A stretch of 24,080 bases of DNA from a virus. Positions 1 through 24,080 of this stretch are shown here, piece by piece (positions within the stretch are counted from its first letter, which is position 1; every line of letters starts with the position of its first letter). A program made the translations under genes and the position numbers. The notes under the pieces are model-generated. The model worked only from the letters and a program-made list of their open reading frames with translations. It ran no database searches and was not told where the DNA came from. Location: UHGV virus genome UHGV-1465484; one strand, given 5' to 3'.

Positions 1-244
1 GCAAAATTATCCTCATTCTGACGTTTGGCAAGATACGGTATCAGATGCTCTTTCTTCAATACAATAGTGTCGAGCATGGGTGTCCCTCATGCTCGCCAGT
101 CCTGTGTGGGGGTGGAAGAAACAGGACGTGTATTCAGGTCTGTGTGACTGTGGTCGCAAGACTTTTGTCGTTCAGCTATTAAATCCCATTACGAAGTAGA
201 CCAGAACGGCCAACGGGTCCTTTCCGGCGATCCGACAGGTTACG

Positions 245-256
245 GGGCGGCGACCT
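245..256. other. cosN: cosN cohesive-end site: 12-nt GGGCGGCGACCT preceded by the phage right-end sequence ...CCGACAGGTTACG
   Basis: Exact lambda cohesive-end 12-mer read at 245-256, directly abutting a lambda-right-end-like sequence (231-244); Nu1 starts about 190 nt downstream, as in lambda. Confidence 0.85.
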
Positions 257-295
257 CGCGGGTTTTCGCTATTTATGAAAATTTTCCGGTTTAAG

Positions 296-410
296 GCGTT
301 TCCGTTCTTCTTCGTCATAACTTAATGTTTTTATTTAAAATACCCTCTGAAAAGAAAGGAAACGACAGGTGCTGAAAGCGAGCTTTTTGGCCTCTGTCGT
401 TTCCTTTCTC
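296..410 (+). promoter_or_regulatory. cosB: cosB terminase-binding region: R3 (~296-311 CGTTTCCGTTCTT), AT-rich IHF-type site (~314-345), R2 (~352-368, inverted copy), R1 (~394-410 CTGTCGTTTCCTTTCTC)
   Basis: Three copies of the CGTTTCC(T/G)TT motif are visible, the middle one inverted (AGAAAGGAAACGACAG is the reverse complement of CTGTCGTTTCCTTTCT); an AT-rich stretch lies between R3 and R2. Matches the known lambda cosB layout. Confidence 0.8.
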
Positions 411-433
411 TGTTTTTGTCCGTGGAATGAACA

Positions 434-953
434 ATGGAAGTCAACAAAAAGCAGCTGGCTGACATTTTCGGTGCGAGTATCCGTACCATTCAGAACTGGC
501 AGGAACAGGGAATGCCCGTTCTGCGAGGCGGTGGCAAGGGTAATGAGGTGCTTTATGACTCTGCCGCCGTCATAAAATGGTATGCCGAAAGGGATGCTGA
601 AATTGAGAACGAAAAGCTGCGCCGGGAGGTTGAAGAACTGCGGCAGGCCAGCGAGGCAGATCTCCAGCCAGGAACTATTGAGTACGAACGCCATCGACTT
701 ACGCGTGCGCAGGCCGACGCACAGGAACTGAAGAATGCCAGAGACTCCGCTGAAGTGGTGGAAACCGCATTCTGTACTTTCGTGTTGTCGCGGATCGCAG
801 GTGAAATTGCCAGTATTCTCGACGGGCTCCCCCTGTCGGTGCAGCGGCGTTTTCCGGAACTGGAAAACCGACATGTTGATTTCCTGAAACGGGATATCAT
901 CAAAGCCATGAACAAAGCAGCCGCGCTGGATGAACTGATACCGGGGTTGCTGA

Positions 954-979
<26 letters not shown>
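434..979 (+). CDS. Nu1: Terminase small subunit gpNu1
   Basis: 181-aa ORF, ATG at 434; translation (MEVNKKQLADIFGASIRTIQNWQEQGMPV...) matches lambda Nu1 as I recall it; 3' end overlaps the next gene by 26 nt; sits directly downstream of the cosB R sites. Confidence 0.95.
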
Positions 980-4660
<3,681 letters not shown>

Positions 4661-4680
<20 letters not shown>

Positions 4681-5992
4681 TCTCCCGCATATTGCCAGCA
4701 TGGCCTTTAATGAGCCGCTGATGCTTGAACCCGCCTATGCGCGGGTTTTCTTTTGTGCGCTTGCAGGCCAGCTTGGGATCAGCCGCCTGACGGATGCGGT
4801 GTCCGGCGACAGCCTGACTGCCCAGGAGGCACTCGCGACGCTGGCATTATCCGGTGATGATGACGGACCACGACAGGCCCGCAGTTATCAGGTCATGAAC
4901 GGCATCGCCGTGCTGCCGGTGTCCGGCACGCTGGTCAGCCGGACGCGGGCGCTGCAGCCGTACTCGGGGATGACCGGTTACAACGGCATTATCGCCCGTC
5001 TGCAACAGGCTGCCAGCGACCCGATGGTGGACGGCATTCTGCTCGATATGGACACGCCAGGCGGAATGGTGGCGGGGGCATTTGACTGCGCTGACATCAT
5101 CGCCCGTGTGCGTGACATAAAACCGGTATGGGCGCTGGCCAACGACATGAACTGCAGTGCAGGTCAGCTGCTTGCCAGTGCCGCCTCCCGGCGTCTGGTC
5201 ACGCAGACCGCCCGGACAGGCTCCATCGGCGTCATGATGGCTCACAGTAATTACGGTGCTGCCCTGGAGAAACAGGGTGTGGAAATCACGCTGATTTACA
5301 GCGGCAGCCATAAGGTGGATGGCAATCCCTACAGCCATCTTCCGGATGACGTCCGGGAGACACTGCAGTCCCGGATGGACGCAACCCGCCAGATGTTTGC
5401 GCAGAAGGTGTCGGCATATACCGGCCTGTCTGTGCAGGCTGTGCTGGATACCGAGGCTGCAGTGTACAGCGGTCAGGAGGCCATTGATGCCGGACTGGCT
5501 GATGAACTTGTTAACAGCACCGATGCGATCACCGTCATGCGTGATGCACTGGATGCGCGTAAATCCCGTCTCTCAGGAGGGCGAATGACCAAAGAGACTC
5601 AATCAACAACTGTTTCAGCCACTGCTTCGCAGGCTGACGTTACTGACGTGGTGCCAGCGACGGAGGGCGAAAACGCCAGCGCGGCGCAGCCGGACGTGAA
5701 CGCGCAGATCACCGCAGCGGTTGCGGCAGAAAACAGCCGCATTATGGGGATCCTCAACTGTGAGGAGGCTCACGGACGCGAAGAACAGGCGCGCGTTCTG
5801 GCCGAAACCCCCGGAATGACCGTGGAAACGGCCCGCCGCATTCTGGCTGCAGCACCACAGAGTGCACAGGCGCGCAGTGACACTGCGCTGGATCGTCTGA
5901 TGCAGGGTGCACCGGCACCGCTGGCTGCAGGTAACCTGGCATCTGATACCAATAAAGAATTACTTAATACACCTGAAGCTTTACCGGTATAA
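4661..5992 (+). CDS. C: Head maturation protease / scaffold gpC (ClpP/S49-like)
   Basis: GTG at 4661 preceded by GGAGGAG, in frame with the long ORF 4547-5992; overlaps the B 3' end by 20 nt as in lambda; 443 codons versus 439 recalled for lambda, with a slightly different C-terminus. Confidence 0.85.
5375..5992 (+). CDS. Nu3: Scaffolding protein gpNu3, nested in-frame within the 3' part of C
   Basis: Internal ATG at 5375 (MDATRQMFAQKV...) in the C frame, at the position expected from lambda; nested in-frame initiation is established lambda biology. Confidence 0.7.
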   Translation: MDATRQMFAQKVSAYTGLSVQAVLDTEAAVYSGQEAIDAGLADELVNSTDAITVMRDALDARKSRLSGGRMTKETQSTTVSATASQADVTDVVPATEGENASAAQPDVNAQITAAVAAENSRIMGILNCEEAHGREEQARVLAETPGMTVETARRILAAAPQSAQARSDTALDRLMQGAPAPLAAGNLASDTNKELLNTPEALPV

Positions 5993-6001
5993 GAGGCAGT
6001 T

Positions 6002-6334
6002 ATGGCGACAAAAGAAGAGTTTAACCATTACCAGCCGCTGGGTAACAGTGATCCGGCTCATACAGCAATTGCGCCTGGCGGATTGAGTGCGAAAACGCCT
6101 GCAATGACCCCGCTGATGCTGGATGGCACTACCCGTAAGCTGGTTGTGTGGGATGGCACCACCGACGGTGCAGCCGTTGGCATTCTGGCGGTTGCTGCTG
6201 ACCAGACCAGCACCACACTGACGTTCTACAAGTCCGGCTCGTTCCGTTATGAGGATGTGCTCTGGCCGGAGGCTGCCAGCGACGAGACTAAAAAACGGAC
6301 CGCGTTTGCCGGAACGGCAATCAGCATCGTTTAA
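6002..6334 (+). CDS. D: Capsid decoration protein gpD
   Basis: 110-aa ORF ([22 protein letters not shown]...), lambda gpD length and sequence from memory. Confidence 0.95.
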
Positions 6335-6351
6335 TCTTCCCCTTCATCAAC

Positions 6352-6378
6352 AAAGGCCGCCTGTGCGGCTTTTTTTAT
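6352..6378 (+). terminator. GC-rich hairpin followed by a T-run between D and E (possible partial terminator/attenuator or mRNA stability element)
   Basis: AAAGGCCGC-CTGT-GCGGCTTTTTTT read at 6352-6378, immediately after the D stop and before the E start codon. Confidence 0.35.
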
Positions 6379-6389
6379 GGAAATAATTT

Positions 6390-7415
6390 ATGTCTGTATA
6401 TACAACTGCAGAATTACTGGCATCGACCCAGCATCACTTTAAGTTCGATCCGCTGTTTCTGCGCCTGTTTTTCCGTGAAACCTATCCTTTCACCACGGAA
6501 AAAGTCTATCTCTCACAAATTCCGGGACTGGTAAACATGGCGCTGTACGTTTCGCCGATTGTTTCCGGTGAGGTTATCCGATCCCGTGGCGGCTCCACCT
6601 CTGAATTTACGCCGGGTTATGTCAAACCCAAGCATGAGGTGAATCCGCAGATGACCCTGCGTCGCCTGCCGGATGAAGATCCGCAGAACCTGGCTGACCC
6701 GGCTTACCGTCGTCGCCGTATTATTCGGCAGAATATGCTGGATGAAAATCTGGCGATTGCCCAGGTCGAAGAGATGCAGGCAGTTTCTGCCGTGCTTAAG
6801 GGCAAATACACCATGACCGGTGAAGCCTTCGATCCGGTTGAGGTGGATATGGGCCGCAGTGCGGCGAATAACATCACGCAGTCCGGCGGCACGGAGTGGA
6901 GCAAGCGTGACAAGTCCACGTATGACCCGACCGACGATATCGAAGCCTACGCGCTGAACGCCAGCGGTGTGGTGAATATCATCGTGTTTGATCCGAAAGG
7001 CTGGGCGCTGTTCCGTTCCTTCAAGGCCGTCAGGGAGAAGCTGGATACCCGTCGCGGCTCTCATTCCGAGCTGGAGACAGCGGTAAAAGACCTGGGCAAA
7101 GCGGTGTCTTATAAGGGAATGTATGGCGATGTGGCCATCGTCGTGTATTCCGGACAGTACGTGGAAAACGGCGTCAAAAAGAACTTCCTGCCGGACAACA
7201 CGATGGTGCTGGGGAACACTCAGGCACGCGGTCTGCGCACCTATGGTTGCATTCAGGATGCGGACGCACAGCGCGAAGGCATTAACGCCTCTGCCCGTTA
7301 CCCGAAAAACTGGGTGACCACCGGCGACCCGGCGCGTGAGTTCACCATGATTCAGTCAGCACCGCTGATGCTGCTGGCTGACCCTGATGAGTTCGTGTCT
7401 GTACAACTGGCGTAA
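6390..7415 (+). CDS. E: Major capsid protein gpE (HK97 fold)
   Basis: 341-aa ORF, lambda gpE length and position. Confidence 0.95.
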   Translation: MSVYTTAELLASTQHHFKFDPLFLRLFFRETYPFTTEKVYLSQIPGLVNMALYVSPIVSGEVIRSRGGSTSEFTPGYVKPKHEVNPQMTLRRLPDEDPQNLADPAYRRRRIIRQNMLDENLAIAQVEEMQAVSAVLKGKYTMTGEAFDPVEVDMGRSAANNITQSGGTEWSKRDKSTYDPTDDIEAYALNASGVVNIIVFDPKGWALFRSFKAVREKLDTRRGSHSELETAVKDLGKAVSYKGMYGDVAIVVYSGQYVENGVKKNFLPDNTMVLGNTQARGLRTYGCIQDADAQREGINASARYPKNWVTTGDPAREFTMIQSAPLMLLADPDEFVSVQLA

Positions 7416-7456
7416 TCATGGCCCTTCGGGGCCATTGTTTCTCTGTGGAGGAGTCC

Positions 7457-7852
7457 ATGACGAAAGATGAACTGATTGCCCGTCTCCGCTCGCTGGGTGA
7501 ACAACTGAACCGTGATATCAGCCTGACGGGGACGAAAGAAGAACTGGCGCTCCGTGTGGCAGAGCTGGAAGAAGAGCTTGATGACACGGGCGACACTGCC
7601 GGTCAGGAGACCCCTCTCAGCCCGGAAAATGTGCTGACCGGACATGAAAATGAGGTTGTATCAGCGCAGCCGGATACCGTGACTGATACGGCTGATCTGG
7701 TCACGGTTGTGGCACTGGTGACGCTGCATACTGATGCACTTCACGCCACGCGGGATGAACCTGTGGCATTTGTGCTGCCGGGAACGGCGTTTCGTGTCTC
7801 TGCCGGTGTGGCAGCCGAAATGACAGAGCGCGGCCTGGCCAGAATGCAATAA
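7457..7852 (+). CDS. FI: DNA-packaging accessory protein gpFI
   Basis: ATG at 7457 preceded by GGAGGAG; MTKDELIARLRSLGEQ...; the six-frame ORF extends upstream to 7418 but the internal ATG with RBS matches lambda FI. Confidence 0.85.
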   Translation: MTKDELIARLRSLGEQLNRDISLTGTKEELALRVAELEEELDDTGDTAGQETPLSPENVLTGHENEVVSAQPDTVTDTADLVTVVALVTLHTDALHATRDEPVAFVLPGTAFRVSAGVAAEMTERGLARMQ

Positions 7853-7863
7853 CGGGAGGCGCT

Positions 7864-8217
7864 GTGGCTGATTTCGATAACCTGTTCGATGCTGCCATTG
7901 CCTGCGCCGATGAAACGATACGCGGGTACATGGGAACGTCAGCCACCATGACATCCGGTGAGCAGTCCGGTGCTGTGATACGTGGTGTTTTTGATGACCC
8001 TGAAAATATCAGCTATGCCGGACAGGGCGTGCGCGTTGAAGGCTCCAGCCCGTCCCTGTTTGTCCGGACTGATGAGGTGCGGCAGCTGCGGCGCGGCGAC
8101 ACGCTGACCATCGGTGAGGAAAACTTCTGGATAGACCGGATTTCGCCGGATGATGGCGGAAGCTGTCATCTCTGGCTTGGGCGGGGCGTACCGCCTGCCG
8201 TTAACCGTCGCCGCTGA
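7864..8217 (+). CDS. FII: Head-tail connector / head completion protein gpFII
   Basis: 117-aa ORF with GTG start after GGGAGG; lambda FII length. Confidence 0.9.
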   Translation: MADFDNLFDAAIACADETIRGYMGTSATMTSGEQSGAVIRGVFDDPENISYAGQGVRVEGSSPSLFVRTDEVRQLRRGDTLTIGEENFWIDRISPDDGGSCHLWLGRGVPPAVNRRR

Positions 8218-8228
8218 AAGGGGGATGT

Positions 8229-8759
8229 ATGGCCATAAAAGGTCTTGAGCAGGCCGTTGAAAACCTAAGCCGTATCAGCAGAACGGCGGTGCCCGGTGCC
8301 GCCGCAATGGCCATTAACCGCGTTGCTTCATCCGCGATATCGCAGTCGGTGGCACAGGTTGCCCGTGAGACAAAGGTACGCCGGAAACTGGTAAAGGAAA
8401 GGGCCAGGCTGAAAAGGGCCACGGTCAAAAATCCGCAGGCCAGAATCAGGGTTAACCGGGGGGATTTGCCCGTAATCAAGCTGGGTAACGCGCGGGTTGT
8501 CCTTTCCCGCCGCAGACGTCGTAAAAAGGGGCAGCGTTCATCCCTGAAAGGTGGCGGCAGCGTGCTTGTGGTGGGAAACCGTCGTATTCCCGGCGCGTTT
8601 ATTCAGCAACTGAAAAATGGCCGGTGGCATGTCATGCAGCGTGTGGCCGGGAAAAACCGTTACCCCATTGATGTGGTGAAAATCCCGATGGCGGTGCCGC
8701 TGACCACGGCGTTTAAACAGAATATTGAACGGATACGGCGTGAACGTCTTCCGGAATAG
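8229..8759 (+). CDS. Z: Tail completion protein gpZ, ending at an in-frame TAG 16 codons before the expected stop (possible amber/truncated allele)
   Basis: 176-aa ORF; the same frame continues after TAG (8757-8759) for 15 sense codons ([15 protein letters not shown]) to a TGA at 8805-8807 that overlaps the U start codon; the untruncated product would be 192 aa, the lambda Z length. Confidence 0.85.
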   Translation: MAIKGLEQAVENLSRISRTAVPGAAAMAINRVASSAISQSVAQVARETKVRRKLVKERARLKRATVKNPQARIRVNRGDLPVIKLGNARVVLSRRRRRKKGQRSSLKGGGSVLVVGNRRIPGAFIQQLKNGRWHVMQRVAGKNRYPIDVVKIPMAVPLTTAFKQNIERIRRERLPE

Positions 8760-8803
8760 CTGGCCTATGCGCTGCAGCATCAACTGAGAATGGTAATAAA
8801 GCG

Positions 8804-9199
8804 ATGAAACATACTGAACTCCGTGCAGCCGTACTGGATGCACTGGAGAAGCATGACACCGGGGCGACGCTTTTTGATGGTCGCCCCGCTGTTTTTGATG
8901 AGGAAGATTTTCCGGCAATTGCCGTTTATCTCACCGGCGCTGAATACACGGGCGAAGAGCTGGACAGCGATACCTGGCAGGCGGAGCTGCATATTGAAGT
9001 TTTCCTGCCTGCTCAGGTGCCGGATTCAGAGCTGGATGCGTGGATGGAGTCCCGGATTTATCCGGTGATGAGCGATATCCCGGCACTGTCAGATTTGATC
9101 ACCAGTATGGTGGCCAGTGGCTATGACTACCGGCGCGACGATGATGCGGGCCTGTGGAGTTCAGCCGATCTGACTTATGTCATTACCTATGAAATGTGA
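8804..9199 (+). CDS. U: Tail terminator protein gpU
   Basis: 131-aa ORF; its ATG (8804) overlaps the TGA of the extended Z frame. Confidence 0.95.
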
Positions 9200-9206
9200 G
9201 GACGAT

Positions 9207-9947
9207 ATGCCAACACCAAATCCTCTGGCACCGGTGAAAGGGGCCGGGACCACACTGTGGGTTTATAACGGGAGCGGCGACCCTTATGCAAACCCGCTTT
9301 CAGACAATGACTGGTCGCGTCTGGCAAAGGTTAAAGACCTGACGCCCGGCGAACTGACCGCTGAGTCCTATGACGACAGTTATCTCGATGATGAAGATGC
9401 GGACTGGACCGCGACCGGACAGGGGCAGAAATCTGCCGGAGATACCAGCTTCACGCTGGCGTGGATGCCCGGAGAGCAGGGGCAGCAGGCGCTGCTGGCG
9501 TGGTTTAATGAAGGTGATACCCGTGCCTATAAAATCCGCTTCCCGAACGGCACGATCGATGTGTTCCGCGGCTGGGTCAGCAGTATCGGTAAGGCGGTGA
9601 CGGCGAAGGAAGTGATCACCCGCACGGTGAAAGTCACCAATGTGGGACGTCCGTCGATGGCAGAAGATCGCAGCACGGTAACAGCGGCAACCGGCATGAC
9701 CGTGACGCCTGCCAGCACCTCGGTGGTGAAAGGGAAGAGCACGACGCTGACCGTGGCATTCCAGCCGGAAGGCGCAACCGACAAGAGCTTCCGTGCGGTG
9801 TCTGCGGATAAAACAAAAGCCACCGTGTCGGTCAGTGGTATGACCATCACCGTGAACGGCGTTGCTGCAGGCAAGGTCAACATTCCGGTCGTATCCGGTA
9901 ATGGTGAACTTGCTGCGGTTGCAGAAATCAACGTCACCGCCAGTTAA
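9207..9947 (+). CDS. V: Major tail tube protein gpV with C-terminal Ig-like (Big_2-type) domain
   Basis: ATG at 9207 after GAGGA ([22 protein letters not shown]...); 246 aa; Thr/Val-rich Ig-like C-terminal segment; the ORF-track start at 9177 is an upstream extension. Confidence 0.9.
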
Positions 9948-9962
9948 TCCGGAGAGTCAGCG

Positions 9963-10385
9963 ATGTTCCTGAAAACCGAATCATTTGAACATAACGGTGT
10001 GACCGTCACGCTTTCTGAACTGTCAGCCCTGCAGCGTATTGAGCATCTCGCCCTGATGAAACGGCAGGCAGAACAGGCGGAGTCAGACAGCAACCGGAAG
10101 TTTACTGTGGAAGACGCCATCAGAACCGGTGCTTTTGTGGTGGCGATGTCCCTGTGGCATAACCATCCGCAGAAGACAAAGCTGCCTTCCATGAATGAAG
10201 CCGTTAAACAGATTGAGCAGGAAGTGCTTACCACCTGGCCCACGGAGGCAATTTCTCATGCTGAAAACGTGGTGTACCGGCTGTCTGGTATGTATGAGTT
10301 TGTTGTGAATAATGCCCCTGAACAGACAGAGGACGCCGGGCCTGCAGAGCCTGTTTCTGCGGGAAAGTGTTCGACGGTGAGCTGA
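9963..10385 (+). CDS. G: Tail assembly chaperone gpG
   Basis: 140-aa ORF, lambda G length; contains the slippery heptamer near its 3' end. Confidence 0.95.
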   Translation: MFLKTESFEHNGVTVTLSELSALQRIEHLALMKRQAEQAESDSNRKFTVEDAIRTGAFVVAMSLWHNHPQKTKLPSMNEAVKQIEQEVLTTWPTEAISHAENVVYRLSGMYEFVVNNAPEQTEDAGPAEPVSAGKCSTVS

Positions 10386-10801
10386 GTTTTGCCCTGAAAC
10401 TGGCGCGTGAGATGGGGCGACCCGACTGGCGTGCCATGCTTGCCGGGATGTCATCCACGGAGTATGCCGACTGGCACCGTTTTTACAGTACCCATTATTT
10501 TCATGATGTTCTGTTGGATATGCACTTTTCCGGGCTGACGTACACCGTGCTCAGCCTGTTTTTCAGCGATCCGGAGATGCATCCGCTGGATTTCAGTCTG
10601 CTGAACCGGCGCGAGGCTGACGAAGAGCCTGAAGATGATGTGCTGATGCAGAAAGCGGCAGGGCTTGCCGGAGGCGTTCGTTTTGGCCCGGACGGGAATG
10701 AAGTTATCCCCGTTTCCCCGGATGTGGCGGACATGACGGAGGATGACGTAATGCTGATGACAGTATCAGAAGGGATCGCAGGAGGAGTCCGGTATGGCTG
10801 A
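9963..10801 (+). CDS. GT: Tail assembly chaperone gpGT, made by programmed -1 ribosomal frameshift from G into the T frame
   Basis: Slippery heptamer G GGA AAG at 10361-10367 in the G frame; the -1 frame reads ...GKVFDGELSF and stays open to 10801, where its stop overlaps the H start (ATGGCTGA). The G/GT frameshift is established lambda biology. Confidence 0.85.
10361..10367 (+). promoter_or_regulatory. Programmed -1 frameshift slippery site GGGAAAG (G to G-T)
   Basis: Heptamer read directly at 10361-10367 in the X XXY YYZ register of the G frame. Confidence 0.85.
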
Positions 10802-13355
10802 ACCGGTAGGCGATCTGGTCGTTGATTTGAGTCTGGATGCGGCCAGATTTGACGAGCAGATGGCCAGAGTCAGGCGTCATTTTTCCGGTACGGAAAGTGA
10901 TGCGAAAAAAACAGCGGCAGTCGTTGAACAGTCGCTGAGCCGACAGGCGCTGGCTGCACAGAAAGCGGGGATTTCCGTCGGGCAGTACAAAGCCGCCATG
11001 CGTATGCTGCCTGCGCAGTTCACCGACGTGGCCACGCAGCTTGCAGGCGGGCAAAGTCCGTGGCTGATCCTGCTGCAACAGGGTGGTCAGGTTAAGGACT
11101 CCTTCGGCGGGATGATCCCCATGTTCAGGGGGCTTGCCGGTGCGATCACCCTGCCGATGGTGGGGGCCACCTCGCTGGCGGTGGCGACCGGTGCGCTGGC
11201 GTATGCCTGGTATCAGGGCAACTCAACCCTGTCCGATTTCAACAAAACGCTGGTCCTTTCCGGTAATCAGTCGGGTCTGACGGCAGATCGTATGCTGGTC
11301 CTGTCCAGAGCCGGGCAGGCGGCAGGGTTGACGTTTAACCAGACCAGCGAGTCACTCAGCGCACTGGTTAAGGCGGGGGTAAGCGGTGAGGCTCAGATTG
11401 CGTCCATCAGCCAGAGTGTGGCGCGTTTCTCCTCTGCATCCGGTGTGGAGGTGGACAAGGTCGCTGAAGCCTTCGGGAAGCTGACCACAGACCCGACGTC
11501 GGGGTTGACGGCGATGGCACGCCAGTTCCATAACGTGACGGCGGAACAGATTGCGTATGTTGCTCAGTTGCAGCGTTCCGGCGATGAAGCCGGGGCATTG
11601 CAGGCGGCGAACGAGGCCGCAACGAAAGGGTTTGATGACCAGACCCGACGCCTGAAAGAGAACATGGGCACGCTGGAAACCTGGGCAGACAGGACAGCAC
11701 GAGCATTCAAATCCATGTGGGATGCGGTGCTGGATATTGGTCGTCCTGATACCGCTCAGGAGATGCTGATTAAGGCAGAGGCTGCGTTTAAGAAAGCGGA
11801 CGACATCTGGAATCTGCGCAAGGATGATTATTTTGTTAACGATGAAGCGCGGGCGCGTTACTGGGATGATCGTGAAAAGGCCCGTCTTGCGCTTGAAGCC
11901 GCCCGAAAGAAGGCTGAACAGCAGAGTCAACAGGACAAAAATGCGCAGCAGCAGAGCGATACCGAAGCATCACGGCTGAAATATACCGAAGAGGCGCAGA
12001 AGGCTTACGAACGGCTGCAGACACCGCTGGAGAAATATACCGCCCGCCAGGAGGAACTGAATAAGGCACTGAAAGACGGGAAAATCCTGCAGGCAGATTA
12101 CAACACGCTGATGGCGGCAGCGAAAAAGGGCTATGAAGCGACGCTGAAAAAGCCGAAACAGTCCGGCGTGAAGGTGTCTGCGGGCGATCGTCAGGAAGAC
12201 AGTGCTCATGCTGCCCTGCTGACGCTTCAGGCAGAACTCCGGACGCTGGAGAAGCATGCCGGAGCGAATGAGAAAATCAGCCAGCAGCGCCGGGATTTGT
12301 GGAAGGCGGAGAGTCAGTTCGCGGTACTGGAGGAGGCGGCGCAACGTCGCCAGCTGTCTGCACAGGAGAAATCCCTGCTGGCGCATAAAGATGAGACGCT
12401 GGAGTACAAACGCCAGCTGGCTGCACTTGGCGACAAGGTTACGTATCAGGAGCGCCTGAACGCGCTGGCGCAGCAGGCGGATAAATTCGCACAGCAGCAA
12501 CGGGCAAAACGGGCCGCTATTGATGCGAAAAGCCGGGGGCTGACTGACCGGCAGGCAGAACGGGAAGCCACGGAACAGCGCCTGAAGGAACAGTATGGCG
12601 ATAATCCTCTGGCGCTGAATAACGTCATGTCAGAGCAGAAAAAGACCTGGGCGGCTGAAGACCTGCTTCGCGGGAACTGGATGGCAGGCCTCAGGTCCGG
12701 CTGGAGCGAGTGGAAAGAGAGTGCCACGGACAGTATGTCGCAGGTTAAAAGTGCTGCCACGCAGACCTTTGATGGTATTGCGCAGAATATGGCGGCGATG
12801 CTGACCGGCAGTGAACAGAACTGGCGCAGCTTCACCCGTTCCGTGCTGTCCATGATGACAGAAATTCTGCTTAAGCAGGCAATGGTGGGGATTGTCGGGA
12901 GTATCGGCAGCGCCATTGGCGGGGCTGTTGGTGGCGGCGCATCCGCGTCAGGCGGTACAGCCATTCAGGCCGCTGCGGCGAAATTCCATTTTGCAACCGG
13001 AGGATTTACGGGAACCGGCGGCAAATATGAGCCAGCGGGGATTGTTCACCGTGGTGAGTTTGTCTTCACGAAGGAGGCAACCAGCCGGATTGGCGTGGGA
13101 AATCTCTACCGGCTGATGCGCGGCTATGCCACCGGCGGTTATGTCGGTGGCACCGGAAGTCCGGCGCAAATGCGGCGTTCAGAGGGTATCAGGTTTGAGC
13201 AGAACAACAACGTGGTGATTCAGAACGACGGTACGAATGGTCTGCCAGGTCCACAGATGATGAAGGCGGTGTATGACATGGCCCGCAAGGGTGCCCGTGA
13301 TGAAATCCAGGCACAGATGCGCGATGGTGGCCTGTTCTCCGGAGGTGGACGATGA
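10794..13355 (+). CDS. H: Tail tape measure protein gpH
   Basis: 853-aa ORF with long Ala/Gln/Glu-rich coiled-coil-like centre and Gly-rich C-terminal part; lambda H length; ATGA overlap with M. Confidence 0.95.
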   Translation: MAEPVGDLVVDLSLDAARFDEQMARVRRHFSGTESDAKKTAAVVEQSLSRQALAAQKAGISVGQYKAAMRMLPAQFTDVATQLAGGQSPWLILLQQGGQVKDSFGGMIPMFRGLAGAITLPMVGATSLAVATGALAYAWYQGNSTLSDFNKTLVLSGNQSGLTADRMLVLSRAGQAAGLTFNQTSESLSALVKAGVSGEAQIASISQSVARFSSASGVEVDKVAEAFGKLTTDPTSGLTAMARQFHNVTAEQIAYVAQLQRSGDEAGALQAANEAATKGFDDQTRRLKENMGTLETWADRTARAFKSMWDAVLDIGRPDTAQEMLIKAEAAFKKADDIWNLRKDDYFVNDEARARYWDDREKARLALEAARKKAEQQSQQDKNAQQQSDTEASRLKYTEEAQKAYERLQTPLEKYTARQEELNKALKDGKILQADYNTLMAAAKKGYEATLKKPKQSGVKVSAGDRQEDSAHAALLTLQAELRTLEKHAGANEKISQQRRDLWKAESQFAVLEEAAQRRQLSAQEKSLLAHKDETLEYKRQLAALGDKVTYQERLNALAQQADKFAQQQRAKRAAIDAKSRGLTDRQAEREATEQRLKEQYGDNPLALNNVMSEQKKTWAAEDLLRGNWMAGLRSGWSEWKESATDSMSQVKSAATQTFDGIAQNMAAMLTGSEQNWRSFTRSVLSMMTEILLKQAMVGIVGSIGSAIGGAVGGGASASGGTAIQAAAAKFHFATGGFTGTGGKYEPAGIVHRGEFVFTKEATSRIGVGNLYRLMRGYATGGYVGGTGSPAQMRRSEGIRFEQNNNVVIQNDGTNGLPGPQMMKAVYDMARKGARDEIQAQMRDGGLFSGGGR

Positions 13356-13681
13356 AAACCTTCCGCTGGAAAGTGAAACCCGGTATGGATGTGGCTTCGG
13401 CCCCTTCTGTAAGAAAGGTGCGCTTTGGTGATGGCTATTCCCAGCGAGCGCCTGCCGGGCTGAATGCCAACCTGAAAACGTACAGCGTGACGCTTTCTGT
13501 CCCCCGTTGGGAGGCCACGGCGCTGGAGTCGTTTCTGGAAGAGCACGGGGGCTGGAAAGCCTTTCTGTGGACGCCGCCTTATGAGTGGCGGCAGATAAAG
13601 GTGACCTGCGCAAAATGGTCGTCGCGGGTCAGTATGCTGCGTGTTGAGTTCAGCGCAGAGTTTGAACAGGTGGTGAACTGA
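13352..13681 (+). CDS. M: Tail tip protein gpM
   Basis: 109-aa ORF, lambda M length and position. Confidence 0.95.
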   Translation: MKTFRWKVKPGMDVASAPSVRKVRFGDGYSQRAPAGLNANLKTYSVTLSVPRWEATALESFLEEHGGWKAFLWTPPYEWRQIKVTCAKWSSRVSMLRVEFSAEFEQVVN

Positions 13682-14379
13682 TGCAGGATATCCGGCAGGA
13701 AACACTGAATGAATGCACCCGTGCGGAGCAGTCGGCCAGCGTGGTGCTCTGGGAAATCGACCTGACAGAGGTCGGTGGAGAACGTTATTTTTTCTGTAAT
13801 GAGCAGAACGAAAAAGGTGAGCCGGTCACCTGGCAGGTGCGACAGTATCAGCCGTATCCCATTCAGGGGAGCGGTTTTGAACTGAATGGCAAAGGCACCA
13901 GTACGCGCCCCACGCTGACGGTTTCTAACCTGTACGGTATGGTCACCGGGATGGCGGAAGATCTGCAGAGTCTGGTCGGCGGAACGGTGGTCCGGCGTAA
14001 GGTTTACGCCCGTTTTCTGGATGCGGTGAACTTCGTCAACGGAAACAGTGACGCCGATCCGGAGCAGGAGGTGATCAGCCGCTGGCGCATCGAGCAGTGC
14101 AGCGAACTGAGCGCGGTGAGTGCCTCCTTTGTACTGTCCACGCCGACGGAAACGGATGGCGCTGTTTTTCCGGGACGTATCATGCTGGCCAACACCTGCA
14201 CCTGGACCTATCGCGGTGATGAGTGCGGTTATCACGGTCCGGCAGTCGCGGATGAATATGACCAGCCGACGTCCGATATCACGAAGGATAAATGCAGCAA
14301 ATGCCTGAGCGGCTGTAAGTTTCGCAATAACGTCGGCAACTTTGGCGGCTTCCTTTCCATTAACAAACTTTCGCAGTAA
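13681..14379 (+). CDS. L: Tail tip protein gpL
   Basis: 232-aa ORF; its ATG overlaps the M stop by one nucleotide; Cys-rich C-terminal region. Confidence 0.95.
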   Translation: MQDIRQETLNECTRAEQSASVVLWEIDLTEVGGERYFFCNEQNEKGEPVTWQVRQYQPYPIQGSGFELNGKGTSTRPTLTVSNLYGMVTGMAEDLQSLVGGTVVRRKVYARFLDAVNFVNGNSDADPEQEVISRWRIEQCSELSAVSASFVLSTPTETDGAVFPGRIMLANTCTWTYRGDECGYHGPAVADEYDQPTSDITKDKCSKCLSGCKFRNNVGNFGGFLSINKLSQ

Positions 14380-14383
14380 TCCC

Positions 14384-15127
14384 ATGACAGAGACAGAATC
14401 AGCGATTCTGGCGCACGCCCGGCGATGTGCGCCAGCGGAGTCGTGCGGCTTCGTGGTGAGAGCGCCGGAGGGGGAAAGATATTTTCCCTGCGTGAATATT
14501 TCCGGTGAGCCGGAGGATTATTTCCGGATGGCTCCGGAGGACTGGCTGCAGGCAGAGATGCAGGGTGAGATTGTGGCACTGGTCCACAGCCATCCCGGTG
14601 GTCTGCCCTGGCTGAGTGAGGCTGACCGGCGGCTGCAGGTGCAGAGTGATTTGCCGTGGTGGCTGGTCTGCCGGGGGGCGATTCACAAGTTCCGCTGTGT
14701 GCCGCATCTCACCGGGCGGCGCTTTGAGCACGGGGTGACGGACTGTTACACGCTGTTCCGGGATGCTTATCATCTGGCGGGGATTGAGATGCCGAATTTT
14801 CATCGCGGGGATGACTGGTGGCGTCACGGTCAGAATCTCTATCTGGATAATCTGGAGGCCACAGGGCTGTATCAGGTGCCGTTGTCATCAGCACAACCGG
14901 GCGATGTGCTGCTGTGCTGTTTTGGTTCATCGGTGCCGAATCATGCCGCCATTTACTGTGGTGACGGCGAGCTGCTGCACCATATTCCTGAACAACTGAG
15001 CAAACGAGAGAGGTATACCGACAAATGGCAGCGACGCACACACTCCCTCTGGCGTCACCGGGCATGGCGCGCATCTGCCTTTACGGGGATTTACAACGAT
15101 TTGGCCGCCGCATCGACCTTCGTGTGA
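14384..15127 (+). CDS. K: Tail tip assembly protein gpK (JAB/MPN JAMM-type plus NlpC/P60-like domains); the canonical lambda annotation starts at the internal Met at 14528
   Basis: Frame open from 14342; ATG at 14384 lies 5 nt after the L stop; HSHPGGLPWLSEAD (H-x-H-x7-S-x2-D) at about 14585-14626; Cys/His/His-containing C-terminal half consistent with NlpC/P60. The 199-codon version would start at 14528. Confidence 0.8.
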   Translation: MTETESAILAHARRCAPAESCGFVVRAPEGERYFPCVNISGEPEDYFRMAPEDWLQAEMQGEIVALVHSHPGGLPWLSEADRRLQVQSDLPWWLVCRGAIHKFRCVPHLTGRRFEHGVTDCYTLFRDAYHLAGIEMPNFHRGDDWWRHGQNLYLDNLEATGLYQVPLSSAQPGDVLLCCFGSSVPNHAAIYCGDGELLHHIPEQLSKRERYTDKWQRRTHSLWRHRAWRASAFTGIYNDLAAASTFV

Positions 15128-15666
15128 AAACGGGGGCTGAAGCTATCCGGGCGCTGGCCACACAGCTCCCGGCGTTTCGTCAGAAACTGAGCGACGGCTG
15201 GTATCAGGTACGGATTGCCGGGCGTGATACAGGTGAAACGGAATTATCAGCCCGTCTTAATGAACCGCTGGCAAATGGTGCTGTGATCCATATCGTGCCG
15301 CGTCTGGCAGGAGCCAAAAGTGGCGGTGTGTTTCAGGCTGTGCTGGGGGCGGCTGTTATGGCGGTTGCTATATGGATGCCGGGGGTAGGAATTATGGCGA
15401 GTAATCTGCTGTTTTCTCTCGGTGCCAGTATGACGCTTGGCGGTGTTGCACAGATGCTGGCCCCTAAACCCAAAACCCCCCGCACACAGACAACGGATAA
15501 CGGCAAACAGAACACCTATTTTTCTTCACTGGATAATATGGTTGCCCAGGGCAATGTTCTGCCCGTTCTGTACGGTGAAATGCGCGTGGGATCACGTGTG
15601 GTATCTCAGGAGATCAGCACAGCAGATGAAGGTGATGGTGGTCAGGTTGTGGTGATTGGTCGCTGA
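15025..15666 (+). CDS. I: Tail tip assembly protein gpI
   Basis: 213-aa ORF overlapping the K 3' end by about 100 nt as in lambda; N- and C-terminal parts match lambda I from memory, central part differs and is about 10 codons shorter. Confidence 0.9.
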   Translation: MAATHTLPLASPGMARICLYGDLQRFGRRIDLRVKTGAEAIRALATQLPAFRQKLSDGWYQVRIAGRDTGETELSARLNEPLANGAVIHIVPRLAGAKSGGVFQAVLGAAVMAVAIWMPGVGIMASNLLFSLGASMTLGGVAQMLAPKPKTPRTQTTDNGKQNTYFSSLDNMVAQGNVLPVLYGEMRVGSRVVSQEISTADEGDGGQVVVIGR

Positions 15667-15726
15667 TGAAAAACGTTTTATGTGAAACCGCCTCCGGGCG
15701 GTTTTATCGTTTATGGAGCATGACGA

Positions 15727-18700
15727 ATGGGTAAAGGCAGCAGTAAGGGGCATACCCCGCGCGAAGCGAAGGACAACCTGAAATCCACGCAGCTGTTGAG
15801 TGCGATTGATGCCATCAGCGAAGGGCCGATTGAAGGTCCGGTGGATGGATTAAAAAGCGTGCTGCTGAACAGTACGCCGGTGCTGGACAGTGAGGGGAAT
15901 ACCAATATCTCCGGCGTCACGGTGGTGTTCCGGGCAGGTGAGCAGGAGCAGTCACCGCCGGAGGGATTTGAATCCTCCGGTTCCGAGACGGTGCTGGGTA
16001 CGGAAGTGAAATATGAAACGCCGATCACCCGGACCATCACGTCGGCAAACATCGACCGTCTGCGCTTTACCTTCGGTGTACAGGCACTGGTGGAAACCAC
16101 CTCAAAGGGAGACAGGAATCCGTCGGAAGTCCGCCTGCTGGTTCAGATACAGCGTAACGGTGGCTGGGTGACGGAAAAAGACATCACCATTAAGGGCAAA
16201 ACCACCTCGCAGTATCTGGCCTCGGTGGTGGTGGATAACCTGCCGCCGCGCCCGTTCAATATCCGGATGCGCAGGATGACGCCGGACAGCACCACAGACC
16301 AGCTGCAGAACAAAACGCTCTGGTCGTCATACACCGAAATCATCGATGTGAAACAGTGCTACCCGAACACGGCACTGGTCGGCGTACAGGTGGACTCGGA
16401 GCAGTTCGGCAGCCAGCAGGTGAGCCGTAATTATCATCTTCGCGGGCGCATTCTGCAGGTGCCGTCGAACTATAACCCGCAGACGCGACAATACAGCGGT
16501 ATCTGGGACGGAACGTTAAAACCAGCATACAGCAACAACATGGCCTGGTGTCTGTGGGATATGCTGACCCACCCGCGCTACGGCATGGGGAAACGTCTTG
16601 GTGCGGCGGATGTGGACAAATGGGCGCTGTATGTCATCGGCCAGTACTGCGACCAGTCAGTGCCGGACGGCTTTGGCGGCACGGAGCCGCGCATCACCTG
16701 TAATGCGTACCTGACCACACAGCGCAAGGCGTGGGATGTGCTCAGTGATTTCTGCTCGGCGATGCGCTGTATGCCGGTATGGAACGGGCAGACGCTGACG
16801 TTCGTGCAGGACCGACAGTCGGATAAGGTGTGGACCTATAACCGCAGTAATGTGGTGATGCCGGATGATGGCGCGCCGTTCCGCTACAGCTTCAGCGCCC
16901 TGAAGGACCGCCATAATGCCGTTGAGGTGAACTGGATTGACCCGAACAACGGCTGGGAGACGGCGACAGAGCTTGTTGAAGATACGCAGGCCATTGCCCG
17001 TTACGGTCGTAATGTCACGAAGATGGATGCCTTTGGTTGTACCAGCCGGGGGCAGGCACACCGCGCCGGGCTGTGGCTGATTAAAACGGAACTGCTGGAA
17101 ACGCAGACCGTGGATTTCAGCGTGGGCGCAGAAGGGCTTCGCCATGTGCCGGGCGATGTTATTGAAATCTGCGATGATGACTATGCCGGTATCAGCACCG
17201 GTGGTCGCGTGCTGGCGGTGAACAGCCAGACCCGGACGCTGACGCTCGACCGTGAAATCACGCTGCCATCCTCCGGTACCACGCTGATAAGCCTGGTTGA
17301 CGGAAGTGGCAATCCGGTCAGCGTGGAGGTTCAGTCCGTCACCGACGGCGTGAAGGTAAAAGTGAGCCGTGTTCCTGACGGTGTTGCTGAATACAGCGTA
17401 TGGGGGCTGAAGCTGCCGACGCTGCGCCAGCGACTGTTCCGCTGCGTGAGTATCCGTGAGAACGACGACGGCACGTATGCCATCACCGCCGTGCAGCATG
17501 TGCCGGAAAAAGAGGCCATCGTGGATAACGGGGCGCACTTTGACGGCGAACAGAGTGGCACGGTGAATGGTGTCACGCCGCCAGCGGTGCAGCACCTGAC
17601 CGCAGAAGTCACTGCAGACAGCGGGGAATATCAGGTGCTGGCGCGATGGGACACACCGAAGGTGGTGAAGGGCGTGAGCTTCCTGCTTCGCCTGACCGTG
17701 GCAGCGGATGACGGCAGTGAGCGGCTGGTCAGCACGGCCCGGACGACGGAAACCACATACCGCTTCACGCAACTGGCGCCAGGGAACTACAGGCTGACAG
17801 TCCGGGCGGCAAATGCCTGGGGGCAGCAGGGCGATCCGGCATCGGTATCGTTCCGTATTGCCGCACCGGCAGCGCCGTCGCGGATTGAGCTGACGCCGGG
17901 CTATTTTCAGATAACCGCCACGCCCCATCTTGCCGTTTATGATCCGACGGTACAGTTTGAGTTCTGGTTCTCGGAAAAGCGGATTGCGGATATCAGGCAG
18001 GTTGAAACCACAGCCCGCTATCTTGGCACGGCGCTGTACTGGATAGCTGCCAGTATCAATATCAAACCGGGCCATGATTATTATTTTTACATCCGCAGTG
18101 TGAACACCGTTGGCAAATCGGCATTTGTGGAGGCTGTTGGCCAGCCGAGTGATGATGCATCCGGCTATCTGGATTTTTTCAAAGGCGAGATAGGGAAAAG
18201 CCATCTGGCTCAGGAGCTGTGGACGCAGATTGATAACGGTCAGCTTGCGCCTGACCTGGCTGAAATCAGGACGTCCATTACGGATGTCAGCAATGAAATC
18301 ACGCAGACCGTCAATAAGAAACTGGAAGACCAGAGTGCGGCAATTCAGCAGATACAGAAGGTTCAGGTTGATACAAATAATAACCTGAACAGCATGTGGG
18401 CTGTGAAGCTGCAGCAGATGCAGGACGGACGCCTTTATATCGCGGGTATTGGTGCCGGTATTGAGAACACCCCTGACGGCATGCAGAGTCAGGTGCTGCT
18501 GGCGGCGGACAGGATTGCGATGGTTAATCCTGCGAATGGCAACACAAAGCCGATGTTTGTTGGTCAGGGCGATCAGATATTCATGAACGAAGTGTTCCTG
18601 AAATATCTGACGGCTCCCACCATTACCAGCGGCGGTAATCCTCCGGCATTTTCCCTGACACCGGACGGGCGGCTGACGGCGAAAAATGCCGATATCAGCG

Positions 18701-19206
18701 GTAGCGTGAATGCGAACTCCGGGACGCTCAACAACGTCACGATTAACGAGAACTGTCGGGTTCTGGGAAAACTGTCCGCGAACCAGATTGAAGGCGATCT
18801 CGTTAAAACAGTGGGCAAAGCTTTCCCCCGGGACTCCCGTGCACCGGAGCGGTGGCCATCAGGGACCATTACCGTCAGGGTTTATGACGATCAGCCGTTT
18901 GACCGGCAAATTGTTATTCCAGCGGTGGCTTTCAGCGGTGCCAGACATGAACGGGAGAATAGCGATACTTATTCGTCATGCCGCCTGATAGTGAAGAAAA
19001 ACGGGGCTGAAATTTATAACCGAACGGCTCTGGATAATACTCTGATTTACACGGGTGTTATTGATATGCCTGCAGGCAGTGGCGTAATGACACTGGAGTT
19101 TTCTGTATCAGCATGGTGGGTAAATGGCTGGTATCCCACAGCAAGTATCAGCGATTTGCTGGTTGTTGTGATGAAGAAAGCCACTGCAGGCATCACGATT
19201 AGCTGA
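15727..19206 (+). CDS. J: Central tail fibre / host specificity protein gpJ, with a divergent C-terminal receptor-binding region
   Basis: 1159-aa ORF; the first ~800 residues agree closely with lambda J as recalled ([24 protein letters not shown]...); the remaining ~350 residues are homologous but clearly diverged and 27 residues longer in total. Confidence 0.95.
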
Positions 19207-19224
19207 ATTTTATAACCCAGATAC

Positions 19225-19250
19225 GGGCGCCAGAAATGGCGCCTTTTTTA
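19225..19250 (+). terminator. Rho-independent terminator-like hairpin after J
   Basis: GGGCGCC-AGAAAT-GGCGCC followed by TTTTTT at 19225-19250. Confidence 0.6.
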
Positions 19251-19273
19251 TTGCAGAAAAGCGAGAGGTAATT

Positions 19274-19873
19274 ATGCGTAAATTATGTGCTGTTATTCTG
19301 TCCACAGTAGTCTGGCTGGTCGCCGCTGGTACGCCAGCGAGCGCAGCAGAGCATCAGTCCACACTAAGCGCCGGGTATCTTCAGACCCATACTGATATGC
19401 CCGGCAACGATGACCTGAAGGGCATTAACGTGAAATACCGTTATGAATTTACGGACACGCTGGGGCTGGTGACGTCATTCAGTTATGCCAATGCCAAAGA
19501 TGAGCAAAAAACGCATTACAGCGATACCCGCTGGCATGAAGATTCAGTGCGTAACCGCTGGTTCAGCATGATGGCGGGGCCGTCTGTACGCGTGAATGAA
19601 TGGTTCAGTGCTTATGCGATGGCAGGTGTGGCTTACAGCCGTGTTTCGACTTTTTCCGGGGATTATCTCCGCGTAACTGACAGCAAGGGGAAAACGCACG
19701 ATGTGCTGACCGGAAGTGATGACGGTCGCCACAGCAACACGTCTCTGGCGTGGGGGGCTGGCGTGCAGTTTAACCCGACCGAATCCGTGGCCATTGATAT
19801 TGCTTATGAAGGCTCCGGCAGTGGTGACTGGCGCACTGACGGTTTCATCGTGGGTGTCGGTTATAAATTCTGA
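19274..19873 (+). CDS. lom: Lom-family outer membrane beta-barrel protein (Ail/Lom/PagC family)
   Basis: 199-aa ORF with N-terminal signal peptide (MRKLCAVILSTVVWLVAAGTPASA) and a C-terminus ...IAYEGSGSGDWRTDGFIVGVGYKF that matches lambda Lom from memory; RBS GAGAGG upstream; flanked by terminators on both sides. Confidence 0.9.
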   Translation: MRKLCAVILSTVVWLVAAGTPASAAEHQSTLSAGYLQTHTDMPGNDDLKGINVKYRYEFTDTLGLVTSFSYANAKDEQKTHYSDTRWHEDSVRNRWFSMMAGPSVRVNEWFSAYAMAGVAYSRVSTFSGDYLRVTDSKGKTHDVLTGSDDGRHSNTSLAWGAGVQFNPTESVAIDIAYEGSGSGDWRTDGFIVGVGYKF

Positions 19874-19900
19874 TTAGCCAGGTAACACAGTGTTATGACA

Positions 19901-19926
19901 GCCCGCCGGTTCAGGCGGGCTTTTTT
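19901..19926 (+). terminator. Rho-independent terminator after lom
   Basis: GCCCGCC-GGTTCA-GGCGGGC followed by TTTTTT at 19901-19926. Confidence 0.7.
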
Positions 19927-19931
19927 GTGGA

Positions 19932-22322
19932 GTGGATAGGGCAGCAGTAAAAATCTCAGGTGTGCGGAAAGATGGTGCGGGAGAACCAATACAGAACTGC
20001 ACTATTCAACTGAAGGCAAAGCGTAACAGCACCACGGTACTGGTGAACACGGTGGCCTCTGAAAATCCTGATGAAGCCGGGCGTTACAGCATGGATGTTG
20101 AGTATGGCCAGTACAGCGTCACCCTGCTGGTTGAAGGTTTTCCGCCTTCACATGCCGGGACCATTACCGTCTATGAAGGCTCCAGACCAGGTACGCTGAA
20201 TGATTTTCTCGGTGCCATGACGGAAGATGATGTCATGCCGGAGGCATTGCGTCGTTTTGAACTGATGGTGGAAGAAGTGGCACGCAACGCCGAAGCCGCC
20301 TCTCAGAGCGCAGCGGCGGCAAAGAAATCCGAAACTGCAGCGGCATCATCAAAGAACGCGGCGAAAACCTCAGAAACGAATGCAGCTAATAGTGCACAGG
20401 CGGCAGCGACCTCAAAGACTGCATCGGCAAACTCCGCGACAGCAGCCAAAAAATCAGAAACCAACGCGAAAAATAGCGAGACAGCCGCAAAGACGAGCGA
20501 AACCAACGCAAAGTCCAGCCAGACGGCAGCGAAAACCAGCGAAACGAATGCCAAAGCCAGTGAAACTGCGGCAAAAAACAGCCAGGTTGCAGCAGCCCAA
20601 AGCGAGAGCGCGGCAGCCGGTTCTGCGACTTCAGCAGCTGGATCAGCAACTGCTGCGGCTAACAGCCAGAAAGCTGCGAAGACGAGTGAAACTAACGCAA
20701 AGTCCAGCCAGACGGCAGCGAAGACCAGCGAAACGAATGCCAAAACCAGCGAAACTGCGGCGAAAAACAGTCAGGATGCAGCAGCCCAAAGCGAGAGTGC
20801 TGCAGCTGGTTCTGCAAGCGCGGCGGCTGCTTCTGCCATTGCATCAGCCAACAGTCAAAAAGCTGCAAAAACCAGTGAAACCAACGCAAAGGCGAGCGAG
20901 ACTGCGGCTGCTAACTCGGCGAAAGCATCAGCTGCAAGCCAGACGGCTGCAAAAGCAAGTGAAGACGCAGCCAGGGAGTACGCAAGCCAGGCAGCAGAGC
21001 CGTATAAATATGTCTTACAGCCGCTTCCTGATGTGTGGATACCGTTTAACGATTCACTGGATATGATTACGGGCTTTTCGCCATCATATAAAAAGATTGT
21101 TATTGGTGATGATGAAATAACAATGCCTGGCGACAAGATTGTAAAGTTTAAACGCGCATCAAAAGCAACTTACATTAATAAATCTGGTGTGCTGACAGAG
21201 GCTGCAATCGATGAACCTCGCTTTGAAAAGTATGGATTGCTGATTGAAGGGCAGCGTACAAACCTGTTAATAAACAGCACAAATCCATCAAAATGGAACA
21301 AGTCATCAAATATGATTTTAAATACATCAGGTGTAGATGATTTTGGTTTCCAGTACGCAAAATTCACATTAAAACCAGAAATGGTGGGGCAAACCTCAGC
21401 CATTTCTATTGTCACAGTATCTGGAAGCAAAGGATATGATGTTACCGGCGATGAAAAGTATGTAACTATCTCATGCAGGGTACAAAGTGGGACTCCAAAT
21501 TTAAGATGTCGATTACGATTTGAAGAATATGATGGATCTACCTACAAATTCCTGGGTGATGCTTACTTAAATATGACAGATTTATCGATTGATAAAACTG
21601 GCGGCGCTGCAAGTCGTATTACTGCAAGGGCTGTTAAAAATGAAGCAAGCAAATGGATTTTCTTTGAGGCAACAATTAAGGCACTTGATACAGAAAATAT
21701 GATCGGTGCGATGGTGCAATATGCACCACCAAAAGGGGGAAGCACTGGTGCAGATGATTATATTTATGTTGCAACTCCTCAGGTCGAAGGCGGTTCGTGC
21801 GCTTCTTCGTTTATTATTACTGAGGCAACGCCAGTCACAAGAGCCAGTGATATGGTGAATATACCAACAAATAACAATATCGGTACACCACCTTTAACAT
21901 TTCTAGCTGAAGTTCATACAAACTGGAACGAAACGCCAAATGCAGCACCACGAATTTTTGATACCAGTGGTGGGAGCACAACTCCGGGTCAATATATAAG
22001 TGTTGCTATTAGTTCAACATTATTTCCTGGTGTTACGATGCACAATAAAAACGGTAGTACAGTAGCCGCCGTATCGCCAGTATTATTTGAACAAAAATCT
22101 GTTCTTGGATTTGTTTTAAATGAATCTGGTAATGTGCATTTCGTTAGCAATGCCCAGCATGGGACTCCTAAAACCACGGATCATGTCGGTGTTAAATCTG
22201 GTTATTTCTTCAGGATTGGGGGACAGACTAATAGCGGTCTACGTCATCTTTTCGGTCACATTCGTAATTTTCGTATATGGCATAAAGAATTAACCGATGC
22301 ACAAATGGGAGAGGTAATATAA
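19932..22322 (+). CDS. stf: Side tail fibre protein: lambda-Stf-like N-terminus and Ala/Ser/Thr heptad shaft fused to a non-lambda C-terminal tip with a LamG/ConA-like lectin signature
   Basis: 796-aa ORF; first start in frame is GTG at 19932 (exact start uncertain); residues ~5-120 resemble lambda Stf from memory; residues ~120-335 are KTSETNA-type heptad repeats; the remainder is AT-rich and ends in ...HIRNFRIWHKELTDAQMGEVI. Confidence 0.85.
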   Translation: MDRAAVKISGVRKDGAGEPIQNCTIQLKAKRNSTTVLVNTVASENPDEAGRYSMDVEYGQYSVTLLVEGFPPSHAGTITVYEGSRPGTLNDFLGAMTEDDVMPEALRRFELMVEEVARNAEAASQSAAAAKKSETAAASSKNAAKTSETNAANSAQAAATSKTASANSATAAKKSETNAKNSETAAKTSETNAKSSQTAAKTSETNAKASETAAKNSQVAAAQSESAAAGSATSAAGSATAAANSQKAAKTSETNAKSSQTAAKTSETNAKTSETAAKNSQDAAAQSESAAAGSASAAAASAIASANSQKAAKTSETNAKASETAAANSAKASAASQTAAKASEDAAREYASQAAEPYKYVLQPLPDVWIPFNDSLDMITGFSPSYKKIVIGDDEITMPGDKIVKFKRASKATYINKSGVLTEAAIDEPRFEKYGLLIEGQRTNLLINSTNPSKWNKSSNMILNTSGVDDFGFQYAKFTLKPEMVGQTSAISIVTVSGSKGYDVTGDEKYVTISCRVQSGTPNLRCRLRFEEYDGSTYKFLGDAYLNMTDLSIDKTGGAASRITARAVKNEASKWIFFEATIKALDTENMIGAMVQYAPPKGGSTGADDYIYVATPQVEGGSCASSFIITEATPVTRASDMVNIPTNNNIGTPPLTFLAEVHTNWNETPNAAPRIFDTSGGSTTPGQYISVAISSTLFPGVTMHNKNGSTVAAVSPVLFEQKSVLGFVLNESGNVHFVSNAQHGTPKTTDHVGVKSGYFFRIGGQTNSGLRHLFGHIRNFRIWHKELTDAQMGEVI
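20290..20980 (+). repeat. Internal coding repeat region of stf: 21-nt (7-aa) heptad units, including two ~140-bp direct copies (20487-20626 and 20676-20815) spaced 189 bp apart
   Basis: The two copies were aligned by eye and are about 90% identical; at protein level AAKTSETNAKSSQTAAKTSETNAK(A/T)SETAAKNSQ(V/D)AAAQSESAAAGSA occurs twice. Confidence 0.8.
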
Positions 22323-22603
22323 TGCGAGACTTAATTATCAAATTCACAGACAAGGCCGACTTTTCGGCCTTTATGGATAGCATTGGTTATGACGATGACG
22401 AGGTGATGCAGAACAATGTTCTCATTGATGTGATAGGTAACGTGTACAAAGAAACCGGGGAAATTACTGAAGATGGCGAGCCGGTATGTGTTAAGGAAGA
22501 CGGATATTTTGTAAACGTGCGCATCATTAATGATGTGAAAACACCGTCAATATTCGATGAATACGCGGTTGTTGTTGAGCATCAACTTCGTGGCTGGATG
22601 TGA
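22322..22603 (+). CDS. Hypothetical acidic 93-aa protein, translationally coupled to stf
   Basis: ATG at 22322 overlaps the stf stop (TAATG); open frame of 93 codons in the same operon orientation; no family recognised. Confidence 0.6.
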   Translation: MRDLIIKFTDKADFSAFMDSIGYDDDEVMQNNVLIDVIGNVYKETGEITEDGEPVCVKEDGYFVNVRIINDVKTPSIFDEYAVVVEHQLRGWM

Positions 22604-22612
22604 GGGAGACAA

Positions 22613-23317
22613 ATGGCTACATCGACAGTAATTCCTGGAGATATCACCACGCTAAAGGGAGATGTCAGTAAAACTAAGGAAGATATTTCCTCAATTAACG
22701 GAAAAGTATCAACGCTTCAGATTGATATGACCAGTGCAAAGCAGGATATCAGCACCAGATACACAAAAACTGAAGTTGATAATAAGCTGAAAAACAAAGT
22801 GGAAGCGAACGATCTGGAAAGCGGTCGTTATGGCGGTGATTTTTACCCGCTGACTGGCCGCGAAGCGTTTTATTTATGGGGGTTGGGCACGACTACTGCT
22901 GCGGCAAACCTTTATCTTAATCCTGACCCTGCAATTTCGTCTGTACTGCGGTCCACATCGTCTATCCGCTATAAACATTCAGTAGAGACGATAGATTCAG
23001 AGCACGCCGATGTCATTTTCAGGATGCGCCCTGTGTGGTACAGGTCGCAATGCGAAAATGACAGGCGTGACTGGGGGTTCTACGGATTGATTGCCGAGGA
23101 AGTAGGAGAAATTGCCCCTCAGTTTGTACACTGGCGACCAGCTAACGAAGATGATGCTCCTGAAGCTATTTCCAGCAATGGCCTTGTTGCCGAAGGTGTA
23201 ATGTACGAACGTCTGGTTGTTCCACTGATTCACCATATCCAGAAGCTGACTGAAAGAGTTGATGAACTTGAGTCAGAATTAAAGTTGTTATTAACTTCCC
23301 GAAGCGATATCGGATAA
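22613..23317 (+). CDS. Short fibre-like protein: N-terminal 11-residue-periodicity repeats plus C-terminal peptidase-S74-type intramolecular chaperone domain
   Basis: ATG at 22613 preceded by GAGGGAG; 234 aa; S116-S-I-R-Y-K121 matches the S-x-x-R-x-K Ser/Lys dyad spacing of S74 chaperone domains; GFYGLIAEEVGEIAPQFV ... LVVPLIHHIQKLTERVDELESELKLL is the typical S74 C-terminal pattern. Confidence 0.75.
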   Translation: MATSTVIPGDITTLKGDVSKTKEDISSINGKVSTLQIDMTSAKQDISTRYTKTEVDNKLKNKVEANDLESGRYGGDFYPLTGREAFYLWGLGTTTAAANLYLNPDPAISSVLRSTSSIRYKHSVETIDSEHADVIFRMRPVWYRSQCENDRRDWGFYGLIAEEVGEIAPQFVHWRPANEDDAPEAISSNGLVAEGVMYERLVVPLIHHIQKLTERVDELESELKLLLTSRSDIG

Positions 23318-23327
23318 AGGAGGAATA

Positions 23328-23615
23328 ATGGATATAACACCTTTCCTTCATGCACTTTGTGCTGTGGCTGCGCAGGTACTGGTTGGTCTTTTTACCGGAA
23401 ACTGGGCTTACGGGGCGATAGCCGGTTGTACGTTCTTCATTGCGCGTGAACACACCCAGGCAGAATATCGCTGGATCGAAATGTTCGGGCATGGCAAGCG
23501 AATGAATATGCCGTGGTGGGGCGGTTTTGATCCGCGTGTTTGGGATGTGGCAAGCCTGATAGATTTTGCTGTGCCGGTGGTGGCGTGTCTGCTGGTCTGG
23601 CTGTTGATCCGTTAA
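23328..23615 (+). CDS. Small hydrophobic protein (95 aa), probable membrane protein or lipoprotein; candidate moron
   Basis: Strong SD (AAAGGAGG) 4-5 nt before ATG at 23328; hydrophobic N-terminal segment (residues ~5-33) ending in a lipobox-like I-A-G-C, and a hydrophobic C-terminal segment (ASLIDFAVPVVACLLVWLLI). Confidence 0.7.
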   Translation: MDITPFLHALCAVAAQVLVGLFTGNWAYGAIAGCTFFIAREHTQAEYRWIEMFGHGKRMNMPWWGGFDPRVWDVASLIDFAVPVVACLLVWLLIR

Positions 23616-23616
23616 A

Positions 23617-23660
23617 CAAAAAAAGCCGCAGCAACTTGTCATGGCAGGATACTGCGGCTG
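23617..23660 (-). terminator. Hairpin with the U-run on the minus strand (possible terminator for leftward transcription, or bidirectional)
   Basis: AGCCGCAG ... CTGCGGCT stem at 23624-23631 and 23653-23660 with a ~21-nt loop; the A-run at 23614-23623 on the + strand is a T-run after the hairpin on the minus strand; no T-run follows on the + strand. The long loop makes this weak. Confidence 0.35.
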
Positions 23661-24080
23661 GCTGGTGAACCTCCGATAGTGCGAGTATTGAATGATTTTC
23701 AGCCATTACTGATTTTACGCATTTTTTGCATGAGAGGATTTGCACCTGCTCTCACAGACCATCTATGACTGTACGCCACTATCTCTAGGGCTGCTATGTG
23801 CTGTGAGTTCAACCAATGTACGAACAGCCAGAAGCGGACAAATGATGACAAACTATATGCTCATCAACGTAGAGTAAGCCACTCAGTTGATGATGGGAGT
23901 GGGTTGCCTGCTGCCATCACTATTGTCGATTCTTAAGTGTACGCACTCTAATTTACAGTTGCTTCATAGCGTAAAATATGATTTAAGATCAAAGACGTTT
24001 ACATCTCGTACCTCACAAGCAGCTTTTACTTGCTGAGGGCGGTAGCGTTTCTATTATTATCTCAAATCAATATGGATAAT

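Follow-up and report, generated by a model that had tools for sequence, protein, structure and literature searches.

The in-frame amber codon that ends the tail gene Z after 176 codons in UHGV-1465484 is most likely a read or assembly artefact of a thin metagenome contig and probably does not exist in the biological DNA. We put the probability of this reading at roughly 0.7, inferring the cause from the assembled sequence. The observations beneath it, namely the origin and coverage of the contig, the clustering of the private substitutions, the uniqueness of the variant and the conservation of the removed protein segment, were made directly. All coordinates below refer to the window, that is, the entire stretch of 24,080 nt that was analyzed.

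The Z gene as assembled and its conserved end

The features at the Z-U junction are as follows.

8229..8759, plus strand: Z, tail completion protein (PF06763, Minor_tail_Z), from the ORF list and gene call, 176 aa up to the TAG
8754..8764, plus strand: private cluster of three substitutions in 11 nt, the sole differences from the TCM3e1, ECE313 and strain 20 prophages here
8757..8759, plus strand: in-frame TAG, Z codon 177
8760..8807, plus strand: orphaned 3' end of Z, comprising 15 sense codons and the ancestral TGA, wild type apart from 8764
8804..9199, plus strand: U, tail terminator, 100% identical to relatives

Z starts with ATG at 8229 and lies between FII (head-tail joining) and U, upstream of the major tail gene V, as follows from Pfam gene calls and the annotation of near-identical prophages. 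The sequence-only reading had Z stop at TAG 8757–8759, with the same frame continuing through 15 sense codons to TGA 8805–8807, and both the coordinates and the frame are confirmed. Read-through would yield 192 aa, as that reading stated, which is the length of full-length homologs. The ancestral TGA, codon 193, indeed overlaps the U start codon (ATG, 8804–8806) as ATGA. The DNA for the missing C-terminus is thus still present and in frame, and since every base from 8765 through the end of U is identical to the full-length Z-U region of the nearest prophages, the open frame 3' of the TAG is not due to chance. No recognisable Shine-Dalgarno sequence is found upstream of U, and a real stop would entail the predicted loss of Z-to-U coupling: with Z translation ending 45 nt upstream of the U start, termination-reinitiation would be abolished and U translation probably lowered.

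A protein search yielded 341 Z homologs at E<=1e-10, the best full-length ones being 96–97% identical; the same identity is observed between the E. coli 192-aa Z proteins and residues 1–176 of the window Z. All 14 aligned homologs, down to 61% identity, pass codon 177, and the conserved end ...KEL.YAL.QQLR..IKR is kept in 13 of them, the exception being P0034 with a frame-shifted end. The suggestion that the stop is not ancestral therefore stands, as every homolog examined runs past this codon and no close relative ends here. Lambda gpZ also has 192 aa and the PF06763 domain, and the window shares with lambda the FII-Z-U-V order and the overlap of TGA with the U start. Unlike lambda gpZ and its orthologs, the window Z stops at codon 177 without the conserved last 16 residues; as written, this ORF has neither the complete C-terminal helix nor a stop overlapping the U start.

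Two sets of short Z proteins were considered as natural early stops and rejected. Homologs of 176, 177 and 184 aa have internal deletions in a basic loop and retain the full C-terminus. The 176-aa database protein P0123, found in 17 draft contigs, ends in ...RLPK exactly at this position, and in all ten places listed the DNA is wild type and interrupted by the end of the contig. These ten contigs end within 3 nt of 8756–8758 (equivalent positions in L128-L137). Codons 176–180 are also a divergence hot spot between Z alleles. The contig breaks at codon 176, coinciding with the private cluster, look like a recurrent assembly fork.

In the AlphaFold model of a full-length Z homolog residues 155–191 form one C-terminal helix (mean pLDDT 79), and the TAG would cost approximately 40% of this predicted helix, that is, the last 16 residues. 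The arginine/lysine-rich loop RRRRRKKGQRSSLKGGG at residues ~87–110 (window ~8487–8558) is modeled with low confidence (pLDDT below 50 at residues 95–108), and this loop is naturally deleted or replaced in the abundant 177-aa Z alleles. No sequence match to gpZ is present in the PDB. In phage 80alpha the tail completion protein gp51 has its N- and C-terminal helices bundled with the tape measure protein's N-termini, by the DNA end, and gp51 is the sole tail completion protein seen in place (PMC11661146), while the position of gpZ in lambda virions is still not resolved (PMC10721106, PMC12617516). Lambda virions lacking gpZ have normal appearance and approximately 500-fold lower infectivity (PMC11661146, PMC11784142).

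Source contig and private substitutions

An exact-protein look-up identified the window as the entire contig ena:ERZ773425:NODE_614_length_24080_cov_5.589385 from a SPAdes-style metagenome assembly, with the mean k-mer coverage of just 5.6x (cov_5.589385). At this mean, some stretches of the contig must depend on one read. The Poisson estimate is coverage of at most one for approximately 2.5% of k-mers, or about 600 positions, which is a rough figure as k and the read length of the assembly are not given; under the same model, depth of at most two is expected at tens to hundreds of bases, depending on the read length. The contig is recorded under two “samples,” in ENA and JGI, which we take to be the same assembly held twice, given one contig of identical size. 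A literature search found no mention of the assembly accession ERZ773425.

The window spans the late operon, for head and tail, of a lambda-like prophage of E. coli, with the gene order Nu1-A-W-B-C-D-E-FI-FII-Z-U-V-G-T-H-M-L-K-I-J-lom-stf. It can be aligned gaplessly from 78 to 24080 with the prophages of E. coli TCM3e1, ECE313, and strain 20. The background is not that of lambda, to which Z-U is approximately 97% identical. Positions 1–77 bear no relation to the region found upstream of cos/Nu1 in those otherwise identical prophages, and encode the start of a minus-strand ORF (MLDTIVLKKEHLIPYLAKRQNEDNF...) running off the contig. The junction with position 78 was found in none of the top-ranked complete E. 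coli genomes, where the matches begin at 78; this end of the contig either belongs to a different moron gene or is chimeric.

Base-by-base comparison with the TCM3e1 prophage, located at 2168723–2192725 of NZ_CP066806.1, revealed just 10 differing sites among 24,003 aligned nt, gathered in three tight clusters.

7759, 7760, 7792, 7816: cluster 1, in FI
8754, 8757, 8764: cluster 2, in Z
19939, 19966, 19983: cluster 3, at the start of stf
19939..19983, plus strand: extent of the private stf cluster, three substitutions in 45 nt (19939 T>G, 19966 T>G, 19983 A>G)

The FI cluster (7759–7816) comprises four differences from the nearest prophage in 58 nt, with one A>P replacement and two synonymous changes. 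The allele is common, with 100% identity over the 141-nt stretch in many E. coli genomes and at least 99% in 682 records. We read it either as a short mosaic patch of the ordinary kind or as a bubble that was resolved in favour of a second allele.

In Z, A>G at 8754 leads to K176E, G>T at 8757 converts the E177 codon GAG to amber, and G>C at 8764 leads to G179A, so that the wild-type CTTCCGAAAGAGCTGGGCTAT is replaced by CTTCCGGAATAGCTGGCCTAT in the window. No other differences from E. coli CFSAN061771 and TCM3e1 are seen in the 971 nt of Z-U. The sequence-only reading spoke of a single nonsense change; instead, three substitutions lie within 11 nt, and the TAG arises from the middle one. Through A>G, TCCGGA and the 8-bp palindrome TTCCGGAA are formed; a designed edit at this position was considered and rejected, in view of the missense character of the flanking changes and of the metagenomic source. 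Mutagenesis templated by a direct or inverted repeat close by was likewise rejected, as the window contains no second or inverted copy: the mutated 18-mer does not recur in it even with three mismatches allowed, and no relevant repeat is present.

The Z cluster was found nowhere else. A 121-nt query (8700–8820) matched 4,552 places in 3,466 of 5,426 complete E. coli genomes, with the top identity of 97.5%, that is, three mismatches; the same maximum, again with three mismatches, was observed for all 91 matching phage records. Exact TAG-bearing 30-mers had no matches in IMG/VR, GTDB species representatives, or JGI metagenome contigs, nor did 30-mers with the two flanking sites left free in IMG/VR, GTDB representatives, and JGI metagenomes. 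A shorter pattern with G or T at the amber position had no matches in IMG/VR, in which the wild-type 30-mer is matched at least 120 times. Among approximately 15 billion proteins, the exact 176-aa product occurs in one contig only. The stop, as judged by these comparisons, is thus derived and private, not ancestral or shared.

The stf cluster behaves like the Z cluster. The change at 19939 converts the start codon ATG to AGG, and the other two lead to L10R (19966) and K16E (19983). Among the matches listed (11,593 places in complete E. coli genomes), no full-length 141-nt match has fewer than three mismatches, and IMG/VR contains no matches. In the near-identical prophages stf (window 19938–22019) is annotated as a pseudogene without the C-terminus, and is followed by small ORFs with tail-fibre domains and a capsid-gene fragment; rearrangement has already affected the tail-fibre end in this prophage lineage.

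As a control, we compared the finished genome of strain 20 with TCM3e1. Two clusters of differences, in J and stf, were found at L006 20703–20707 and 23184–23187 (equivalent to window positions 17780–17784 and 20261–20264), and both have 100% identity in hundreds of genomes. Real clusters between near-identical lambdoid prophages hence have visible donor alleles, and these patches show that very short allele exchanges are frequent in this module.

The private changes of the contig, in sum, form two clusters of three (in 11 and 45 nt), with no private singletons. Six randomly placed sites never reproduced this clustering in 1e6 trials. All six changes are nonsynonymous, including two knock-outs (the Z stop and the loss of the stf start), and four of the six, among them all three in stf, are changes to G.

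Possible origins of the stop codon

The reading of the TAG as an artefact agrees with these data in several respects. Coverage of the contig is low, and none of the independent sequences of the element has the variant. With six of six changes nonsynonymous and two genes knocked out, there is no sign of selection, and the changes resemble unfiltered noise. Changes to G are compatible with low-signal miscalls of two-colour Illumina chemistry. As in other low-coverage assembly errors, low coverage is combined with private clusters of read scale, no donor allele, and no purifying selection; the difference is that the artefact here is deduced from the assembled sequence. We suggest that at 8754–8764 and 19939–19983 the consensus may derive from a single read or read end of poor quality, or else from gap closure or read correction that introduced errors. 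Three wrong bases would then have entered at each of the two stretches; one of these bases, in Z, would have turned GAG (Glu177) into TAG, and the true Z would be an ordinary 192-aa protein whose TGA and the U start overlap, as they do in TCM3e1, ECE313, and strain 20. Read correction between mixed alleles may have contributed, explaining at most two of the three Z changes. Sequencing error, listed among several options by the sequence-only reading, is now clearly favoured, given the 5.6x contig and the second private cluster in stf.

Some observations do not fit an artefact so well. Read correction and bulge removal in SPAdes usually clear single-read errors where better-covered paths exist. 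The chance that a random coding substitution creates a stop is 3.5%, and that it destroys a start codon, 0.24%, so that one stop and one start loss among six noise changes are somewhat unlikely. Moreover, the Z cluster (A>G, G>T, G>C) is without a single clear error signature.

A rival reading is a real private multi-nucleotide mutation in one prophage lineage, e.g., by error-prone repair synthesis, which would leave gpZ truncated at 176 residues. The deposited sequence does carry the changes, and two knock-outs among six changes, both in tail genes, exceed typical noise. Prophages do accumulate inactivating mutations, with stf already annotated as a pseudogene in the nearest relatives. The removed Z segment is conserved and falls within the modeled helix 155–191; the 80alpha helix bundle with the tape measure and the approximately 500-fold lower infectivity of gpZ-less lambda (PMC11661146, PMC11784142) also speak for this origin. 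This origin nevertheless requires two independent three-substitution events in 24 kb together with zero private single substitutions. Multi-nucleotide events are normally much rarer than single-base changes. Thousands of related prophages show nothing similar, the coverage of the contig is low, and a broken Z or stf spares no host from lysis, so that no selection at the level of the host explains the changes. We regard a private mutation as unlikely, albeit deserving consideration.

The Z cluster could also be a very short recombination or gene-conversion patch from a divergent unsampled Z allele, similar to the FI patch at 7759–7816, for which a donor with CCGGAA(G/T)AGCTGGCC in another background would be expected. 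These prophages commonly contain short mosaic patches, one of them located just 1 kb upstream; codons 176–180 are a natural hot spot of divergence, and G at 8754 as well as C at 8764 occur in divergent Z alleles. However, linked differences at 8753, 8759, and 8765 are present in the known divergent alleles but missing from the window, and none of these alleles has T at 8757. No donor was found in any collection searched, even allowing for G or T at 8757. The donor would itself have to hold a nonsense codon, and the same special pleading would be needed for the lost start in the stf cluster. We consider recombination very improbable as the source.

That the TAG is functional or deliberate, be it a suppressor-dependent amber allele, a laboratory marker, programmed read-through, or a reassigned codon, is the least credible option, and we give it next to no weight. 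It draws on the intact downstream frame and on the nucleotide after the TAG, which is C; TAG followed by C is a comparatively leaky context. On the other hand, this is the sole in-frame TAG, and Z alone among the 19 structural genes checked has TAG as its terminator, the other 18 being intact, free of internal stops, and ending with TAA or TGA. The pattern expected for TAG reassignment (many in-frame TAGs, with TAG avoided as a terminator) is thus not observed in the window. No tRNA gene is present within the 24 kb; the suppressor tRNA that an amber allele needs could be encoded by phage or host. No RNA structure that might mask the U start or favour read-through is seen at the TAG or the Z-U junction, where the fold is weaker than in shuffled sequences (z = +1.4). 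The proposal of a laboratory amber marker is very unlikely to be right: the sequence was assembled from a metagenome and represents a wild prophage of the E. coli type rather than laboratory lambda, and a transversion with two flanking missense changes resembles neither a classical amber isolate nor a designed silent-marker edit. The variant is also unique.

A related possibility is that the TAG is real and the phage viable, with gpZ lacking the last 16 residues, or low-level read-through at UAG-C, being tolerated. No other sequence has the TAG, and the earlier idea of a tolerated natural truncation finds no support in our data; we hold it to be highly improbable. If true, it would mean that the conserved end of the gpZ helix and the Z/U stop-start overlap are dispensable.

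The known lambda Z amber (sus) mutants likewise have a nonsense codon in Z, and the same approximately 500-fold loss of infectivity would be expected here if the stop were real (PMC11661146, PMC11784142, PMC11099176). In contrast to them, the window sequence is neither lambda nor of laboratory origin, its stop is very late, leaving a partial product, and the G>T transversion is flanked by two missense changes and is probably absent from the DNA.

Implications for the prophage and for gpZ

The Z stop is most probably an artefact of a thin contig and, failing that, a one-off inactivating mutation. The result is mainly a caution, as an apparent amber allele vanishes on inspection of the contig's origin and other private differences. 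If the stop were nevertheless real, by analogy with lambda Z– particles the phage would produce normal-looking but poorly infectious virions, and the prophage would be decaying. It would then be one more inactivated prophage tail gene, an ordinary finding that opens no new question, and would provide a small hint on the role of the C-terminal helix of gpZ.

What the first reader, a model, noticed from the sequence alone, without database searches (positions are those of the whole stretch)
14384..14600. K ORF extends upstream of the canonical start and the extension looks needed for a complete JAB/MPN domain
The H-x-H-x7-S-x2-D JAMM core (HSHPGGLPWLSEAD) lies only about 20 residues after the internal Met (14528) that corresponds to the classical 199-aa lambda K start. 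An MPN fold normally needs about 60-80 residues, including the conserved Glu, upstream of H-x-H. The frame is open upstream and an ATG at 14384 sits 5 nt after the L stop, adding 48 residues (MTETESAILAHARRCAPAESCGFVV...) with a candidate Glu (AESCG). The functional protein is therefore probably the longer form.
Basis: partly seen in the sequence, partly recalled or inferred. Interest (0 to 1): 0.4.

Follow-up and report, generated by a model that had tools for sequence, protein, structure and literature searches.

The report
Lambda tail gene K starts earlier
The phage tail-assembly gene K in this prophage really is 247 codons long and encodes a complete JAB metalloprotease domain plus an NlpC/P60 peptidase domain; the textbook 199-residue lambda K comes from one missing G in the 1982 lambda reference sequence, and modern annotations of relatives already use the long form.

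Summary
ATG 14384 lies 4 nt after the L stop and opens a 247-codon ORF ending at 15127. Met49 (14528) is the classical lambda K start. Only the long form passes Pfam Prok-JAB (52.9 bits, cut-off 25, profile 4-103/114); the short form keeps profile 63-103 (22.9 bits). The 48 extra residues carry the catalytic Glu19 and are about as conserved as the rest of the domain in 61 homologues at 33-58% identity. In 77 close relatives their dN/dS is 0.24, against 1.09 and 2.04 in the other frames. In an AlphaFold model (pLDDT 97) they form helix 1 and the first two strands of a fold matching archaeal JAMM1, Rpn11 and CSN5. Met49 is Ile in 40 of 61 homologues.

New here: J02459/NC_001416 lacks a G after position 14266, which puts the N-terminal segment out of frame. 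Independent lambda sequences, including de novo cI857 ind1 Sam7 DNA, carry the G. None of 5,426 complete E. coli genomes and none of 2.9 million viral contigs shows the deleted version. Corrected lambda K is also 247 aa.

PGAP already annotates the long form, and the JAB+NlpC/P60 architecture was published in 2006, so novelty is low. An additional short isoform from ATG 14528, which has a strong Shine-Dalgarno, is not excluded.

The parts
14384..15127 (+). Full K gene: 247 codons plus TGA stop, predicted 28.2 kDa
   Evidence: ORF listing and translation. Identical DNA is annotated as a 744-nt 'C40 family peptidase' WP_032156900.1 by PGAP. An intact 744-nt ORF is present in all 88 related loci outside the reference and its twin OR974322.
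14384..14527 (+). The 48-codon N-terminal segment missing from classical lambda K. It encodes helix 1 (res 3-15) and strands 21-27 and 30-36 of the JAB fold, including Glu19.
   Evidence: Pfam profile positions 3-51 at 24.1 bits on its own; conservation; dN/dS 0.24; pLDDT about 98 in the model.
14384..14698 (+). JAB/MPN+ (JAMM) metalloprotease domain, residues about 1-105
   Evidence: PF14464 residues 4-98; PDB 2kks aligns to residues 7-105; Foldseek match to PfJAMM1 5ld9/5lda, rmsd 2.7 A over 107-109 columns.
14438..14440 (+). Codon for Glu19 (GAG), the JAMM catalytic glutamate
   Evidence: 98% conserved in 61 homologues; aligns with the Glu of NEACG in 2kks; coordinates.
14585..14626 (+). 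H68-S69-H70-x7-S78-x2-D81 zinc-binding JAMM core
   Evidence: H68, H70 and D81 invariant; S69 97% and S78 93% conserved; coordinates.
14714..15055 (+). NlpC/P60 (C40) cysteine peptidase domain, residues 111-224; Cys121 (14744-14746), His187 (14942-14944), His199 (14978-14980)
   Evidence: PF00877, 47.2 bits against a cut-off of 23; C121, H187 and H199 at least 90% conserved; fold matches MepS/Spr and C. difficile autolysins.
14528..14530 (+). Internal ATG (Met49), the classical lambda K start; here an internal residue of the JAB domain
   Evidence: The aligned column is Ile 40, Met 9, Leu 7, Val 3 of 61; Ile in several enterobacterial relatives; ATG in 86 of 87 close relatives.
14512..14516 (+). 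GGAGG 11 nt upstream of the internal ATG (codons Pro-Glu-Asp). Probably the reason the short start was originally chosen, and a possible internal ribosome binding site.
   Evidence: Anti-SD duplex energy -9.5 kcal/mol, against +0.7 upstream of ATG 14384; lies in a small hairpin 14499-14516 that is not statistically significant.
14377..14383 (+). L stop codon TAA plus the 4-nt spacer before the K start; geometry suited to termination-reinitiation coupling
   Evidence: A stop lies 4 or 5 nt before the K ATG in all 87 related loci examined; no Shine-Dalgarno upstream.

Best explanation
Gene K of this lambda-like prophage runs from ATG 14384 to TGA 15127. It encodes a 247-residue, two-domain enzyme. 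Residues 1 to about 105 form an N-terminal JAB/MPN+ (JAMM) zinc metalloprotease domain with E19, H68, H70, S78 and D81. Residues 111-224 form a C-terminal NlpC/P60 cysteine peptidase domain with C121, H187 and H199. The first 48 residues are an integral part of the JAB fold (helix 1, strands 1-2 and the catalytic Glu) and are not an optional leader. Translation most likely starts by coupling to termination of gene L, whose stop is 4 nt upstream, because there is no Shine-Dalgarno sequence (inferred). The classical 199-residue lambda K is an annotation artefact. The 1982 reference (J02459/NC_001416) omits a G after position 14266, 10 nt before the internal ATG. That puts the N-terminal segment out of frame and left ATG 14276, which has a GGAGG in front of it, as the only plausible start. 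Functionally (inferred from published work, not shown here), K is a non-structural tail-tip assembly enzyme. Its JAB domain probably cleaves the ubiquitin-like N-terminal domain off the neighbouring gene product I at its Gly-Gly, as Iyer, Burroughs and Aravind proposed in 2006. Only the long form could do that.
For: Domain completeness: Pfam long versus short; NCBIfam desampylase-like hit on residues 3-114 for the long form only; PDB 2kks aligned to residues 7-105. Conservation: 2,737 relatives found; distant full-length ones (35-50% identity, 228-271 aa) align from query residues about 3-10; E19 98% conserved, G22 and N38 invariant, extension about as conserved as the rest of the domain. Selection: dN/dS 0.24 in frame against 1.09 and 2.04 out of frame. 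Structure: pLDDT 97, pTM 0.91, extension forms H3-15, E21-27 and E30-36; fold matches PfJAMM1 (including the entry with ubiquitin-like SAMP2), Rpn11, CSN5 and AMSH over about 108 columns, more than the 57 JAB residues left in the short form. Start geometry is conserved in 87 of 87 loci. Reference error: alignment. Whole-genome differences: MW057783 (cI857 ind1 Sam7 DNA) differs from NC_001416 only at 138 delG, +G after 14266, 37589, 37742, 43082 and 45352; LC730321 and PV340536 share both indels. The deleted 23-mer has 0 hits in IMG/VR, against at least 120 for the +G version. No complete E. coli genome matches the deleted version exactly, and the K-12 J53 lysogen has the G. Annotation: PGAP and several GenBank records nt. 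Function: gpK is absent from virions by mass spectrometry (PMC10721106). gpI is resolved only from residue 101 onward (PMC11101478), and lambda gpI has G100-G101 directly after the Pfam Lambda_tail_I domain. The JAB/Ubl processing hypothesis is in PMC1779556.
Against: There is no Shine-Dalgarno sequence before ATG 14384 (duplex +0.7 kcal/mol), whereas the internal ATG 14528 has GGAGG at an 11-nt spacing (-9.5 kcal/mol), as good as those of H and M. Both ATG49 and the GGAGG are kept in nearly all close E. coli relatives, so internal initiation may also occur. No direct protein evidence such as an N-terminal sequence or ribosome profiling could be consulted. Two public records (OR974322, OR474059) share the reference deletion, but one carries Sam7 while matching the reference at 138, 14266 and cI857, and the other is an unverified engineered construct identical to the reference over 24.5 kb, so neither is clearly independent. 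Catalytic activity and the gpI substrate are untested; an unresolved N-terminal domain in cryo-EM may simply be flexible.
Confidence: 0.9

Rival explanations
1. Two nested products are made from one frame: full-length K (247 aa) from ATG 14384, and a shorter K' (199 aa, NlpC/P60 domain plus a non-functional JAB remnant) from the internal ATG 14528 using its own GGAGG. This would resemble the nested lambda pairs C/Nu3 and S107/S105.
For: Strong SD-like GGAGG 11 nt upstream of ATG 14528 (-9.5 kcal/mol). ATG49 is present in 86 of 87 close relatives and the GGAGG in most of them. Nested in-frame genes exist in the same operon (C/nu3 in NC_001416).
Against: The GGAGG is made of codons Pro-Glu-Asp/Ala, where Pro43 is at least 90% conserved for protein reasons. 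Position 49 is Ile in 40 of 61 family members and in several E. coli, Salmonella and Yersinia relatives at 68-85% identity, so an internal start cannot be a general feature of the family. An 11-nt spacing is long for efficient initiation (textbook knowledge). The SD lies in a predicted local hairpin (weak evidence).
Confidence: 0.2
2. The classical annotation is right: the functional protein is the 199-aa form, and the upstream 144 nt are untranslated spacer or a separate small ORF. The JAB motif would then be a degenerate remnant.
For: Historical annotation in J02459/NC_001416, still copied in DE3 and lambda imm434 records and used in a 2020 review (PMC7291167). SD before ATG 14528.
Against: Purifying selection in frame. 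Invariant and near-invariant residues including the catalytic Glu. The short form fails the Pfam cut-off. The start residue is not conserved. The reference frame break is a sequence error. A 148-nt untranslated gap would be anomalous in this tightly packed operon, where H/M, M/L and L/K junctions overlap or lie within 5 nt.
Confidence: 0.02
3. Laboratory lambda truly lacks the G, so in lambda (though not in this window) K is split or needs a programmed +1 frameshift near GGAGGCTATTTCC to join the JAB N-terminal half to the rest.
For: The reference and two other records show the deletion. The lambda tail operon does use programmed frameshifting elsewhere (G/GT; established knowledge).
Against: De novo cI857 ind1 Sam7 DNA (MW057783), Lambda_AGU, lambda from MG1655 and CV601 lysogens, DE3, imm21/imm434 hybrids, HK629/HK630 and the K-12 J53 prophage all have the G. 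There are 0 exact hits to the deleted version in IMG/VR. The reference also carries a second single-base discrepancy at 138, consistent with 1982-era errors.
Confidence: 0.02

Closest known systems
Bacteriophage lambda gpK (tail tip assembly protein K; TAPK of Iyer, Burroughs and Aravind 2006)
   Same: 236 of 247 residues are identical to lambda K once the reference is corrected. Same position between L and I/J. Same JAB plus NlpC/P60 architecture as described in PMC1779556.
   Different: Nothing functional. The window simply has the intact frame, which the lambda reference record lacks because of one missing base. NC_001416 and records copied from it list 199 aa.
Prokaryotic JAMM/MPN+ proteases acting on ubiquitin-like proteins (Pyrococcus furiosus JAMM1 with SAMP2, PDB 5ld9/5lda; haloarchaeal desampylase NF041370)
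   Same: Minimal MPN+ fold of about 105-130 residues with E...HxH...S..D. Model superposes at rmsd 2.7 A, target TM 0.66. Weak NCBIfam desampylase hit on residues 3-114. A ubiquitin-like protein is encoded next door (gpI; PMC1779556).
   Different: K is fused to an NlpC/P60 peptidase and works in phage tail assembly. It scores 28.5 bits against the 130-bit desampylase cut-off, so it is not a member of that equivalog. Substrate and activity are untested.
Eukaryotic JAMM deubiquitinases Rpn11, CSN5 and AMSH
   Same: Same catalytic motif and core fold (motif listing that includes lambda K in PMC300881).
   Different: They are much larger, carry insertions (Ins-1, Ins-2) and work in large complexes. 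Sequence identity is only 13-23%.
NlpC/P60 (C40) peptidases such as E. coli MepS/Spr
   Same: The C-terminal domain matches PF00877 above its cut-off with a conserved Cys-His-His and the same fold.
   Different: K has no signal peptide or lipobox evident in its sequence (reading of the sequence) and acts in the cytoplasm during assembly. Whether it cuts peptidoglycan or a protein substrate is unknown.

Membership tests
JAB/MPN+ (JAMM) metalloprotease, Pfam PF14464 Prok-JAB | Whole-protein score above the Pfam gathering threshold, with most of the profile covered | tested here: met
   Long form 52.9 bits against 25, profile 4-103 of 114. Short form 22.9 bits, profile 63-103 only, so not met for the 199-aa form.
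JAB/MPN+ (JAMM) metalloprotease, Pfam PF14464 Prok-JAB | Catalytic motif E-x(n)-H-S/T-H-x7-S-x2-D | tested here: met
   E19, H68, S69, H70, S78 and D81 are present and 93-100% conserved in 61 homologues. E19 lies in the 48-residue extension.
JAB/MPN+ (JAMM) metalloprotease, Pfam PF14464 Prok-JAB | MPN fold | tested here: met
   AlphaFold model, pLDDT 97. Foldseek probability 1.00 to PfJAMM1, Rpn11, CSN5 and AMSH. This is a prediction, not an experimental structure.
JAB/MPN+ (JAMM) metalloprotease, Pfam PF14464 Prok-JAB | Zinc binding and (iso)peptidase activity | not testable with these tools
   Needs biochemistry. PMC300881 lists the function of lambda K as unknown.
NlpC/P60 (MEROPS C40) peptidase, Pfam PF00877 | Score above the gathering threshold | tested here: met
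   47.2 bits against 23, profile 1-105 of 105, residues 111-224.
NlpC/P60 (MEROPS C40) peptidase, Pfam PF00877 | Catalytic Cys and His residues conserved | tested here: met
   C121, H187 and H199 at least 90% conserved; D120 invariant.
NlpC/P60 (MEROPS C40) peptidase, Pfam PF00877 | Papain-like NlpC/P60 fold | tested here: met
   Foldseek hits to MepS (8xup, 8xud), Spr (2k1g) and C. difficile autolysins, target TM 0.55-0.69.
Lambda gpK / tail tip assembly protein K | High sequence identity to lambda K over the full length | tested here: met
   236 of 247 identical to corrected lambda K, 44 of 48 in the extension. phrog_30 'minor tail protein', E = 1e-162.
Lambda gpK / tail tip assembly protein K | Gene order H-M-L-K-I-J in a siphovirus tail module | tested here: met
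   Pfam Phage_min_tail, Phage_tail_L, Lambda_tail_I and GpJ FNIII-A on the neighbouring ORFs; PGAP annotation of identical DNA.
Lambda gpK / tail tip assembly protein K | Required for tail assembly but absent from the virion | not testable with these tools
   Literature only: gpK not detected by virion mass spectrometry (PMC10721106); required for assembly, location unknown (PMC12617516).
Haloarchaeal desampylase (NCBIfam NF041370) | Score above the equivalog cut-off | tested here: not met
   28.5 bits against a cut-off of 130. A homologous domain, not a member.

The most novel reading that the evidence does not exclude
The full-length JAB domain is an active ubiquitin-like-protein protease that removes the beta-grasp N-terminal domain of gpI at Gly100-Gly101 during tail-tip assembly. 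That would make lambda K/I a minimal viral 'deubiquitinase-substrate' pair. The still-current 199-aa annotation has hidden this from experimenters, who would have been working with or modelling a catalytically dead truncation. A further layer could be that the internal SD-ATG yields a second, JAB-less isoform with a separate role.
Probability: 0.35. Interest if true: 0.55.

Novelty: already known. Interest (0 to 1): 0.3.

Why it matters
For this window, nothing changes: current pipelines already call the 247-residue protein. The practical value lies in the model phage. NC_001416/J02459, and the records and papers that copy it, still give lambda K as 199 residues; one example is a 2020 review reporting HHpred on 'residues 52-182 out of 199'. 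That form lacks a third of the JAB domain, including its catalytic glutamate. Anyone who clones, models or mutates K from the reference coordinates would be studying a truncated, presumably JAB-dead protein, and variant callers would label the +G at 14266 as 'intergenic'. gpK is the one essential lambda tail protein with no known location or mechanism. Using the right N-terminus is a precondition for testing the 2006 proposal that K processes the ubiquitin-like domain of gpI.

Tried and rejected
(1) Literature. Ten full-text searches and eleven look-ups by id found no paper that states the K start correction or the 14266 discrepancy. The Casjens & Hendrix 2015 review and the Liu et al. 2013 lambda ribosome-profiling paper are not held, so prior explicit publication cannot be excluded. 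From memory, unverified: vendor notes and variant-calling tutorials for lambda cI857 ind1 Sam7 list the same six differences that I found.

(2) The search for related loci with the 61-sequence alignment on genome contigs failed because no stretch was conserved enough. As a result, L-stop/K-start geometry was examined only in close relatives.

(3) The IMG/VR loci were all at least 96% identical. The dN/dS test therefore rests on low divergence (dS about 0.09). It is backed by the deep protein alignment rather than standing alone.

(4) A terminator-like hairpin at 14499-14516 that sequesters the internal GGAGG was found, but such sites occur at the rate expected by chance (2 found, 1.0 +/- 1.0 expected). 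I give it little weight.

(5) I considered that lambda might truly carry the deletion, giving a split K or a programmed frameshift. I rejected this after the whole-genome comparisons and the population scans.

(6) I considered modelling a natural K-I fusion to test docking of the gpI tail into the JAB site. I did not run it, because the tool returns no coordinates or contacts, so the result could not be evaluated.

Full report
**Observation.**
- Gene L ends with TAA at 14377-14379. Four bases (TCCC) follow, then ATG at 14384.
- The frame stays open to TGA at 15125-15127, giving 247 codons and a predicted 28.2 kDa protein.
- Codon 49 is ATG at 14528. Starting there gives 199 residues (22.9 kDa), the length of K in the lambda reference.
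- The JAMM core is H68-S69-H70-x7-S78-x2-D81 (nt 14585-14626). The Glu of AESCG is E19 (nt 14438-14440).

**Is the extension part of the domain?** Yes, by four independent lines.
- *Profiles.* The long form matches Pfam Prok-JAB over profile positions 4-103 of 114 at 52.9 bits (cut-off 25). The short form matches only positions 63-103 at 22.9 bits, below the cut-off. The 48-residue piece alone scores 24.1 bits on positions 3-51. A solved bacterial JAB protein (2kks) aligns to residues 7-105 and places its NEACG on AESCG. The C-terminal half is an NlpC/P60 domain in both forms.
- *Conservation.* An exhaustive search found 2,737 relatives. Distant full-length ones (35-50% identity) align from query residues about 3-10, starting at about residues 3-15 of their own sequences. 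In an alignment of 61 of them (228-271 aa), G22 and N38 are invariant, and P17, E19, C21 and F47 are at least 90% conserved. The extension is about as conserved as the rest of the JAB domain, with mean top-residue frequency 0.43-0.45 against 0.48. The column under Met49 is Ile in 40, Met in 9, Leu in 7 and Val in 3. It is Ile even in E. coli, Salmonella and Yersinia relatives at 68-85% identity. I chose full-length hits for this alignment, so the presence of an N-terminal region is partly by construction. Its residue-level conservation is not.
- *Selection.* Among 77 distinct 744-nt sequences from related loci, codons 1-48 have dN/dS 0.24, against 0.125 for codons 49-247. The same bases read in the other two frames give 1.09 and 2.04. 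Variable sites fall 10/4/23 by codon position.
- *Structure.* An AlphaFold model built on the 61-sequence alignment has mean pLDDT 97.0 and pTM 0.91. Residues 1-48 form helix 3-15 and strands 21-27 and 30-36 at pLDDT about 98. Foldseek matches the N-terminal domain to Pyrococcus furiosus JAMM1, including the entry where it is bound to ubiquitin-like SAMP2 (rmsd 2.7 A over 107-109 columns, target TM 0.66), and to Rpn11, CSN5 and AMSH. The C-terminal domain matches MepS/Spr and other NlpC/P60 enzymes. A match of about 108 columns cannot be made by the 57 JAB residues that remain in the short form.

**Why lambda K was called short.** In NC_001416, K is annotated 14276..14875, which leaves 148 nt after L. 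Translating the reference upstream of 14276 hits a stop. ATG 14133, five bases after the L stop, opens MTQTESAILAHARRCAPAESCGFVVSTPEGERYFPCVNISGEPE..., but in another frame.
- Alignment shows that the reference reads GGAGGC-TATTTCC where the window, phage 21 and ev207 have one more base.
- Lambda imm434, Lambda_AGU, lambda from an MG1655 lysogen, DE3 and lambda from K-12 CV601 all read GGAGGCGTATTTCC.
- Across the phage collection, only J02459, NC_001416, OR474059 and OR974322 match the reference exactly. All other listed lambda-type records are one base longer over this stretch.
- Whole-genome comparison: MW057783, deposited as a 'Campylobacter phage', differs from NC_001416 at exactly six positions: 138 delG, +G after 14266, 37589 C>T, 37742 C>T, 43082 G>A and 45352 G>A. 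From memory, 37589, 37742 and 45352 are the ind1, cI857 and Sam7 markers. That makes it laboratory lambda cI857 ind1 Sam7 DNA, which I recall as the genotype used for the 1982 sequence, assembled independently. LC730321 and PV340536 share both indels.
- OR974322 carries Sam7 but matches the reference at 138, 14266 and cI857. OR474059 is an unverified engineered construct identical to the reference over its first 24.5 kb. Neither is convincing independent support for the deletion.
- Of 5,426 complete E. coli genomes, 4,330 match this region. The best matches are all 99.6% over 232 nt, meaning they carry the G, and they include the K-12 laboratory strain J53. PGAP calls K there at 744 nt.

I conclude that the missing G is an error in the reference sequence. 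Corrected lambda K is 247 aa and is 236/247 identical to the window protein.

**State of annotation and literature.**
- The long form is already annotated for DNA identical to the window (WP_032156900.1, 'C40 family peptidase'), for phage 21 and ev207, and for lambda in PV340536 and MW057783.
- The short form persists in NC_001416, DE3 and lambda imm434, even where the frame is open, and in a 2020 review that analysed '199 in total'.
- The JAMM motif of lambda K was noted by 2004.
- The JAB plus NlpC/P60 architecture, and its link to the ubiquitin-like gpI, were described in 2006.
- I found no paper that states the start correction or the 14266 error, but the key lambda review and the ribosome-profiling paper were not available.

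**Mechanism.**
- *Shown here:* both peptidase domains keep their catalytic residues across the family.
- *From the literature:* gpK is needed for tail assembly but is not detected in virions.
- *Inferred:* the JAB domain processes gpI. Pfam Lambda_tail_I, the ubiquitin-like domain of Iyer et al., covers residues 14-97 of the I ORF and is followed by KSGG. In lambda the glycines are G100-G101. One cryo-EM study resolves gpI only from residue 101 and another from residue 135. This fits cleavage at the Gly-Gly but equally fits a flexible domain.
- *Start of translation (inferred):* initiation at 14384 is probably coupled to termination of L. There is no Shine-Dalgarno (duplex energy +0.7 kcal/mol), and a stop lies 4-5 nt upstream in all 87 loci examined.

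**Caveat and rival.** The internal ATG has GGAGG 11 nt upstream (-9.5 kcal/mol). Both are retained in nearly all close E. coli relatives. A second, shorter isoform is therefore possible; I put it at about 0.2. It cannot be a general property of the family, because position 49 is usually Ile.

**Verdict.** The finding is correct but not new as biology. Its value is as a documented correction to the reference lambda genome and to the gpK entry that much of the literature still uses.

Noticed in passing
window 15025-15666 (gene I); alternative starts at 15064 and 15124: The start of gene I is annotated three different ways in public records. ATG 15025 is the classical 223-aa type; it has a good SD (-9.3 kcal/mol) and overlaps K by 103 nt. 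ATG 15064 is the PGAP call. GTG 15124 overlaps the K stop (GTGTGA) and is used for lambda in PV340536 and the J53 prophage. The Pfam Lambda_tail_I domain begins at residue 14 of the longest form.
   Followed up: partly
L213 (NC_001416) position 138: The lambda reference has an extra G at position 138 compared with every independent lambda sequence examined (LC730321, PV340536, MW057783). This is a second single-base discrepancy, near cos and upstream of nu1.
   Followed up: partly
L216 (MW057783.1) and L212 (OR974322.1), whole records: 'Campylobacter phage CJLB-4' (poultry faeces) and 'Escherichia phage Lambda isolate P6/2022/SA' (chicken cloacal swab) both carry the laboratory Sam7 amber mutation. 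CJLB-4 also carries the cI857 and ind1 positions. They look like laboratory lambda DNA in the samples rather than environmental phages.
   Followed up: partly
L213 (NC_001416) 14133-14363; PHROGs phrog_7305: In the uncorrected lambda reference, ATG 14133 opens an artefactual 76-codon ORF (JAB N-terminus followed by out-of-frame residues). phrog_7305 ('unknown function') has a 76-position profile that matches K residues 1-76, so that PHROG may be built from this artefactual ORF.
   Followed up: partly
proteins P0014, P0015, P0023, P0031, P0033, P0047, P0093, P0117: Database proteins fuse L to K (PF05100+PF14464+PF00877) or K to I (PF14464+PF00877+PF06805), with 1-11 members each. They may be frameshifted or pseudogene calls in draft genomes, or the natural TAPI-TAPK fusions mentioned by Iyer et al. 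2006.
   Followed up: no
L214 (LC730321.1), reference position 20833: Lambda_AGU has an extra C at reference position 20833, inside orf-401 of the side-tail-fibre region. As I recall, laboratory lambda carries a frameshift in stf relative to Ur-lambda, so this stock may have an intact stf.
   Followed up: no
whole window; L004 (NZ_CP042896.1): Over the 901 nt compared (window 14300-15200), the window is 100% identical to a lambda-like prophage of E. coli CFSAN061771 (raw-milk cheese, Egypt). That prophage lies next to appY, ompT, envY and nfrA and carries a complete head-tail module from nohD/terminase to the tail-fibre genes.
   Followed up: partly
L078 1501-2244: One IMG/VR relative has HSHH instead of HSHP directly after the zinc-binding histidines (Pro71 is 89% conserved in the family). 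The ORF is otherwise intact.
   Followed up: no

Follow-up and report, generated by a model that had tools for sequence, protein, structure and literature searches.

A mosaic lambda-like J protein that joins a phage-21-type shaft to a receptor-binding domain of the VT1-Sakai/1A2 family, with OmpC as the probable receptor

The tail tip gene J of a lambda-like (Lambdavirus-type) Escherichia coli prophage has been pieced together by recombination from exchangeable modules, with a hub like that of lambda followed by a shaft of the phage 21 type and by a receptor-binding domain related only distantly to that of lambda. Judged from its relatives, the encoded protein probably uses OmpC and not LamB as its receptor, and the OmpC proteins it accepts, a range likewise suggested by homology, are probably variants other than that of K-12. 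The original prediction of a receptor different from lambda's is thereby supported indirectly, by a domain that is 40.7% identical to lambda and 92% identical to VT1-Sakai and gpJ 1A2.

Within the 24,080-nucleotide stretch analyzed here (UHGV virus genome UHGV-1465484, referred to as the window), J encodes the tip attachment protein or central tail fiber and occupies positions 15727..19206 on the plus strand. The ORF of 3480 nt is uninterrupted and specifies 1159 aa. Its product contains full-length matches, each beyond the gathering threshold and arranged as in lambda, to six Pfam domains (FNIII-A_GpJ, Phage-tail_3, Ig_J, Ig_J_second, Phage_Tail_Tip, and Ig_GpJ_C). The protein is an ordinary recombinant. 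RefSeq entry WP_021546799.1 (E. coli TCM3e1) is the same protein with 0 differences, and copies of the 3' segment that are 100% identical occur in many complete E. coli genomes.

Comparison with lambda J (NC_001416 15505..18903; 1132 aa) bears out the description that the first approximately 800 residues are close to lambda and that the remainder is only loosely similar and makes the protein 27 residues longer. Over the C-terminal 350 residues, identity is about 50%, clearly short of the 95% or more that would characterize a lambda-type end, and the motif quoted as the start of the divergence is found at aa 813 to 839, within the stretch assigned to it. The diverged end is not the single uniform block it was taken for, however, as a conserved island at aa ~950 to 1020 splits it in two. 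We therefore distinguish four blocks. Block A (aa 1 to 800; 15727..18126, plus strand) is the lambda-like hub with its FNIII and Ig domains and shows 97.9% identity to lambda (783/800) and 97.5 to 99.4% to phage 21, PhiR47_1, PhiR55_1, and h434; from its identity to lambda J, whose structure is solved, the protein would form a trimer at the tail tip that is required for adsorption. Block B (aa 801 to 959; 18127..18603, plus strand) falls to 46.5% with 28 gap positions. Block C (aa 960 to 1020; 18604..18786, plus strand) returns to 82.0% and is conserved at 80 to 98% among the six J proteins compared; this junction is the likely crossover zone. Block D (aa 1021 to 1159; 18787..19203, plus strand), the receptor-binding domain, drops to 40.7%.

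The mosaic is equally evident at the nucleotide level in the comparison with the J genes of lambda, phage 21, PhiR47_1, PhiR55_1, and h434. Nucleotide identity is 96 to 99% over J nt 1 to 2400. A drop from 97% to 27 to 51% takes place within a single 90-nt interval and marks a recombination boundary, not chance drift. Mismatches to lambda become dense from approximately J nt 2400 to 2412, and those to PhiR47_1 end at approximately J nt 2877. PhiR47_1 J combines a short shaft of the lambda type with a receptor-binding domain of the window type, and phage 21 J combines a shaft of the window type with a different receptor-binding domain; hence, shaft and receptor-binding domain assort independently. 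Together, the block-wise identities and the mismatch maps contradict one shared tree for blocks A, B, and D.

Block B corresponds to the alpha-helical shaft and upper fiber prism of lambda. It is 96.9% identical to phage 21 (95 to 100% at the nucleotide level) and 99.4% identical to PhiR55_1, compared with 46.5% for lambda and PhiR47_1 and 47.2% for h434, and the near-identity to phage 21 extends across aa 801 to 959, including 28 residues that lambda lacks. In the pairwise alignment, these extra residues fall in two gaps within aa ~836 to 866 (18232..18324, plus strand), that is, in the shaft and not in the receptor-binding end. They account for the greater length of the protein, the receptor-binding domain itself being 1 residue shorter than that of lambda. 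A single-sequence AlphaFold2 (AF2) model of the shaft, in which only the long helix is usable given an overall confidence of only 52, has aa ~840 to 899 as one continuous helix (pLDDT, 73 to 86 over aa ~845 to 885), which hints that the insertion may be helical and the shaft correspondingly longer; if the helix is continuous, the 28 residues would lengthen the fiber by roughly 4 nm. Phage 21, with the same Block B, uses LamB, so that this block is uninformative on receptor choice. Accordingly, we rejected the view that the whole C-terminal 350 aa form one receptor determinant; the first half of the diverged stretch is shaft, and neither the length of J nor its diverged shaft is a receptor signal.

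In the receptor-binding domain, Pfam PF12421 (Ig_GpJ_C) covers aa 1029 to 1159 (E value, 6.8e-37), and identity over Block D is 98.6% to PhiR47_1, 92.1% to VT1-Sakai (139 columns, no gaps), and 91.4% to PhiR55_1, as against 59% to phage 21, 56 to 57% to A8 and phi330, 40.7% to lambda, and 38.5% to h434. For gpJ 1A2, the value is 92.1% over the 127 legible columns, again without gaps; its C terminus was extracted from supplementary material of PMC11338833, where text recognition had lost letters and left ~12 of the 139 domain positions illegible, and it was aligned at the protein level with frameshifts allowed. The 1A2 gene appears to be recoded (DNA identity to the window is only 68%). At every legible position, the receptor-binding domain of VT1-Sakai J equals that of gpJ 1A2. 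Close identity to the 1A2 type thus extends across the whole domain without indels. The LamB-type domain of lambda J (aa ~990 to 1132, including L1 to L4), on the other hand, is matched at just the 40.7% given above, and all loops differ. Sequence matches in the PDB are gpJ 713 of A8 (9wca/9wcb; E value, 4e-132) and lambda gpJ (8xcj/8xck), and an AF2 model of aa 961 to 1159 (pLDDT, 75) retrieves 9wca, 8xck, 9wcb, and 8xcj as its best Foldseek matches (E values, 1e-16 to 1e-18). The domain therefore belongs to the VT1-Sakai/1A2/PhiR47_1 family and has an Ig-like fold.

Polymorphism inside this family clusters in four inter-strand loops, as seen when an alignment of homologues is mapped onto the AF2 model. 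These homologues were mostly gene fragments, suited to mapping polymorphism and to serving as an AF2 alignment but uninformative on gene context. Relative to 1A2, the window protein differs at 11 positions (window residue first: R1073K, R1076K, N1078H, S1079T, T1081I, K1090R, T1109S, S1118H, V1120H, W1131L, and G1134N), and these substitutions, too, are concentrated in loops. Loop a (aa 1035 to 1043, RDSRAPERW; 18829..18855, plus strand), which lies in the inter-strand loop 1032 to 1045 of the model, is polymorphic in the family; it aligns with T918-Y921 of phi330 but is 6 aa longer, and in 434 the corresponding longer loop is predicted to contact OmpC. The most polymorphic patch of the family is the loop b region (aa 1070 to 1083; 18934..18975, plus strand), which holds 5 of the 11 differences (R1073K, R1076K, N1078H, S1079T, and T1081I). 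The segment of phi330 aligned with it is the hairpin E953-S962, which according to prediction projects into the barrel of OmpC. Loop c (aa 1116 to 1121, AGSGVM; 19072..19089, plus strand; inter-strand loop 1115 to 1118 in the model) carries S1118H and V1120H, and loop d (aa 1131 to 1137, WWVNGWY; 19117..19137, plus strand) carries W1131L and G1134N with respect to VT1-Sakai/1A2. Porin-facing loops were assigned by alignment to the published contact hairpins of phi330. By this measure, two of the four variable loops correspond to hairpins for which entry into OmpC or contact with it is predicted. Loops b and d are aligned with such hairpins, and 7 of the 11 substitutions are located within or next to these two loops.

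What is known of the relatives bears indirectly on the receptor. The chimeric gpJ 1A2 (Brodel et al., Nature 2024, PMC11338833), whose receptor-binding C terminus is of the VT1-Sakai/O157 prophage J type and whose last 29 residues are identical to those of the window J, carries the short shaft of lambda, in contrast to the long shaft found here. It delivers DNA through OmpC in cells deleted of lamB (PMC11338833; bioRxiv 10.1101/2025.02.28.640725). Particles equipped with it enter lamB/ompC-deleted K-12 provided with EDL933 OmpC but not with K-12 OmpC, and they are active on most natural OmpC variants, of which 74 have been identified in E. coli (PMC11338833 supplement). Since the window domain is 92% identical to 1A2 and lacks indels, OmpC is predicted for the window J as well. 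The J proteins of A8 (9wca; 9wcb with OmpC) and of the Stx phage phi330 (PV189401) share the fold and are experimentally OmpC dependent, which shows that trimeric OmpC can be bound by members of this domain superfamily; they have a shorter loop a and a longer loop b than the window protein and, unlike 1A2, accept K-12 OmpC. Among natural phages, PhiR55_1 (PV340571) has the best full-length match (97.5% nucleotide identity), a J of 1159 aa with the long shaft and a Sakai-like allele of the receptor-binding domain, whereas J of PhiR47_1 (PV340566) has 1131 aa. Both phages have a tape-measure gene that is different from, and longer than, that of the window. For the PhiR phages with a domain of this family, the strain on record is ECOR13 or E. 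coli C and in no case MG1655, a weak but consistent indication. Papers using the PhiR phages (PV3405xx) contained only their ManYZ dependence, given in the SNIPE study both as a preprint and as published in Nature, and no outer membrane receptor data; the literature on receptors of ECOR13 lambdoid phages and on the 2G7b/Lambda_ev records yielded nothing useful. A 2026 receptor prediction preprint deals with GpJ of Drexlerviridae, to which the lambda C terminus is stated to be nonhomologous.

Receptor choice in these proteins is labile, which complicates any extrapolation from identity. Lambda gpJ (NP_040600; PDB 8iyk, 8xck, and 8xcj) resembles the window J in gene position, six-domain architecture, and C-terminal Ig-like fold, but its shaft is 28 aa shorter and its receptor is LamB, of which the window J is most likely independent. 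The native receptor of phage 21 (OL657228) is also LamB (PMC11336670). As two domains so dissimilar, those of lambda (40.7%) and phage 21 (59%), share LamB as their native receptor, distance from lambda alone is no proof of a new receptor, and one might argue that the window domain still binds LamB, having diverged through adaptation to LamB variants or under immune or protease pressure, the more so as its shaft module is that of phage 21. We consider this quite unlikely, because the nearest characterized relative, 1A2 (92%), functions in lamB-deleted cells and needs OmpC and because loop lengths are the same in 1A2 and the window allele, while phage 21 has indels in loops a and b. Nor does OmpC use by 1A2 settle the matter: one J mutation allows phage 21 to use OmpC and a few more allow it to use OmpF (PMC11336670), lambda gains OmpF through a single or few J mutations, and the domains of phage 21 (LamB) and A8/phi330 (OmpC) are 81% identical despite their different porins. 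With 7 of the 11 changes at or beside predicted contact loops, 92% identity is therefore no guarantee of the same receptor, and the loop substitutions might have retargeted the allele to OmpF or another porin or have led to the use of two porins. This, too, seems unlikely, given that most of the substitutions are conservative (R/K, S/T, K/R, and T/S), that the polymorphic positions vary in many natural alleles in a manner resembling tuning to OmpC alleles, and that OmpC itself is highly polymorphic in E. coli.

A third reading, in which the diverged C terminus is a decaying remnant of a defective prophage without adsorption function, appears very improbable. Many lambdoid prophages of E. coli are indeed defective, VT1-Sakai J is annotated as split by mutation, and PGAP marks the neighboring stf as a pseudogene in an identical prophage. 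The J ORF is nevertheless unbroken with all its domains full length, the identical protein and 3' segments recur in other genomes, and the plaque-forming PhiR47_1 and PhiR55_1 carry domains that are 98.6% and 91.4% identical.

Adsorption may proceed as suggested by homology to the lambda-LamB and A8-OmpC complexes. The loops of the three receptor-binding domains would enter the opening of a trimeric outer membrane porin, and the domains would be spread apart upon binding; transmitted upward through the fiber prism and the helical shaft, this movement would open the tail tip so that DNA can be ejected. The most plausible effect of the 11 substitutions, most of which lie in contact loops, would be to adjust the range of OmpC variants that the protein accepts. 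Somewhat speculatively, the loop-centered substitutions of the window allele and PhiR47_1 may encode a porin specificity distinct from that of 1A2/Sakai, which may comprise another subset of the natural OmpC variants or, less likely, another porin. In that case, natural alleles would form a readable code matched to E. coli OmpC polymorphism.

The receptor-binding domain family is common and already catalogued, and our finding is known biology without a new mechanism. It does place a very common prophage J allele in a receptor-binding family of which one member has been shown by experiment to use OmpC, and it points to the conserved junction at aa 960 to 1020 and the four variable loops as sites for predicting or engineering the host range of lambda-like particles. 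The practical value is modest; comparable engineering is already in use for gut-targeted delivery vectors.

The ORFs around J correspond one after another to the lambda genes H, M, L, K, I, lom, and stf, with J located as in the H-M-L-K-I-J-lom-stf arrangement. The suggestion that the adsorption apparatus was replaced in its entirety goes too far, as aa 1 to 800 of J as well as K, L, M, and H are 96 to 98% lambda-like and gpI differs from lambda in its central segment only; the parts that are not lambda-like are limited to distal J, Lom, and distal Stf. Just 3' of the J stop codon, at 19225..19254 on the plus strand, lies a terminator-like hairpin (8-bp stem with 6 GC pairs) followed by the T-run TTTTTATTGC; in phage 21, a terminator is annotated at the equivalent site.

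By its sequence, the open reading frame at 15727..19206 (+) is gene J of a lambda-like phage. It spans 3480 nt, encodes 1159 residues, and is diverged in its 3' third. The frames around it correspond to lambda nu1, A, B, E, V, H, M, L, and K in lambda order (95.6 to 100% amino acid identity), with I, J, lom, and stf following K. Pfam recovers the full gpJ architecture, namely, FNIII-A_GpJ, Phage-tail_3, Ig_J, Ig_J_second, Phage_Tail_Tip, and Ig_GpJ_C in that order, the last at residues 1029 to 1159. Protein alignment with lambda J (1132 residues, NC_001416) gave 97.9% identity for residues 1 to 800, 46.5% with 28 gap positions for residues 801 to 959, 82.0% for residues 960 to 1020, and 40.7% for residues 1021 to 1159. 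The C terminus has thus diverged from lambda, as the original prediction held; the motifs quoted there are present, and identity over the last 350 residues, checked against a figure of at least 95%, fell short by a wide margin. Divergence had been taken to run from about residue 800 to the end, which is borne out by the two diverged blocks but not by the conserved island (residues 960 to 1020) that interrupts them. Similarly, J is indeed 27 residues longer than its lambda counterpart, but the extra length stems from a 28-residue insertion in the shaft (residues ~836 to 866) rather than from the receptor-binding end.

Lambda gpJ is composed of hub domains, two FNIII domains, an alpha-helical shaft that includes residues 841 to 861, a beta-sheet prism, and, for receptor binding, an Ig-like domain with four contact loops (Ge and Wang, PMC11101478). 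Residues 801 to 959 of the window J correspond to the lambda shaft and upper prism. In a single-sequence AF2 model of poor overall quality (pLDDT 52), residues ~840 to 899, insertion included, lie in one long helix (pLDDT 73 to 86), hinting at a shaft longer than that of lambda; were the insertion a continuous helix, the fiber would gain roughly 4 nm.

J is a mosaic of independently assorting modules, a product of the module exchange that is usual among lambdoid phages. Its DNA was compared with that of lambda, phage 21, PhiR47_1, PhiR55_1, and lambda h434 by means of mismatch maps and identity in sliding windows. Nucleotides 1 to ~2400 are about 96 to 99% identical to all five, and nucleotides ~2880 to 3060 are kept in all five. 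Nucleotides ~2400 to 2880 (residues 801 to 959) match phage 21 and PhiR55_1 at 95 to 100% and lambda, PhiR47_1, and h434 at 27 to 77%, whereas nucleotides ~3060 to 3480 (residues 1021 to 1159) match PhiR47_1 at 96 to 100%, PhiR55_1 at 79 to 98%, and phage 21, lambda, and h434 at about 36 to 70%. Hence, PhiR47_1 combines the short lambda-type shaft with a receptor-binding domain of the window type, while phage 21 has the long window-type shaft and a different receptor-binding domain. Brodel et al. joined foreign gpJ C termini to lambda at residue 964, within the conserved junction (PMC11338833).

When the last ~150 residues of J were searched against phage genomes, receptor-binding domains resolved into discrete families. 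Closest to the window domain are those of PhiR47_1 (98.6% identity), 2G7b (94%), the 1A2 type carried by VT1-Sakai, PPompW, and many O157 Stx1a/Stx2a prophages (~92%), and PhiR55_1 (91.4%). More distant are phage 21 (59%; native receptor LamB), A8/phi330 (56 to 57%; OmpC), the LamB-binding lambda, and h434 (38.5%), with OmpC cited for phage 434 in PMC12502783. The 1A2 gene, taken from the supplement of PMC11338833, appears recoded and came as machine-read text with dropped letters, and was therefore compared with proteins by frameshift-tolerant alignment. At every legible position its C terminus equals VT1-Sakai J, and over these positions it shares 92.1% identity with the window domain, without indels. 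VT1-Sakai J itself (L007, 485-3957) is annotated as two overlapping truncated coding sequences ("truncated protein by a mutation"), so that a prophage with a 1A2-type C terminus is itself defective in J.

The receptor is very likely a trimeric porin of the OmpC/LamB class. An AF2 model of residues 961 to 1159 (pLDDT 75) best matched PDB entries 9wca, 8xck, 9wcb, and 8xcj; 9wcb shows A8 gpJ bound to OmpC, and A8 differs hardly at all from the J protein of Stx phage phi330. The non-lambda receptor originally proposed is a reasonable suggestion, and the literature supplies a specific candidate in OmpC, which we consider the probable receptor. In work by Brodel et al. (PMC11338833; Nature 2024), lambda particles with the natural A8 or 1A2 gpJ C terminus showed OmpC-dependent delivery into cells without lamB; A8 particles took K-12 and EDL933 OmpC, whereas 1A2 particles rejected the K-12 protein but took the EDL933 type and most natural variants. 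Phi330 forms no plaques on a K-12 ompC deletion, and complementation rescues it (PMC12502783). The loop lengths of the window domain are those of 1A2, its nearest tested relative. For natural phages of the PhiR set with this domain family, the recorded hosts are ECOR13 or E. coli C and in no case MG1655, which circumstantially fits the failure of 1A2 on K-12 OmpC.

Certainty is tempered by the lability of receptor choice. The receptor-binding domains of phage 21, a LamB phage, and A8, an OmpC phage, are 81% identical, and a single J mutation gives phage 21 OmpC use, with further mutations leading to OmpF (PMC11336670). Given this lability and the 11 substitutions relative to 1A2, we hold OmpC as probable only. 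Retention of LamB, the receptor of both lambda and phage 21, seems quite improbable beside the OmpC dependence of 1A2; use of another or an additional porin, for which the phage 21 mutants offer a precedent, is unlikely. The feature is nonetheless an ordinary one: the receptor-binding family has already been exploited experimentally, and the J allele is catalogued and very common.

The 11 differences from window to 1A2/Sakai (R1073K, R1076K, N1078H, S1079T, T1081I, K1090R, T1109S, S1118H, V1120H, W1131L, and G1134N) concentrate in inter-strand loops of the AF2 model, and polymorphism inside the family clusters in the same four patches. Residues ~1075 to 1080 align with phi330 hairpin E953-S962, predicted to point into the OmpC barrel, and residues ~1131 to 1137 with hairpin A1015-P1020, predicted to touch the OmpC rim (PMC12502783). 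The high polymorphism of OmpC (74 variants; PMC11338833 supplement) makes it most plausible that the substitutions adjust the range of OmpC variants accepted. Homology to the lambda-LamB and A8-OmpC structures suggests that, at the fiber tip, each of the three receptor-binding domains would push its loops into the porin trimer, and that their lower ends would move apart. The beta-prism would then be compacted and rotated by new hydrogen bonds, the helical shaft would flip, part of it turning into beta structure, and the FNIII strings would part, opening the hub for ejection (PMC11101478). Nothing in the J sequence suggests a departure from this lambda scheme.

The claim that the whole adsorption apparatus had been exchanged was overstated. 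K, L, M, and H are 96 to 98% identical to lambda, and gpI (15025-15666; 213 versus 223 residues) is 81% identical, with all differences, including a 10-residue deletion, within residues ~68 to 135 and with identical ends (N-terminal 67 and C-terminal ~80 residues). This segment looks like another small exchanged module in an otherwise lambda-identical protein; it spans the H1/H2 hydrophobic helices, proposed to be transmembrane capable in lambda (PMC11101478). The distal host-contacting parts (J end, Lom, and Stf tip) differ from lambda, while the tail-tip scaffold does not. The Lom homologue (19274-19873; 199 residues, full-length Ail_Lom match) is 45% identical to lambda Lom. The product of stf (19932-22322; 796 residues) is lambda-like only in its N-terminal ~275 residues, at 61%, and a GC drop to ~0.40 at 21000-22500 suggests a foreign distal tip. 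A repeat at 20475-20902 in stf (189-nt unit, 2.3 copies, 83% matches) shows periodicities of 21 and 42 nt nested within it, along with a strong AT skew (0.41).

Across 24,003 nt, the window and a prophage in E. coli TCM3e1 (NZ_CP066806.1) share 99.96% identity, and the window J equals RefSeq WP_021546799.1 (PGAP, "phage attachment tail tip protein J") with 0 differences. Identical copies of 18100-19206 occur in many complete E. coli genomes, and some match to it in 4201 of 5426 genomes. The TCM3e1 prophage adjoins a truncated icd-like gene (e14/icd integration region) and has a bor-like iss gene ahead of it; its identical stf is called a pseudogene missing the C terminus by PGAP, but the frame is open in the window. 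Phage matches start at ~245, which corresponds to the first base of several linear phage records, so that the window begins upstream of their start, as for an integrated prophage. GC-rich terminator-like hairpins with T-runs lie directly after the J stop codon (19225-19254), matching in position an annotated phage 21 terminator, and after lom (19900-19931). After stf (22322-23615), where lambda has tfa, lie three small reading frames of 93, 234, and 95 residues that also occur in phages like PhiR47_1 and PhiR55_1; the 93- and 95-residue products had no Pfam match, and in the 234-residue product residues 116 to 172 form a Peptidase_S74 (chaperone of endosialidase) domain.

Follow-up and report, generated by a model that had tools for sequence, protein, structure and literature searches.

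A nine-heptad tandem duplication in the shaft of a lambda-type side tail fiber: probably old, mostly stable, and occasionally one unit shorter

The window analyzed here, a 24,080-nucleotide stretch of virus genome UHGV-1465484, encodes a lambda-type side tail fiber gene, stf, at positions 19932-22322 of the plus strand (796 aa from a GTG at 19932), as identified from the list of open reading frames, PF08400, and PHROG 1419. Its product matches the PHROG 1419 ‘tail protein’ profile end to end (1382 bits; residues 4-796 on profile positions 1-793 of 793), and the gene is 99.9% identical to E. coli TCM3e1. The N-terminal collar, or tail-attachment, domain is encoded at 19944-20333 (+; aa 5-134; PF08400, 2.5e-65), and aa 5-97 match residues 2-94 of the lambda ‘Tail fiber protein’ in PDB 9e7m/9mgh (E 1.8e-47); the role of the collar in anchoring the fiber to the tail is taken from the cryo-EM study of Ur-lambda (PMC12617516). 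Upstream of stf are a J-like open reading frame (15727-19206) and an Ail/Lom homolog (19274-19873; 3.5e-126), and the same J-lom-stf order is annotated in TCM3e1 and in phage IdasGreatGrand. Collectively, the PF08400 match, the collar in PDB 9e7m, and the position after J and lom confirm the original prediction that the repeat-bearing region belongs to an stf shaft.

At the canonical stf start (19938-19940) the window reads AGG, whereas all close relatives that share its leader (36 of 36) have ATG; AGG in place of the canonical ATG was seen only in this window. The sole nearby in-frame start is a GTG that overlaps the ribosome-binding site, and the stf reading frame is open to 22322. Because the canonical start reads AGG, this copy of stf may not be expressed at all.

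The shaft is followed by a conserved junction, EPYKYVLQPLPDVWIPFNDSL (20997-21059, +), which is a module boundary common to the fibers of T5-like and T1-like phages. The junction is also present behind different shafts in loci L024-L027 and L080, the last of which has an unduplicated shaft, and in phages BUCT632 and tunus, and DNA similarity to T1-like/T5-like phages begins at about query position 1044. The distal part of Stf (21060-22319, +), which is presumed to bind the receptor, has 60-67% aa identity to the fiber proteins of BUCT632 and tunus and includes an NF048003 ‘spike fiber’ domain (21240-21845, +; Stf aa 437-638; NCBIfam, 2.2e-16). Two further genes complete a three-gene fiber cassette. 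The second, orf93 (22322-22603, +), matches PHROG 1361 at 2e-43, and its homologs adjoin the fiber gene downstream in BUCT632 and tunus (41-48% identity). The third, orf234 (22613-23317, +), encodes a short fiber-like protein with an S74 intramolecular-chaperone domain (PF13884, 4.5e-06) that matches positions 1147-1383 of 1385 in PHROG 3299 (7.9e-140) and has 57% identity to a 245-aa protein of tunus. No Tfa family match to a Tfa-type assembly gene downstream of stf was obtained in Pfam, NCBIfam, or PHROGs; a downstream tfa is a trait of lambda itself and not of the wider Stf family.

The shaft (20295-20987, +) comprises 33 uninterrupted heptads (aa 122-352), as delineated by a heptad table and by Tandem Repeats Finder (TRF) periods of 21 and 42. 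Its consensus, A-A-K-x-S-E-T alternating with N-A-K-x-S-Q/E-T, lies in the stf reading frame and continues for 231 aa with no register break or stutter; position 2 of the heptad is Ala in 30 of the 33 and position 5 is Ser in 32. The seven-residue units from which the shaft had been proposed to be built (KTSETNA, KSSQTAA, and KASETAA) are all present. Open reading frames in another frame or on the other strand (20380-21066, +; 20303-20743, -; 20386-20649, -; and others) were considered as functional elements and rejected, being stop-free by-products of the biased repeat. Automated annotation is unreliable at the stf shaft, where it produces spurious other-frame reading frames and pseudogene calls.

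An AF2 model of the monomer, computed from single-sequence input, places helix at aa 98-234 and 240-354 (mean pLDDT of 80) and bends the helix back on itself at Gly-containing heptads (aa 227-240). Ala/Ser cores are atypical among coiled coils, which counts against reading the shaft as one. Residues 102-393 of Ur-lambda Stf form the proximal coiled coil of a trimeric fiber in a cryo-EM/AF3 model (PMC12617516), and residues 41-218 of T5 pb1 form a coiled-coil domain (PMC12750041). Homology with these two proteins suggests that the shaft is a trimeric alpha-helical coiled coil with Ala at a and Ser at d, which would have a length of about 34 nm. The shaft is best explained as a spacer that sets the receptor-binding distal module at a distance from the tail.

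A tandem array with a 189-nt period overlies the heptads at 20475-20902 (TRF: 2.3 copies, 83% matches, and zero indels), and a separate repeat search identified a 189-nt pair at 20433-20621 and 20622-20810, likewise at 83%. The first unit (U1; 20475-20663, +; aa 182-244), as set by the TRF period of 189, comprises 189 nt, or 63 aa in nine heptads. The second (U2; 20664-20852, +; 189 nt; aa 245-307) is 84% identical to U1, and a partial third unit (U3; 20853-20902, +; approximately 0.3 copy) reaches the TRF array end at 20902, beyond which the shaft sequence diverges. U1 and U2 differ at 30 of 189 nt, and their codon differences comprise 17 that are synonymous and 9 that are non-synonymous. The longest exact match between the two units is 29 nt, in register (20505-20533 in U1 and 20694-20722 in U2, +), and the next-longest in-register matches are two 21-nt blocks, one of which is at 20588-20608 in U1 and 20777-20797 in U2 (+). 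The repeat search found no inverted repeats.

A self-offset scan of 20290-20980 yielded 65% identity at an offset of 189 and 45-53% at other multiples of 21. The stretches 20487-20626 and 20676-20815, which are offset by exactly 189, match at 128 of 140 positions (91.4%), whereas in 2,000 permutations of the 21-nt heptad blocks the best 140-nt window had 91.8 +/- 3.8 matches and a maximum of 113. Because the shuffles stay below the observed 128, the repeat is a true higher-order duplication and not a by-product of heptad low complexity; the offset scan and the shuffles together rule out chance periodicity. The original prediction of a duplication with a period of 189 bp (63 codons, 9 heptads) is thus upheld by TRF and by the 128 matches at this offset, where the off-diagonal of a dot plot is present. 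The prediction had described two stretches of about 140 bp with approximately 90% identity; the identity stands, but the extent does not, since the duplication spans 2.3 units. Literature searches turned up no account of this particular 189-nt duplication, and a ‘heptad’ mention in PMC13119297 concerned the SARS-CoV-2 spike protein and not Stf. The duplicated block belongs to the usual make-up of an established protein family (PHROG 1419), and the heptad coiled-coil shaft of Stf/pb1 has already been described.

Among E. coli prophages, the shaft with two units is the common form and is stably inherited; 2G7b and PhiR49_1 are examples of relatives that have it. A search for an 831-nt stretch, with coverage of at least 80%, recovered the two-unit arrangement without gaps in about 1,000 (about a fifth) of the 5,426 complete E. 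coli genomes, and the full-coverage matches among those listed were all ungapped. Shaft loci were also delimited by BLAST anchors on both flanks. Spacing was identical in 37 of the 43 loci that held both anchors, and the length variants seen (-21, -189, and -315 nt) all correspond to whole heptads. Across 28 haplotypes, identity was 96.9% between U1 and U1, 95.8% between U2 and U2, and 85% between U1 and U2. Because units in the same position are 96-97% identical across loci while those within an array are approximately 85% identical, the duplication predates the divergence of the alleles; the far greater similarity of orthologous than of paralogous units likewise indicates long-term stable inheritance. 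No three-unit array was detected among the anchored loci, and no database protein had three cores. A synthetic U1-chimera-U2 query returned as its best 30 matches only two-piece alignments that span 578 nt, as in an ordinary shaft with two units. The proposed lengthening of the fiber thus has no counterpart among these loci, matches, and proteins, and the instability implied by the original prediction is contradicted by an array length that is unchanged in the 37 loci and in the complete genomes.

Repeat number is not equal in all relatives. Exactly one unit (-189 nt) is present in phage IdasGreatGrand and in E. coli AVS0655 and MSB1_4I; each of the three has a haplotype of its own, and their distal regions differ. 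Typing at the 30 diagnostic sites that distinguish U1 from U2 revealed that each single unit is a chimera, U1-type at sites 0-5 and U2-type afterwards, with the switch inside the 29-nt block of identity. The 50 nt past the single unit of IdasGreatGrand match U3 at 50 of 50 positions, and the single unit of L088 has the U2 pattern of L004 from site 6 onwards. The remaining ‘1’ calls in single units lie at positions where U2 alleles from two-unit arrays also vary. Runs of 4-6 contiguous diagnostic sites with switched type were identified in L005, L008, L009, L016, and L052 (chance of such contiguity, 1e-3 to 4e-5), and the arrays of L084-L087 are homogenized, with units 90-95% identical and exact matches of up to 125 nt. 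The three chimeric relatives and the conversion tracts bear out the suggestion that the repeats are recombination substrates able to shorten the fiber, although the conversion-like tracts could derive from other prophages instead of the array itself.

The -189 form has a frequency of at least about 2 in 1,000, on the basis of two single-unit genomes among the matches listed from a search of 5,426 genomes. Identity bands from a junction query are not a clean count of this form, since homogenized two-unit arrays also score at or above 95%; among its matches, only those that reach the last base of the query (H201 and H228) proved to be true deletions. Assignment of the deletion crossover to the 29-nt block was dropped, although all three single units switch there. 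Exact identity extends to as much as 125 nt in homogenized arrays, and neither the parental array nor the precise position of the crossover can therefore be assigned.

A change from two units to one is the probable direction, as judged from the polarity of the diagnostic sites and not from a rooted phylogeny. The opposite view, that the single-unit shaft is ancestral, that two-unit shafts were derived from it, possibly more than once, and that the ‘-189’ variants are relics and not deletions, appears very improbable. It finds some encouragement in L084-L087, where U2 resembles the start of the partial third unit continued by the U1 sequence of the same array, with units 90-95% identical. A shaft with one unit that had recently been re-duplicated would look like this, and such re-duplication, by way of the partial third unit, could equally have given rise to these arrays. 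However, an ancestor should have interspersed states, whereas polarity is clean in all three single units (the first six sites U1-type, then U2-type), and the 16% divergence between the units of common two-unit arrays indicates that the main duplication is old.

Contigs of draft assemblies break at the 21-nt block common to U1 and U2, where many partial proteins also terminate; three (L091-L093) stop at window-equivalent position 20611 and one (L094) starts at 20772. A large protein search returned mostly proteins of 492 aa or less, mostly partial, and is a poor census of full-length shafts. Because short-read assemblies commonly break in the repeat, this gene is represented in databases by many fragmentary entries, and the copy number of the repeat is best read from long-read assemblies. 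Assembly collapse, as had been anticipated, was not seen in these drafts, which break at the shared block instead; collapse is unlikely given that exact identity between U1 and U2 does not exceed 29 nt. This difficulty of draft assemblies, with contigs and partial proteins ending at the shared block, is what could be cited for an artifact, in which assembly error produced the duplication or the single-unit variants, or low-complexity heptads produced the period by chance. Such an artifact is scarcely credible. Shuffled heptad blocks reach 113 matches at most versus 128; U1 and U2 differ at 30 sites, and each recurs as such in about 1,000 complete genomes and in several isolated phages; the three haplotypes that bear a single unit have dissimilar distal regions; and modern assemblers are not expected to collapse exact identities of 29 nt or less.

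Collectively, these observations suggest, with a probability that we place at roughly 85%, that the shaft of this lambda-type Stf contains an old in-frame duplication of nine heptads that is mostly stable and is occasionally one unit shorter. A nine-heptad block (63 aa, 189 nt) would have been duplicated in tandem within the shaft long ago. Because 63 is 9 x 7, the duplication disturbs neither the reading frame nor the register of the coiled coil; it is estimated to add about 9.4 nm of shaft. U1 and U2 would then have diverged by 16%, mostly at synonymous sites, and out-of-register homologous recombination may have acted at a low rate, either within the array or between several stf-bearing prophages of one cell. 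One outcome of such recombination would be short gene-conversion tracts and partly homogenized arrays; another would be an occasional unequal crossover that deletes one unit and leaves a shaft about 9 nm shorter. We assume that the one-unit and two-unit lengths are both functional, one single-unit variant being an isolated phage.

A programmed or adaptive length switch would be a different explanation, in which slippage or unequal recombination in a contingency-like array would frequently toggle the length of the fiber and so fit it to the thickness of the surface layer on different hosts. Natural variants that differ by exactly one unit on three genetic backgrounds, the retention of frame and heptad register in all variants, and the range of Stf-type shafts across relatives, from about 17 to about 52 heptads, are consistent with such a switch. 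However, units with 84% identity and exact matches of 29 nt or less are poor substrates for slippage, and the two-unit form is constant in the 37 of 43 loci and about 1,000 complete genomes. Only two single-unit genomes were present among the matches listed, the three-unit form was not found in these searches, and orthologous units resemble each other far more than paralogous units do. We therefore consider a switch improbable.

Shaft length in this fiber family changes only in whole heptads, and the phage apparently survives loss of the 63-aa block. This is useful for engineering fiber length or for exchanging distal modules at the conserved PLPDVWIPFNDSL junction. A further and improbable extension is that the 63-aa block is a quantized length module, such that lambda-, T5-, and T1-type phages tune the reach of one common distal receptor-binding cassette by gaining or losing Ala/Ser heptad blocks in out-of-register recombination, and that one- and two-unit shafts are functionally distinct alleles suited, for example, to the depth of O-antigen or capsule and kept by selection, as opposed to a neutral polymorphism in length.

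The array differs from a simple-sequence contingency locus in having only 2.3 units at 84% identity, a longest exact match of 29 nt, and a steady copy number. It resembles in-frame coiled-coil repeat blocks in that its unit of 189 nt equals 63 codons and nine heptads and in that whole-unit variants with chimeric units occur. In streptococcal M protein and in the stalks of trimeric autotransporter adhesins, blocks of heptad multiples are duplicated and deleted by intragenic homologous recombination with frame and register kept. Compared with those size-variable surface proteins, the Stf array has few copies (2.3), which have diverged (84% identity); changes in its length are seldom seen in the population data, and nothing points to size variation driven by immunity or by the host. 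One database protein with the same heptads (P0070) also carries a YadA-stalk Pfam domain.

The fiber shares with lambda and Ur-lambda Stf its gene position after J and lom, a homologous N-terminal collar (E 1.8e-47), and a shaft of the same Ala/Ser-rich heptad type, which in Ur-lambda is assigned to a trimeric coiled coil (PMC12617516). It differs from lambda Stf in its shorter shaft (about 245 aa between linker and junction, against 292 aa in lambda), in the 63-aa tandem duplication, and in a distal half unrelated to the gp37-like, OmpC-binding tip of lambda; downstream, orf93 and the S74-domain gene are present here, whereas lambda has tfa.

The fibers of T5 (pb1), the T5-like BUCT632, and the T1-like tunus have the same three-part plan, in which an anchor specific to the phage is followed by a coiled coil of Ala/Ser heptads and then by a distal fiber. 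Stf aa 159-350 align to residues 40-229 of T5 pb1 (8hqz_d) in a weak match (E 0.048), and patches of T5 ltf DNA have about 79% (78.7%) identity. BUCT632 has 60% aa identity over Stf aa 111-796, with the junction and the three-gene cassette in common, and its shaft aligns at 38-44% identity. In contrast, the lambda collar of the present fiber is unrelated to the pb1 anchor (residues 1-40) of T5-type fibers, which clamps beneath the collar of T5; the BUCT632 alignment starts only at Stf aa 111, and the S74 chaperone that is fused to the fiber in T5 pb1 is a separate 234-aa reading frame here. Before the same junction, the shaft comprises about 15 heptads in tunus, 33 in the present fiber, and about 47 in BUCT632.

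The window has the layout of a lambda-like late operon, in which genes for the small and large terminase subunits are followed by head and tail genes and a J homologue (15727-19206; 1,159 aa), with ORF size and order resembling those of lambda. A prophage of E. coli TCM3e1 matches the region at 99.9% identity. Downstream of the J homologue are an Ail/Lom gene (19274-19873; PF06316, 3.5e-126) and a 796-aa ORF (19932-22322, plus strand), the product of which matched PF08400 ('prophage tail fibre N-terminal') at residues 5-134 (2.5e-65) and the lambda Stf collar structure (PDB 9e7m/9mgh) at residues 5-97 (1.8e-47), and covered all positions (1-793/793) of the profile of PHROG 1419 ('tail protein'). 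On these matches, the ORF is assigned as stf, the lambda-type side tail fibre gene. Its shaft comprises 33 heptads without interruption (aa 122-352; 20295-20987), in which position 2 is Ala in 30 and position 5 is Ser in 32 (36% Ala and 19% Ser overall). Together, the uninterrupted heptads and the PF08400 and collar matches uphold the original prediction of a heptad-repeat fibre shaft in stf.

A 189-bp duplication had been proposed within this shaft, and it was confirmed at the coordinates given. Tandem Repeats Finder (TRF) detected, besides periods of 21 and 42, an array with a period of 189 and 2.3 copies (20475-20902; 83% matches, 0 indels), and the two 140-nt stretches originally compared are identical at 128 positions (91.4%) with an offset of exactly 189. 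By comparison, the best 140-nt window in 2,000 shuffles of the 33 heptad-sized blocks reached at most 113 matches (mean 91.8, sd 3.8). When 20290-20980 was compared with itself, identity was 65% at offset 189 versus 45-53% at all other multiples of 21. The array can be divided into U1 (20475-20663), U2 (20664-20852), and a partial U3 (20853-20902), where one unit encodes 63 aa, or 9 heptads. Substitutions separate U1 from U2 at 30 of the 189 positions (hereafter diagnostic sites), which alter 17 codons synonymously and 9 non-synonymously, and the longest exact match of the two units in register is 29 nt (20505-20533 / 20694-20722), followed by two 21-nt blocks. The biased repeat also keeps other frames and the minus strand free of stops over long stretches within 20303-21136 (e.g., 20380-21066 on the plus strand, 228 aa; 20303-20743 on the minus strand, 146 aa), and gene callers may mistake such by-product ORFs for genes.

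The two-unit shaft is widespread. Of 5,426 complete E. coli genomes, 1,002 have one place that covers at least 80% of the stretch 20230-21060 (831 nt), and the full-coverage matches listed were all ungapped at 92-100% identity, including those from CFT073, EC958, and B-lineage strains. Ungapped copies were also found in isolated phages (e.g., 2G7b, PhiR49_1, ev207, Tritos, and HannyBb). We surveyed shaft spacing in 80 IMG/VR loci and, in addition, the reference loci, and counted the 43 that had both flanking anchors: 37 had exactly the spacing of the window, five were shorter by 315 nt, and one by 189 nt. All length differences relative to the window (-21, -189, and -315) were multiples of 21 nt. 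Among 28 distinct haplotypes, mean identity was 96.9% for U1-U1 and 95.8% for U2-U2 comparisons but 85% (81-89%) between U1 and U2. That like units are more similar than U1 and U2 means that the duplication was in place before these alleles diverged and has been stably inherited.

The five loci at -315 nt comprised four with an unrelated distal shaft (L024-L027) and one unduplicated relative (L080). Between anchors equivalent to 20290 and 20941 of the window, these unrelated shafts are identical in length, 15 heptads below that of the window; the heptads of L024-L027 are charged and more canonical (sequence shown for L024 and L025), and those of L080 are an unduplicated Ala/Ser set. Many GenBank lambda-like phages, including phage 21, ev017, and the Lambda_ev series, also belong to this class, and the common length may reflect either coincidence or a preferred fibre length. 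In several complete E. coli genomes (H48-H55), a 100% identical copy begins only at query position 394 (window 20325-22322), which lies within the first heptads. This copy adjoins a terminase small subunit / nohD gene and is annotated as 'phage head spike fiber domain-containing protein', suggesting a prophage rearrangement with a putative breakpoint in the heptad region.

Evidence for recombination between units came from three relatives with a single-unit shaft. Phage IdasGreatGrand encodes the same gene (96.7% identity) with exactly 189 nt missing and no other indel, and single-unit shafts were likewise identified in chromosomal prophages of E. coli AVS0655 (distal region clearly different) and MSB1_4I, both RefSeq complete genomes. 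In all three, the first six diagnostic sites (unit positions 3-29) are U1-type, the unit is U2-type from position 59 on with few exceptions, and the switch falls inside the 29-nt exact block. The exceptions occur at sites that are also polymorphic among U2 alleles of two-unit arrays. From site 6 onwards, the unit of one related locus (L088) has the same pattern as the U2 of another (L004). An ancestral, unduplicated unit was considered as the origin of these shafts, but a polarity from U1-type to U2-type is not expected from such a unit; as judged from the diagnostic sites, this polarity is the expected product of unequal crossing-over between the two units. Single-unit shafts numbered at least two among the matches listed, which derived from ~1,050 genomes.

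Exchange without loss of a unit was also indicated. Contiguous runs of four to six switched diagnostic sites were detected in U1 of two related loci (L005 and L008) and in U2 of three others (L009, L016, and L052), where the chance of contiguity for k switched of 30 sites is 1e-3 (k = 4) to 4e-5 (k = 6). We read these runs as conversion tracts. In four further loci (L084-L087), U1 and U2 are 90-95% identical with exact matches of up to 125 nt; U1 has nine U1-type sites and is then mainly U2-type, and the U2 pattern is 2(3)1(6)2(21) in three of the four. Their patterns would fit either extensive conversion or a single-unit shaft that was re-duplicated through the partial third unit. One of these loci (L084, from E. 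coli CFSAN018748) has an IS200C transposase gene between lom and stf (1425-1883) and a frameshifted J gene, and a second prophage in the same genome has an ordinary diverged two-unit shaft. Since genomes contained a median of two places matching the shaft, the exchange partner may be another prophage instead of the same array.

The duplication had further been proposed to act as a recombination and slippage substrate that could shorten or lengthen the fibre. As to kind, this is supported by unit loss, conversion, and homogenised arrays; as to degree, it is not, given that 37 of 43 loci share the same spacing. Lengthening found no support, as a three-unit array was absent from the surveyed IMG/VR and reference loci, from the best matches to a synthetic three-unit query (all comprised two pieces spanning 578 nt), and from 96 database proteins. 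The proposal that the repeat is a source of assembly collapse is not supported, given the 30 differing sites, the exact matches of 29 nt or less, and the individual reproduction of the units in complete genomes. We therefore reject an unstable or collapse-prone locus; the duplication is old, mostly stable, and register-preserving, with sequence patterns pointing to infrequent loss of a unit and to a degree of concerted evolution.

Draft assemblies nonetheless break here. The protein database is rich in 'partial' Stf fragments (P0035-P0037, P0041, P0042, P0074, and P0080), some of which stand for hundreds of sequences. Two fragments of the N-terminal side, P0036 and P0037, end inside U1 at …NSQVAAAQSESA, and C-terminal fragments P0041 and P0042 begin inside U2 at QDAAAQSESAAA…; other large fragment clusters stop just before U1 (…AAKKSETNAK[N]). 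Three contigs from NCBI third-party draft assemblies that encode P0036 (L091-L093) end at the equivalent of 20611, 3 nt past a 21-nt block common to U1 and U2 (20588-20608 / 20777-20797), and the 958-nt contig encoding P0041 (L094) starts at 20772, 5 nt ahead of where that block recurs in U2. We infer that these ends reflect de Bruijn graphs broken at the tandem repeat, although the four contigs were obtained from separate samples and additional prophages within one genome may have a share in the breaks. Fragmentation is thus extensive among database entries for this fibre. The TCM3e1 homologue (L002 4007-6088, equivalent to 19938-22019) is annotated by RefSeq/PGAP as a pseudogene 'missing C-terminus', with an ORF open to the equivalent of 22322, and the full gene is annotated in IdasGreatGrand and AVS0655. 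The C-terminal ~100 aa seem poorly represented among reference proteins.

The window differs from TCM3e1 at only three positions in ~8.1 kb, all within 45 nt and all to G: T>G at 19939 (start-codon loss), T>G at 19966 (Leu>Arg in the canonical protein), and A>G at 19983 (Lys>Glu). The canonical start of stf (19938-19940), which follows a GGAG ribosome-binding site (19929-19932), is thereby AGG, as compared to ATG in TCM3e1 and all other relatives that share this leader (36 of 36 in total). The sole nearby in-frame start is a GTG at 19932 that overlaps the ribosome-binding site. Either this stf copy is translationally crippled or these are local sequence errors. Laboratory lambda has an stf frameshift, which a start-lost stf would recall. 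Directly upstream of the ribosome-binding site, the lom-stf gap carries a strong intrinsic-terminator-like hairpin (19900-19926; agcccgcc-ggttca-ggcgggct, then a T run).

The fibre gene is part of a three-gene cassette (fibre gene, orf93, and S74-domain gene; 19932-23317) that also occurs in T5-like phage BUCT632 and T1-like phage tunus (L089 3912-8329 and L090 3369-6373), as a fibre gene, a ~92-aa ORF, and an S74-type fibre gene. The junction …EPY..LQPLPDVWIPFNDSL… is common to all three fibres, and the distal modules of BUCT632 and tunus share 60-67% aa and 81-84% nt identity with that of the window. The cassettes differ only in the N-terminal anchor, of which each phage has its own, and in shaft length (~47 Ala/Ser heptads in BUCT632 and ~15 in tunus). 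The shaft is therefore an adjustable-length spacer, joining an anchor particular to each phage to a distal module that can be exchanged, and sharing of the cassette points to module exchange between temperate and virulent phages. The stand-alone orf234 (22613-23317; 234 aa) combines a coiled N-terminal region with an S74 intramolecular-chaperone domain (PF13884). In PHROG 3299 (1,385 positions), the last 237 positions match orf234 and positions 216-379 match the Stf heptad shaft; orf234 resembles either the C-terminal end of a long pb1-like fibre that has become detached, or a second fibre of small size.

An AF2 monomer model (single sequence, aa 95-373) was nearly all helix (aa 98-234 and 240-354; mean pLDDT 80), with its sole break at Gly-containing heptads at the end of U1. 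By homology, the shaft would be a trimer, and at ~0.15 nm per residue its heptad run of 231 aa would extend ~34 nm and one unit ~9.4 nm. Heptads of the AAKTSETNAKASET type also occur in a 400-aa database protein (P0070) with a precomputed match to PF05662, the YadA-like coiled stalk of trimeric autotransporter adhesins, and in hypothetical proteins of Comamonas (P0085 and P0088); phage fibres of enterobacteria are thus not the only proteins with this type of heptad shaft.

A literature search recovered no paper on this particular 189-nt duplication. In Ur-lambda, cryo-EM and cryo-ET assigned a collar domain to residues 1-91 of gpStf and a proximal coiled coil to 102-393, with further parts including a hinge and a distal part (PMC12617516). 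T5 pb1 is likewise described as having an anchor (1-40) followed by a coiled-coil domain (41-218) and a fibre domain (PMC12750041). Residues 40-229 of T5 pb1 (8hqz_d) weakly match Stf 159-350 (E 0.048), and T5 ltf shares ~79% DNA identity with patches of the shaft. Stf-type shafts in the wider set ranged from ~118 to ~366 aa. The duplication is of an already known kind, and brings no new category to current knowledge of Stf-type and pb1-type shafts.

Follow-up and report, generated by a model that had tools for sequence, protein, structure and literature searches.

The window analysed here, a 24,080-nt stretch of the virus genome UHGV-1465484, has the layout of a lambda-like late operon (Nu1, A, portal ... 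H, J, lom, stf). The open reading frame under study, gene 3, starts 9 nt 3' of the stop codon of a gene for a 93-aa protein (gene 2), which in turn follows the gene for a 796-aa Stf-like fibre (gene 1); the position downstream of the tail fibre, as given in the sequence-only reading of this DNA, is thus correct. Gene 3 is preceded by a GGGAG ribosome-binding site, and an NCBIfam search of the open reading frame returned no family. The features of the locus are collected in Table 1. No tRNA or attachment-site features were found near the locus.

Table 1. Features of the side-fibre locus in the window (nucleotide positions, strand).
Feature	Position	Strand	Description
Gene 1, proximal Stf-like side tail fibre	19932..22322	+	796 aa; phage_tail_N anchor, Ala/Ser/Thr-rich repeat shaft, shared C-terminal module
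Near-invariant fibre junction	21012..21266	+	gene 1 aa 361-445, LQPLPDVWIPFNDSLDMITGF...
Hypervariable fibre part	21267..22211	+	gene 1 aa 446-760; likely receptor-specificity determinant
Gene 2, acidic 93-aa protein	22322..22603	+	pI 4.1; start overlaps fibre stop (ATGA); phrog_1361 E=2e-43
Gene 3 (studied ORF)	22613..23317	+	234 aa, ATG start; putative minimal distal-fibre allele with C-terminal IMC
N-terminal adaptor	22613..22657	+	aa 1-15, MATSTVIPGDITTLK; consensus MxTxTxIPxDIxxLK
Heptad-repeat coiled coil	22637..22810	+	aa 9-66; from self-similarity periodicity
Pre-cleavage cap	22823..22957	+	aa 71-115, ...GLGTTTAAANLYLNPDPAISSVLRST; ~45 aa
IMC / Peptidase_S74 domain	22958..23314	+	aa 116-234, 13.8 kDa, predicted to be released
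Predicted autocleavage motif S116-S-I-R-Y-K121	22958..22975	+	S74 profile positions 1-6
95-aa membrane protein	23328..23615	+	phrog_1443; conserved right flank of the gene 3 cassette in lambdoid phages

The proximal fibre and the 93-aa protein

Gene 1 matches PF08400 on aa 5-134 (E=2.5e-65) and an NCBIfam GTA_spike_fiber domain on aa 437-638, and over aa 246-796 it is 53% identical to gp81 of phage tunus. The junction at aa 361-445 shows a column conservation of 0.84-0.91 among eight fibres from lambdoid, Drexlerviridae, Seuratvirus, Tequintavirus and Tritos phages, and it is a candidate docking or trimer-register element. The pattern of presence and absence does not establish it as a docking site, since phage 21 keeps the junction without having gene 3; in rV5-like fibres it is only partly lost. 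The part that follows the junction is hypervariable, with a mean pairwise identity of 0.46 and a minimum of 0.24 among 62 distinct loci, as compared with 0.92-0.95 for gene 3, and the mean identity of the IMC, the S74 intramolecular chaperone domain of gene 3, reaches 0.98 in the lambdoid subset. Likewise, across 80 prophage loci the identity of this fibre part to the window ranges from 37 to 100%, whereas that of gene 3 stays within 92-100%. Judged by this variability, aa 446-760 of gene 1 are likely to be the receptor-specificity determinant.

Homologs of gene 2 adjoin a fibre gene in 181 phage records. AlphaFold2 (AF2) predicts an alpha/beta fold for the protein (pLDDT 81), and fold searches with this model found no characterised relative in the PDB (best E=0.04) or in BFVD. 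Its conservation is intermediate, and it can diverge strongly together with the fibre tip, as at locus L084, where the fibre tip is 45%, the 89-aa protein ~29% and gene 3 92% identical to the window. Although the correlations of identity between segments mostly decay with distance, the C-terminal half of gene 2 tracks the N-terminus of gene 3 (rho 0.53-0.64) better than it tracks its own N-terminal half. This co-variation is suggestive only and may be mere physical linkage.

The S74 domain and the mature part of gene 3

The assignment of the C-terminal part of gene 3 to the S74 family, with a putative S116/K121 dyad and a mature part of ~115 residues, had been proposed from the sequence without database searches and is borne out in all three respects. 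Pfam Peptidase_S74 (PF13884) matches aa 116-172 over profile positions 1-57 of 58 (E=4.5e-6; 27.3 bits, gathering cut-off 22), with S116 (nt 22958-22960) at profile position 1 and K121 (nt 22973-22975) at position 6, and both residues are invariant in a 34-sequence alignment in which identity goes down to 29%. The AF2 model built on this alignment has a pLDDT of 73-91 over aa 131-230 and of 79-91 in the C-terminal helix (aa 198-232), and as a monomer is of low confidence for aa 59-117. Foldseek with this model (aa ~121-232) retrieved the solved structure 7dc3 (MyRF ICA; E=1.7e-5, probability 1.00), along with weaker matches to 3gud and 3gw6 (E~0.1). A sequence search of the PDB found the C-terminus of DT57C LtfA (8hqz_d, E=5.7e-8), in which the equivalent of the cleavage motif is aligned. 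Gene 3 thus shows every computationally testable feature of the S74 IMC family, and autocatalytic release of the IMC is predicted from the invariant dyad. Like the IMCs of K1F/NF endosialidase, GA-1 gp12 and T5 pb1 (3gw6, 3gud), it has the profile match, the Ser/Lys dyad, the C-terminal position and the fold. It is in the passenger that these proteins differ: those of K1F/NF, GA-1 and T5 pb1 comprise hundreds of residues (triple beta-helix, receptor tips), whereas that of gene 3 is unusually short, with 115 residues, and is mostly alpha-helical coiled coil, heptad-periodic with a predicted long helix.

This passenger begins with the adaptor, in which M1, T3, T5, I7, P8, D10, I11, L14 and K15 are invariant among alleles of 215-510 aa from four phage groups. 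The repeats that follow had been described as 11-residue repeats, which is wrong: within aa 9-66, self-similarity is high at lags 7, 14 and 21 (z=3.1-4.2) and nil at lag 11 (z=0.0), and the indels between gene 3 alleles are of 7, 14 or 21 aa, so that the repeats are heptads. AF2 places a helix at aa 12-47 (pLDDT 79-88), and the coiled coil weakly matches that of the P22-like gp26 needle (4lin, E=0.019). The cap lies, from aa ~85 to 115, inside a block conserved with thousands of fibre C-termini, and a TTxxxAN...LRSTSS motif in the ~30 residues before the cleavage serine recurs in unrelated small S74 proteins. Because these residues are so widely conserved, they point to a generic cap rather than a receptor tip. 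As judged from its sequence, then, gene 3 of the window is made up of adaptor, heptad coiled coil, generic cap and IMC only, and has no receptor-binding domain.

An exhaustive phmmer search with gene 3 retrieved 3,603 cluster representatives (E at most 1e-3). The conserved block corresponds to query aa ~85-226 and is always the very C-terminal part of the target. Of the best 150 of the 3,603 representatives, most are 300-1,300 aa long and 17 are small S74 proteins of less than 260 aa. Larger homologs ending in the gene 3 sequence do exist: the closest are P0066 (735 aa), P0067 (958 aa), P0072 (1,243 aa) and P0073 (1,025 aa), which cover gene 3 from residue 25-50 onward. These are independent single-chain fibres with no sign of a disruption of gene 3. 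P0066, for example, is a lambdoid Stf encoded directly after J in a lambdoid prophage and is 59-60% identical to gene 3 aa 38-224, but here a phage_tail_N anchor and fibre repeats form one polypeptide with the module, and there is no 93-aa gene, separate gene 3 or adaptor. Since the long relatives end in the gene 3 module, gene 3 can be regarded as a fibre-tip-plus-IMC module with its own start and its own N-terminus.

The three-gene cassette and its alleles

Gene order and homology identify gene 3 as the third gene of a portable side-fibre cassette, consisting of a proximal fibre, a ~92-aa acidic protein and an adaptor-bearing protein. Upstream of each small gene 3 lies a pair of genes, one for a fibre that has the same ~435-aa module at its C-terminus and one for an acidic protein of ~92 aa (a diverged 89-aa homolog at loci L083 and L084), and in 84 loci gene 3 was never found apart from genes 1 and 2. 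The order is the same in six phage groups, with genes 1 and 2 homologous throughout. The N-termini of the fibres are lineage-specific; alignment starts at residue ~361 of the window Stf with the near-invariant junction, followed by a variable middle and a conserved tail. Virulent T1-like Drexlerviridae such as tunus, SECphi27 and phiE31-2 have gene 3 homologs that match it in size (215-245 aa) and are 56-60% identical; the Drexlerviridae cassette adjoins primase and SSB genes. Further carriers are the Seuratvirus KurtStettler, Tritos and PhiR63_1, and the Tequintavirus phages HMD-P4 and IrisVonRoten. In Dhillonvirus 'rolling', which also has the cassette, gene 3 lacks an annotation and is cut off by the end of the record.

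The upstream pair is also found alone. Phage 21 has a homologous fibre (50%), the 92-aa protein (52%) and, directly after it, the membrane protein that follows gene 3 in the window (93%); the Shine-Dalgarno sequence and start after the stop of its 92-aa gene are those found after the gene 3 stop in the window. The membrane protein is also 95% identical in Tritos; it is absent from the Drexlerviridae loci and lies outside the fibre module in T1-like phages. The rV5-like myoviruses (e.g. JeffSchatz) have the fibre module and a 110-aa gene 2 homolog and no adaptor-bearing gene. Considering these phages, gene 3 is not generally needed for folding the fibre.

The third genes form an allelic series of 215-574 aa, all beginning with MxTxTxIPxDIxxLK and all having an S74 domain, and a search with gene 3 aa 1-47 alone retrieves third genes of very different length. 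The longer alleles, those of HMD-P4 (333 aa), Tritos and PhiR63_1 (346 aa), KurtStettler (510 aa) and IrisVonRoten (Gp24, 574 aa, beginning MVTKTVIPTDITKLK), start with M[AV]TxTxIPxDI[TK]xLK followed by heptad repeats. From the coiled coil to the cleavage serine there are ~45 aa in the window and ~150 aa in alleles of the Tritos type; in Gp24 this span comprises ~430 aa and includes two receptor-binding domains. Tritos, PhiR63_1, HMD-P4 and KurtStettler share the locus, adaptor and flanking genes with the window (80-96% nucleotide identity in the flanks for Tritos), whereas their alleles have a globular insert of ~150 aa ahead of the cleavage serine, their IMC is from another S74 sub-family, and their BLAST similarity to the window allele is limited to the adaptor. 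At the nucleotide level, the window and Tritos are homologous throughout the fibre and 93-aa genes and up to codon ~15 of gene 3; homology returns at the gene 3 stop, with the downstream membrane-protein gene 96% identical. By this alignment, the two gene 3 alleles differ by a clean cassette swap behind a constant adaptor.

Two described fibre systems are close to this arrangement. In IrisVonRoten (Bas32, Tequintavirus), Gp24 is the distal 'T-shaped' fibre on the proximal fibre Gp22 (Humolli et al. 2025, PMC11990801, BASEL-2); Gp22 bears a galectin-like C-terminal domain, and the attachment of Gp24 is an AlphaFold-Multimer model (PMC11990801). Gp22, Gp23 and Gp24 have the same gene order as the genes of the window, and all three proteins are homologous to those of the window (gene 1 and Gp22, 47% over 774 aa; gene 2 and Gp23, 42% over 92 aa); like gene 3, Gp24 has an N-terminal MxTxTVIPxDITxLK and a C-terminal S74 IMC. 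However, Gp24 carries a Gp12-like RBD1 and a T5-like RBD2 between adaptor and IMC, while gene 3 of the window has no counterpart of Gp24 aa ~30-440 and so lacks the receptor-binding domain of a Gp22-24-type cassette. The T5-like phage DT57C has branched lateral fibres, LtfA and LtfB (Golomidova 2016, PMC4728585; Ayala 2023, PMC10713586), in which LtfB docks on LtfA via an N-terminus that is short and conserved; without LtfB, LtfA appears to be unstable (Golomidova 2016, PMC4728585). The likeness is that of a second, IMC-bearing fibre protein held on a first one by a short conserved N-terminus. In contrast to gene 3, LtfB is a full receptor-binding fibre recognising O-antigen, LtfA has its own IMC, and no 93-aa partner has been described.

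Selection on gene 3 and its proposed role

The allele-specific part of gene 3 was found by megablast (coverage of at least 80%) in 740 of 5,426 complete E. coli genomes (~14%), where PGAP labels it 'tail fiber domain-containing protein', and the Tritos-type allele in 470 of the same 5,426. The description of gene 3 as unusually small holds against the bulk of S74 proteins, but the small class is a common one, and there are other small S74 proteins as well. Each of the 79 copies retrieved from phage records and viral contigs keeps an intact open reading frame of 229-241 aa. Over 36 distinct 234-codon alleles dN/dS is 0.15, and it is 0.11-0.30 in each sub-region (adaptor, coiled coil, cap, IMC), with 0.11 in the cap; the viral-contig scan yielded near-identical lambdoid copies only and informs linkage and selection, not diversity. 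Purifying selection acts on every region of the mature part.

Three possibilities had been put forward for gene 3 in the sequence-only reading, without a choice among them: a minimal accessory fibre docking on Stf, a remnant of a larger fibre gene, and a stand-alone trimerisation or chaperone factor. That gene 3 could be a degenerate leftover or pseudogene, the 3' part of a fibre gene that used to be longer, might be suggested by the long relatives P0066, P0067 and P0072, which end in the same ~190 aa, and by phrog_3299, which aligns gene 3 to the end of a 1,385-column profile. This is refuted by the 79 of 79 intact copies, the dN/dS of 0.15 and the same-size homologs kept in virulent phages with compact genomes. 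Moreover, gene 3 has a proper ribosome-binding site and start, its own N-terminus is invariant across phage families, and the upstream DNA is fully taken up by the 93-aa gene, no 5' fragment having been found there. A remnant is hardly conceivable; gene 3 is a genuine phage gene, widespread and under selection.

The reading that we favour, and hold to be moderately probable, is that gene 3 encodes an exchangeable distal subunit of the side fibre in its shortest allelic form, a self-trimerising, self-cleaving stub that docks on the side fibre. It corresponds to the accessory fibre of the three possibilities above, and is favoured by the adaptor that gene 3 has in common with bona fide distal fibres and by the allele swap that begins after codon 15. 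By family membership, three chains would associate via the S74 IMC, which would then template, in the C-to-N direction, first the small beta cap (aa 71-115) and then the heptad coiled coil (aa 9-66). S116, assisted by K121, would cut the chain, freeing the IMC and leaving a stub of 3 x 12.4 kDa, as the invariant dyad suggests. Comparative genomics and the model of the long allele suggest that the stub would use aa 1-15 to dock on the Stf-like proximal fibre, the 93-aa protein or both, these being the only components common to all adaptor-carrying phage groups. Host specificity would be conferred by the proximal fibre through its hypervariable C-terminal domain, and the stub, having no receptor-binding domain, would be structural and would cap, extend or stabilise the fibre. 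T4 fibritin (Wac), with an N-terminal anchor, a trimeric coiled coil and a small C-terminal trimer-nucleating unit, is likewise a long-fibre accessory rather than a receptor binder; its foldon is retained, not cleaved, and it attaches at the neck. The resemblance is an analogy only, as there is no sequence relationship to gene 3. What counts against the distal stub is that a fibre stub without a receptor-binding domain has no obvious selective value. The literature searched contained no proteomics on any homolog bearing on the virion presence of the aa 1-115 product, and no specific functional work on, or virion proteomics of, small S74 proteins; the BASEL papers treat the locus generally, or the long allele.

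Alternatively, gene 3 may be an assembly factor only. Its IMC-driven mini-trimer would bind briefly to the proximal fibre while this is being made, by itself or jointly with the 93-aa protein, and would either set the register of the fibre trimer or stabilise the folding fibre; it would then not stay in the virion, or would have no part there. Such a role would suit a short allele without a receptor domain that stays highly conserved while the fibre tip varies, next to a proximal fibre that has no IMC and is not accompanied by a Tfa-type chaperone gene; among the Pfam, NCBIfam and PHROG matches of gene 3 and of the 93-aa protein there was none to the Tfa/TAP family (lambda Tfa / Mu gpU type). 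It would also agree with the instability of DT57C LtfA without LtfB and with the BASEL annotation of short alleles as 'putative lateral tail fiber chaperone'. However, the homologous pair of fibre and small protein exists without gene 3 in phage 21 and rV5-like myoviruses, and the same adaptor heads receptor-domain alleles that are modelled as virion fibres. A more natural candidate for a chaperone is the 93-aa protein, whose sequence at L084 follows the variable tip of the fibre more closely than that of gene 3, and S74 domains reportedly act in cis, without complementation in trans. We consider a purely assembly-related role rather unlikely, and the stand-alone trimerisation or chaperone factor is likewise disfavoured by the pairs without gene 3 and by the purifying selection on the mature part.

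In a related scenario, which seems to us doubtful, the stub would be a keystone and not a receptor-binding fibre, with an intramolecular chaperone domain serving intermolecular assembly. The IMC would pre-form a mini-trimer, and its adaptor and coiled coil, possibly jointly with the 93-aa protein, would fix the proximal fibre's C-terminal receptor domain in register. If true, the receptor-less allele would persist at high frequency by supplying a trans-acting trimer lock. Lower still do we rate an independent short fibre, attached directly to the tail tip or baseplate as a whisker-like appendage. Its N-terminal anchor, trimeric coiled coil and C-terminal trimerisation unit would resemble T4 fibritin or the P22 gp26 needle, to which the weak coiled-coil match noted above points, yet the adaptor is common to phages with unrelated or distantly related tails (lambda-like, T1-like, T5-like, Seuratvirus), and the C-terminal fibre module and the 93-aa protein, from which gene 3 was never separated in 84 loci, are the sole components common to all of them.

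The kind of part described here is already known: a self-chaperoned distal fibre subunit, here unusually reduced, and the current understanding of S74 domains is not overturned. In the literature searched there is no description of a minimal allele without a receptor domain or of how frequent it is, nor of the 15-residue adaptor or the exact cassette boundaries. The E. coli strains to which lambdoid, T1-like and T5-like phages can adsorb are determined by side-fibre loci, and these loci are also exchanged in the host-range engineering of phages and phagemids. In the cassette, gene 3 would act as a module plugged in behind a 15-residue adaptor that stays constant, and the minimal allele may offer a ready scaffold for the grafting of receptor domains. 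For annotation, such genes would be better named distal fibre subunits than 'endosialidase chaperone' or 'hypothetical'. The locus would also provide a clean system for studying the roles of a receptor-less fibre subunit and of its ubiquitous 93-aa partner.

Presence and absence of gene 3

In phage 21 (L094, OL657228), gene 3 is precisely missing when positions 3501-4085 are compared with positions 22590-23340 of the window. One and the same junction, AAGGAGGAA(A)TAATG, comes after the 92-aa gene of phage 21 and after gene 3 of the window; gene 3 thus acts as a cassette that is cleanly present or absent. In lambdoid phages the conserved right flank of the cassette is a predicted 95-aa membrane protein, whose phage 21 counterpart is 93% identical and annotated with two transmembrane domains; T1-like phages do not carry it. 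Its gene may be a moron or an exclusion gene. In the deleted prophage L040, the terminase small-subunit gene adjoins the 3'-terminal 314 fibre-gene codons, which are followed by intact genes for 93-, 234- and 97-aa proteins.

Features of the side-fibre cassette and of compared loci
Feature	Source	Position	Remarks
Terminator-like GC hairpins with T-runs	window	19225-19244 and 19900-19921	either side of lom
Stf shaft repeats, Ala/Ser/Thr-rich	window	20300-21070	KTSETNAKSSQTAA...
Stf junction, 85 residues	window	21012-21266	Stf aa 361-445; LQPLPDVWIPFNDSLDMITGFSPSYKKIVIGDDEITMPGDKIVKFKRAS...
93-aa acidic protein	window	22322-22603	pI 4.1; phrog_1361
Predicted membrane protein, 95 aa	window	23328-23615	phrog_1443
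Deleted prophage	L040 (IMGVR_UViG_2529292834_000009)	4065-7009	
Gene-3 allele, 510 aa	L088 (KurtStettler MZ501091)	4501-6033	
Unannotated ORF, at least 278 aa	L095 (phage rolling NC_073056)	~3760 to record end	starts MVTKTNIPADITALQ...

Other alleles and small S74 proteins

The gene-3 allele of KurtStettler carries an extension of ~170 aa inside or after the region of the intramolecular chaperone (IMC) domain, first Gly-rich and then Cys-rich, which terminates in ...PTPPTPPTSCC and is atypical of S74 domains. An ORF bearing the N-terminal adaptor of gene 3 was also found in phage rolling; the linear record ends before this ORF does, and annotation probably overlooked it. Eight metagenomic proteins of 180-245 aa (P0087, P0093, P0094, P0135, P0144, P0167, P0185 and P0196) combine an S74 domain with the same pre-cleavage motif as the window's gene 3, but their N-termini are beta-rich and lack the adaptor. 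Other lineages therefore also have small S74 proteins, though some of these eight may be truncated gene calls.

Fibre module, transcription and the 93-aa protein

The Stf junction is near-invariant in five phage groups, against 45-60% identity in the rest of the fibres, and the portable fibre module begins here. In other reading frames, and also on the minus strand, the shaft repeats produce numerous long spurious ORFs, which are not genes. With these hairpins on either side of lom, transcription of stf, the 93-aa gene and gene 3 would require either read-through by antitermination or a putative additional promoter; terminator-like sites in the region are no more numerous than in shuffled sequence.

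In 181 phage records, ranging from lambdoid phages to rV5-like myoviruses, a homologue of the 93-aa protein comes after a fibre that has the same C-terminal module. AF2 confidently predicts an alpha/beta fold (pLDDT 81), for which no characterised structural relative was found. The 93-aa protein may be a fibre chaperone or adaptor of a class not yet described.

What the first reader, a model, noticed from the sequence alone, without database searches (positions are those of the whole stretch)
23328..23615. Small membrane or lipoprotein gene with a strong RBS at the end of the late operon
The 95-aa product has a hydrophobic N-terminal stretch ending in a lipobox-like IAGC, a polar Trp/Arg-rich loop (EYRWIEMFGHGKRMNMPWWGGFDPRVWD) and a C-terminal hydrophobic helix. 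The SD (AAGGAGG) is near consensus, unlike most neighbouring genes. Small envelope proteins at this position in lambdoid prophages are typically lysogenic-conversion or superinfection-exclusion factors (Cor-like or Imm/Sp-like logic) that act on the cell envelope. The function is unknown, and the N-terminal region lacks a basic n-region so the lipoprotein reading is uncertain.
Basis: inference. Interest (0 to 1): 0.5.

Follow-up and report, generated by a model that had tools for sequence, protein, structure and literature searches.

The report
Conserved small membrane protein after tail-fibre genes
This is a real gene for a 95-residue, three-helix inner-membrane protein (not a lipoprotein) from a large family with no named or characterised member that many unrelated phages carry directly after their receptor-binding tail-fibre or tailspike gene; its job is unknown, and a phage-exclusion or envelope-conversion role is the best guess.

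Summary
The ORF (23328-23615, +) and its AAGGAGG ribosome-binding site are real. That site is the strongest of 23 late-gene starts in the window. The protein matches PHROG 1443 full-length (E 7e-58), is under purifying selection (dN/dS about 0.15), and occurs in about 35% of complete E. coli genomes.

The lipoprotein reading fails. C34 is kept in only 37% of 156 non-redundant relatives, a lipobox in 12%, while H8 inside the supposed signal peptide is 98% conserved. AlphaFold (pLDDT 93.6) gives three helices. An invariant set (H8, R40, E41, Q44, A45, E46, R48, R58, W72, D79, P83) marks a polar site and an Arg/Trp-rich juxtamembrane segment, and charge bias puts that segment in the cytoplasm.

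The family spans Proteobacteria and has no Pfam, NCBIfam, PADLOC or PDB relative and no name. In phages it sits directly after the receptor-binding protein gene in lambdoid, P22-like, HP1-like, SSU5-like and DGR-bearing phages. T1-like virulent phages keep only a decayed copy. Aeromonas and Leclercia have non-phage chromosomal copies.

Best guess, at low confidence: an accessory inner-membrane factor acting like Imm or SieA. Function is untested.

The parts
23317..23323 (+). Shine-Dalgarno AAGGAGG; its first A is the last base of the upstream stop codon, and it lies 4 nt before the ATG
   Evidence: Sequence. Strongest predicted anti-SD pairing (-11.6 kcal/mol) of 23 late-gene starts in the window. 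Similarity to other phages begins at about 23316, so the SD travels with the ORF as one module.
23328..23615 (+). CDS, 95 aa, member of PHROG 1443, an uncharacterised small membrane protein family
   Evidence: dN/dS about 0.15. AlphaFold2 mean pLDDT 93.6.
23337..23396 (+). Helix 1 (residues 4-23), transmembrane, carrying H8 (98% conserved) and Q16 (78%)
23403..23486 (+). Helix 2 (residues 26-53): a membrane part (26-39) continuing into the invariant motif R40-E41-x-x-Q44-A45-E46-Y47-R48-W49-I50
23487..23546 (+). Arg/Trp-rich connecting segment (residues 54-73) with R58, M61-P62-W63-W64-G65-G66-F67-D68 and the invariant W72
   Evidence: K+R bias places residues 40-73 on the cytoplasmic side in 151 of 156 relatives.
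23547..23609 (+). Helix 3 (residues 74-94), transmembrane, with D79 (88%) and P83 (99%)
23624..23659 (.). Hairpin 9 nt after the stop codon, preceded by an A-run. Read on the minus strand it is a stem followed by U7, so it looks like an intrinsic terminator for leftward transcripts and is at best weak for the + strand
   Evidence: Folds (-21.4 and -20.6 kcal/mol; z about -1.3, so not exceptional by energy alone). Missed by the consensus scan because its loop is long.

Best explanation
SHOWN. The gene encodes a 95-residue integral inner-membrane protein of three helices. Helices 1 and 2 form a tight hairpin, helix 2 extends into a conserved Arg/Glu/Trp-rich juxtamembrane segment, and helix 3 follows. 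It is not a lipoprotein. It belongs to a large family found across Proteobacteria, in which no member carries a functional name in the databases searched. In phages the gene sits immediately after the receptor-binding protein gene. Sometimes it is translationally coupled to that gene, as in this window. In P22-like phages it is a self-contained cassette of terminator, promoter-like site and gene. INFERRED. It is an accessory (moron-type) gene rather than a virion or lysis gene. I think it acts from the inner membrane through its near-invariant polar residues, which may cluster (H8, R40/E41, D79), and the conserved juxtamembrane segment, binding a host membrane component that is conserved across Proteobacteria. 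The most likely consequence is exclusion of incoming phages at or after genome delivery across the inner membrane, in the manner of T4 Imm or P22 SieA. This would benefit the lysogen or the infected cell whichever receptor the neighbouring fibre uses.
For: Gene and protein reality. Membrane fold: hydropathy and AlphaFold2 with pLDDT 93.6, helices 4-23, 26-53 and 74-94. Functional site: H8 98%, R40 99%, E41 100%, Q44/A45/E46 97%, R48 90%, R58 90%, W72 100%, P83 99% and D79 88% in 156 sequences below 80% identity. Position after the receptor-binding gene: E. coli lambdoids, where 83 of 89 loci follow a fibre-cassette gene at a 9-45 nt gap; phage 21; P22-like Gally and 611R6 after the tailspike; Aeromonas HP1-like prophages overlapping the tail-fibre stop; a Comamonas prophage, one 72-aa ORF after J; an SSU5-like phage-plasmid; an Ideonella prophage between a 364-aa protein and avd/RT. 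In 74 divergent IMG/VR contigs, 48 of 72 upstream ORFs are at least 400 aa, and all 15 Pfam families hit are tail-protein families or beta-helix/esterase domains of the kind found in depolymerase tailspikes; the commonest are Pect-lyase 15, S74 15, Tail_spike_N 6 and Head_binding 4. Accessory character: downstream neighbours vary; Gally has terminator, AT-rich spacer with a promoter-like site, SD and gene; GC is 0.53 against 0.45 upstream and 0.43 downstream; T1-like virulent phages keep only a decayed copy; intact copies persist beside decayed tail genes in E. coli B and CFT073. [quoted passage not shown]
Against: No experiment and no homology links this family to exclusion: no PADLOC, Pfam, NCBIfam or PDB hit, and fold searches returned only generic helical bundles. 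Known exclusion proteins are usually specific and diverge fast, whereas this family is strongly conserved across bacterial classes and independent of the neighbouring RBP type. Syntenic non-phage chromosomal copies in Aeromonas and Leclercia, and scattered ones in sphingomonads, fit a cellular function at least as well. In this window no promoter-like site precedes the gene, so expression in the lysogen is not shown. Topology is unresolved: charge bias favours N-in with a cytoplasmic loop, while the phage 21 record cites TMHMM with two TMDs, N-in and C-in, plus a SignalP signal.
Confidence: 0.3

Rival explanations
1. Receptor-pathway conversion. The protein inhibits or modulates a conserved step of undecaprenyl-phosphate-dependent surface polysaccharide assembly (O-antigen, capsule, ECA or EPS). 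This would change the receptor for polysaccharide-dependent phages, as gtrABC, oac, neuO or the small polymerase inhibitors of epsilon15 and D3 do. Those genes also sit next to tailspike genes (my own knowledge of those systems).
For: In P22-like phages the gene occupies the slot between tailspike and int, and in 611R6 it lies about 470 nt downstream of an OafA-type O-acetylase gene. In divergent viral contigs the upstream RBPs are mostly depolymerase-type, with pectate-lyase-like, endosialidase S74, GDSL esterase and K1 lyase domains. A lipid-carrier-level target would explain why the protein is conserved whatever the RBP. The Aeromonas chromosomal copy lies beside a kdkA-like kinase gene and two lipid A acyltransferase genes.
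Against: No similarity to GtrA or to any glycosyl- or acyl-transferase. At 95 aa it is too small for a typical transferase. The Aeromonas neighbours are convergent, not co-transcribed. There are no conserved neighbours elsewhere. E. coli B, which lacks O-antigen (my own knowledge), carries three matching places, and the one examined is intact. The favoured topology exposes almost nothing to the periplasm.
Confidence: 0.2
2. A cellular small membrane protein with a housekeeping or stress-related role, for example a subunit or regulator of a conserved inner-membrane complex. Phages would merely carry it as a host-fitness cargo gene with no role in phage-phage interactions.
For: Syntenic non-phage copies in five Aeromonas and five Leclercia species genomes. 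Copies beside ligA, PPIase and other housekeeping genes in sphingomonads. Very strong conservation of polar residues across classes. Found in about 35% of E. coli genomes, often in several copies.
Against: It has no conserved operon partner anywhere. It is absent from most species genomes, with 67 loci among 185,579 species representatives using two strict motifs, which is a lower bound. The tight, repeated placement after RBP genes in unrelated phages is hard to explain by random cargo capture.
Confidence: 0.2
3. A late lytic-cycle function: control of lysis timing (holin- or antiholin-like), or a membrane-bound helper for fibre or tailspike maturation or virion release.
For: About 95 aa with three helices resembles class I holins in size. 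Start and stop overlap the RBP gene in roughly 40% of divergent viral contigs, implying co-expression with it. In this window no promoter-like site precedes it, so it should be read from the late transcript. GxxxG-type glycines occur in helices 1 and 2.
Against: It is not in the lysis cassette in the lambdoid and P22-like phage genomes examined. Charge bias gives the opposite orientation to class I holins. Holins are not conserved like this. It is decayed in virulent T1-like phages, which still lyse and still make the tailspike. P22-like phages place it after the late terminator. Chromosomal copies exist without phage genes.
Confidence: 0.1
4. A Cor- or Llp-like lipoprotein: the N-terminus is cleaved at IAG|C, and the lipidated product masks an outer-membrane receptor.
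For: IAGC fits the lipobox pattern in this copy. The phage 21 record quotes a SignalP 29-aa signal. The position after tail-fibre genes matches cor (my own knowledge).
Against: C34 is present in 37% and a lipobox in 12% of non-redundant relatives. There is no K or R before residue 40. H8 and Q16 inside the 'signal' are near-invariant. A second strongly hydrophobic C-terminal helix would anchor the product in the inner membrane. AlphaFold packs residues 4-39 as two helices of one bundle.
Confidence: 0.03

Closest known systems
P22 SieA (superinfection exclusion, inner membrane)
   Same: A small phage-encoded integral inner-membrane protein with three predicted TM helices and no signal sequence. 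It has a short conserved motif predicted on the cytoplasmic side. It is carried by temperate phages of enterobacteria (PMC10883804).
   Different: SieA is 162-164 aa, and its motif FxRYPxEAxxFNK is absent here. SieA types are under 30% identical to each other, whereas this family is highly conserved. sieA is not placed directly after the tailspike gene. No sequence similarity was detected. Exclusion by the present protein is untested.
T4 Imm
   Same: [quoted passage not shown] Similar size class.
   Different: No Pfam match to any family, including the Imm family. Imm is an early gene of a virulent phage and is not linked to a fibre gene.
Cor (T1, phi80, N15, HK022) and T5 Llp
   Same: Accessory exclusion genes encoded next to the receptor-binding genes (PMC8594841). 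The decayed copy in T1-like HC6 lies directly after that phage's tailspike gene, at the end of the tail operon.
   Different: Cor and Llp block one outer-membrane receptor (FhuA) and co-vary with the RBP (my own knowledge). This protein is the same whatever the RBP, is not a lipoprotein, and probably exposes almost nothing to the periplasm.
Tailspike-adjacent seroconversion genes (P22 gtrABC, Sf6 oac, CUS-3 neuO, epsilon15/D3 polymerase inhibitors)
   Same: Same genomic slot in P22-like phages, between the tailspike gene and int/att. Integral membrane product.
   Different: No homology to GtrA, acyltransferases or Wzy. No effect on polysaccharide has been shown.
Lambda morons lom and bor
   Same: Cargo genes in or after the tail region of lambdoid prophages. 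lom is present in this window at 19274-19873. In Gally the gene has the terminator, promoter-like site and gene layout of a moron.
   Different: Lom and Bor are outer-membrane proteins with signal sequences. This is an inner-membrane helical protein found well beyond lambdoid phages.

Membership tests
PHROG 1443 (unknown function) | Full-length match to the family profile | tested here: met
   E 6.7e-58, residues 1-95 on profile positions 1-95 of 97.
Bacterial lipoprotein (SPase II substrate) | Lipobox [LVI][ASTVI][GAS]C conserved at the cleavage site | tested here: not met
   IAGC is present in this copy, but the pattern occurs in only 19 of 156 non-redundant relatives and Cys in 57 of 156.
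Bacterial lipoprotein (SPase II substrate) | Basic n-region before the hydrophobic core | tested here: not met
   No K or R in residues 1-39, and D2 is the only charge.
Bacterial lipoprotein (SPase II substrate) | A signal peptide is removed, so it should be free to vary | tested here: not met
   H8 is 98% and Q16 78% conserved inside it. AlphaFold models residues 4-39 as two packed helices at pLDDT above 90.
Cor family | Sequence similarity to Cor | tested here: inconclusive
   No Pfam, NCBIfam or PHROG hit other than PHROG 1443, 34165 and 9191. No direct pairwise comparison with a Cor sequence was run.
Cor family | Co-occurrence with FhuA-dependent receptor-binding proteins | tested here: not met
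   The gene is found after side tail fibres, tailspikes, P2/HP1-type fibres and J proteins of many kinds.
P22 SieA | Conserved motif FxRYPxEAxxFNK and a length of about 160 aa | tested here: not met
   The motif is absent from the 95-aa sequence by inspection against PMC10883804.
P22 SieA | Inner-membrane protein with three TM segments | tested here: met
   By prediction only: hydropathy and AlphaFold helices 4-23, 26-53 and 74-94.
P22 SieA | Blocks DNA injection of related phages | not testable with these tools
   Needs plating and K+ efflux assays.
Moron (autonomous cargo cassette) | Own promoter and terminator, with composition different from its neighbours | tested here: inconclusive
   Met in P22-like Gally: terminator at 3789-3809, promoter-like site at 3826-3855, then SD and gene. 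In this window GC differs from both flanks, but the gap to the upstream gene is 10 nt and no promoter-like site was found.
Class I holin | Encoded in the lysis cassette next to an endolysin gene | tested here: not met
   The gene lies after the tail-fibre genes and next to the b region or att.
Class I holin | N-out, C-in topology with a basic C-terminal tail | tested here: not met
   K+R bias favours N-in and C-out in 151 of 156 relatives. The C tail carries 0.55 K+R on average.
GtrA-like / O-antigen conversion proteins | Match to GtrA or to acyl- or glycosyl-transferase families | tested here: not met
   No Pfam hit at E<1 apart from a sub-threshold PhoR N-terminal match.
Known anti-phage defence systems (PADLOC) | Match to a PADLOC model | tested here: not met
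   0 families at E<=0.01.

The most novel reading that the evidence does not exclude
The family is a previously unrecognised, broadly distributed phage accessory factor that travels with receptor-binding genes of any type. Through one conserved intramembrane or juxtamembrane site it would engage a host inner-membrane component shared by Proteobacteria, giving receptor-independent exclusion or receptor-pathway shutdown. That would make it a generic counterpart of the receptor-specific Cor/Llp class, with domesticated chromosomal copies acting as stand-alone defence or envelope regulators.
Probability: 0.25. Interest if true: 0.7.

Novelty: new variant of a known kind. Interest (0 to 1): 0.45.

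Why it matters
About one in three complete E. coli genomes carries this gene, often in several prophages, and no database or paper searched gives it a name or function. Its near-invariant polar motif and its repeated placement right after receptor-binding genes in unrelated phage lineages point to a specific, selectable activity. If that activity is exclusion or receptor-pathway modulation, it would be a common and so far uncounted determinant of phage host range in E. coli and other Proteobacteria. That matters for phage therapy and for predicting prophage-mediated resistance. If the activity is cellular instead, it defines a new small membrane protein family with a clear mutational target list. 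Either way, a cheap experiment would settle it.

Tried and rejected
- **Lipoprotein or signal-peptide reading:** rejected on family conservation.
- **Sequence and profile searches:** no known relative in Pfam, NCBIfam, PADLOC or PDB. A sub-threshold PhoR N-terminal match (best E 0.0035 in 4 of 46 members) was treated as compositional or architectural resemblance only.
- **The upstream 93-aa protein (PHROG 1361) as an obligatory partner:** rejected, because jackhmmer finds it only in Escherichia loci.
- **Conserved neighbours outside phages:** none beyond within-genus synteny in Aeromonas and Leclercia.
- **RNA element in 22300-24080:** no Rfam hit at E<=1.
- **Literature:** no paper for PHROG 1443, the protein accessions or DUF5658. 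Topic searches found no study of this gene.
- **Phage Kapi1, whose tailspike-int region was tested for seroconversion:** it has no copy of this gene, so those results do not bear on it.
- **Profile scan of genome contigs with the divergent alignment A2:** failed for lack of a conserved stretch, so A1 was used instead.
- **DUF5658 fusion in Ideonella:** noted, but DUF5658 is itself uncharacterised, so it gave no functional lead.

Full report
**1. Observation**

The ORF at 23328-23615 (+) is present as described. It has an ATG start and 95 codons, and the product is MDITPFLHALCAVAAQVLVGLFTGNWAYGAIAGCTFFIAREHTQAEYRWIEMFGHGKRMNMPWWGGFDPRVWDVASLIDFAVPVVACLLVWLLIR.

AAGGAGG occupies 23317-23323, overlapping the last base of the upstream stop codon, 4 nt before the ATG. 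Its predicted pairing with the 16S 3' end (-11.6 kcal/mol) is the strongest of 23 candidate late-gene starts in the window.

The gene closes a lambda-type tail region:
- J, 15727-19206
- lom, 19274-19873
- side tail fibre, 19932-22322
- a 93-aa ORF, 22322-22603
- a 234-aa fibre protein with a Peptidase_S74 chaperone domain, 22613-23317

The stretch compared (23200-24080) is identical to a prophage inserted at icd in E. coli TCM3e1.

**2. It is a real, selected gene**

- The protein matches PHROG 1443 (unknown function) over its full length at E 6.7e-58.
- A word-indexed search found 571 clusters at E<=1e-3, all listed ones unnamed or called 'hypothetical protein' and none with a Pfam domain.
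- An exhaustive HMM search of 1.84 billion representatives found 437 clusters at 50% identity. The best 150 are all stand-alone proteins of 58-146 aa.
- Among 56 distinct E. coli alleles, median pairwise dN/dS is 0.14 and pooled pN/pS is 0.18.
- The ORF occurs in 1887 of 5426 complete E. coli genomes, at a median of 2 and up to 7 places per genome. These include CFT073, ATCC 25922, ST131 and E. coli B.
- All names read in the three largest clusters are 'hypothetical protein'.

**3. What the protein is**

Hydropathy shows a 34-residue apolar N-terminal block (residues 6-39), a polar stretch (40-73) and a strongly apolar C-terminal segment (74-94). AlphaFold2 on a 32-sequence alignment gives mean pLDDT 93.6, with helices at 4-23, 26-53 and 74-94.

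In 156 family members filtered to below 80% identity, the conserved positions are:

| Position | Conservation |
|---|---|
| E41, W72 | 100% |
| R40, P83 | 99% |
| H8 | 98% |
| Q44, A45, E46 | 97% |
| R48, R58 | 90% |
| D79 | 88% |
| I50 | 86% |
| Y47 | 85% |
| Q16 | 78% |

Counting residues along the three antiparallel helices, H8, R40/E41 and D79 lie at about the same depth. I therefore infer a buried polar cluster next to the conserved segment.

**4. The lipoprotein reading fails**

- Cys34 is present in only 57 of 156 relatives, and a lipobox pattern in only 19 of 156.
- There is no basic residue before position 40.
- The putative signal peptide contains near-invariant H8 and Q16.

**5. Topology is unresolved but leans one way**

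The 40-73 segment carries 5.4 K+R on average. The 22-27 turn carries 0.1 K+R, and it holds acidic residues in 58 of 156 sequences. K+R on the N-tail plus the loop exceeds K+R on the turn plus the C-tail in 151 of 156 sequences.

By the positive-inside rule this favours the N-terminus in the cytoplasm, a minimal periplasmic turn, the conserved segment in the cytoplasm, and the C-terminus outside. The phage 21 GenBank record instead quotes TMHMM (two TMDs, N-in, C-in) and a SignalP 29-aa signal. A weak, sub-threshold match to the PhoR N-terminal hairpin has the same hairpin-plus-basic-linker layout.

**6. No known relatives**

**7. Where the family lives**

Species-representative genomes with a copy are Gamma-, Beta- and Alphaproteobacteria and Desulfovibrio. 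There are also a Dehalococcoidia MAG (37% identity, unexplained) and one Collinsella MAG contig that is 94% identical to E. coli and probably contamination.

Some copies are clearly non-phage:
- Five Aeromonas species genomes share one chromosomal locus: pirin, then the gene, then a convergent kdkA-like kinase gene and two lipid A acyltransferase genes.
- Five Leclercia species genomes share another locus.
- Sphingomonad copies lie beside ligA, PPIase and other housekeeping genes, with no conserved partner.

**8. The strongest new finding: position in phages**

In 89 E. coli-type loci the upstream gene is as follows:

| Upstream gene | Loci | Gap to the ORF |
|---|---|---|
| 227-234 aa S74 fibre protein | 47 | 9-25 nt, mostly 10 |
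| 309-346 aa fibre-domain protein | 28 | 41-45 nt, mostly 42 |
| 92-aa cassette protein | 8 | 12 nt |
| 167-aa ORF | 1 | 76 nt |
| no ORF found by this method | 5 | not applicable |

The same placement recurs in unrelated phage lineages:
- Phage 21.
- An SSU5-like IncFIB phage-plasmid.
- P22-like Gally and vB_EcoP-611R6, between the tailspike gene (plus an O-acetylase gene in 611R6) and int.
- Aeromonas HP1-like prophages, where the gene overlaps the stop of the tail-fibre gene and is followed by baseplate genes.
- A Comamonas prophage, after J and a 72-aa ORF.
- An Ideonella prophage, between a 364-aa protein and avd/RT of a diversity-generating retroelement. There the gene is fused to DUF5658.

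I then collected 74 divergent IMG/VR contigs using the QAEYRWIA pattern. In these, 48 of 72 upstream ORFs are at least 400 aa, and about 40% abut or overlap the gene.

All 15 Pfam families hit by those upstream ORFs are tail-protein families (mostly fibre or tailspike) or beta-helix/esterase domains of the kind found in depolymerase tailspikes. The commonest are Pect-lyase-like (15), Peptidase_S74 (15), Tail_spike_N (6), Head_binding (4), Beta_helix (4), Phage_tail_fib (3) and End_N_terminal (3); the rest are single hits. Downstream neighbours are heterogeneous: PHROG 3893, UmuD-like proteins, repressors, holins and an Avd.

Exceptions exist. In a P1-size plasmid the gene lies in an early-type region. 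In Aeromonas phage 62AhydR11PP its neighbours are all unannotated. In Aeromonas phage 4_4512 it lies inside the structural module.

**9. Accessory character**

- In Gally the tailspike gene is followed by a strong intrinsic terminator, a roughly 190-nt AT-rich spacer with a promoter-like site, an SD and then the gene. This is the classic moron layout.
- In this window the gap to the upstream gene is 10 nt and no promoter-like site is found on the + strand. The gene should therefore be read from the late transcript unless a weak internal promoter exists.
- Nucleotide similarity to other phages starts at about 23316 and often ends at 23606, so the SD and ORF move as one module.
- GC is 0.53 in the ORF, against 0.45 upstream and 0.43 downstream.
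- T1-like virulent phages (HC6 and relatives) retain only a decayed copy, with an internal deletion and stop codons, directly after an S74 tailspike gene. This suggests the gene is dispensable for lytic growth.
- Intact copies persist beside decayed tail genes in E. coli B (DLP12 region) and CFT073 (next to sitABCD).

**10. Mechanism**

Nothing here demonstrates function. The established pattern is that phages encode receptor-masking or exclusion genes next to their receptor-binding genes (PMC8594841). Cor, Llp, gtrABC, oac and neuO are examples I cite from my own knowledge. [quoted passage not shown]

The present protein differs from the receptor-specific class, because it is the same whatever the adjacent RBP and is conserved across bacterial classes. 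Its target, if it has one, must therefore be a conserved membrane component.

My ranking is:

| Explanation | Confidence |
|---|---|
| Imm/SieA-like block at the inner membrane | 0.30 |
| Interference with lipid-carrier-dependent surface polysaccharide assembly | 0.20 |
| Cellular small-membrane-protein function carried as cargo | 0.20 |
| Late lytic function (lysis timing or fibre maturation) | 0.10 |
| Cor-like lipoprotein | 0.03 |
| Something else | the remainder |

**11. Novelty and verdict**

The ORF is already catalogued as a hypothetical protein, and phage 21 annotators called it a 'putative membrane protein'. What is new here:
- the family definition, with its invariant motif;
- the rejection of the lipoprotein reading;
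- the cross-lineage linkage to receptor-binding genes;
- the chromosomal members.

It most resembles known RBP-adjacent accessory membrane proteins in kind but belongs to none of their families. I therefore rate it a new variant of a known kind, of moderate interest, with a cheap decisive experiment available.

Noticed in passing
window 19932-22322, repeats at 20438-20902: The 796-aa side tail fibre ORF has a Prophage tail fibre N-terminal domain, then Ala/Ser/Thr/Lys-rich imperfect repeats with 21-, 42- and 189-nt periods (AAKTSETNAK-like). RefSeq marks the same gene in strain TCM3e1 as a pseudogene missing its C-terminus, while the 781-aa counterpart in E. coli B is annotated as intact.
   Followed up: partly
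window 22322-22603: A 93-aa acidic protein (PHROG 1361, unknown function) starts at the stf stop codon. It lies within the fibre cassette upstream of the membrane gene in all nine Escherichia loci that carry it, but jackhmmer finds it in no other genus, so it belongs to the E. coli fibre cassette and not to the membrane-protein family.
   Followed up: yes
window 22613-23317: A separate 234-aa ORF carries the C-terminal part of a long tail fibre, including a Peptidase_S74 intramolecular chaperone (PHROG 3299 positions 1147-1383 of 1385). The side fibre here therefore seems split into a shaft gene, the 93-aa gene and a distal tip gene. An alternative 309-346 aa tip replaces it in 28 of 89 related loci.
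   Followed up: partly
window 23616-24080: AT-rich (GC 0.43) region after the gene. Similarity to other E. coli prophages continues to about 23719 or 23801 in some records. RefSeq annotates a 75-nt 'capsid protein' fragment at 23649-23723. The hairpin at 23624-23659 reads as a terminator for the minus strand. There is no Rfam match.
   Followed up: partly
L001 12885-15661 (starts 4 nt beyond the window end), strain TCM3e1: Three co-oriented genes (326, 368 and 225 aa) between this gene and the icd' attR match PADLOC models Hp1, Hp2 and Hp3 (E 1e-60, 1e-27, 4e-13). They appear to be a candidate three-gene defence system carried as b-region cargo.
   Followed up: partly
L078 3964-4180 (Escherichia phage HC6; same in ST1UNAM, PBM-2, HC8A): An unannotated, decayed copy of the family gene (internal deletion and stop codons) lies directly after an 859-aa tailspike gene with Tail_spike_N and S74 domains in T1-like virulent phages.
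   Followed up: yes
L081 5001-5594 (Ideonella dechloratans plasmid): A 197-aa protein fuses this family's domain (residues 1-92) to DUF5658 (residues 108-189). It sits between a 364-aa protein and two avd/reverse-transcriptase pairs of a diversity-generating retroelement in a prophage-like region.
   Followed up: partly
L003 8001-8309 and L010, L014, L015, L020 (Aeromonas chromosomes): A non-phage, syntenic chromosomal copy lies between a pirin gene and a convergent cluster made of a kdkA-like kinase gene and two lipid A acyltransferase genes.
   Followed up: partly
L073 and L079 (phage 21; E. coli CFT073): In phage 21 and a CFT073 prophage, the sitABCD iron/manganese transporter operon converges on this gene, and sitD ends about 90 nt from its stop codon.
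   Followed up: no

What the first reader, a model, noticed from the sequence alone, without database searches (positions are those of the whole stretch)
23616..24080. About 460 bp non-coding tail with an antisense-oriented terminator, repeated GTGTACG-type motifs and a candidate outward promoter
After the last gene there is no ORF of 60 aa or more on either strand, and minus-strand frames entering from the window end all hit stops within a few codons. The hairpin at 23624-23660 has its U-run on the minus strand, suggesting a leftward transcript ends here. The motif TGTACG(C/A) recurs near 23771, 23817 and 23939. TTGCTG - 16 nt - TATTAT at about 24031-24058 could be a sigma70-type promoter firing rightward out of the window. 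This may be a regulatory junction, an sRNA locus or the edge of another cargo unit.
Basis: seen in the sequence. Interest (0 to 1): 0.4.

Follow-up and report, generated by a model that had tools for sequence, protein, structure and literature searches.

The report
Prophage defence-cassette junction and leader
The non-coding tail is the seam between a lambda-like prophage's tail genes and an anti-phage gene cassette (3HP) that starts 4 bases past the window; it holds a backward-facing terminator, a boundary site of a type that flanks mobile gene cassettes in many bacteria, and the cassette's own leader with a conserved RfaH-type (ops) signal.

Summary
Extending the window (E. coli TCM3e1, prophage at icd) shows a three-gene 3HP anti-phage operon starting at 24084.

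The tail has four parts:
1. 23614-23659: an intrinsic terminator for leftward transcripts. Confirmed.
2. 23660-23787: a conserved spacer.
3. 23788-23839: the left boundary site of the cargo slot, paired with an inverted partner 3.4 kb to the right. It belongs to a family of 24-bp sites (GTCCGCTnTGTGCCAGAAGCGGAC and a TGAGCGA-core variant). These sites bound gene cassettes in prophages, plasmids and islands, and sit beside a 200-aa tyrosine recombinase found in at least 547 species. Between-strain differences begin and end inside these sites.
4. 23938-24083: the cassette's own leader. Its most conserved block is a JUMPstart-like stem plus GGCGGTAGCGT, matching ops positions 1-11, and it is kept in five genera at a fixed distance from the start codon.

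The TGTACG repeats are no more frequent than chance.

RfaH dependence and recombinase activity are inferred, not shown. I found no paper describing either.

The parts
23614..23659 (-). Intrinsic terminator for leftward transcripts. Stems are 23624-23631 and 23652-23659; the U tract is encoded by the A run at 23614-23623, which overlaps the stop codon (23613-23615) of the 95-aa gene.
   Evidence: RNA fold of the minus strand is -20.6 kcal/mol, followed by UUUUUUUGUUU. The stem is kept in related prophages and phages while the inner stem and loop differ. In L003, L025, L027 and phage PhiR11_1 the adjacent cargo gene is on the minus strand and is transcribed towards this hairpin.
23660..23787 (.). 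Conserved non-coding spacer that precedes the slot's boundary site. PGAP labels 23649-23723 as a 'capsid protein' pseudogene fragment.
   Evidence: It is 80-93% identical in other lambdoid prophages. Megablast finds it in 174 genomes. It recurs on both sides of the cargo in L025 (4409-4566 and 9001-9151) and L027. It shows no similarity to the recombinase module. Its function is unknown.
23788..23839 (+). Left boundary site of the cargo slot (A type): outer arm GGGCTGCTA 23788-23796, core TGTGC 23797-23801 plus CA 23829-23830, inner arm GAAGCGGAC 23831-23839. The core is interrupted by a 27-nt block.
   Evidence: It is the left arm of a 53-nt, 83% inverted repeat (23791-23843) whose partner is L001:15956-16008, 3411 nt to the right. 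Homology with other prophages ends at this site. The site-family consensus is GTCCGCTnTGTGCCAGAAGCGGAC.
23802..23828 (+). 27-nt block TGTGAGTTCAACCAATGTACGAACAGC inside the site core. It is probably the remnant end of an earlier cassette.
   Evidence: It is absent from the same site in L002-L004 and PhiR11_1. An inverted copy sits in the right-hand partner site. Block-bearing arms occur only in the 4 genomes that carry this cassette. Its first part, TGTGAGTTCAAC..C(A/G)ATG, is the terminal sequence of another cassette type at the L003 right end and the L025 left end.
23840..23937 (+). Cassette-proximal sequence, partly shared with the same 3HP cassette in a Klebsiella P2-like prophage and an Enterobacter lambdoid prophage. 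The block at 23884-23905 is conserved.
   Evidence: Alignment of upstream regions. Function is unknown.
23938..24080 (+). 5' leader of the 3HP operon. It continues to the Hp1 ATG at 24084, just outside the window.
   Evidence: It aligns with the leaders of Hp1 relatives (76-93% aa identity) in Klebsiella, Kosakonia, Enterobacter and Yersinia, which sit in unrelated contexts.
23952..23989 (+). Conserved promoter-like block with two overlapping sigma-70 candidates: TTTACA 23952-23957 with TATGAT 23977-23982, and TTGCTT 23959-23964 with TAAGAT 23984-23989. Both have 19-nt spacers.
   Evidence: The block ACAGTTGCTTC..TATG.TTTAA.AT is conserved in 5 leaders, and candidates fall at the same aligned positions. 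The assignment is tentative: the spacers are non-optimal, there are no TSS data, and the scan tool calls nothing.
24020..24049 (+). JUMPstart-like element: stem CAGC 24020-24023 / GCTG 24032-24035, then the ops-like GGCGGTAGCGTT at 24038-24049.
   Evidence: JUMPstart is the Rfam hit here (14.8 bits) and again in the Enterobacter relative (18.6 bits, E 0.12); both are below the gathering score of 35. The sequence differs from ops12 (GGCGGTAGCGTG) at one position. GCTGAGGGCGGTAGC is the longest invariant run (15 columns) in leaders that are only 55-85% identical, and it lies 45-48 nt before the ATG in all of them.
24030..24057 (+). Rejected.
   Evidence: The hexamers score 3/6 and 5/6. No equivalent -10 exists in L009, L013, L014 or L016, while the 'spacer' is invariant. 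It overlaps ops, which must be transcribed to function.
23770..23776 (+). TGTACGC, one of three TGTACG(C/A) copies (the others are at 23817-23823 and 23938-23944). These are chance recurrences.
   Evidence: Searches show no enrichment. The copy is not conserved in L002-L004.

Best explanation
The tail is the left junction of a variable cargo slot at the end of the tail-fibre module of a lambdoid prophage integrated at icd. The slot corresponds in position to the b region of phage lambda. In this prophage it holds one cassette, the 3HP anti-phage operon (Hp1 from 24084, then Hp2 and Hp3, then its own terminator).

Reading left to right, I propose four parts.
1. A hairpin followed by a U run on the minus strand. 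It stops leftward transcripts that arise in the slot before they run antisense into the late and tail genes. It is idle for this rightward cassette. The structure is shown; the function is inferred.
2. A conserved spacer of unknown role.
3. A boundary site with an outer arm, a TGTGCCA core and an inner arm (GAAGCGGAC), plus an inverted partner at the far end of the cassette. Sites of this family are where cassettes are gained, lost and exchanged, most likely by a 200-aa tyrosine recombinase acting in trans with crossover in the 7-nt core. The two core types (TGTGCCA on the left, TGAGCGA on the right) would prevent a cassette's own ends from recombining with each other. Here both cores carry a 27-nt remnant of an earlier cassette's ends, so the 3HP unit is nested and its sites may be inactive. 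That breakpoints fall at these sites is shown by comparison between strains. Catalysis by the recombinase is inferred.
4. The cassette's own leader: a weak promoter near 23952-23989, then a JUMPstart-type stem and an ops-like element at 24038-24049 on the non-template strand. I propose that ops recruits RfaH or a paralog to the elongating polymerase. That would protect transcription of the ~30% GC operon from Rho and H-NS and could help translation of Hp1, whose Shine-Dalgarno sequence is weak. The sequence and its conservation are shown; RfaH dependence is inferred.
For: Context.
- A 100% identical locus in E. coli TCM3e1 shows three genes starting 4 nt after the window, followed by an icd 3' fragment.
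- The three genes hit PADLOC Hp1, Hp2 and Hp3 at E 1e-60, 1e-27 and 4e-13. A Vibrio phage homolog is annotated Rst_3HP.
- The cassette is 27-35% GC against 44-51% for the neighbouring phage genes and occurs in only 4 of 5426 complete E. coli genomes.
- The same slot holds a retron Eco8, Avs2, an ATP-dependent nuclease or unknown genes in other prophages and in the viable phage PhiR11_1.

Terminator. The adjacent cargo is transcribed leftward in L003, L025, L027 and PhiR11_1.

Boundary site.
- A 53-nt inverted repeat flanks the cassette.
- Homology with other prophages stops at the site on both sides.
- The perfect 24-bp site GTCCGCTCTGTGCCAGGAGCGGAC occurs once in L018 but twice in L020, as direct repeats around a 4.8-kb insert.
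- One 1.2-kb cassette is 99% identical in two arrays. The identity starts inside the left site and ends inside the right site.
- The recombinase gene is bounded by a B core and an A core in 7 of 7 E. coli loci, and again in 11 loci from 10 other genera.
- Those 11 loci hold 77 sites, against 1-10 in shuffled controls.
- The link between recombinase and site is kept in Pseudomonas, Alteromonadales, Burkholderiales and others.
- The recombinase has the R..HxxR..H..Y catalytic residues.

Leader.
- ops positions 1-11 are kept in all 5 distinct relatives, 45-48 nt before the ATG, and form the longest invariant run in the leader.
- JUMPstart is the Rfam hit in two independent leaders.
- GGCGGTAG is not enriched in 1.26 Mb of other array loci: 46 copies against 38 expected, and none in a JUMPstart context.
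- According to PMC5995543, the bases needed for RfaH binding (C3 to G8) match those present here, and a G12 substitution abolishes the pause but not recruitment.
Against: Leader.
- Position 12 of ops is T or A in this family, never G. All validated E. coli RfaH targets have T11-G12.
- Both JUMPstart scores are well below the gathering score.
- No promoter passes the consensus scan, the candidates have 19-nt spacers, and there are no TSS data.
- More distant 3HP operons have no ops.

Boundary site.
- The window's site core is split by 27 nt and may no longer be a substrate.
- No recombinase gene lies in the window or in the 24.8-kb locus. I did not test whether the host genome carries one.
- Other copies of this 3HP cassette lack a recognisable right-hand site.
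- The arms show little compensatory change, so I cannot say whether the site works as a duplex or as a folded strand.
- All evidence for recombination is comparative.

Terminator. The minus-strand fold has a z-score of only -1.9.
Confidence: 0.6

Rival explanations
1. This is an ordinary leader. The conserved TGCTGAGGGCGGTAGC block is part of a sigma-70 promoter or an operator for a repressor, and the resemblance to ops is coincidental. RfaH plays no role.
For: TTGCTG-16-TATTAT exists in this copy. G12 of ops is missing and the Rfam score is sub-threshold. The element lies only 34 nt from the start codon.
Against: The -10 hexamer is not conserved in four relatives, while the supposed spacer is invariant, which is the reverse of what a promoter shows. 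The block is identical to ops at 11 of 11 positions, preceded by a conserved CAGC/GCTG stem as in JUMPstart, in 5 of 5 leaders. The 8-mer shows no background enrichment elsewhere.
Confidence: 0.17
2. The inverted repeats are not recombination sites. They are structural RNA or DNA hairpins (terminators, insulators, REP-like mRNA stabilisers) that travel with cargo, and cassette turnover happens by homologous or illegitimate recombination between these short repeats. The nearby recombinase has another job.
For: B/A pairs fold into very stable hairpins (-39.4 kcal/mol, z -6.8). The arms pair in 75-78% of cells. The window copy has a disrupted core yet persists. No recombinase lies in cis.
Against: The recombinase gene is bounded by the two cores in every locus examined, across many genera. 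Homology breakpoints fall within the 7-nt cores, with the outer arm following the context and the inner arm following the cargo. The core and inner arm are the most conserved positions, as expected for protein recognition. No Rfam family matches.
Confidence: 0.15
3. The tail encodes a small RNA or a small protein, for example the 'capsid protein' fragment annotated by PGAP.
For: The 23652-23719 stretch is conserved and repeated. A 39-aa ORF is annotated at the equivalent place in L025. Plus-strand frame 0 is open for 50 codons after the stop of the 95-aa gene.
Against: There is no start codon or ribosome-binding context. There is no credible Rfam match. The scan finds no promoter or plus-strand terminator. 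The PGAP feature is a 25-codon fragment flagged as incomplete at both ends.
Confidence: 0.05
4. The TGTACG(C/A) repeats are binding sites for a regulator of the junction.
For: Three same-strand copies lie within 175 nt.
Against: There is no enrichment over shuffles. The first copy is not conserved. The second lies in the 27-nt remnant, and its inverted partner reads TGGACGC.
Confidence: 0.03

Closest known systems
ops / JUMPstart leaders of RfaH-dependent operons (waa, rfb, kps, hly, tra)
   Same: A 5' leader of a long, AT-rich, horizontally acquired operon. GGCGGTAGCGT lies on the non-template strand and is preceded by a short stem. The first gene has a weak Shine-Dalgarno sequence. The element is conserved while the rest of the leader drifts.
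   Different: Position 12 is T or A rather than G. The Rfam score is below the gathering threshold. The cargo is an anti-phage system, not a surface polysaccharide, toxin or pilus operon. The operon is short (3.3 kb). RfaH dependence is untested.
Integron gene cassettes (IntI, attI/attC)
   Same: Arrays of independent cassettes are bounded by imperfectly palindromic sites and accompanied by a tyrosine recombinase. Strains differ by whole cassettes. Defence genes are among the cargo.
   Different: The recombinase is 200 aa, contains only the catalytic domain, and does not hit the integron-integrase models. The sites lack the GTTRRRY boxes. Each cassette has two different sites in inverted orientation. 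Cargo can face either way and brings its own promoter and terminator. The recombinase sits inside the array, between a B and an A site.
pdif (Xer) modules of Acinetobacter plasmids, and engineered recombinase-mediated cassette exchange (from my own knowledge)
   Same: Cargo is flanked by inverted, short, dyad-symmetric tyrosine-recombinase sites with a 6-8 nt centre. Two non-identical cores would allow swapping without self-excision.
   Different: The site sequence is unrelated to dif. A dedicated small recombinase is present instead of the host XerC/XerD. Adjacent cassettes have separate sites about 48 nt apart. None of this has been tested biochemically.
Defence hotspots of P2/P4 and 'moron' slots of lambdoid phages (lambda b region)
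   Same: A fixed position in the phage genome between conserved flanks holds different defence systems in different isolates (PMC9122126, PMC13586616).
   Different: Here the slot edges are defined short sites shared with non-phage cassette arrays. The 2026 survey of P2/P4 hotspots states that the transfer mechanism is unknown.
3HP (Rst_3HP) anti-phage system
   Same: Three co-oriented genes match the PADLOC Hp1, Hp2 and Hp3 profiles. Hp1 carries the PF26115 PDDEXK_GAPS4 nuclease domain.
   Different: It sits in a lambdoid prophage slot. The relatives I fetched lie in a P2-like portal/replication hotspot (L006, L007), a Vibrio phage (L005), plasmids and genomic islands. This clade alone has the ops leader.

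Membership tests
RfaH-dependent operon leader (ops / JUMPstart) | ops bases 1-10 (GGCGGTAGCG), including C3-G8, which are required for RfaH binding, on the non-template strand | tested here: met
   GGCGGTAGCG at 24038-24047 on the coding strand. It is invariant in 4 of 5 distinct relatives; Kosakonia has A at position 10. The requirement comes from PMC5995543.
RfaH-dependent operon leader (ops / JUMPstart) | Pause-inducing T11-G12 dinucleotide, shared by all validated E. coli targets | tested here: not met
   T11 is present, but position 12 is T (E. coli, Klebsiella, Yersinia) or A (Enterobacter, Kosakonia). PMC5995543 reports that G12C removes the U11 pause but not RfaH recruitment.
RfaH-dependent operon leader (ops / JUMPstart) | Match to the Rfam JUMPstart covariance model (RF01707) at its gathering score | tested here: not met
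   14.8 bits (E 3.7) in the window and 18.6 bits (E 0.12) in L014, against a gathering score of 35. It is the only biologically sensible hit in both.
RfaH-dependent operon leader (ops / JUMPstart) | The element lies in the transcribed leader, downstream of the promoter | tested here: inconclusive
   A conserved promoter-like block lies 50-85 nt upstream, but there are no TSS data and no candidate passes the consensus scan.
RfaH-dependent operon leader (ops / JUMPstart) | Expression depends on RfaH | not testable with these tools
   Needs delta-rfaH or ops-mutant expression data.
Intrinsic (Rho-independent) terminator | G+C-rich stem immediately followed by a U run on the transcribed strand | tested here: met
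   Minus strand: a 10-pair outer stem plus an inner stem, -20.6 kcal/mol, then UUUUUUUGUUU. The simple scan did not call it because its loop limit is 8 nt.
   The -10 is absent in L009, L013, L014 and L016, and the spacer is invariant.
3HP anti-phage system | Three adjacent co-oriented genes matching the Hp1, Hp2 and Hp3 profiles | tested here: met
   PADLOC E-values of 9.5e-61, 1.2e-27 and 3.9e-13 with near full-length coverage.
Integron | IntI-type integrase (about 320 aa, integron-integrase models) | tested here: not met
   The recombinase is 200 aa with PF00589 only. Its best NCBIfam hits are XerA and XerC at 50-58 bits, far below their cut-offs, and there is no integron-integrase hit. It has no PDB relative by sequence.
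Integron | attC sites with R''/R' boxes (RYYYAAC / GTTRRRY) at the 3' end of promoterless, co-oriented cassettes | tested here: not met
   The site consensus is GTCCGCTnTG(T/A)GC(C/G)A..AGCGGAC. There are two sites per cassette in inverted orientation, cargo faces either way, and 3HP has its own leader and terminator. The attC box sequences are from my own knowledge.
Site-specific-recombination gene cassette (generic) | Gain or loss of a unit between strains leaves exactly one or two copies of a short site, and breakpoints lie inside the site | tested here: met
   A 24-bp site is single in L018 and duplicated around a 4811-nt insert in L020. The ends of a 99%-identical cassette fall inside the A and B sites in L019 and L024.
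Site-specific-recombination gene cassette (generic) | The window's own site is an intact member of the family | tested here: inconclusive
   The outer arm, both core halves and the inner arm are present, and the partner site is inverted. However, the core is split by 27 nt in both sites, and only in this cassette.
Transposon or MITE with terminal inverted repeats | A transposase gene and target-site duplications | tested here: not met
   No transposase lies in or beside the cassettes. The repeat flanking the L020 insert is the site itself, not a duplicated target.

The most novel reading that the evidence does not exclude
The boundary site at 23788-23839 is a member of a very widespread and, as far as I could find, undescribed cassette platform. 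A 200-aa catalytic-domain-only tyrosine recombinase and two heterospecific 24-bp sites (cores TGTGCCA and TGAGCGA) would insert, delete, invert and swap self-contained gene cassettes, many of them anti-phage systems. The exchange would run between prophage slots, plasmids and genomic islands across Proteobacteria, as a natural form of recombinase-mediated cassette exchange. In addition, one clade of the 3HP defence system would be wired into the RfaH regulon through an ops leader.
Probability: 0.35. Interest if true: 0.9.

Novelty: new variant of a known kind. Interest (0 to 1): 0.7.

Why it matters
How defence systems move between unrelated mobile elements is an open question. A 2026 survey of P2/P4 hotspots found few transposons and no flanking homology, and left the mechanism unexplained.

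The short paired sites found here mark the exact edges of the slot in lambdoid prophages. They also mark the edges of cassettes in plasmids and islands, and they travel with a small, highly conserved tyrosine recombinase. This gives a concrete hypothesis that can be tested with standard excision and exchange assays. If it holds, it would also allow systematic delimitation of cargo cassettes in genomes.

Separately, an ops leader on an anti-phage operon would extend the RfaH regulon beyond the surface structures it is known for (LPS, capsule, F pilus), which are established phage receptors, to intracellular immunity. It would also explain how a ~30% GC prophage cassette could escape Rho and H-NS silencing.

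Tried and rejected
- Rfam at permissive thresholds on the tail and at gathering thresholds on six loci gave nothing for the spacer or the sites. The only hits were sub-threshold JUMPstart, chance snoRNA hits, and known SIB, sok and IS102 RNAs elsewhere.
- The consensus promoter and terminator scan returned nothing in 23200-24080.
- TGTACG as a motif was rejected on statistics and conservation.
- ops as a general feature of 3HP was rejected. Vibrio-phage, P2-like and plasmid 3HP operons lack it.
- ops as a general feature of cassettes in these arrays was rejected.
- The first genome-contig scan, with Hp1, found nothing.
- The idea that the spacer is a decayed recombinase gene was rejected.
- The idea that the 27-nt block marks a common 'long' class of site was rejected, because it occurs only in the 4 genomes with this cassette. 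It was re-read as a remnant of another cassette's end.
- My early figure of about 1950 genomes sharing the left flank was wrong for the spacer. That count mostly reflects the 95-aa gene; the spacer alone is found in 174 genomes.
- I looked for compensatory changes in the site arms to decide between folded-strand and duplex recognition. The result was uninformative because the inner arm hardly varies.
- Literature searches by motif sequence, protein accession and several keyword sets found no description of the sites or the recombinase. A search for '3HP' returned only tuberculosis-regimen papers.
Full report
**What follows the window.** The last 781 nt of the window are 100% identical to E. 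coli TCM3e1 and two other complete genomes, and 98.7% identical over 98% of their length in a fourth. In TCM3e1 the window's genes are the tail module of a lambdoid prophage: tape measure, L, J, Lom, side tail fibre, an S74-chaperone tail-fibre protein and a 95-aa hypothetical. A gene starts at window position 24084, followed by two more co-oriented genes (326, 368 and 225 aa). After these come about 800 nt of non-coding DNA and a 3' fragment of icd, next to iraM. The prophage therefore sits at icd, and the finding lies close to its right end.

The three genes match the PADLOC profiles Hp1, Hp2 and Hp3 at E 1e-60, 1e-27 and 4e-13. A Vibrio phage homolog is annotated Rst_3HP__Hp1-3, and Hp1 relatives carry PF26115 PDDEXK_GAPS4. 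The operon is 27-35% GC, against 44-51% for the adjacent phage genes. This cassette is present in only 4 of 5426 complete E. coli genomes.

**Checking the observation.**
- ORFs. No ORF of 60 aa or more lies within the tail, and the minus-strand frames entering at 24080 stop within 3-7 codons. Two mechanical minus-strand ORFs do start at 23642 and 23745 and run leftwards, antisense to the real genes.
- Hairpin. It is real. As minus-strand RNA it folds at -20.6 kcal/mol and is followed by UUUUUUUGUUU. The plus strand folds equally well but has no U run.
- TGTACG(C/A). It recurs as stated but no more than chance allows, and it is not conserved.
- TTGCTG-16-TATTAT. It is at 24030-24057. It is a weak match and is not supported by comparison with relatives (see the section on the leader).

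**The slot.** Other lambdoid prophages share the 95-aa gene, the hairpin and the spacer up to about 23800-23839, and then diverge completely. The cargo found at that point is:
- a hypothetical gene plus retron Eco8 (L002)
- a 672-aa protein on the minus strand (L003)
- Avs2 (L004, also at icd)
- a 1180-aa protein plus a transporter/aminotransferase pair (L025)
- a DUF4145 protein (L026)
- an ATP-dependent nuclease (L027)
- three minus-strand genes in the viable phage PhiR11_1

On the right, homology with about 2340 genomes resumes at L001:15998, roughly 380 nt before the icd fragment. This is therefore a variable cargo slot between conserved flanks, in the position of lambda's b region. In several of these phages the adjacent cargo gene is transcribed leftward, towards the hairpin. 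That gives the minus-strand terminator an obvious job: stopping cargo transcripts before they run antisense into the tail genes.

**The boundary site.** A 53-nt, 83% inverted repeat brackets the 3HP cassette: window 23791-23843 and L001:15956-16008. Alignment with other prophages shows that the conserved part is GGGCTGCTA-TGTGCCA-GAAGCGGA on the left, with an inverted TGAGCGA-core counterpart on the right. The same short elements occur at every cargo boundary I examined:
- L002 reads A+ cargo B- then A+ retron B-.
- PhiR11_1 reads A+ cargo B- then A+.
- An Enterobacter plasmid carrying a distant 3HP has the same pattern.
- So does a Yersinia island.

B-/A+ pairs are about 48 nt apart and fold into a very stable hairpin (-39.4 kcal/mol, z -6.8). 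The consensus sequences are A = GTCCGCT(c/t)TGTGCCAGAAGCGGAC and B = GTCCGCT(a/g)TGAGCGAGGAGCGGAC. This has the layout of a tyrosine-recombinase core site: two arms of 8-9 bp in dyad symmetry around a 7-nt centre. The core and the inner arm are the best conserved parts.

**Evidence that these sites are recombination breakpoints.**
1. Two E. coli strains carry the same island. In L018 the perfect 24-bp site GTCCGCTCTGTGCCAGGAGCGGAC occurs once (3777-3800). In L020 it occurs twice (3235-3258 and 8046-8069), as direct repeats around a 4811-nt insert that carries a reverse-transcriptase gene and a B site. The flanks on either side are 97-99.5% identical.
2. A 1.2-kb cassette is 99% identical in L019 and L024 but has different neighbours. 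The identity begins inside the A site: the outer arm differs and the sequences are identical from TGTGCC onward. It ends inside the B site, after CCTCGCTC.
3. A 603-nt gene for a 200-aa tyrosine recombinase lies in these arrays. The protein has PF00589 only, carries the R..HxxR..H..Y residues, fits no NCBIfam equivalog and has no PDB relative by sequence. Homology between its copies runs for 709 nt, from a B core 62 nt upstream of the start to an A core 27 nt after the stop. This holds in 7 of 7 E. coli loci, four of which I selected by the recombinase alone.
4. The recombinase is in 863 of 5426 E. coli genomes. It is also in at least 547 species representatives at 61-97% identity, from Enterobacterales to Pseudomonas, Alteromonadales, Burkholderiales and some non-proteobacterial MAGs. 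A hairpin plus a (T/C)G(T/G)GCCA..AGCGGAC-like site follows its stop codon across these taxa.
5. In 11 loci from 10 other enterobacterial genera there are 77 sites, against 1-10 in shuffled controls. They show the same flanking of the recombinase and the same recurrent B-/A+ junctions.

Together this shows that cassettes are gained, lost and exchanged at these sites. That the small recombinase catalyses the exchange is a strong inference, not a demonstration.

**Consequences of two core types.** Having two different cores in inverted orientation at the two ends of a cassette would block recombination between a cassette's own ends. It would still allow A x A and B x B exchange with any other locus of the family. 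This is the logic of engineered cassette exchange and resembles Acinetobacter pdif modules; both comparisons are from my own knowledge.

**The window's own site is unusual.** In both the left and the right site the core is split at the same position by an inverted copy of a 27-nt block, TGTGAGTTCAAC CAATGTACGAACAGC at 23802-23828. Arms bearing this block occur only in the four genomes with this cassette. The start of the block is the terminal sequence of a different cassette type: it is joined to the B core at the right end of the L003 cargo and to the A-like core at the left end of the L025 cargo. The simplest reading is a nested event. The 3HP unit, with its own GAAGCGGAC and GTTCGCTTG inner arms, replaced the interior of an earlier cassette and left 27 nt of each of its ends. 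Whether the interrupted sites can still recombine is unknown. No recombinase gene lies in the window or in the 24.8-kb locus.

**The leader.** Hp1 relatives at 76-93% identity occur in four very different settings:
- a Klebsiella P2-like prophage
- a Kosakonia island next to OLD-like and UvrD genes
- the region beside the replication genes (O, P) of an Enterobacter lambdoid prophage
- a Yersinia island beside an integrase and mutS

Their upstream regions align with the window only from about 23938 onward, and more weakly around the A-like site and 23884-23905. Pairwise identity of the 150-nt leaders is 55-85%. The longest invariant run, 15 columns, is GCTGAGGGCGGTAGC, and the next longest runs are 6 and 5 columns. 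It lies 45-48 nt before the ATG in every case.

GGCGGTAGCGT equals positions 1-11 of the ops element, GGCGGTAGCGTG. The preceding CAGC(8-10 nt)GCTG stem matches the JUMPstart architecture. JUMPstart is the only biologically sensible Rfam hit in two independent leaders, although both scores are below the gathering score (14.8 and 18.6 bits against 35). According to PMC5995543, bases C3-G8 are needed for RfaH recruitment and all are invariant here. T11-G12 is shared by all validated E. coli targets, and a G12 substitution removes the pause but not recruitment. In this family position 12 is never G, so this membership feature is not met. As background, 1.26 Mb of other array loci contain GGCGGTAG at the chance rate and never in this context. 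More distant 3HP operons lack it.

Its -10 is not conserved, while its 'spacer' is the invariant block, so I reject it. A conserved block at 23952-23989 offers two overlapping sigma-70 candidates with 19-nt spacers. This is the most likely promoter, but the assignment is tentative.

My proposal is that RNA polymerase starting there pauses at or exposes ops and loads RfaH or a paralog. That would make transcription of the AT-rich operon resistant to Rho and H-NS and would assist translation of Hp1, whose Shine-Dalgarno sequence is only GGA. I put this at about 0.55-0.6.

**Comparison with what is known.** The 3HP system and prophage defence hotspots are known (PMC9122126, PMC13586616). I found no paper linking RfaH or ops to a prophage defence operon. 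I also found none describing these sites or this recombinase, using motif, accession and keyword searches. The 2026 P2/P4 survey explicitly leaves the mechanism of defence shuttling open. The library is incomplete, so the absence of a hit does not prove novelty. The system fails the defining tests for an integron: it has no IntI-type integrase, no attC boxes, two sites per cassette, and cargo in either orientation with its own promoter. It also fails the tests for a transposon. It behaves like a site-specific cassette platform.

**Verdict.** The finding as written is a mix. The terminator and the 'edge of a cargo unit' are correct. The TGTACG motif is a chance recurrence, and the promoter is a misreading of an ops element. 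The region is nonetheless more interesting than a plain intergenic tail. It joins two things that appear not to have been described: an ops-type leader on an anti-phage operon, and a boundary site of a widespread recombinase-associated cassette system. Both mechanisms are inferred from sequence comparison and need the experiments listed in the next steps.

Noticed in passing
L018:5342-5944, L019:10046-10648, L020:9611-10213, L021-L024:9001-9603, L028-L107: A 200-aa, catalytic-domain-only tyrosine recombinase is present in 863 of 5426 E. coli genomes (including CFT073, 042 and 83972) and in at least 547 species representatives at 61-97% identity. It is always followed by a hairpin and an A-type site. 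It fits no named family and has no solved relative by sequence.
   Followed up: partly
L002:9109-9118, L020:8028-8045, L024:7745-7760, L016 near 5260: The short spacer between B and A sites at cassette junctions is itself conserved (CCTTCAGCTCAGT...) in E. coli and Yersinia. I have no explanation for this.
   Followed up: no
L036:5076-9718: In Edaphovirga the polarity of the sites flips downstream of the recombinase, giving B+ ... A- units. This suggests inversion of blocks of cassettes between inverted like sites.
   Followed up: no
window 23328-23615: A 95-aa hydrophobic protein gene directly after the tail-fibre genes accounts for most of the ~1950 E. coli genomes matched. It has no Pfam or PADLOC hit. 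Its function is unknown.
   Followed up: no
window 23649-23723; L025:4369-4488: PGAP annotates a 'capsid protein' pseudogene fragment, or a 39-aa 'capsid protein', on the conserved non-coding spacer. This is probably a name propagated from a spurious small ORF.
   Followed up: partly
L025:4409-4566 and 9001-9151; L027:5907-6392 and 9001-9068: The hairpin-spacer-A-site unit recurs as a direct repeat on both sides of the cargo in some prophages. The spacer may therefore be part of a repeated platform rather than plain phage backbone.
   Followed up: partly
window 23884-23905: The block CAGTTGATGATGGGAGTGGGTT is conserved upstream of the same 3HP cassette in Klebsiella (L009) and Enterobacter (L014) while the surrounding sequence diverges. 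Its function is unknown.
   Followed up: no
window 19932-22322; L001:8639-10720: RefSeq marks the side-tail-fibre gene of this prophage as a pseudogene lacking its C-terminus, whereas the window has an uninterrupted 796-aa ORF at that position.
   Followed up: no
L013:10295-12981: In Kosakonia the related 3HP cassette lies next to an OLD-like ATPase/TOPRIM gene and a UvrD-like helicase, a Gabija-like pair. This suggests a defence island.
   Followed up: no
L001:15634-15670; L009 about 8850-8890: The 3HP cassette carries its own intrinsic terminator, AAAAAAAGAGTCG..CGGCTCTTTTTTT (-14.8 kcal/mol, z -3.4). It is shared with the Klebsiella copy.
   Followed up: partly
L002:13527-14004: Two SIB RNA / ibs toxin loci lie immediately beyond the right end of that prophage (Rfam 143-150 bits).
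   Followed up: no
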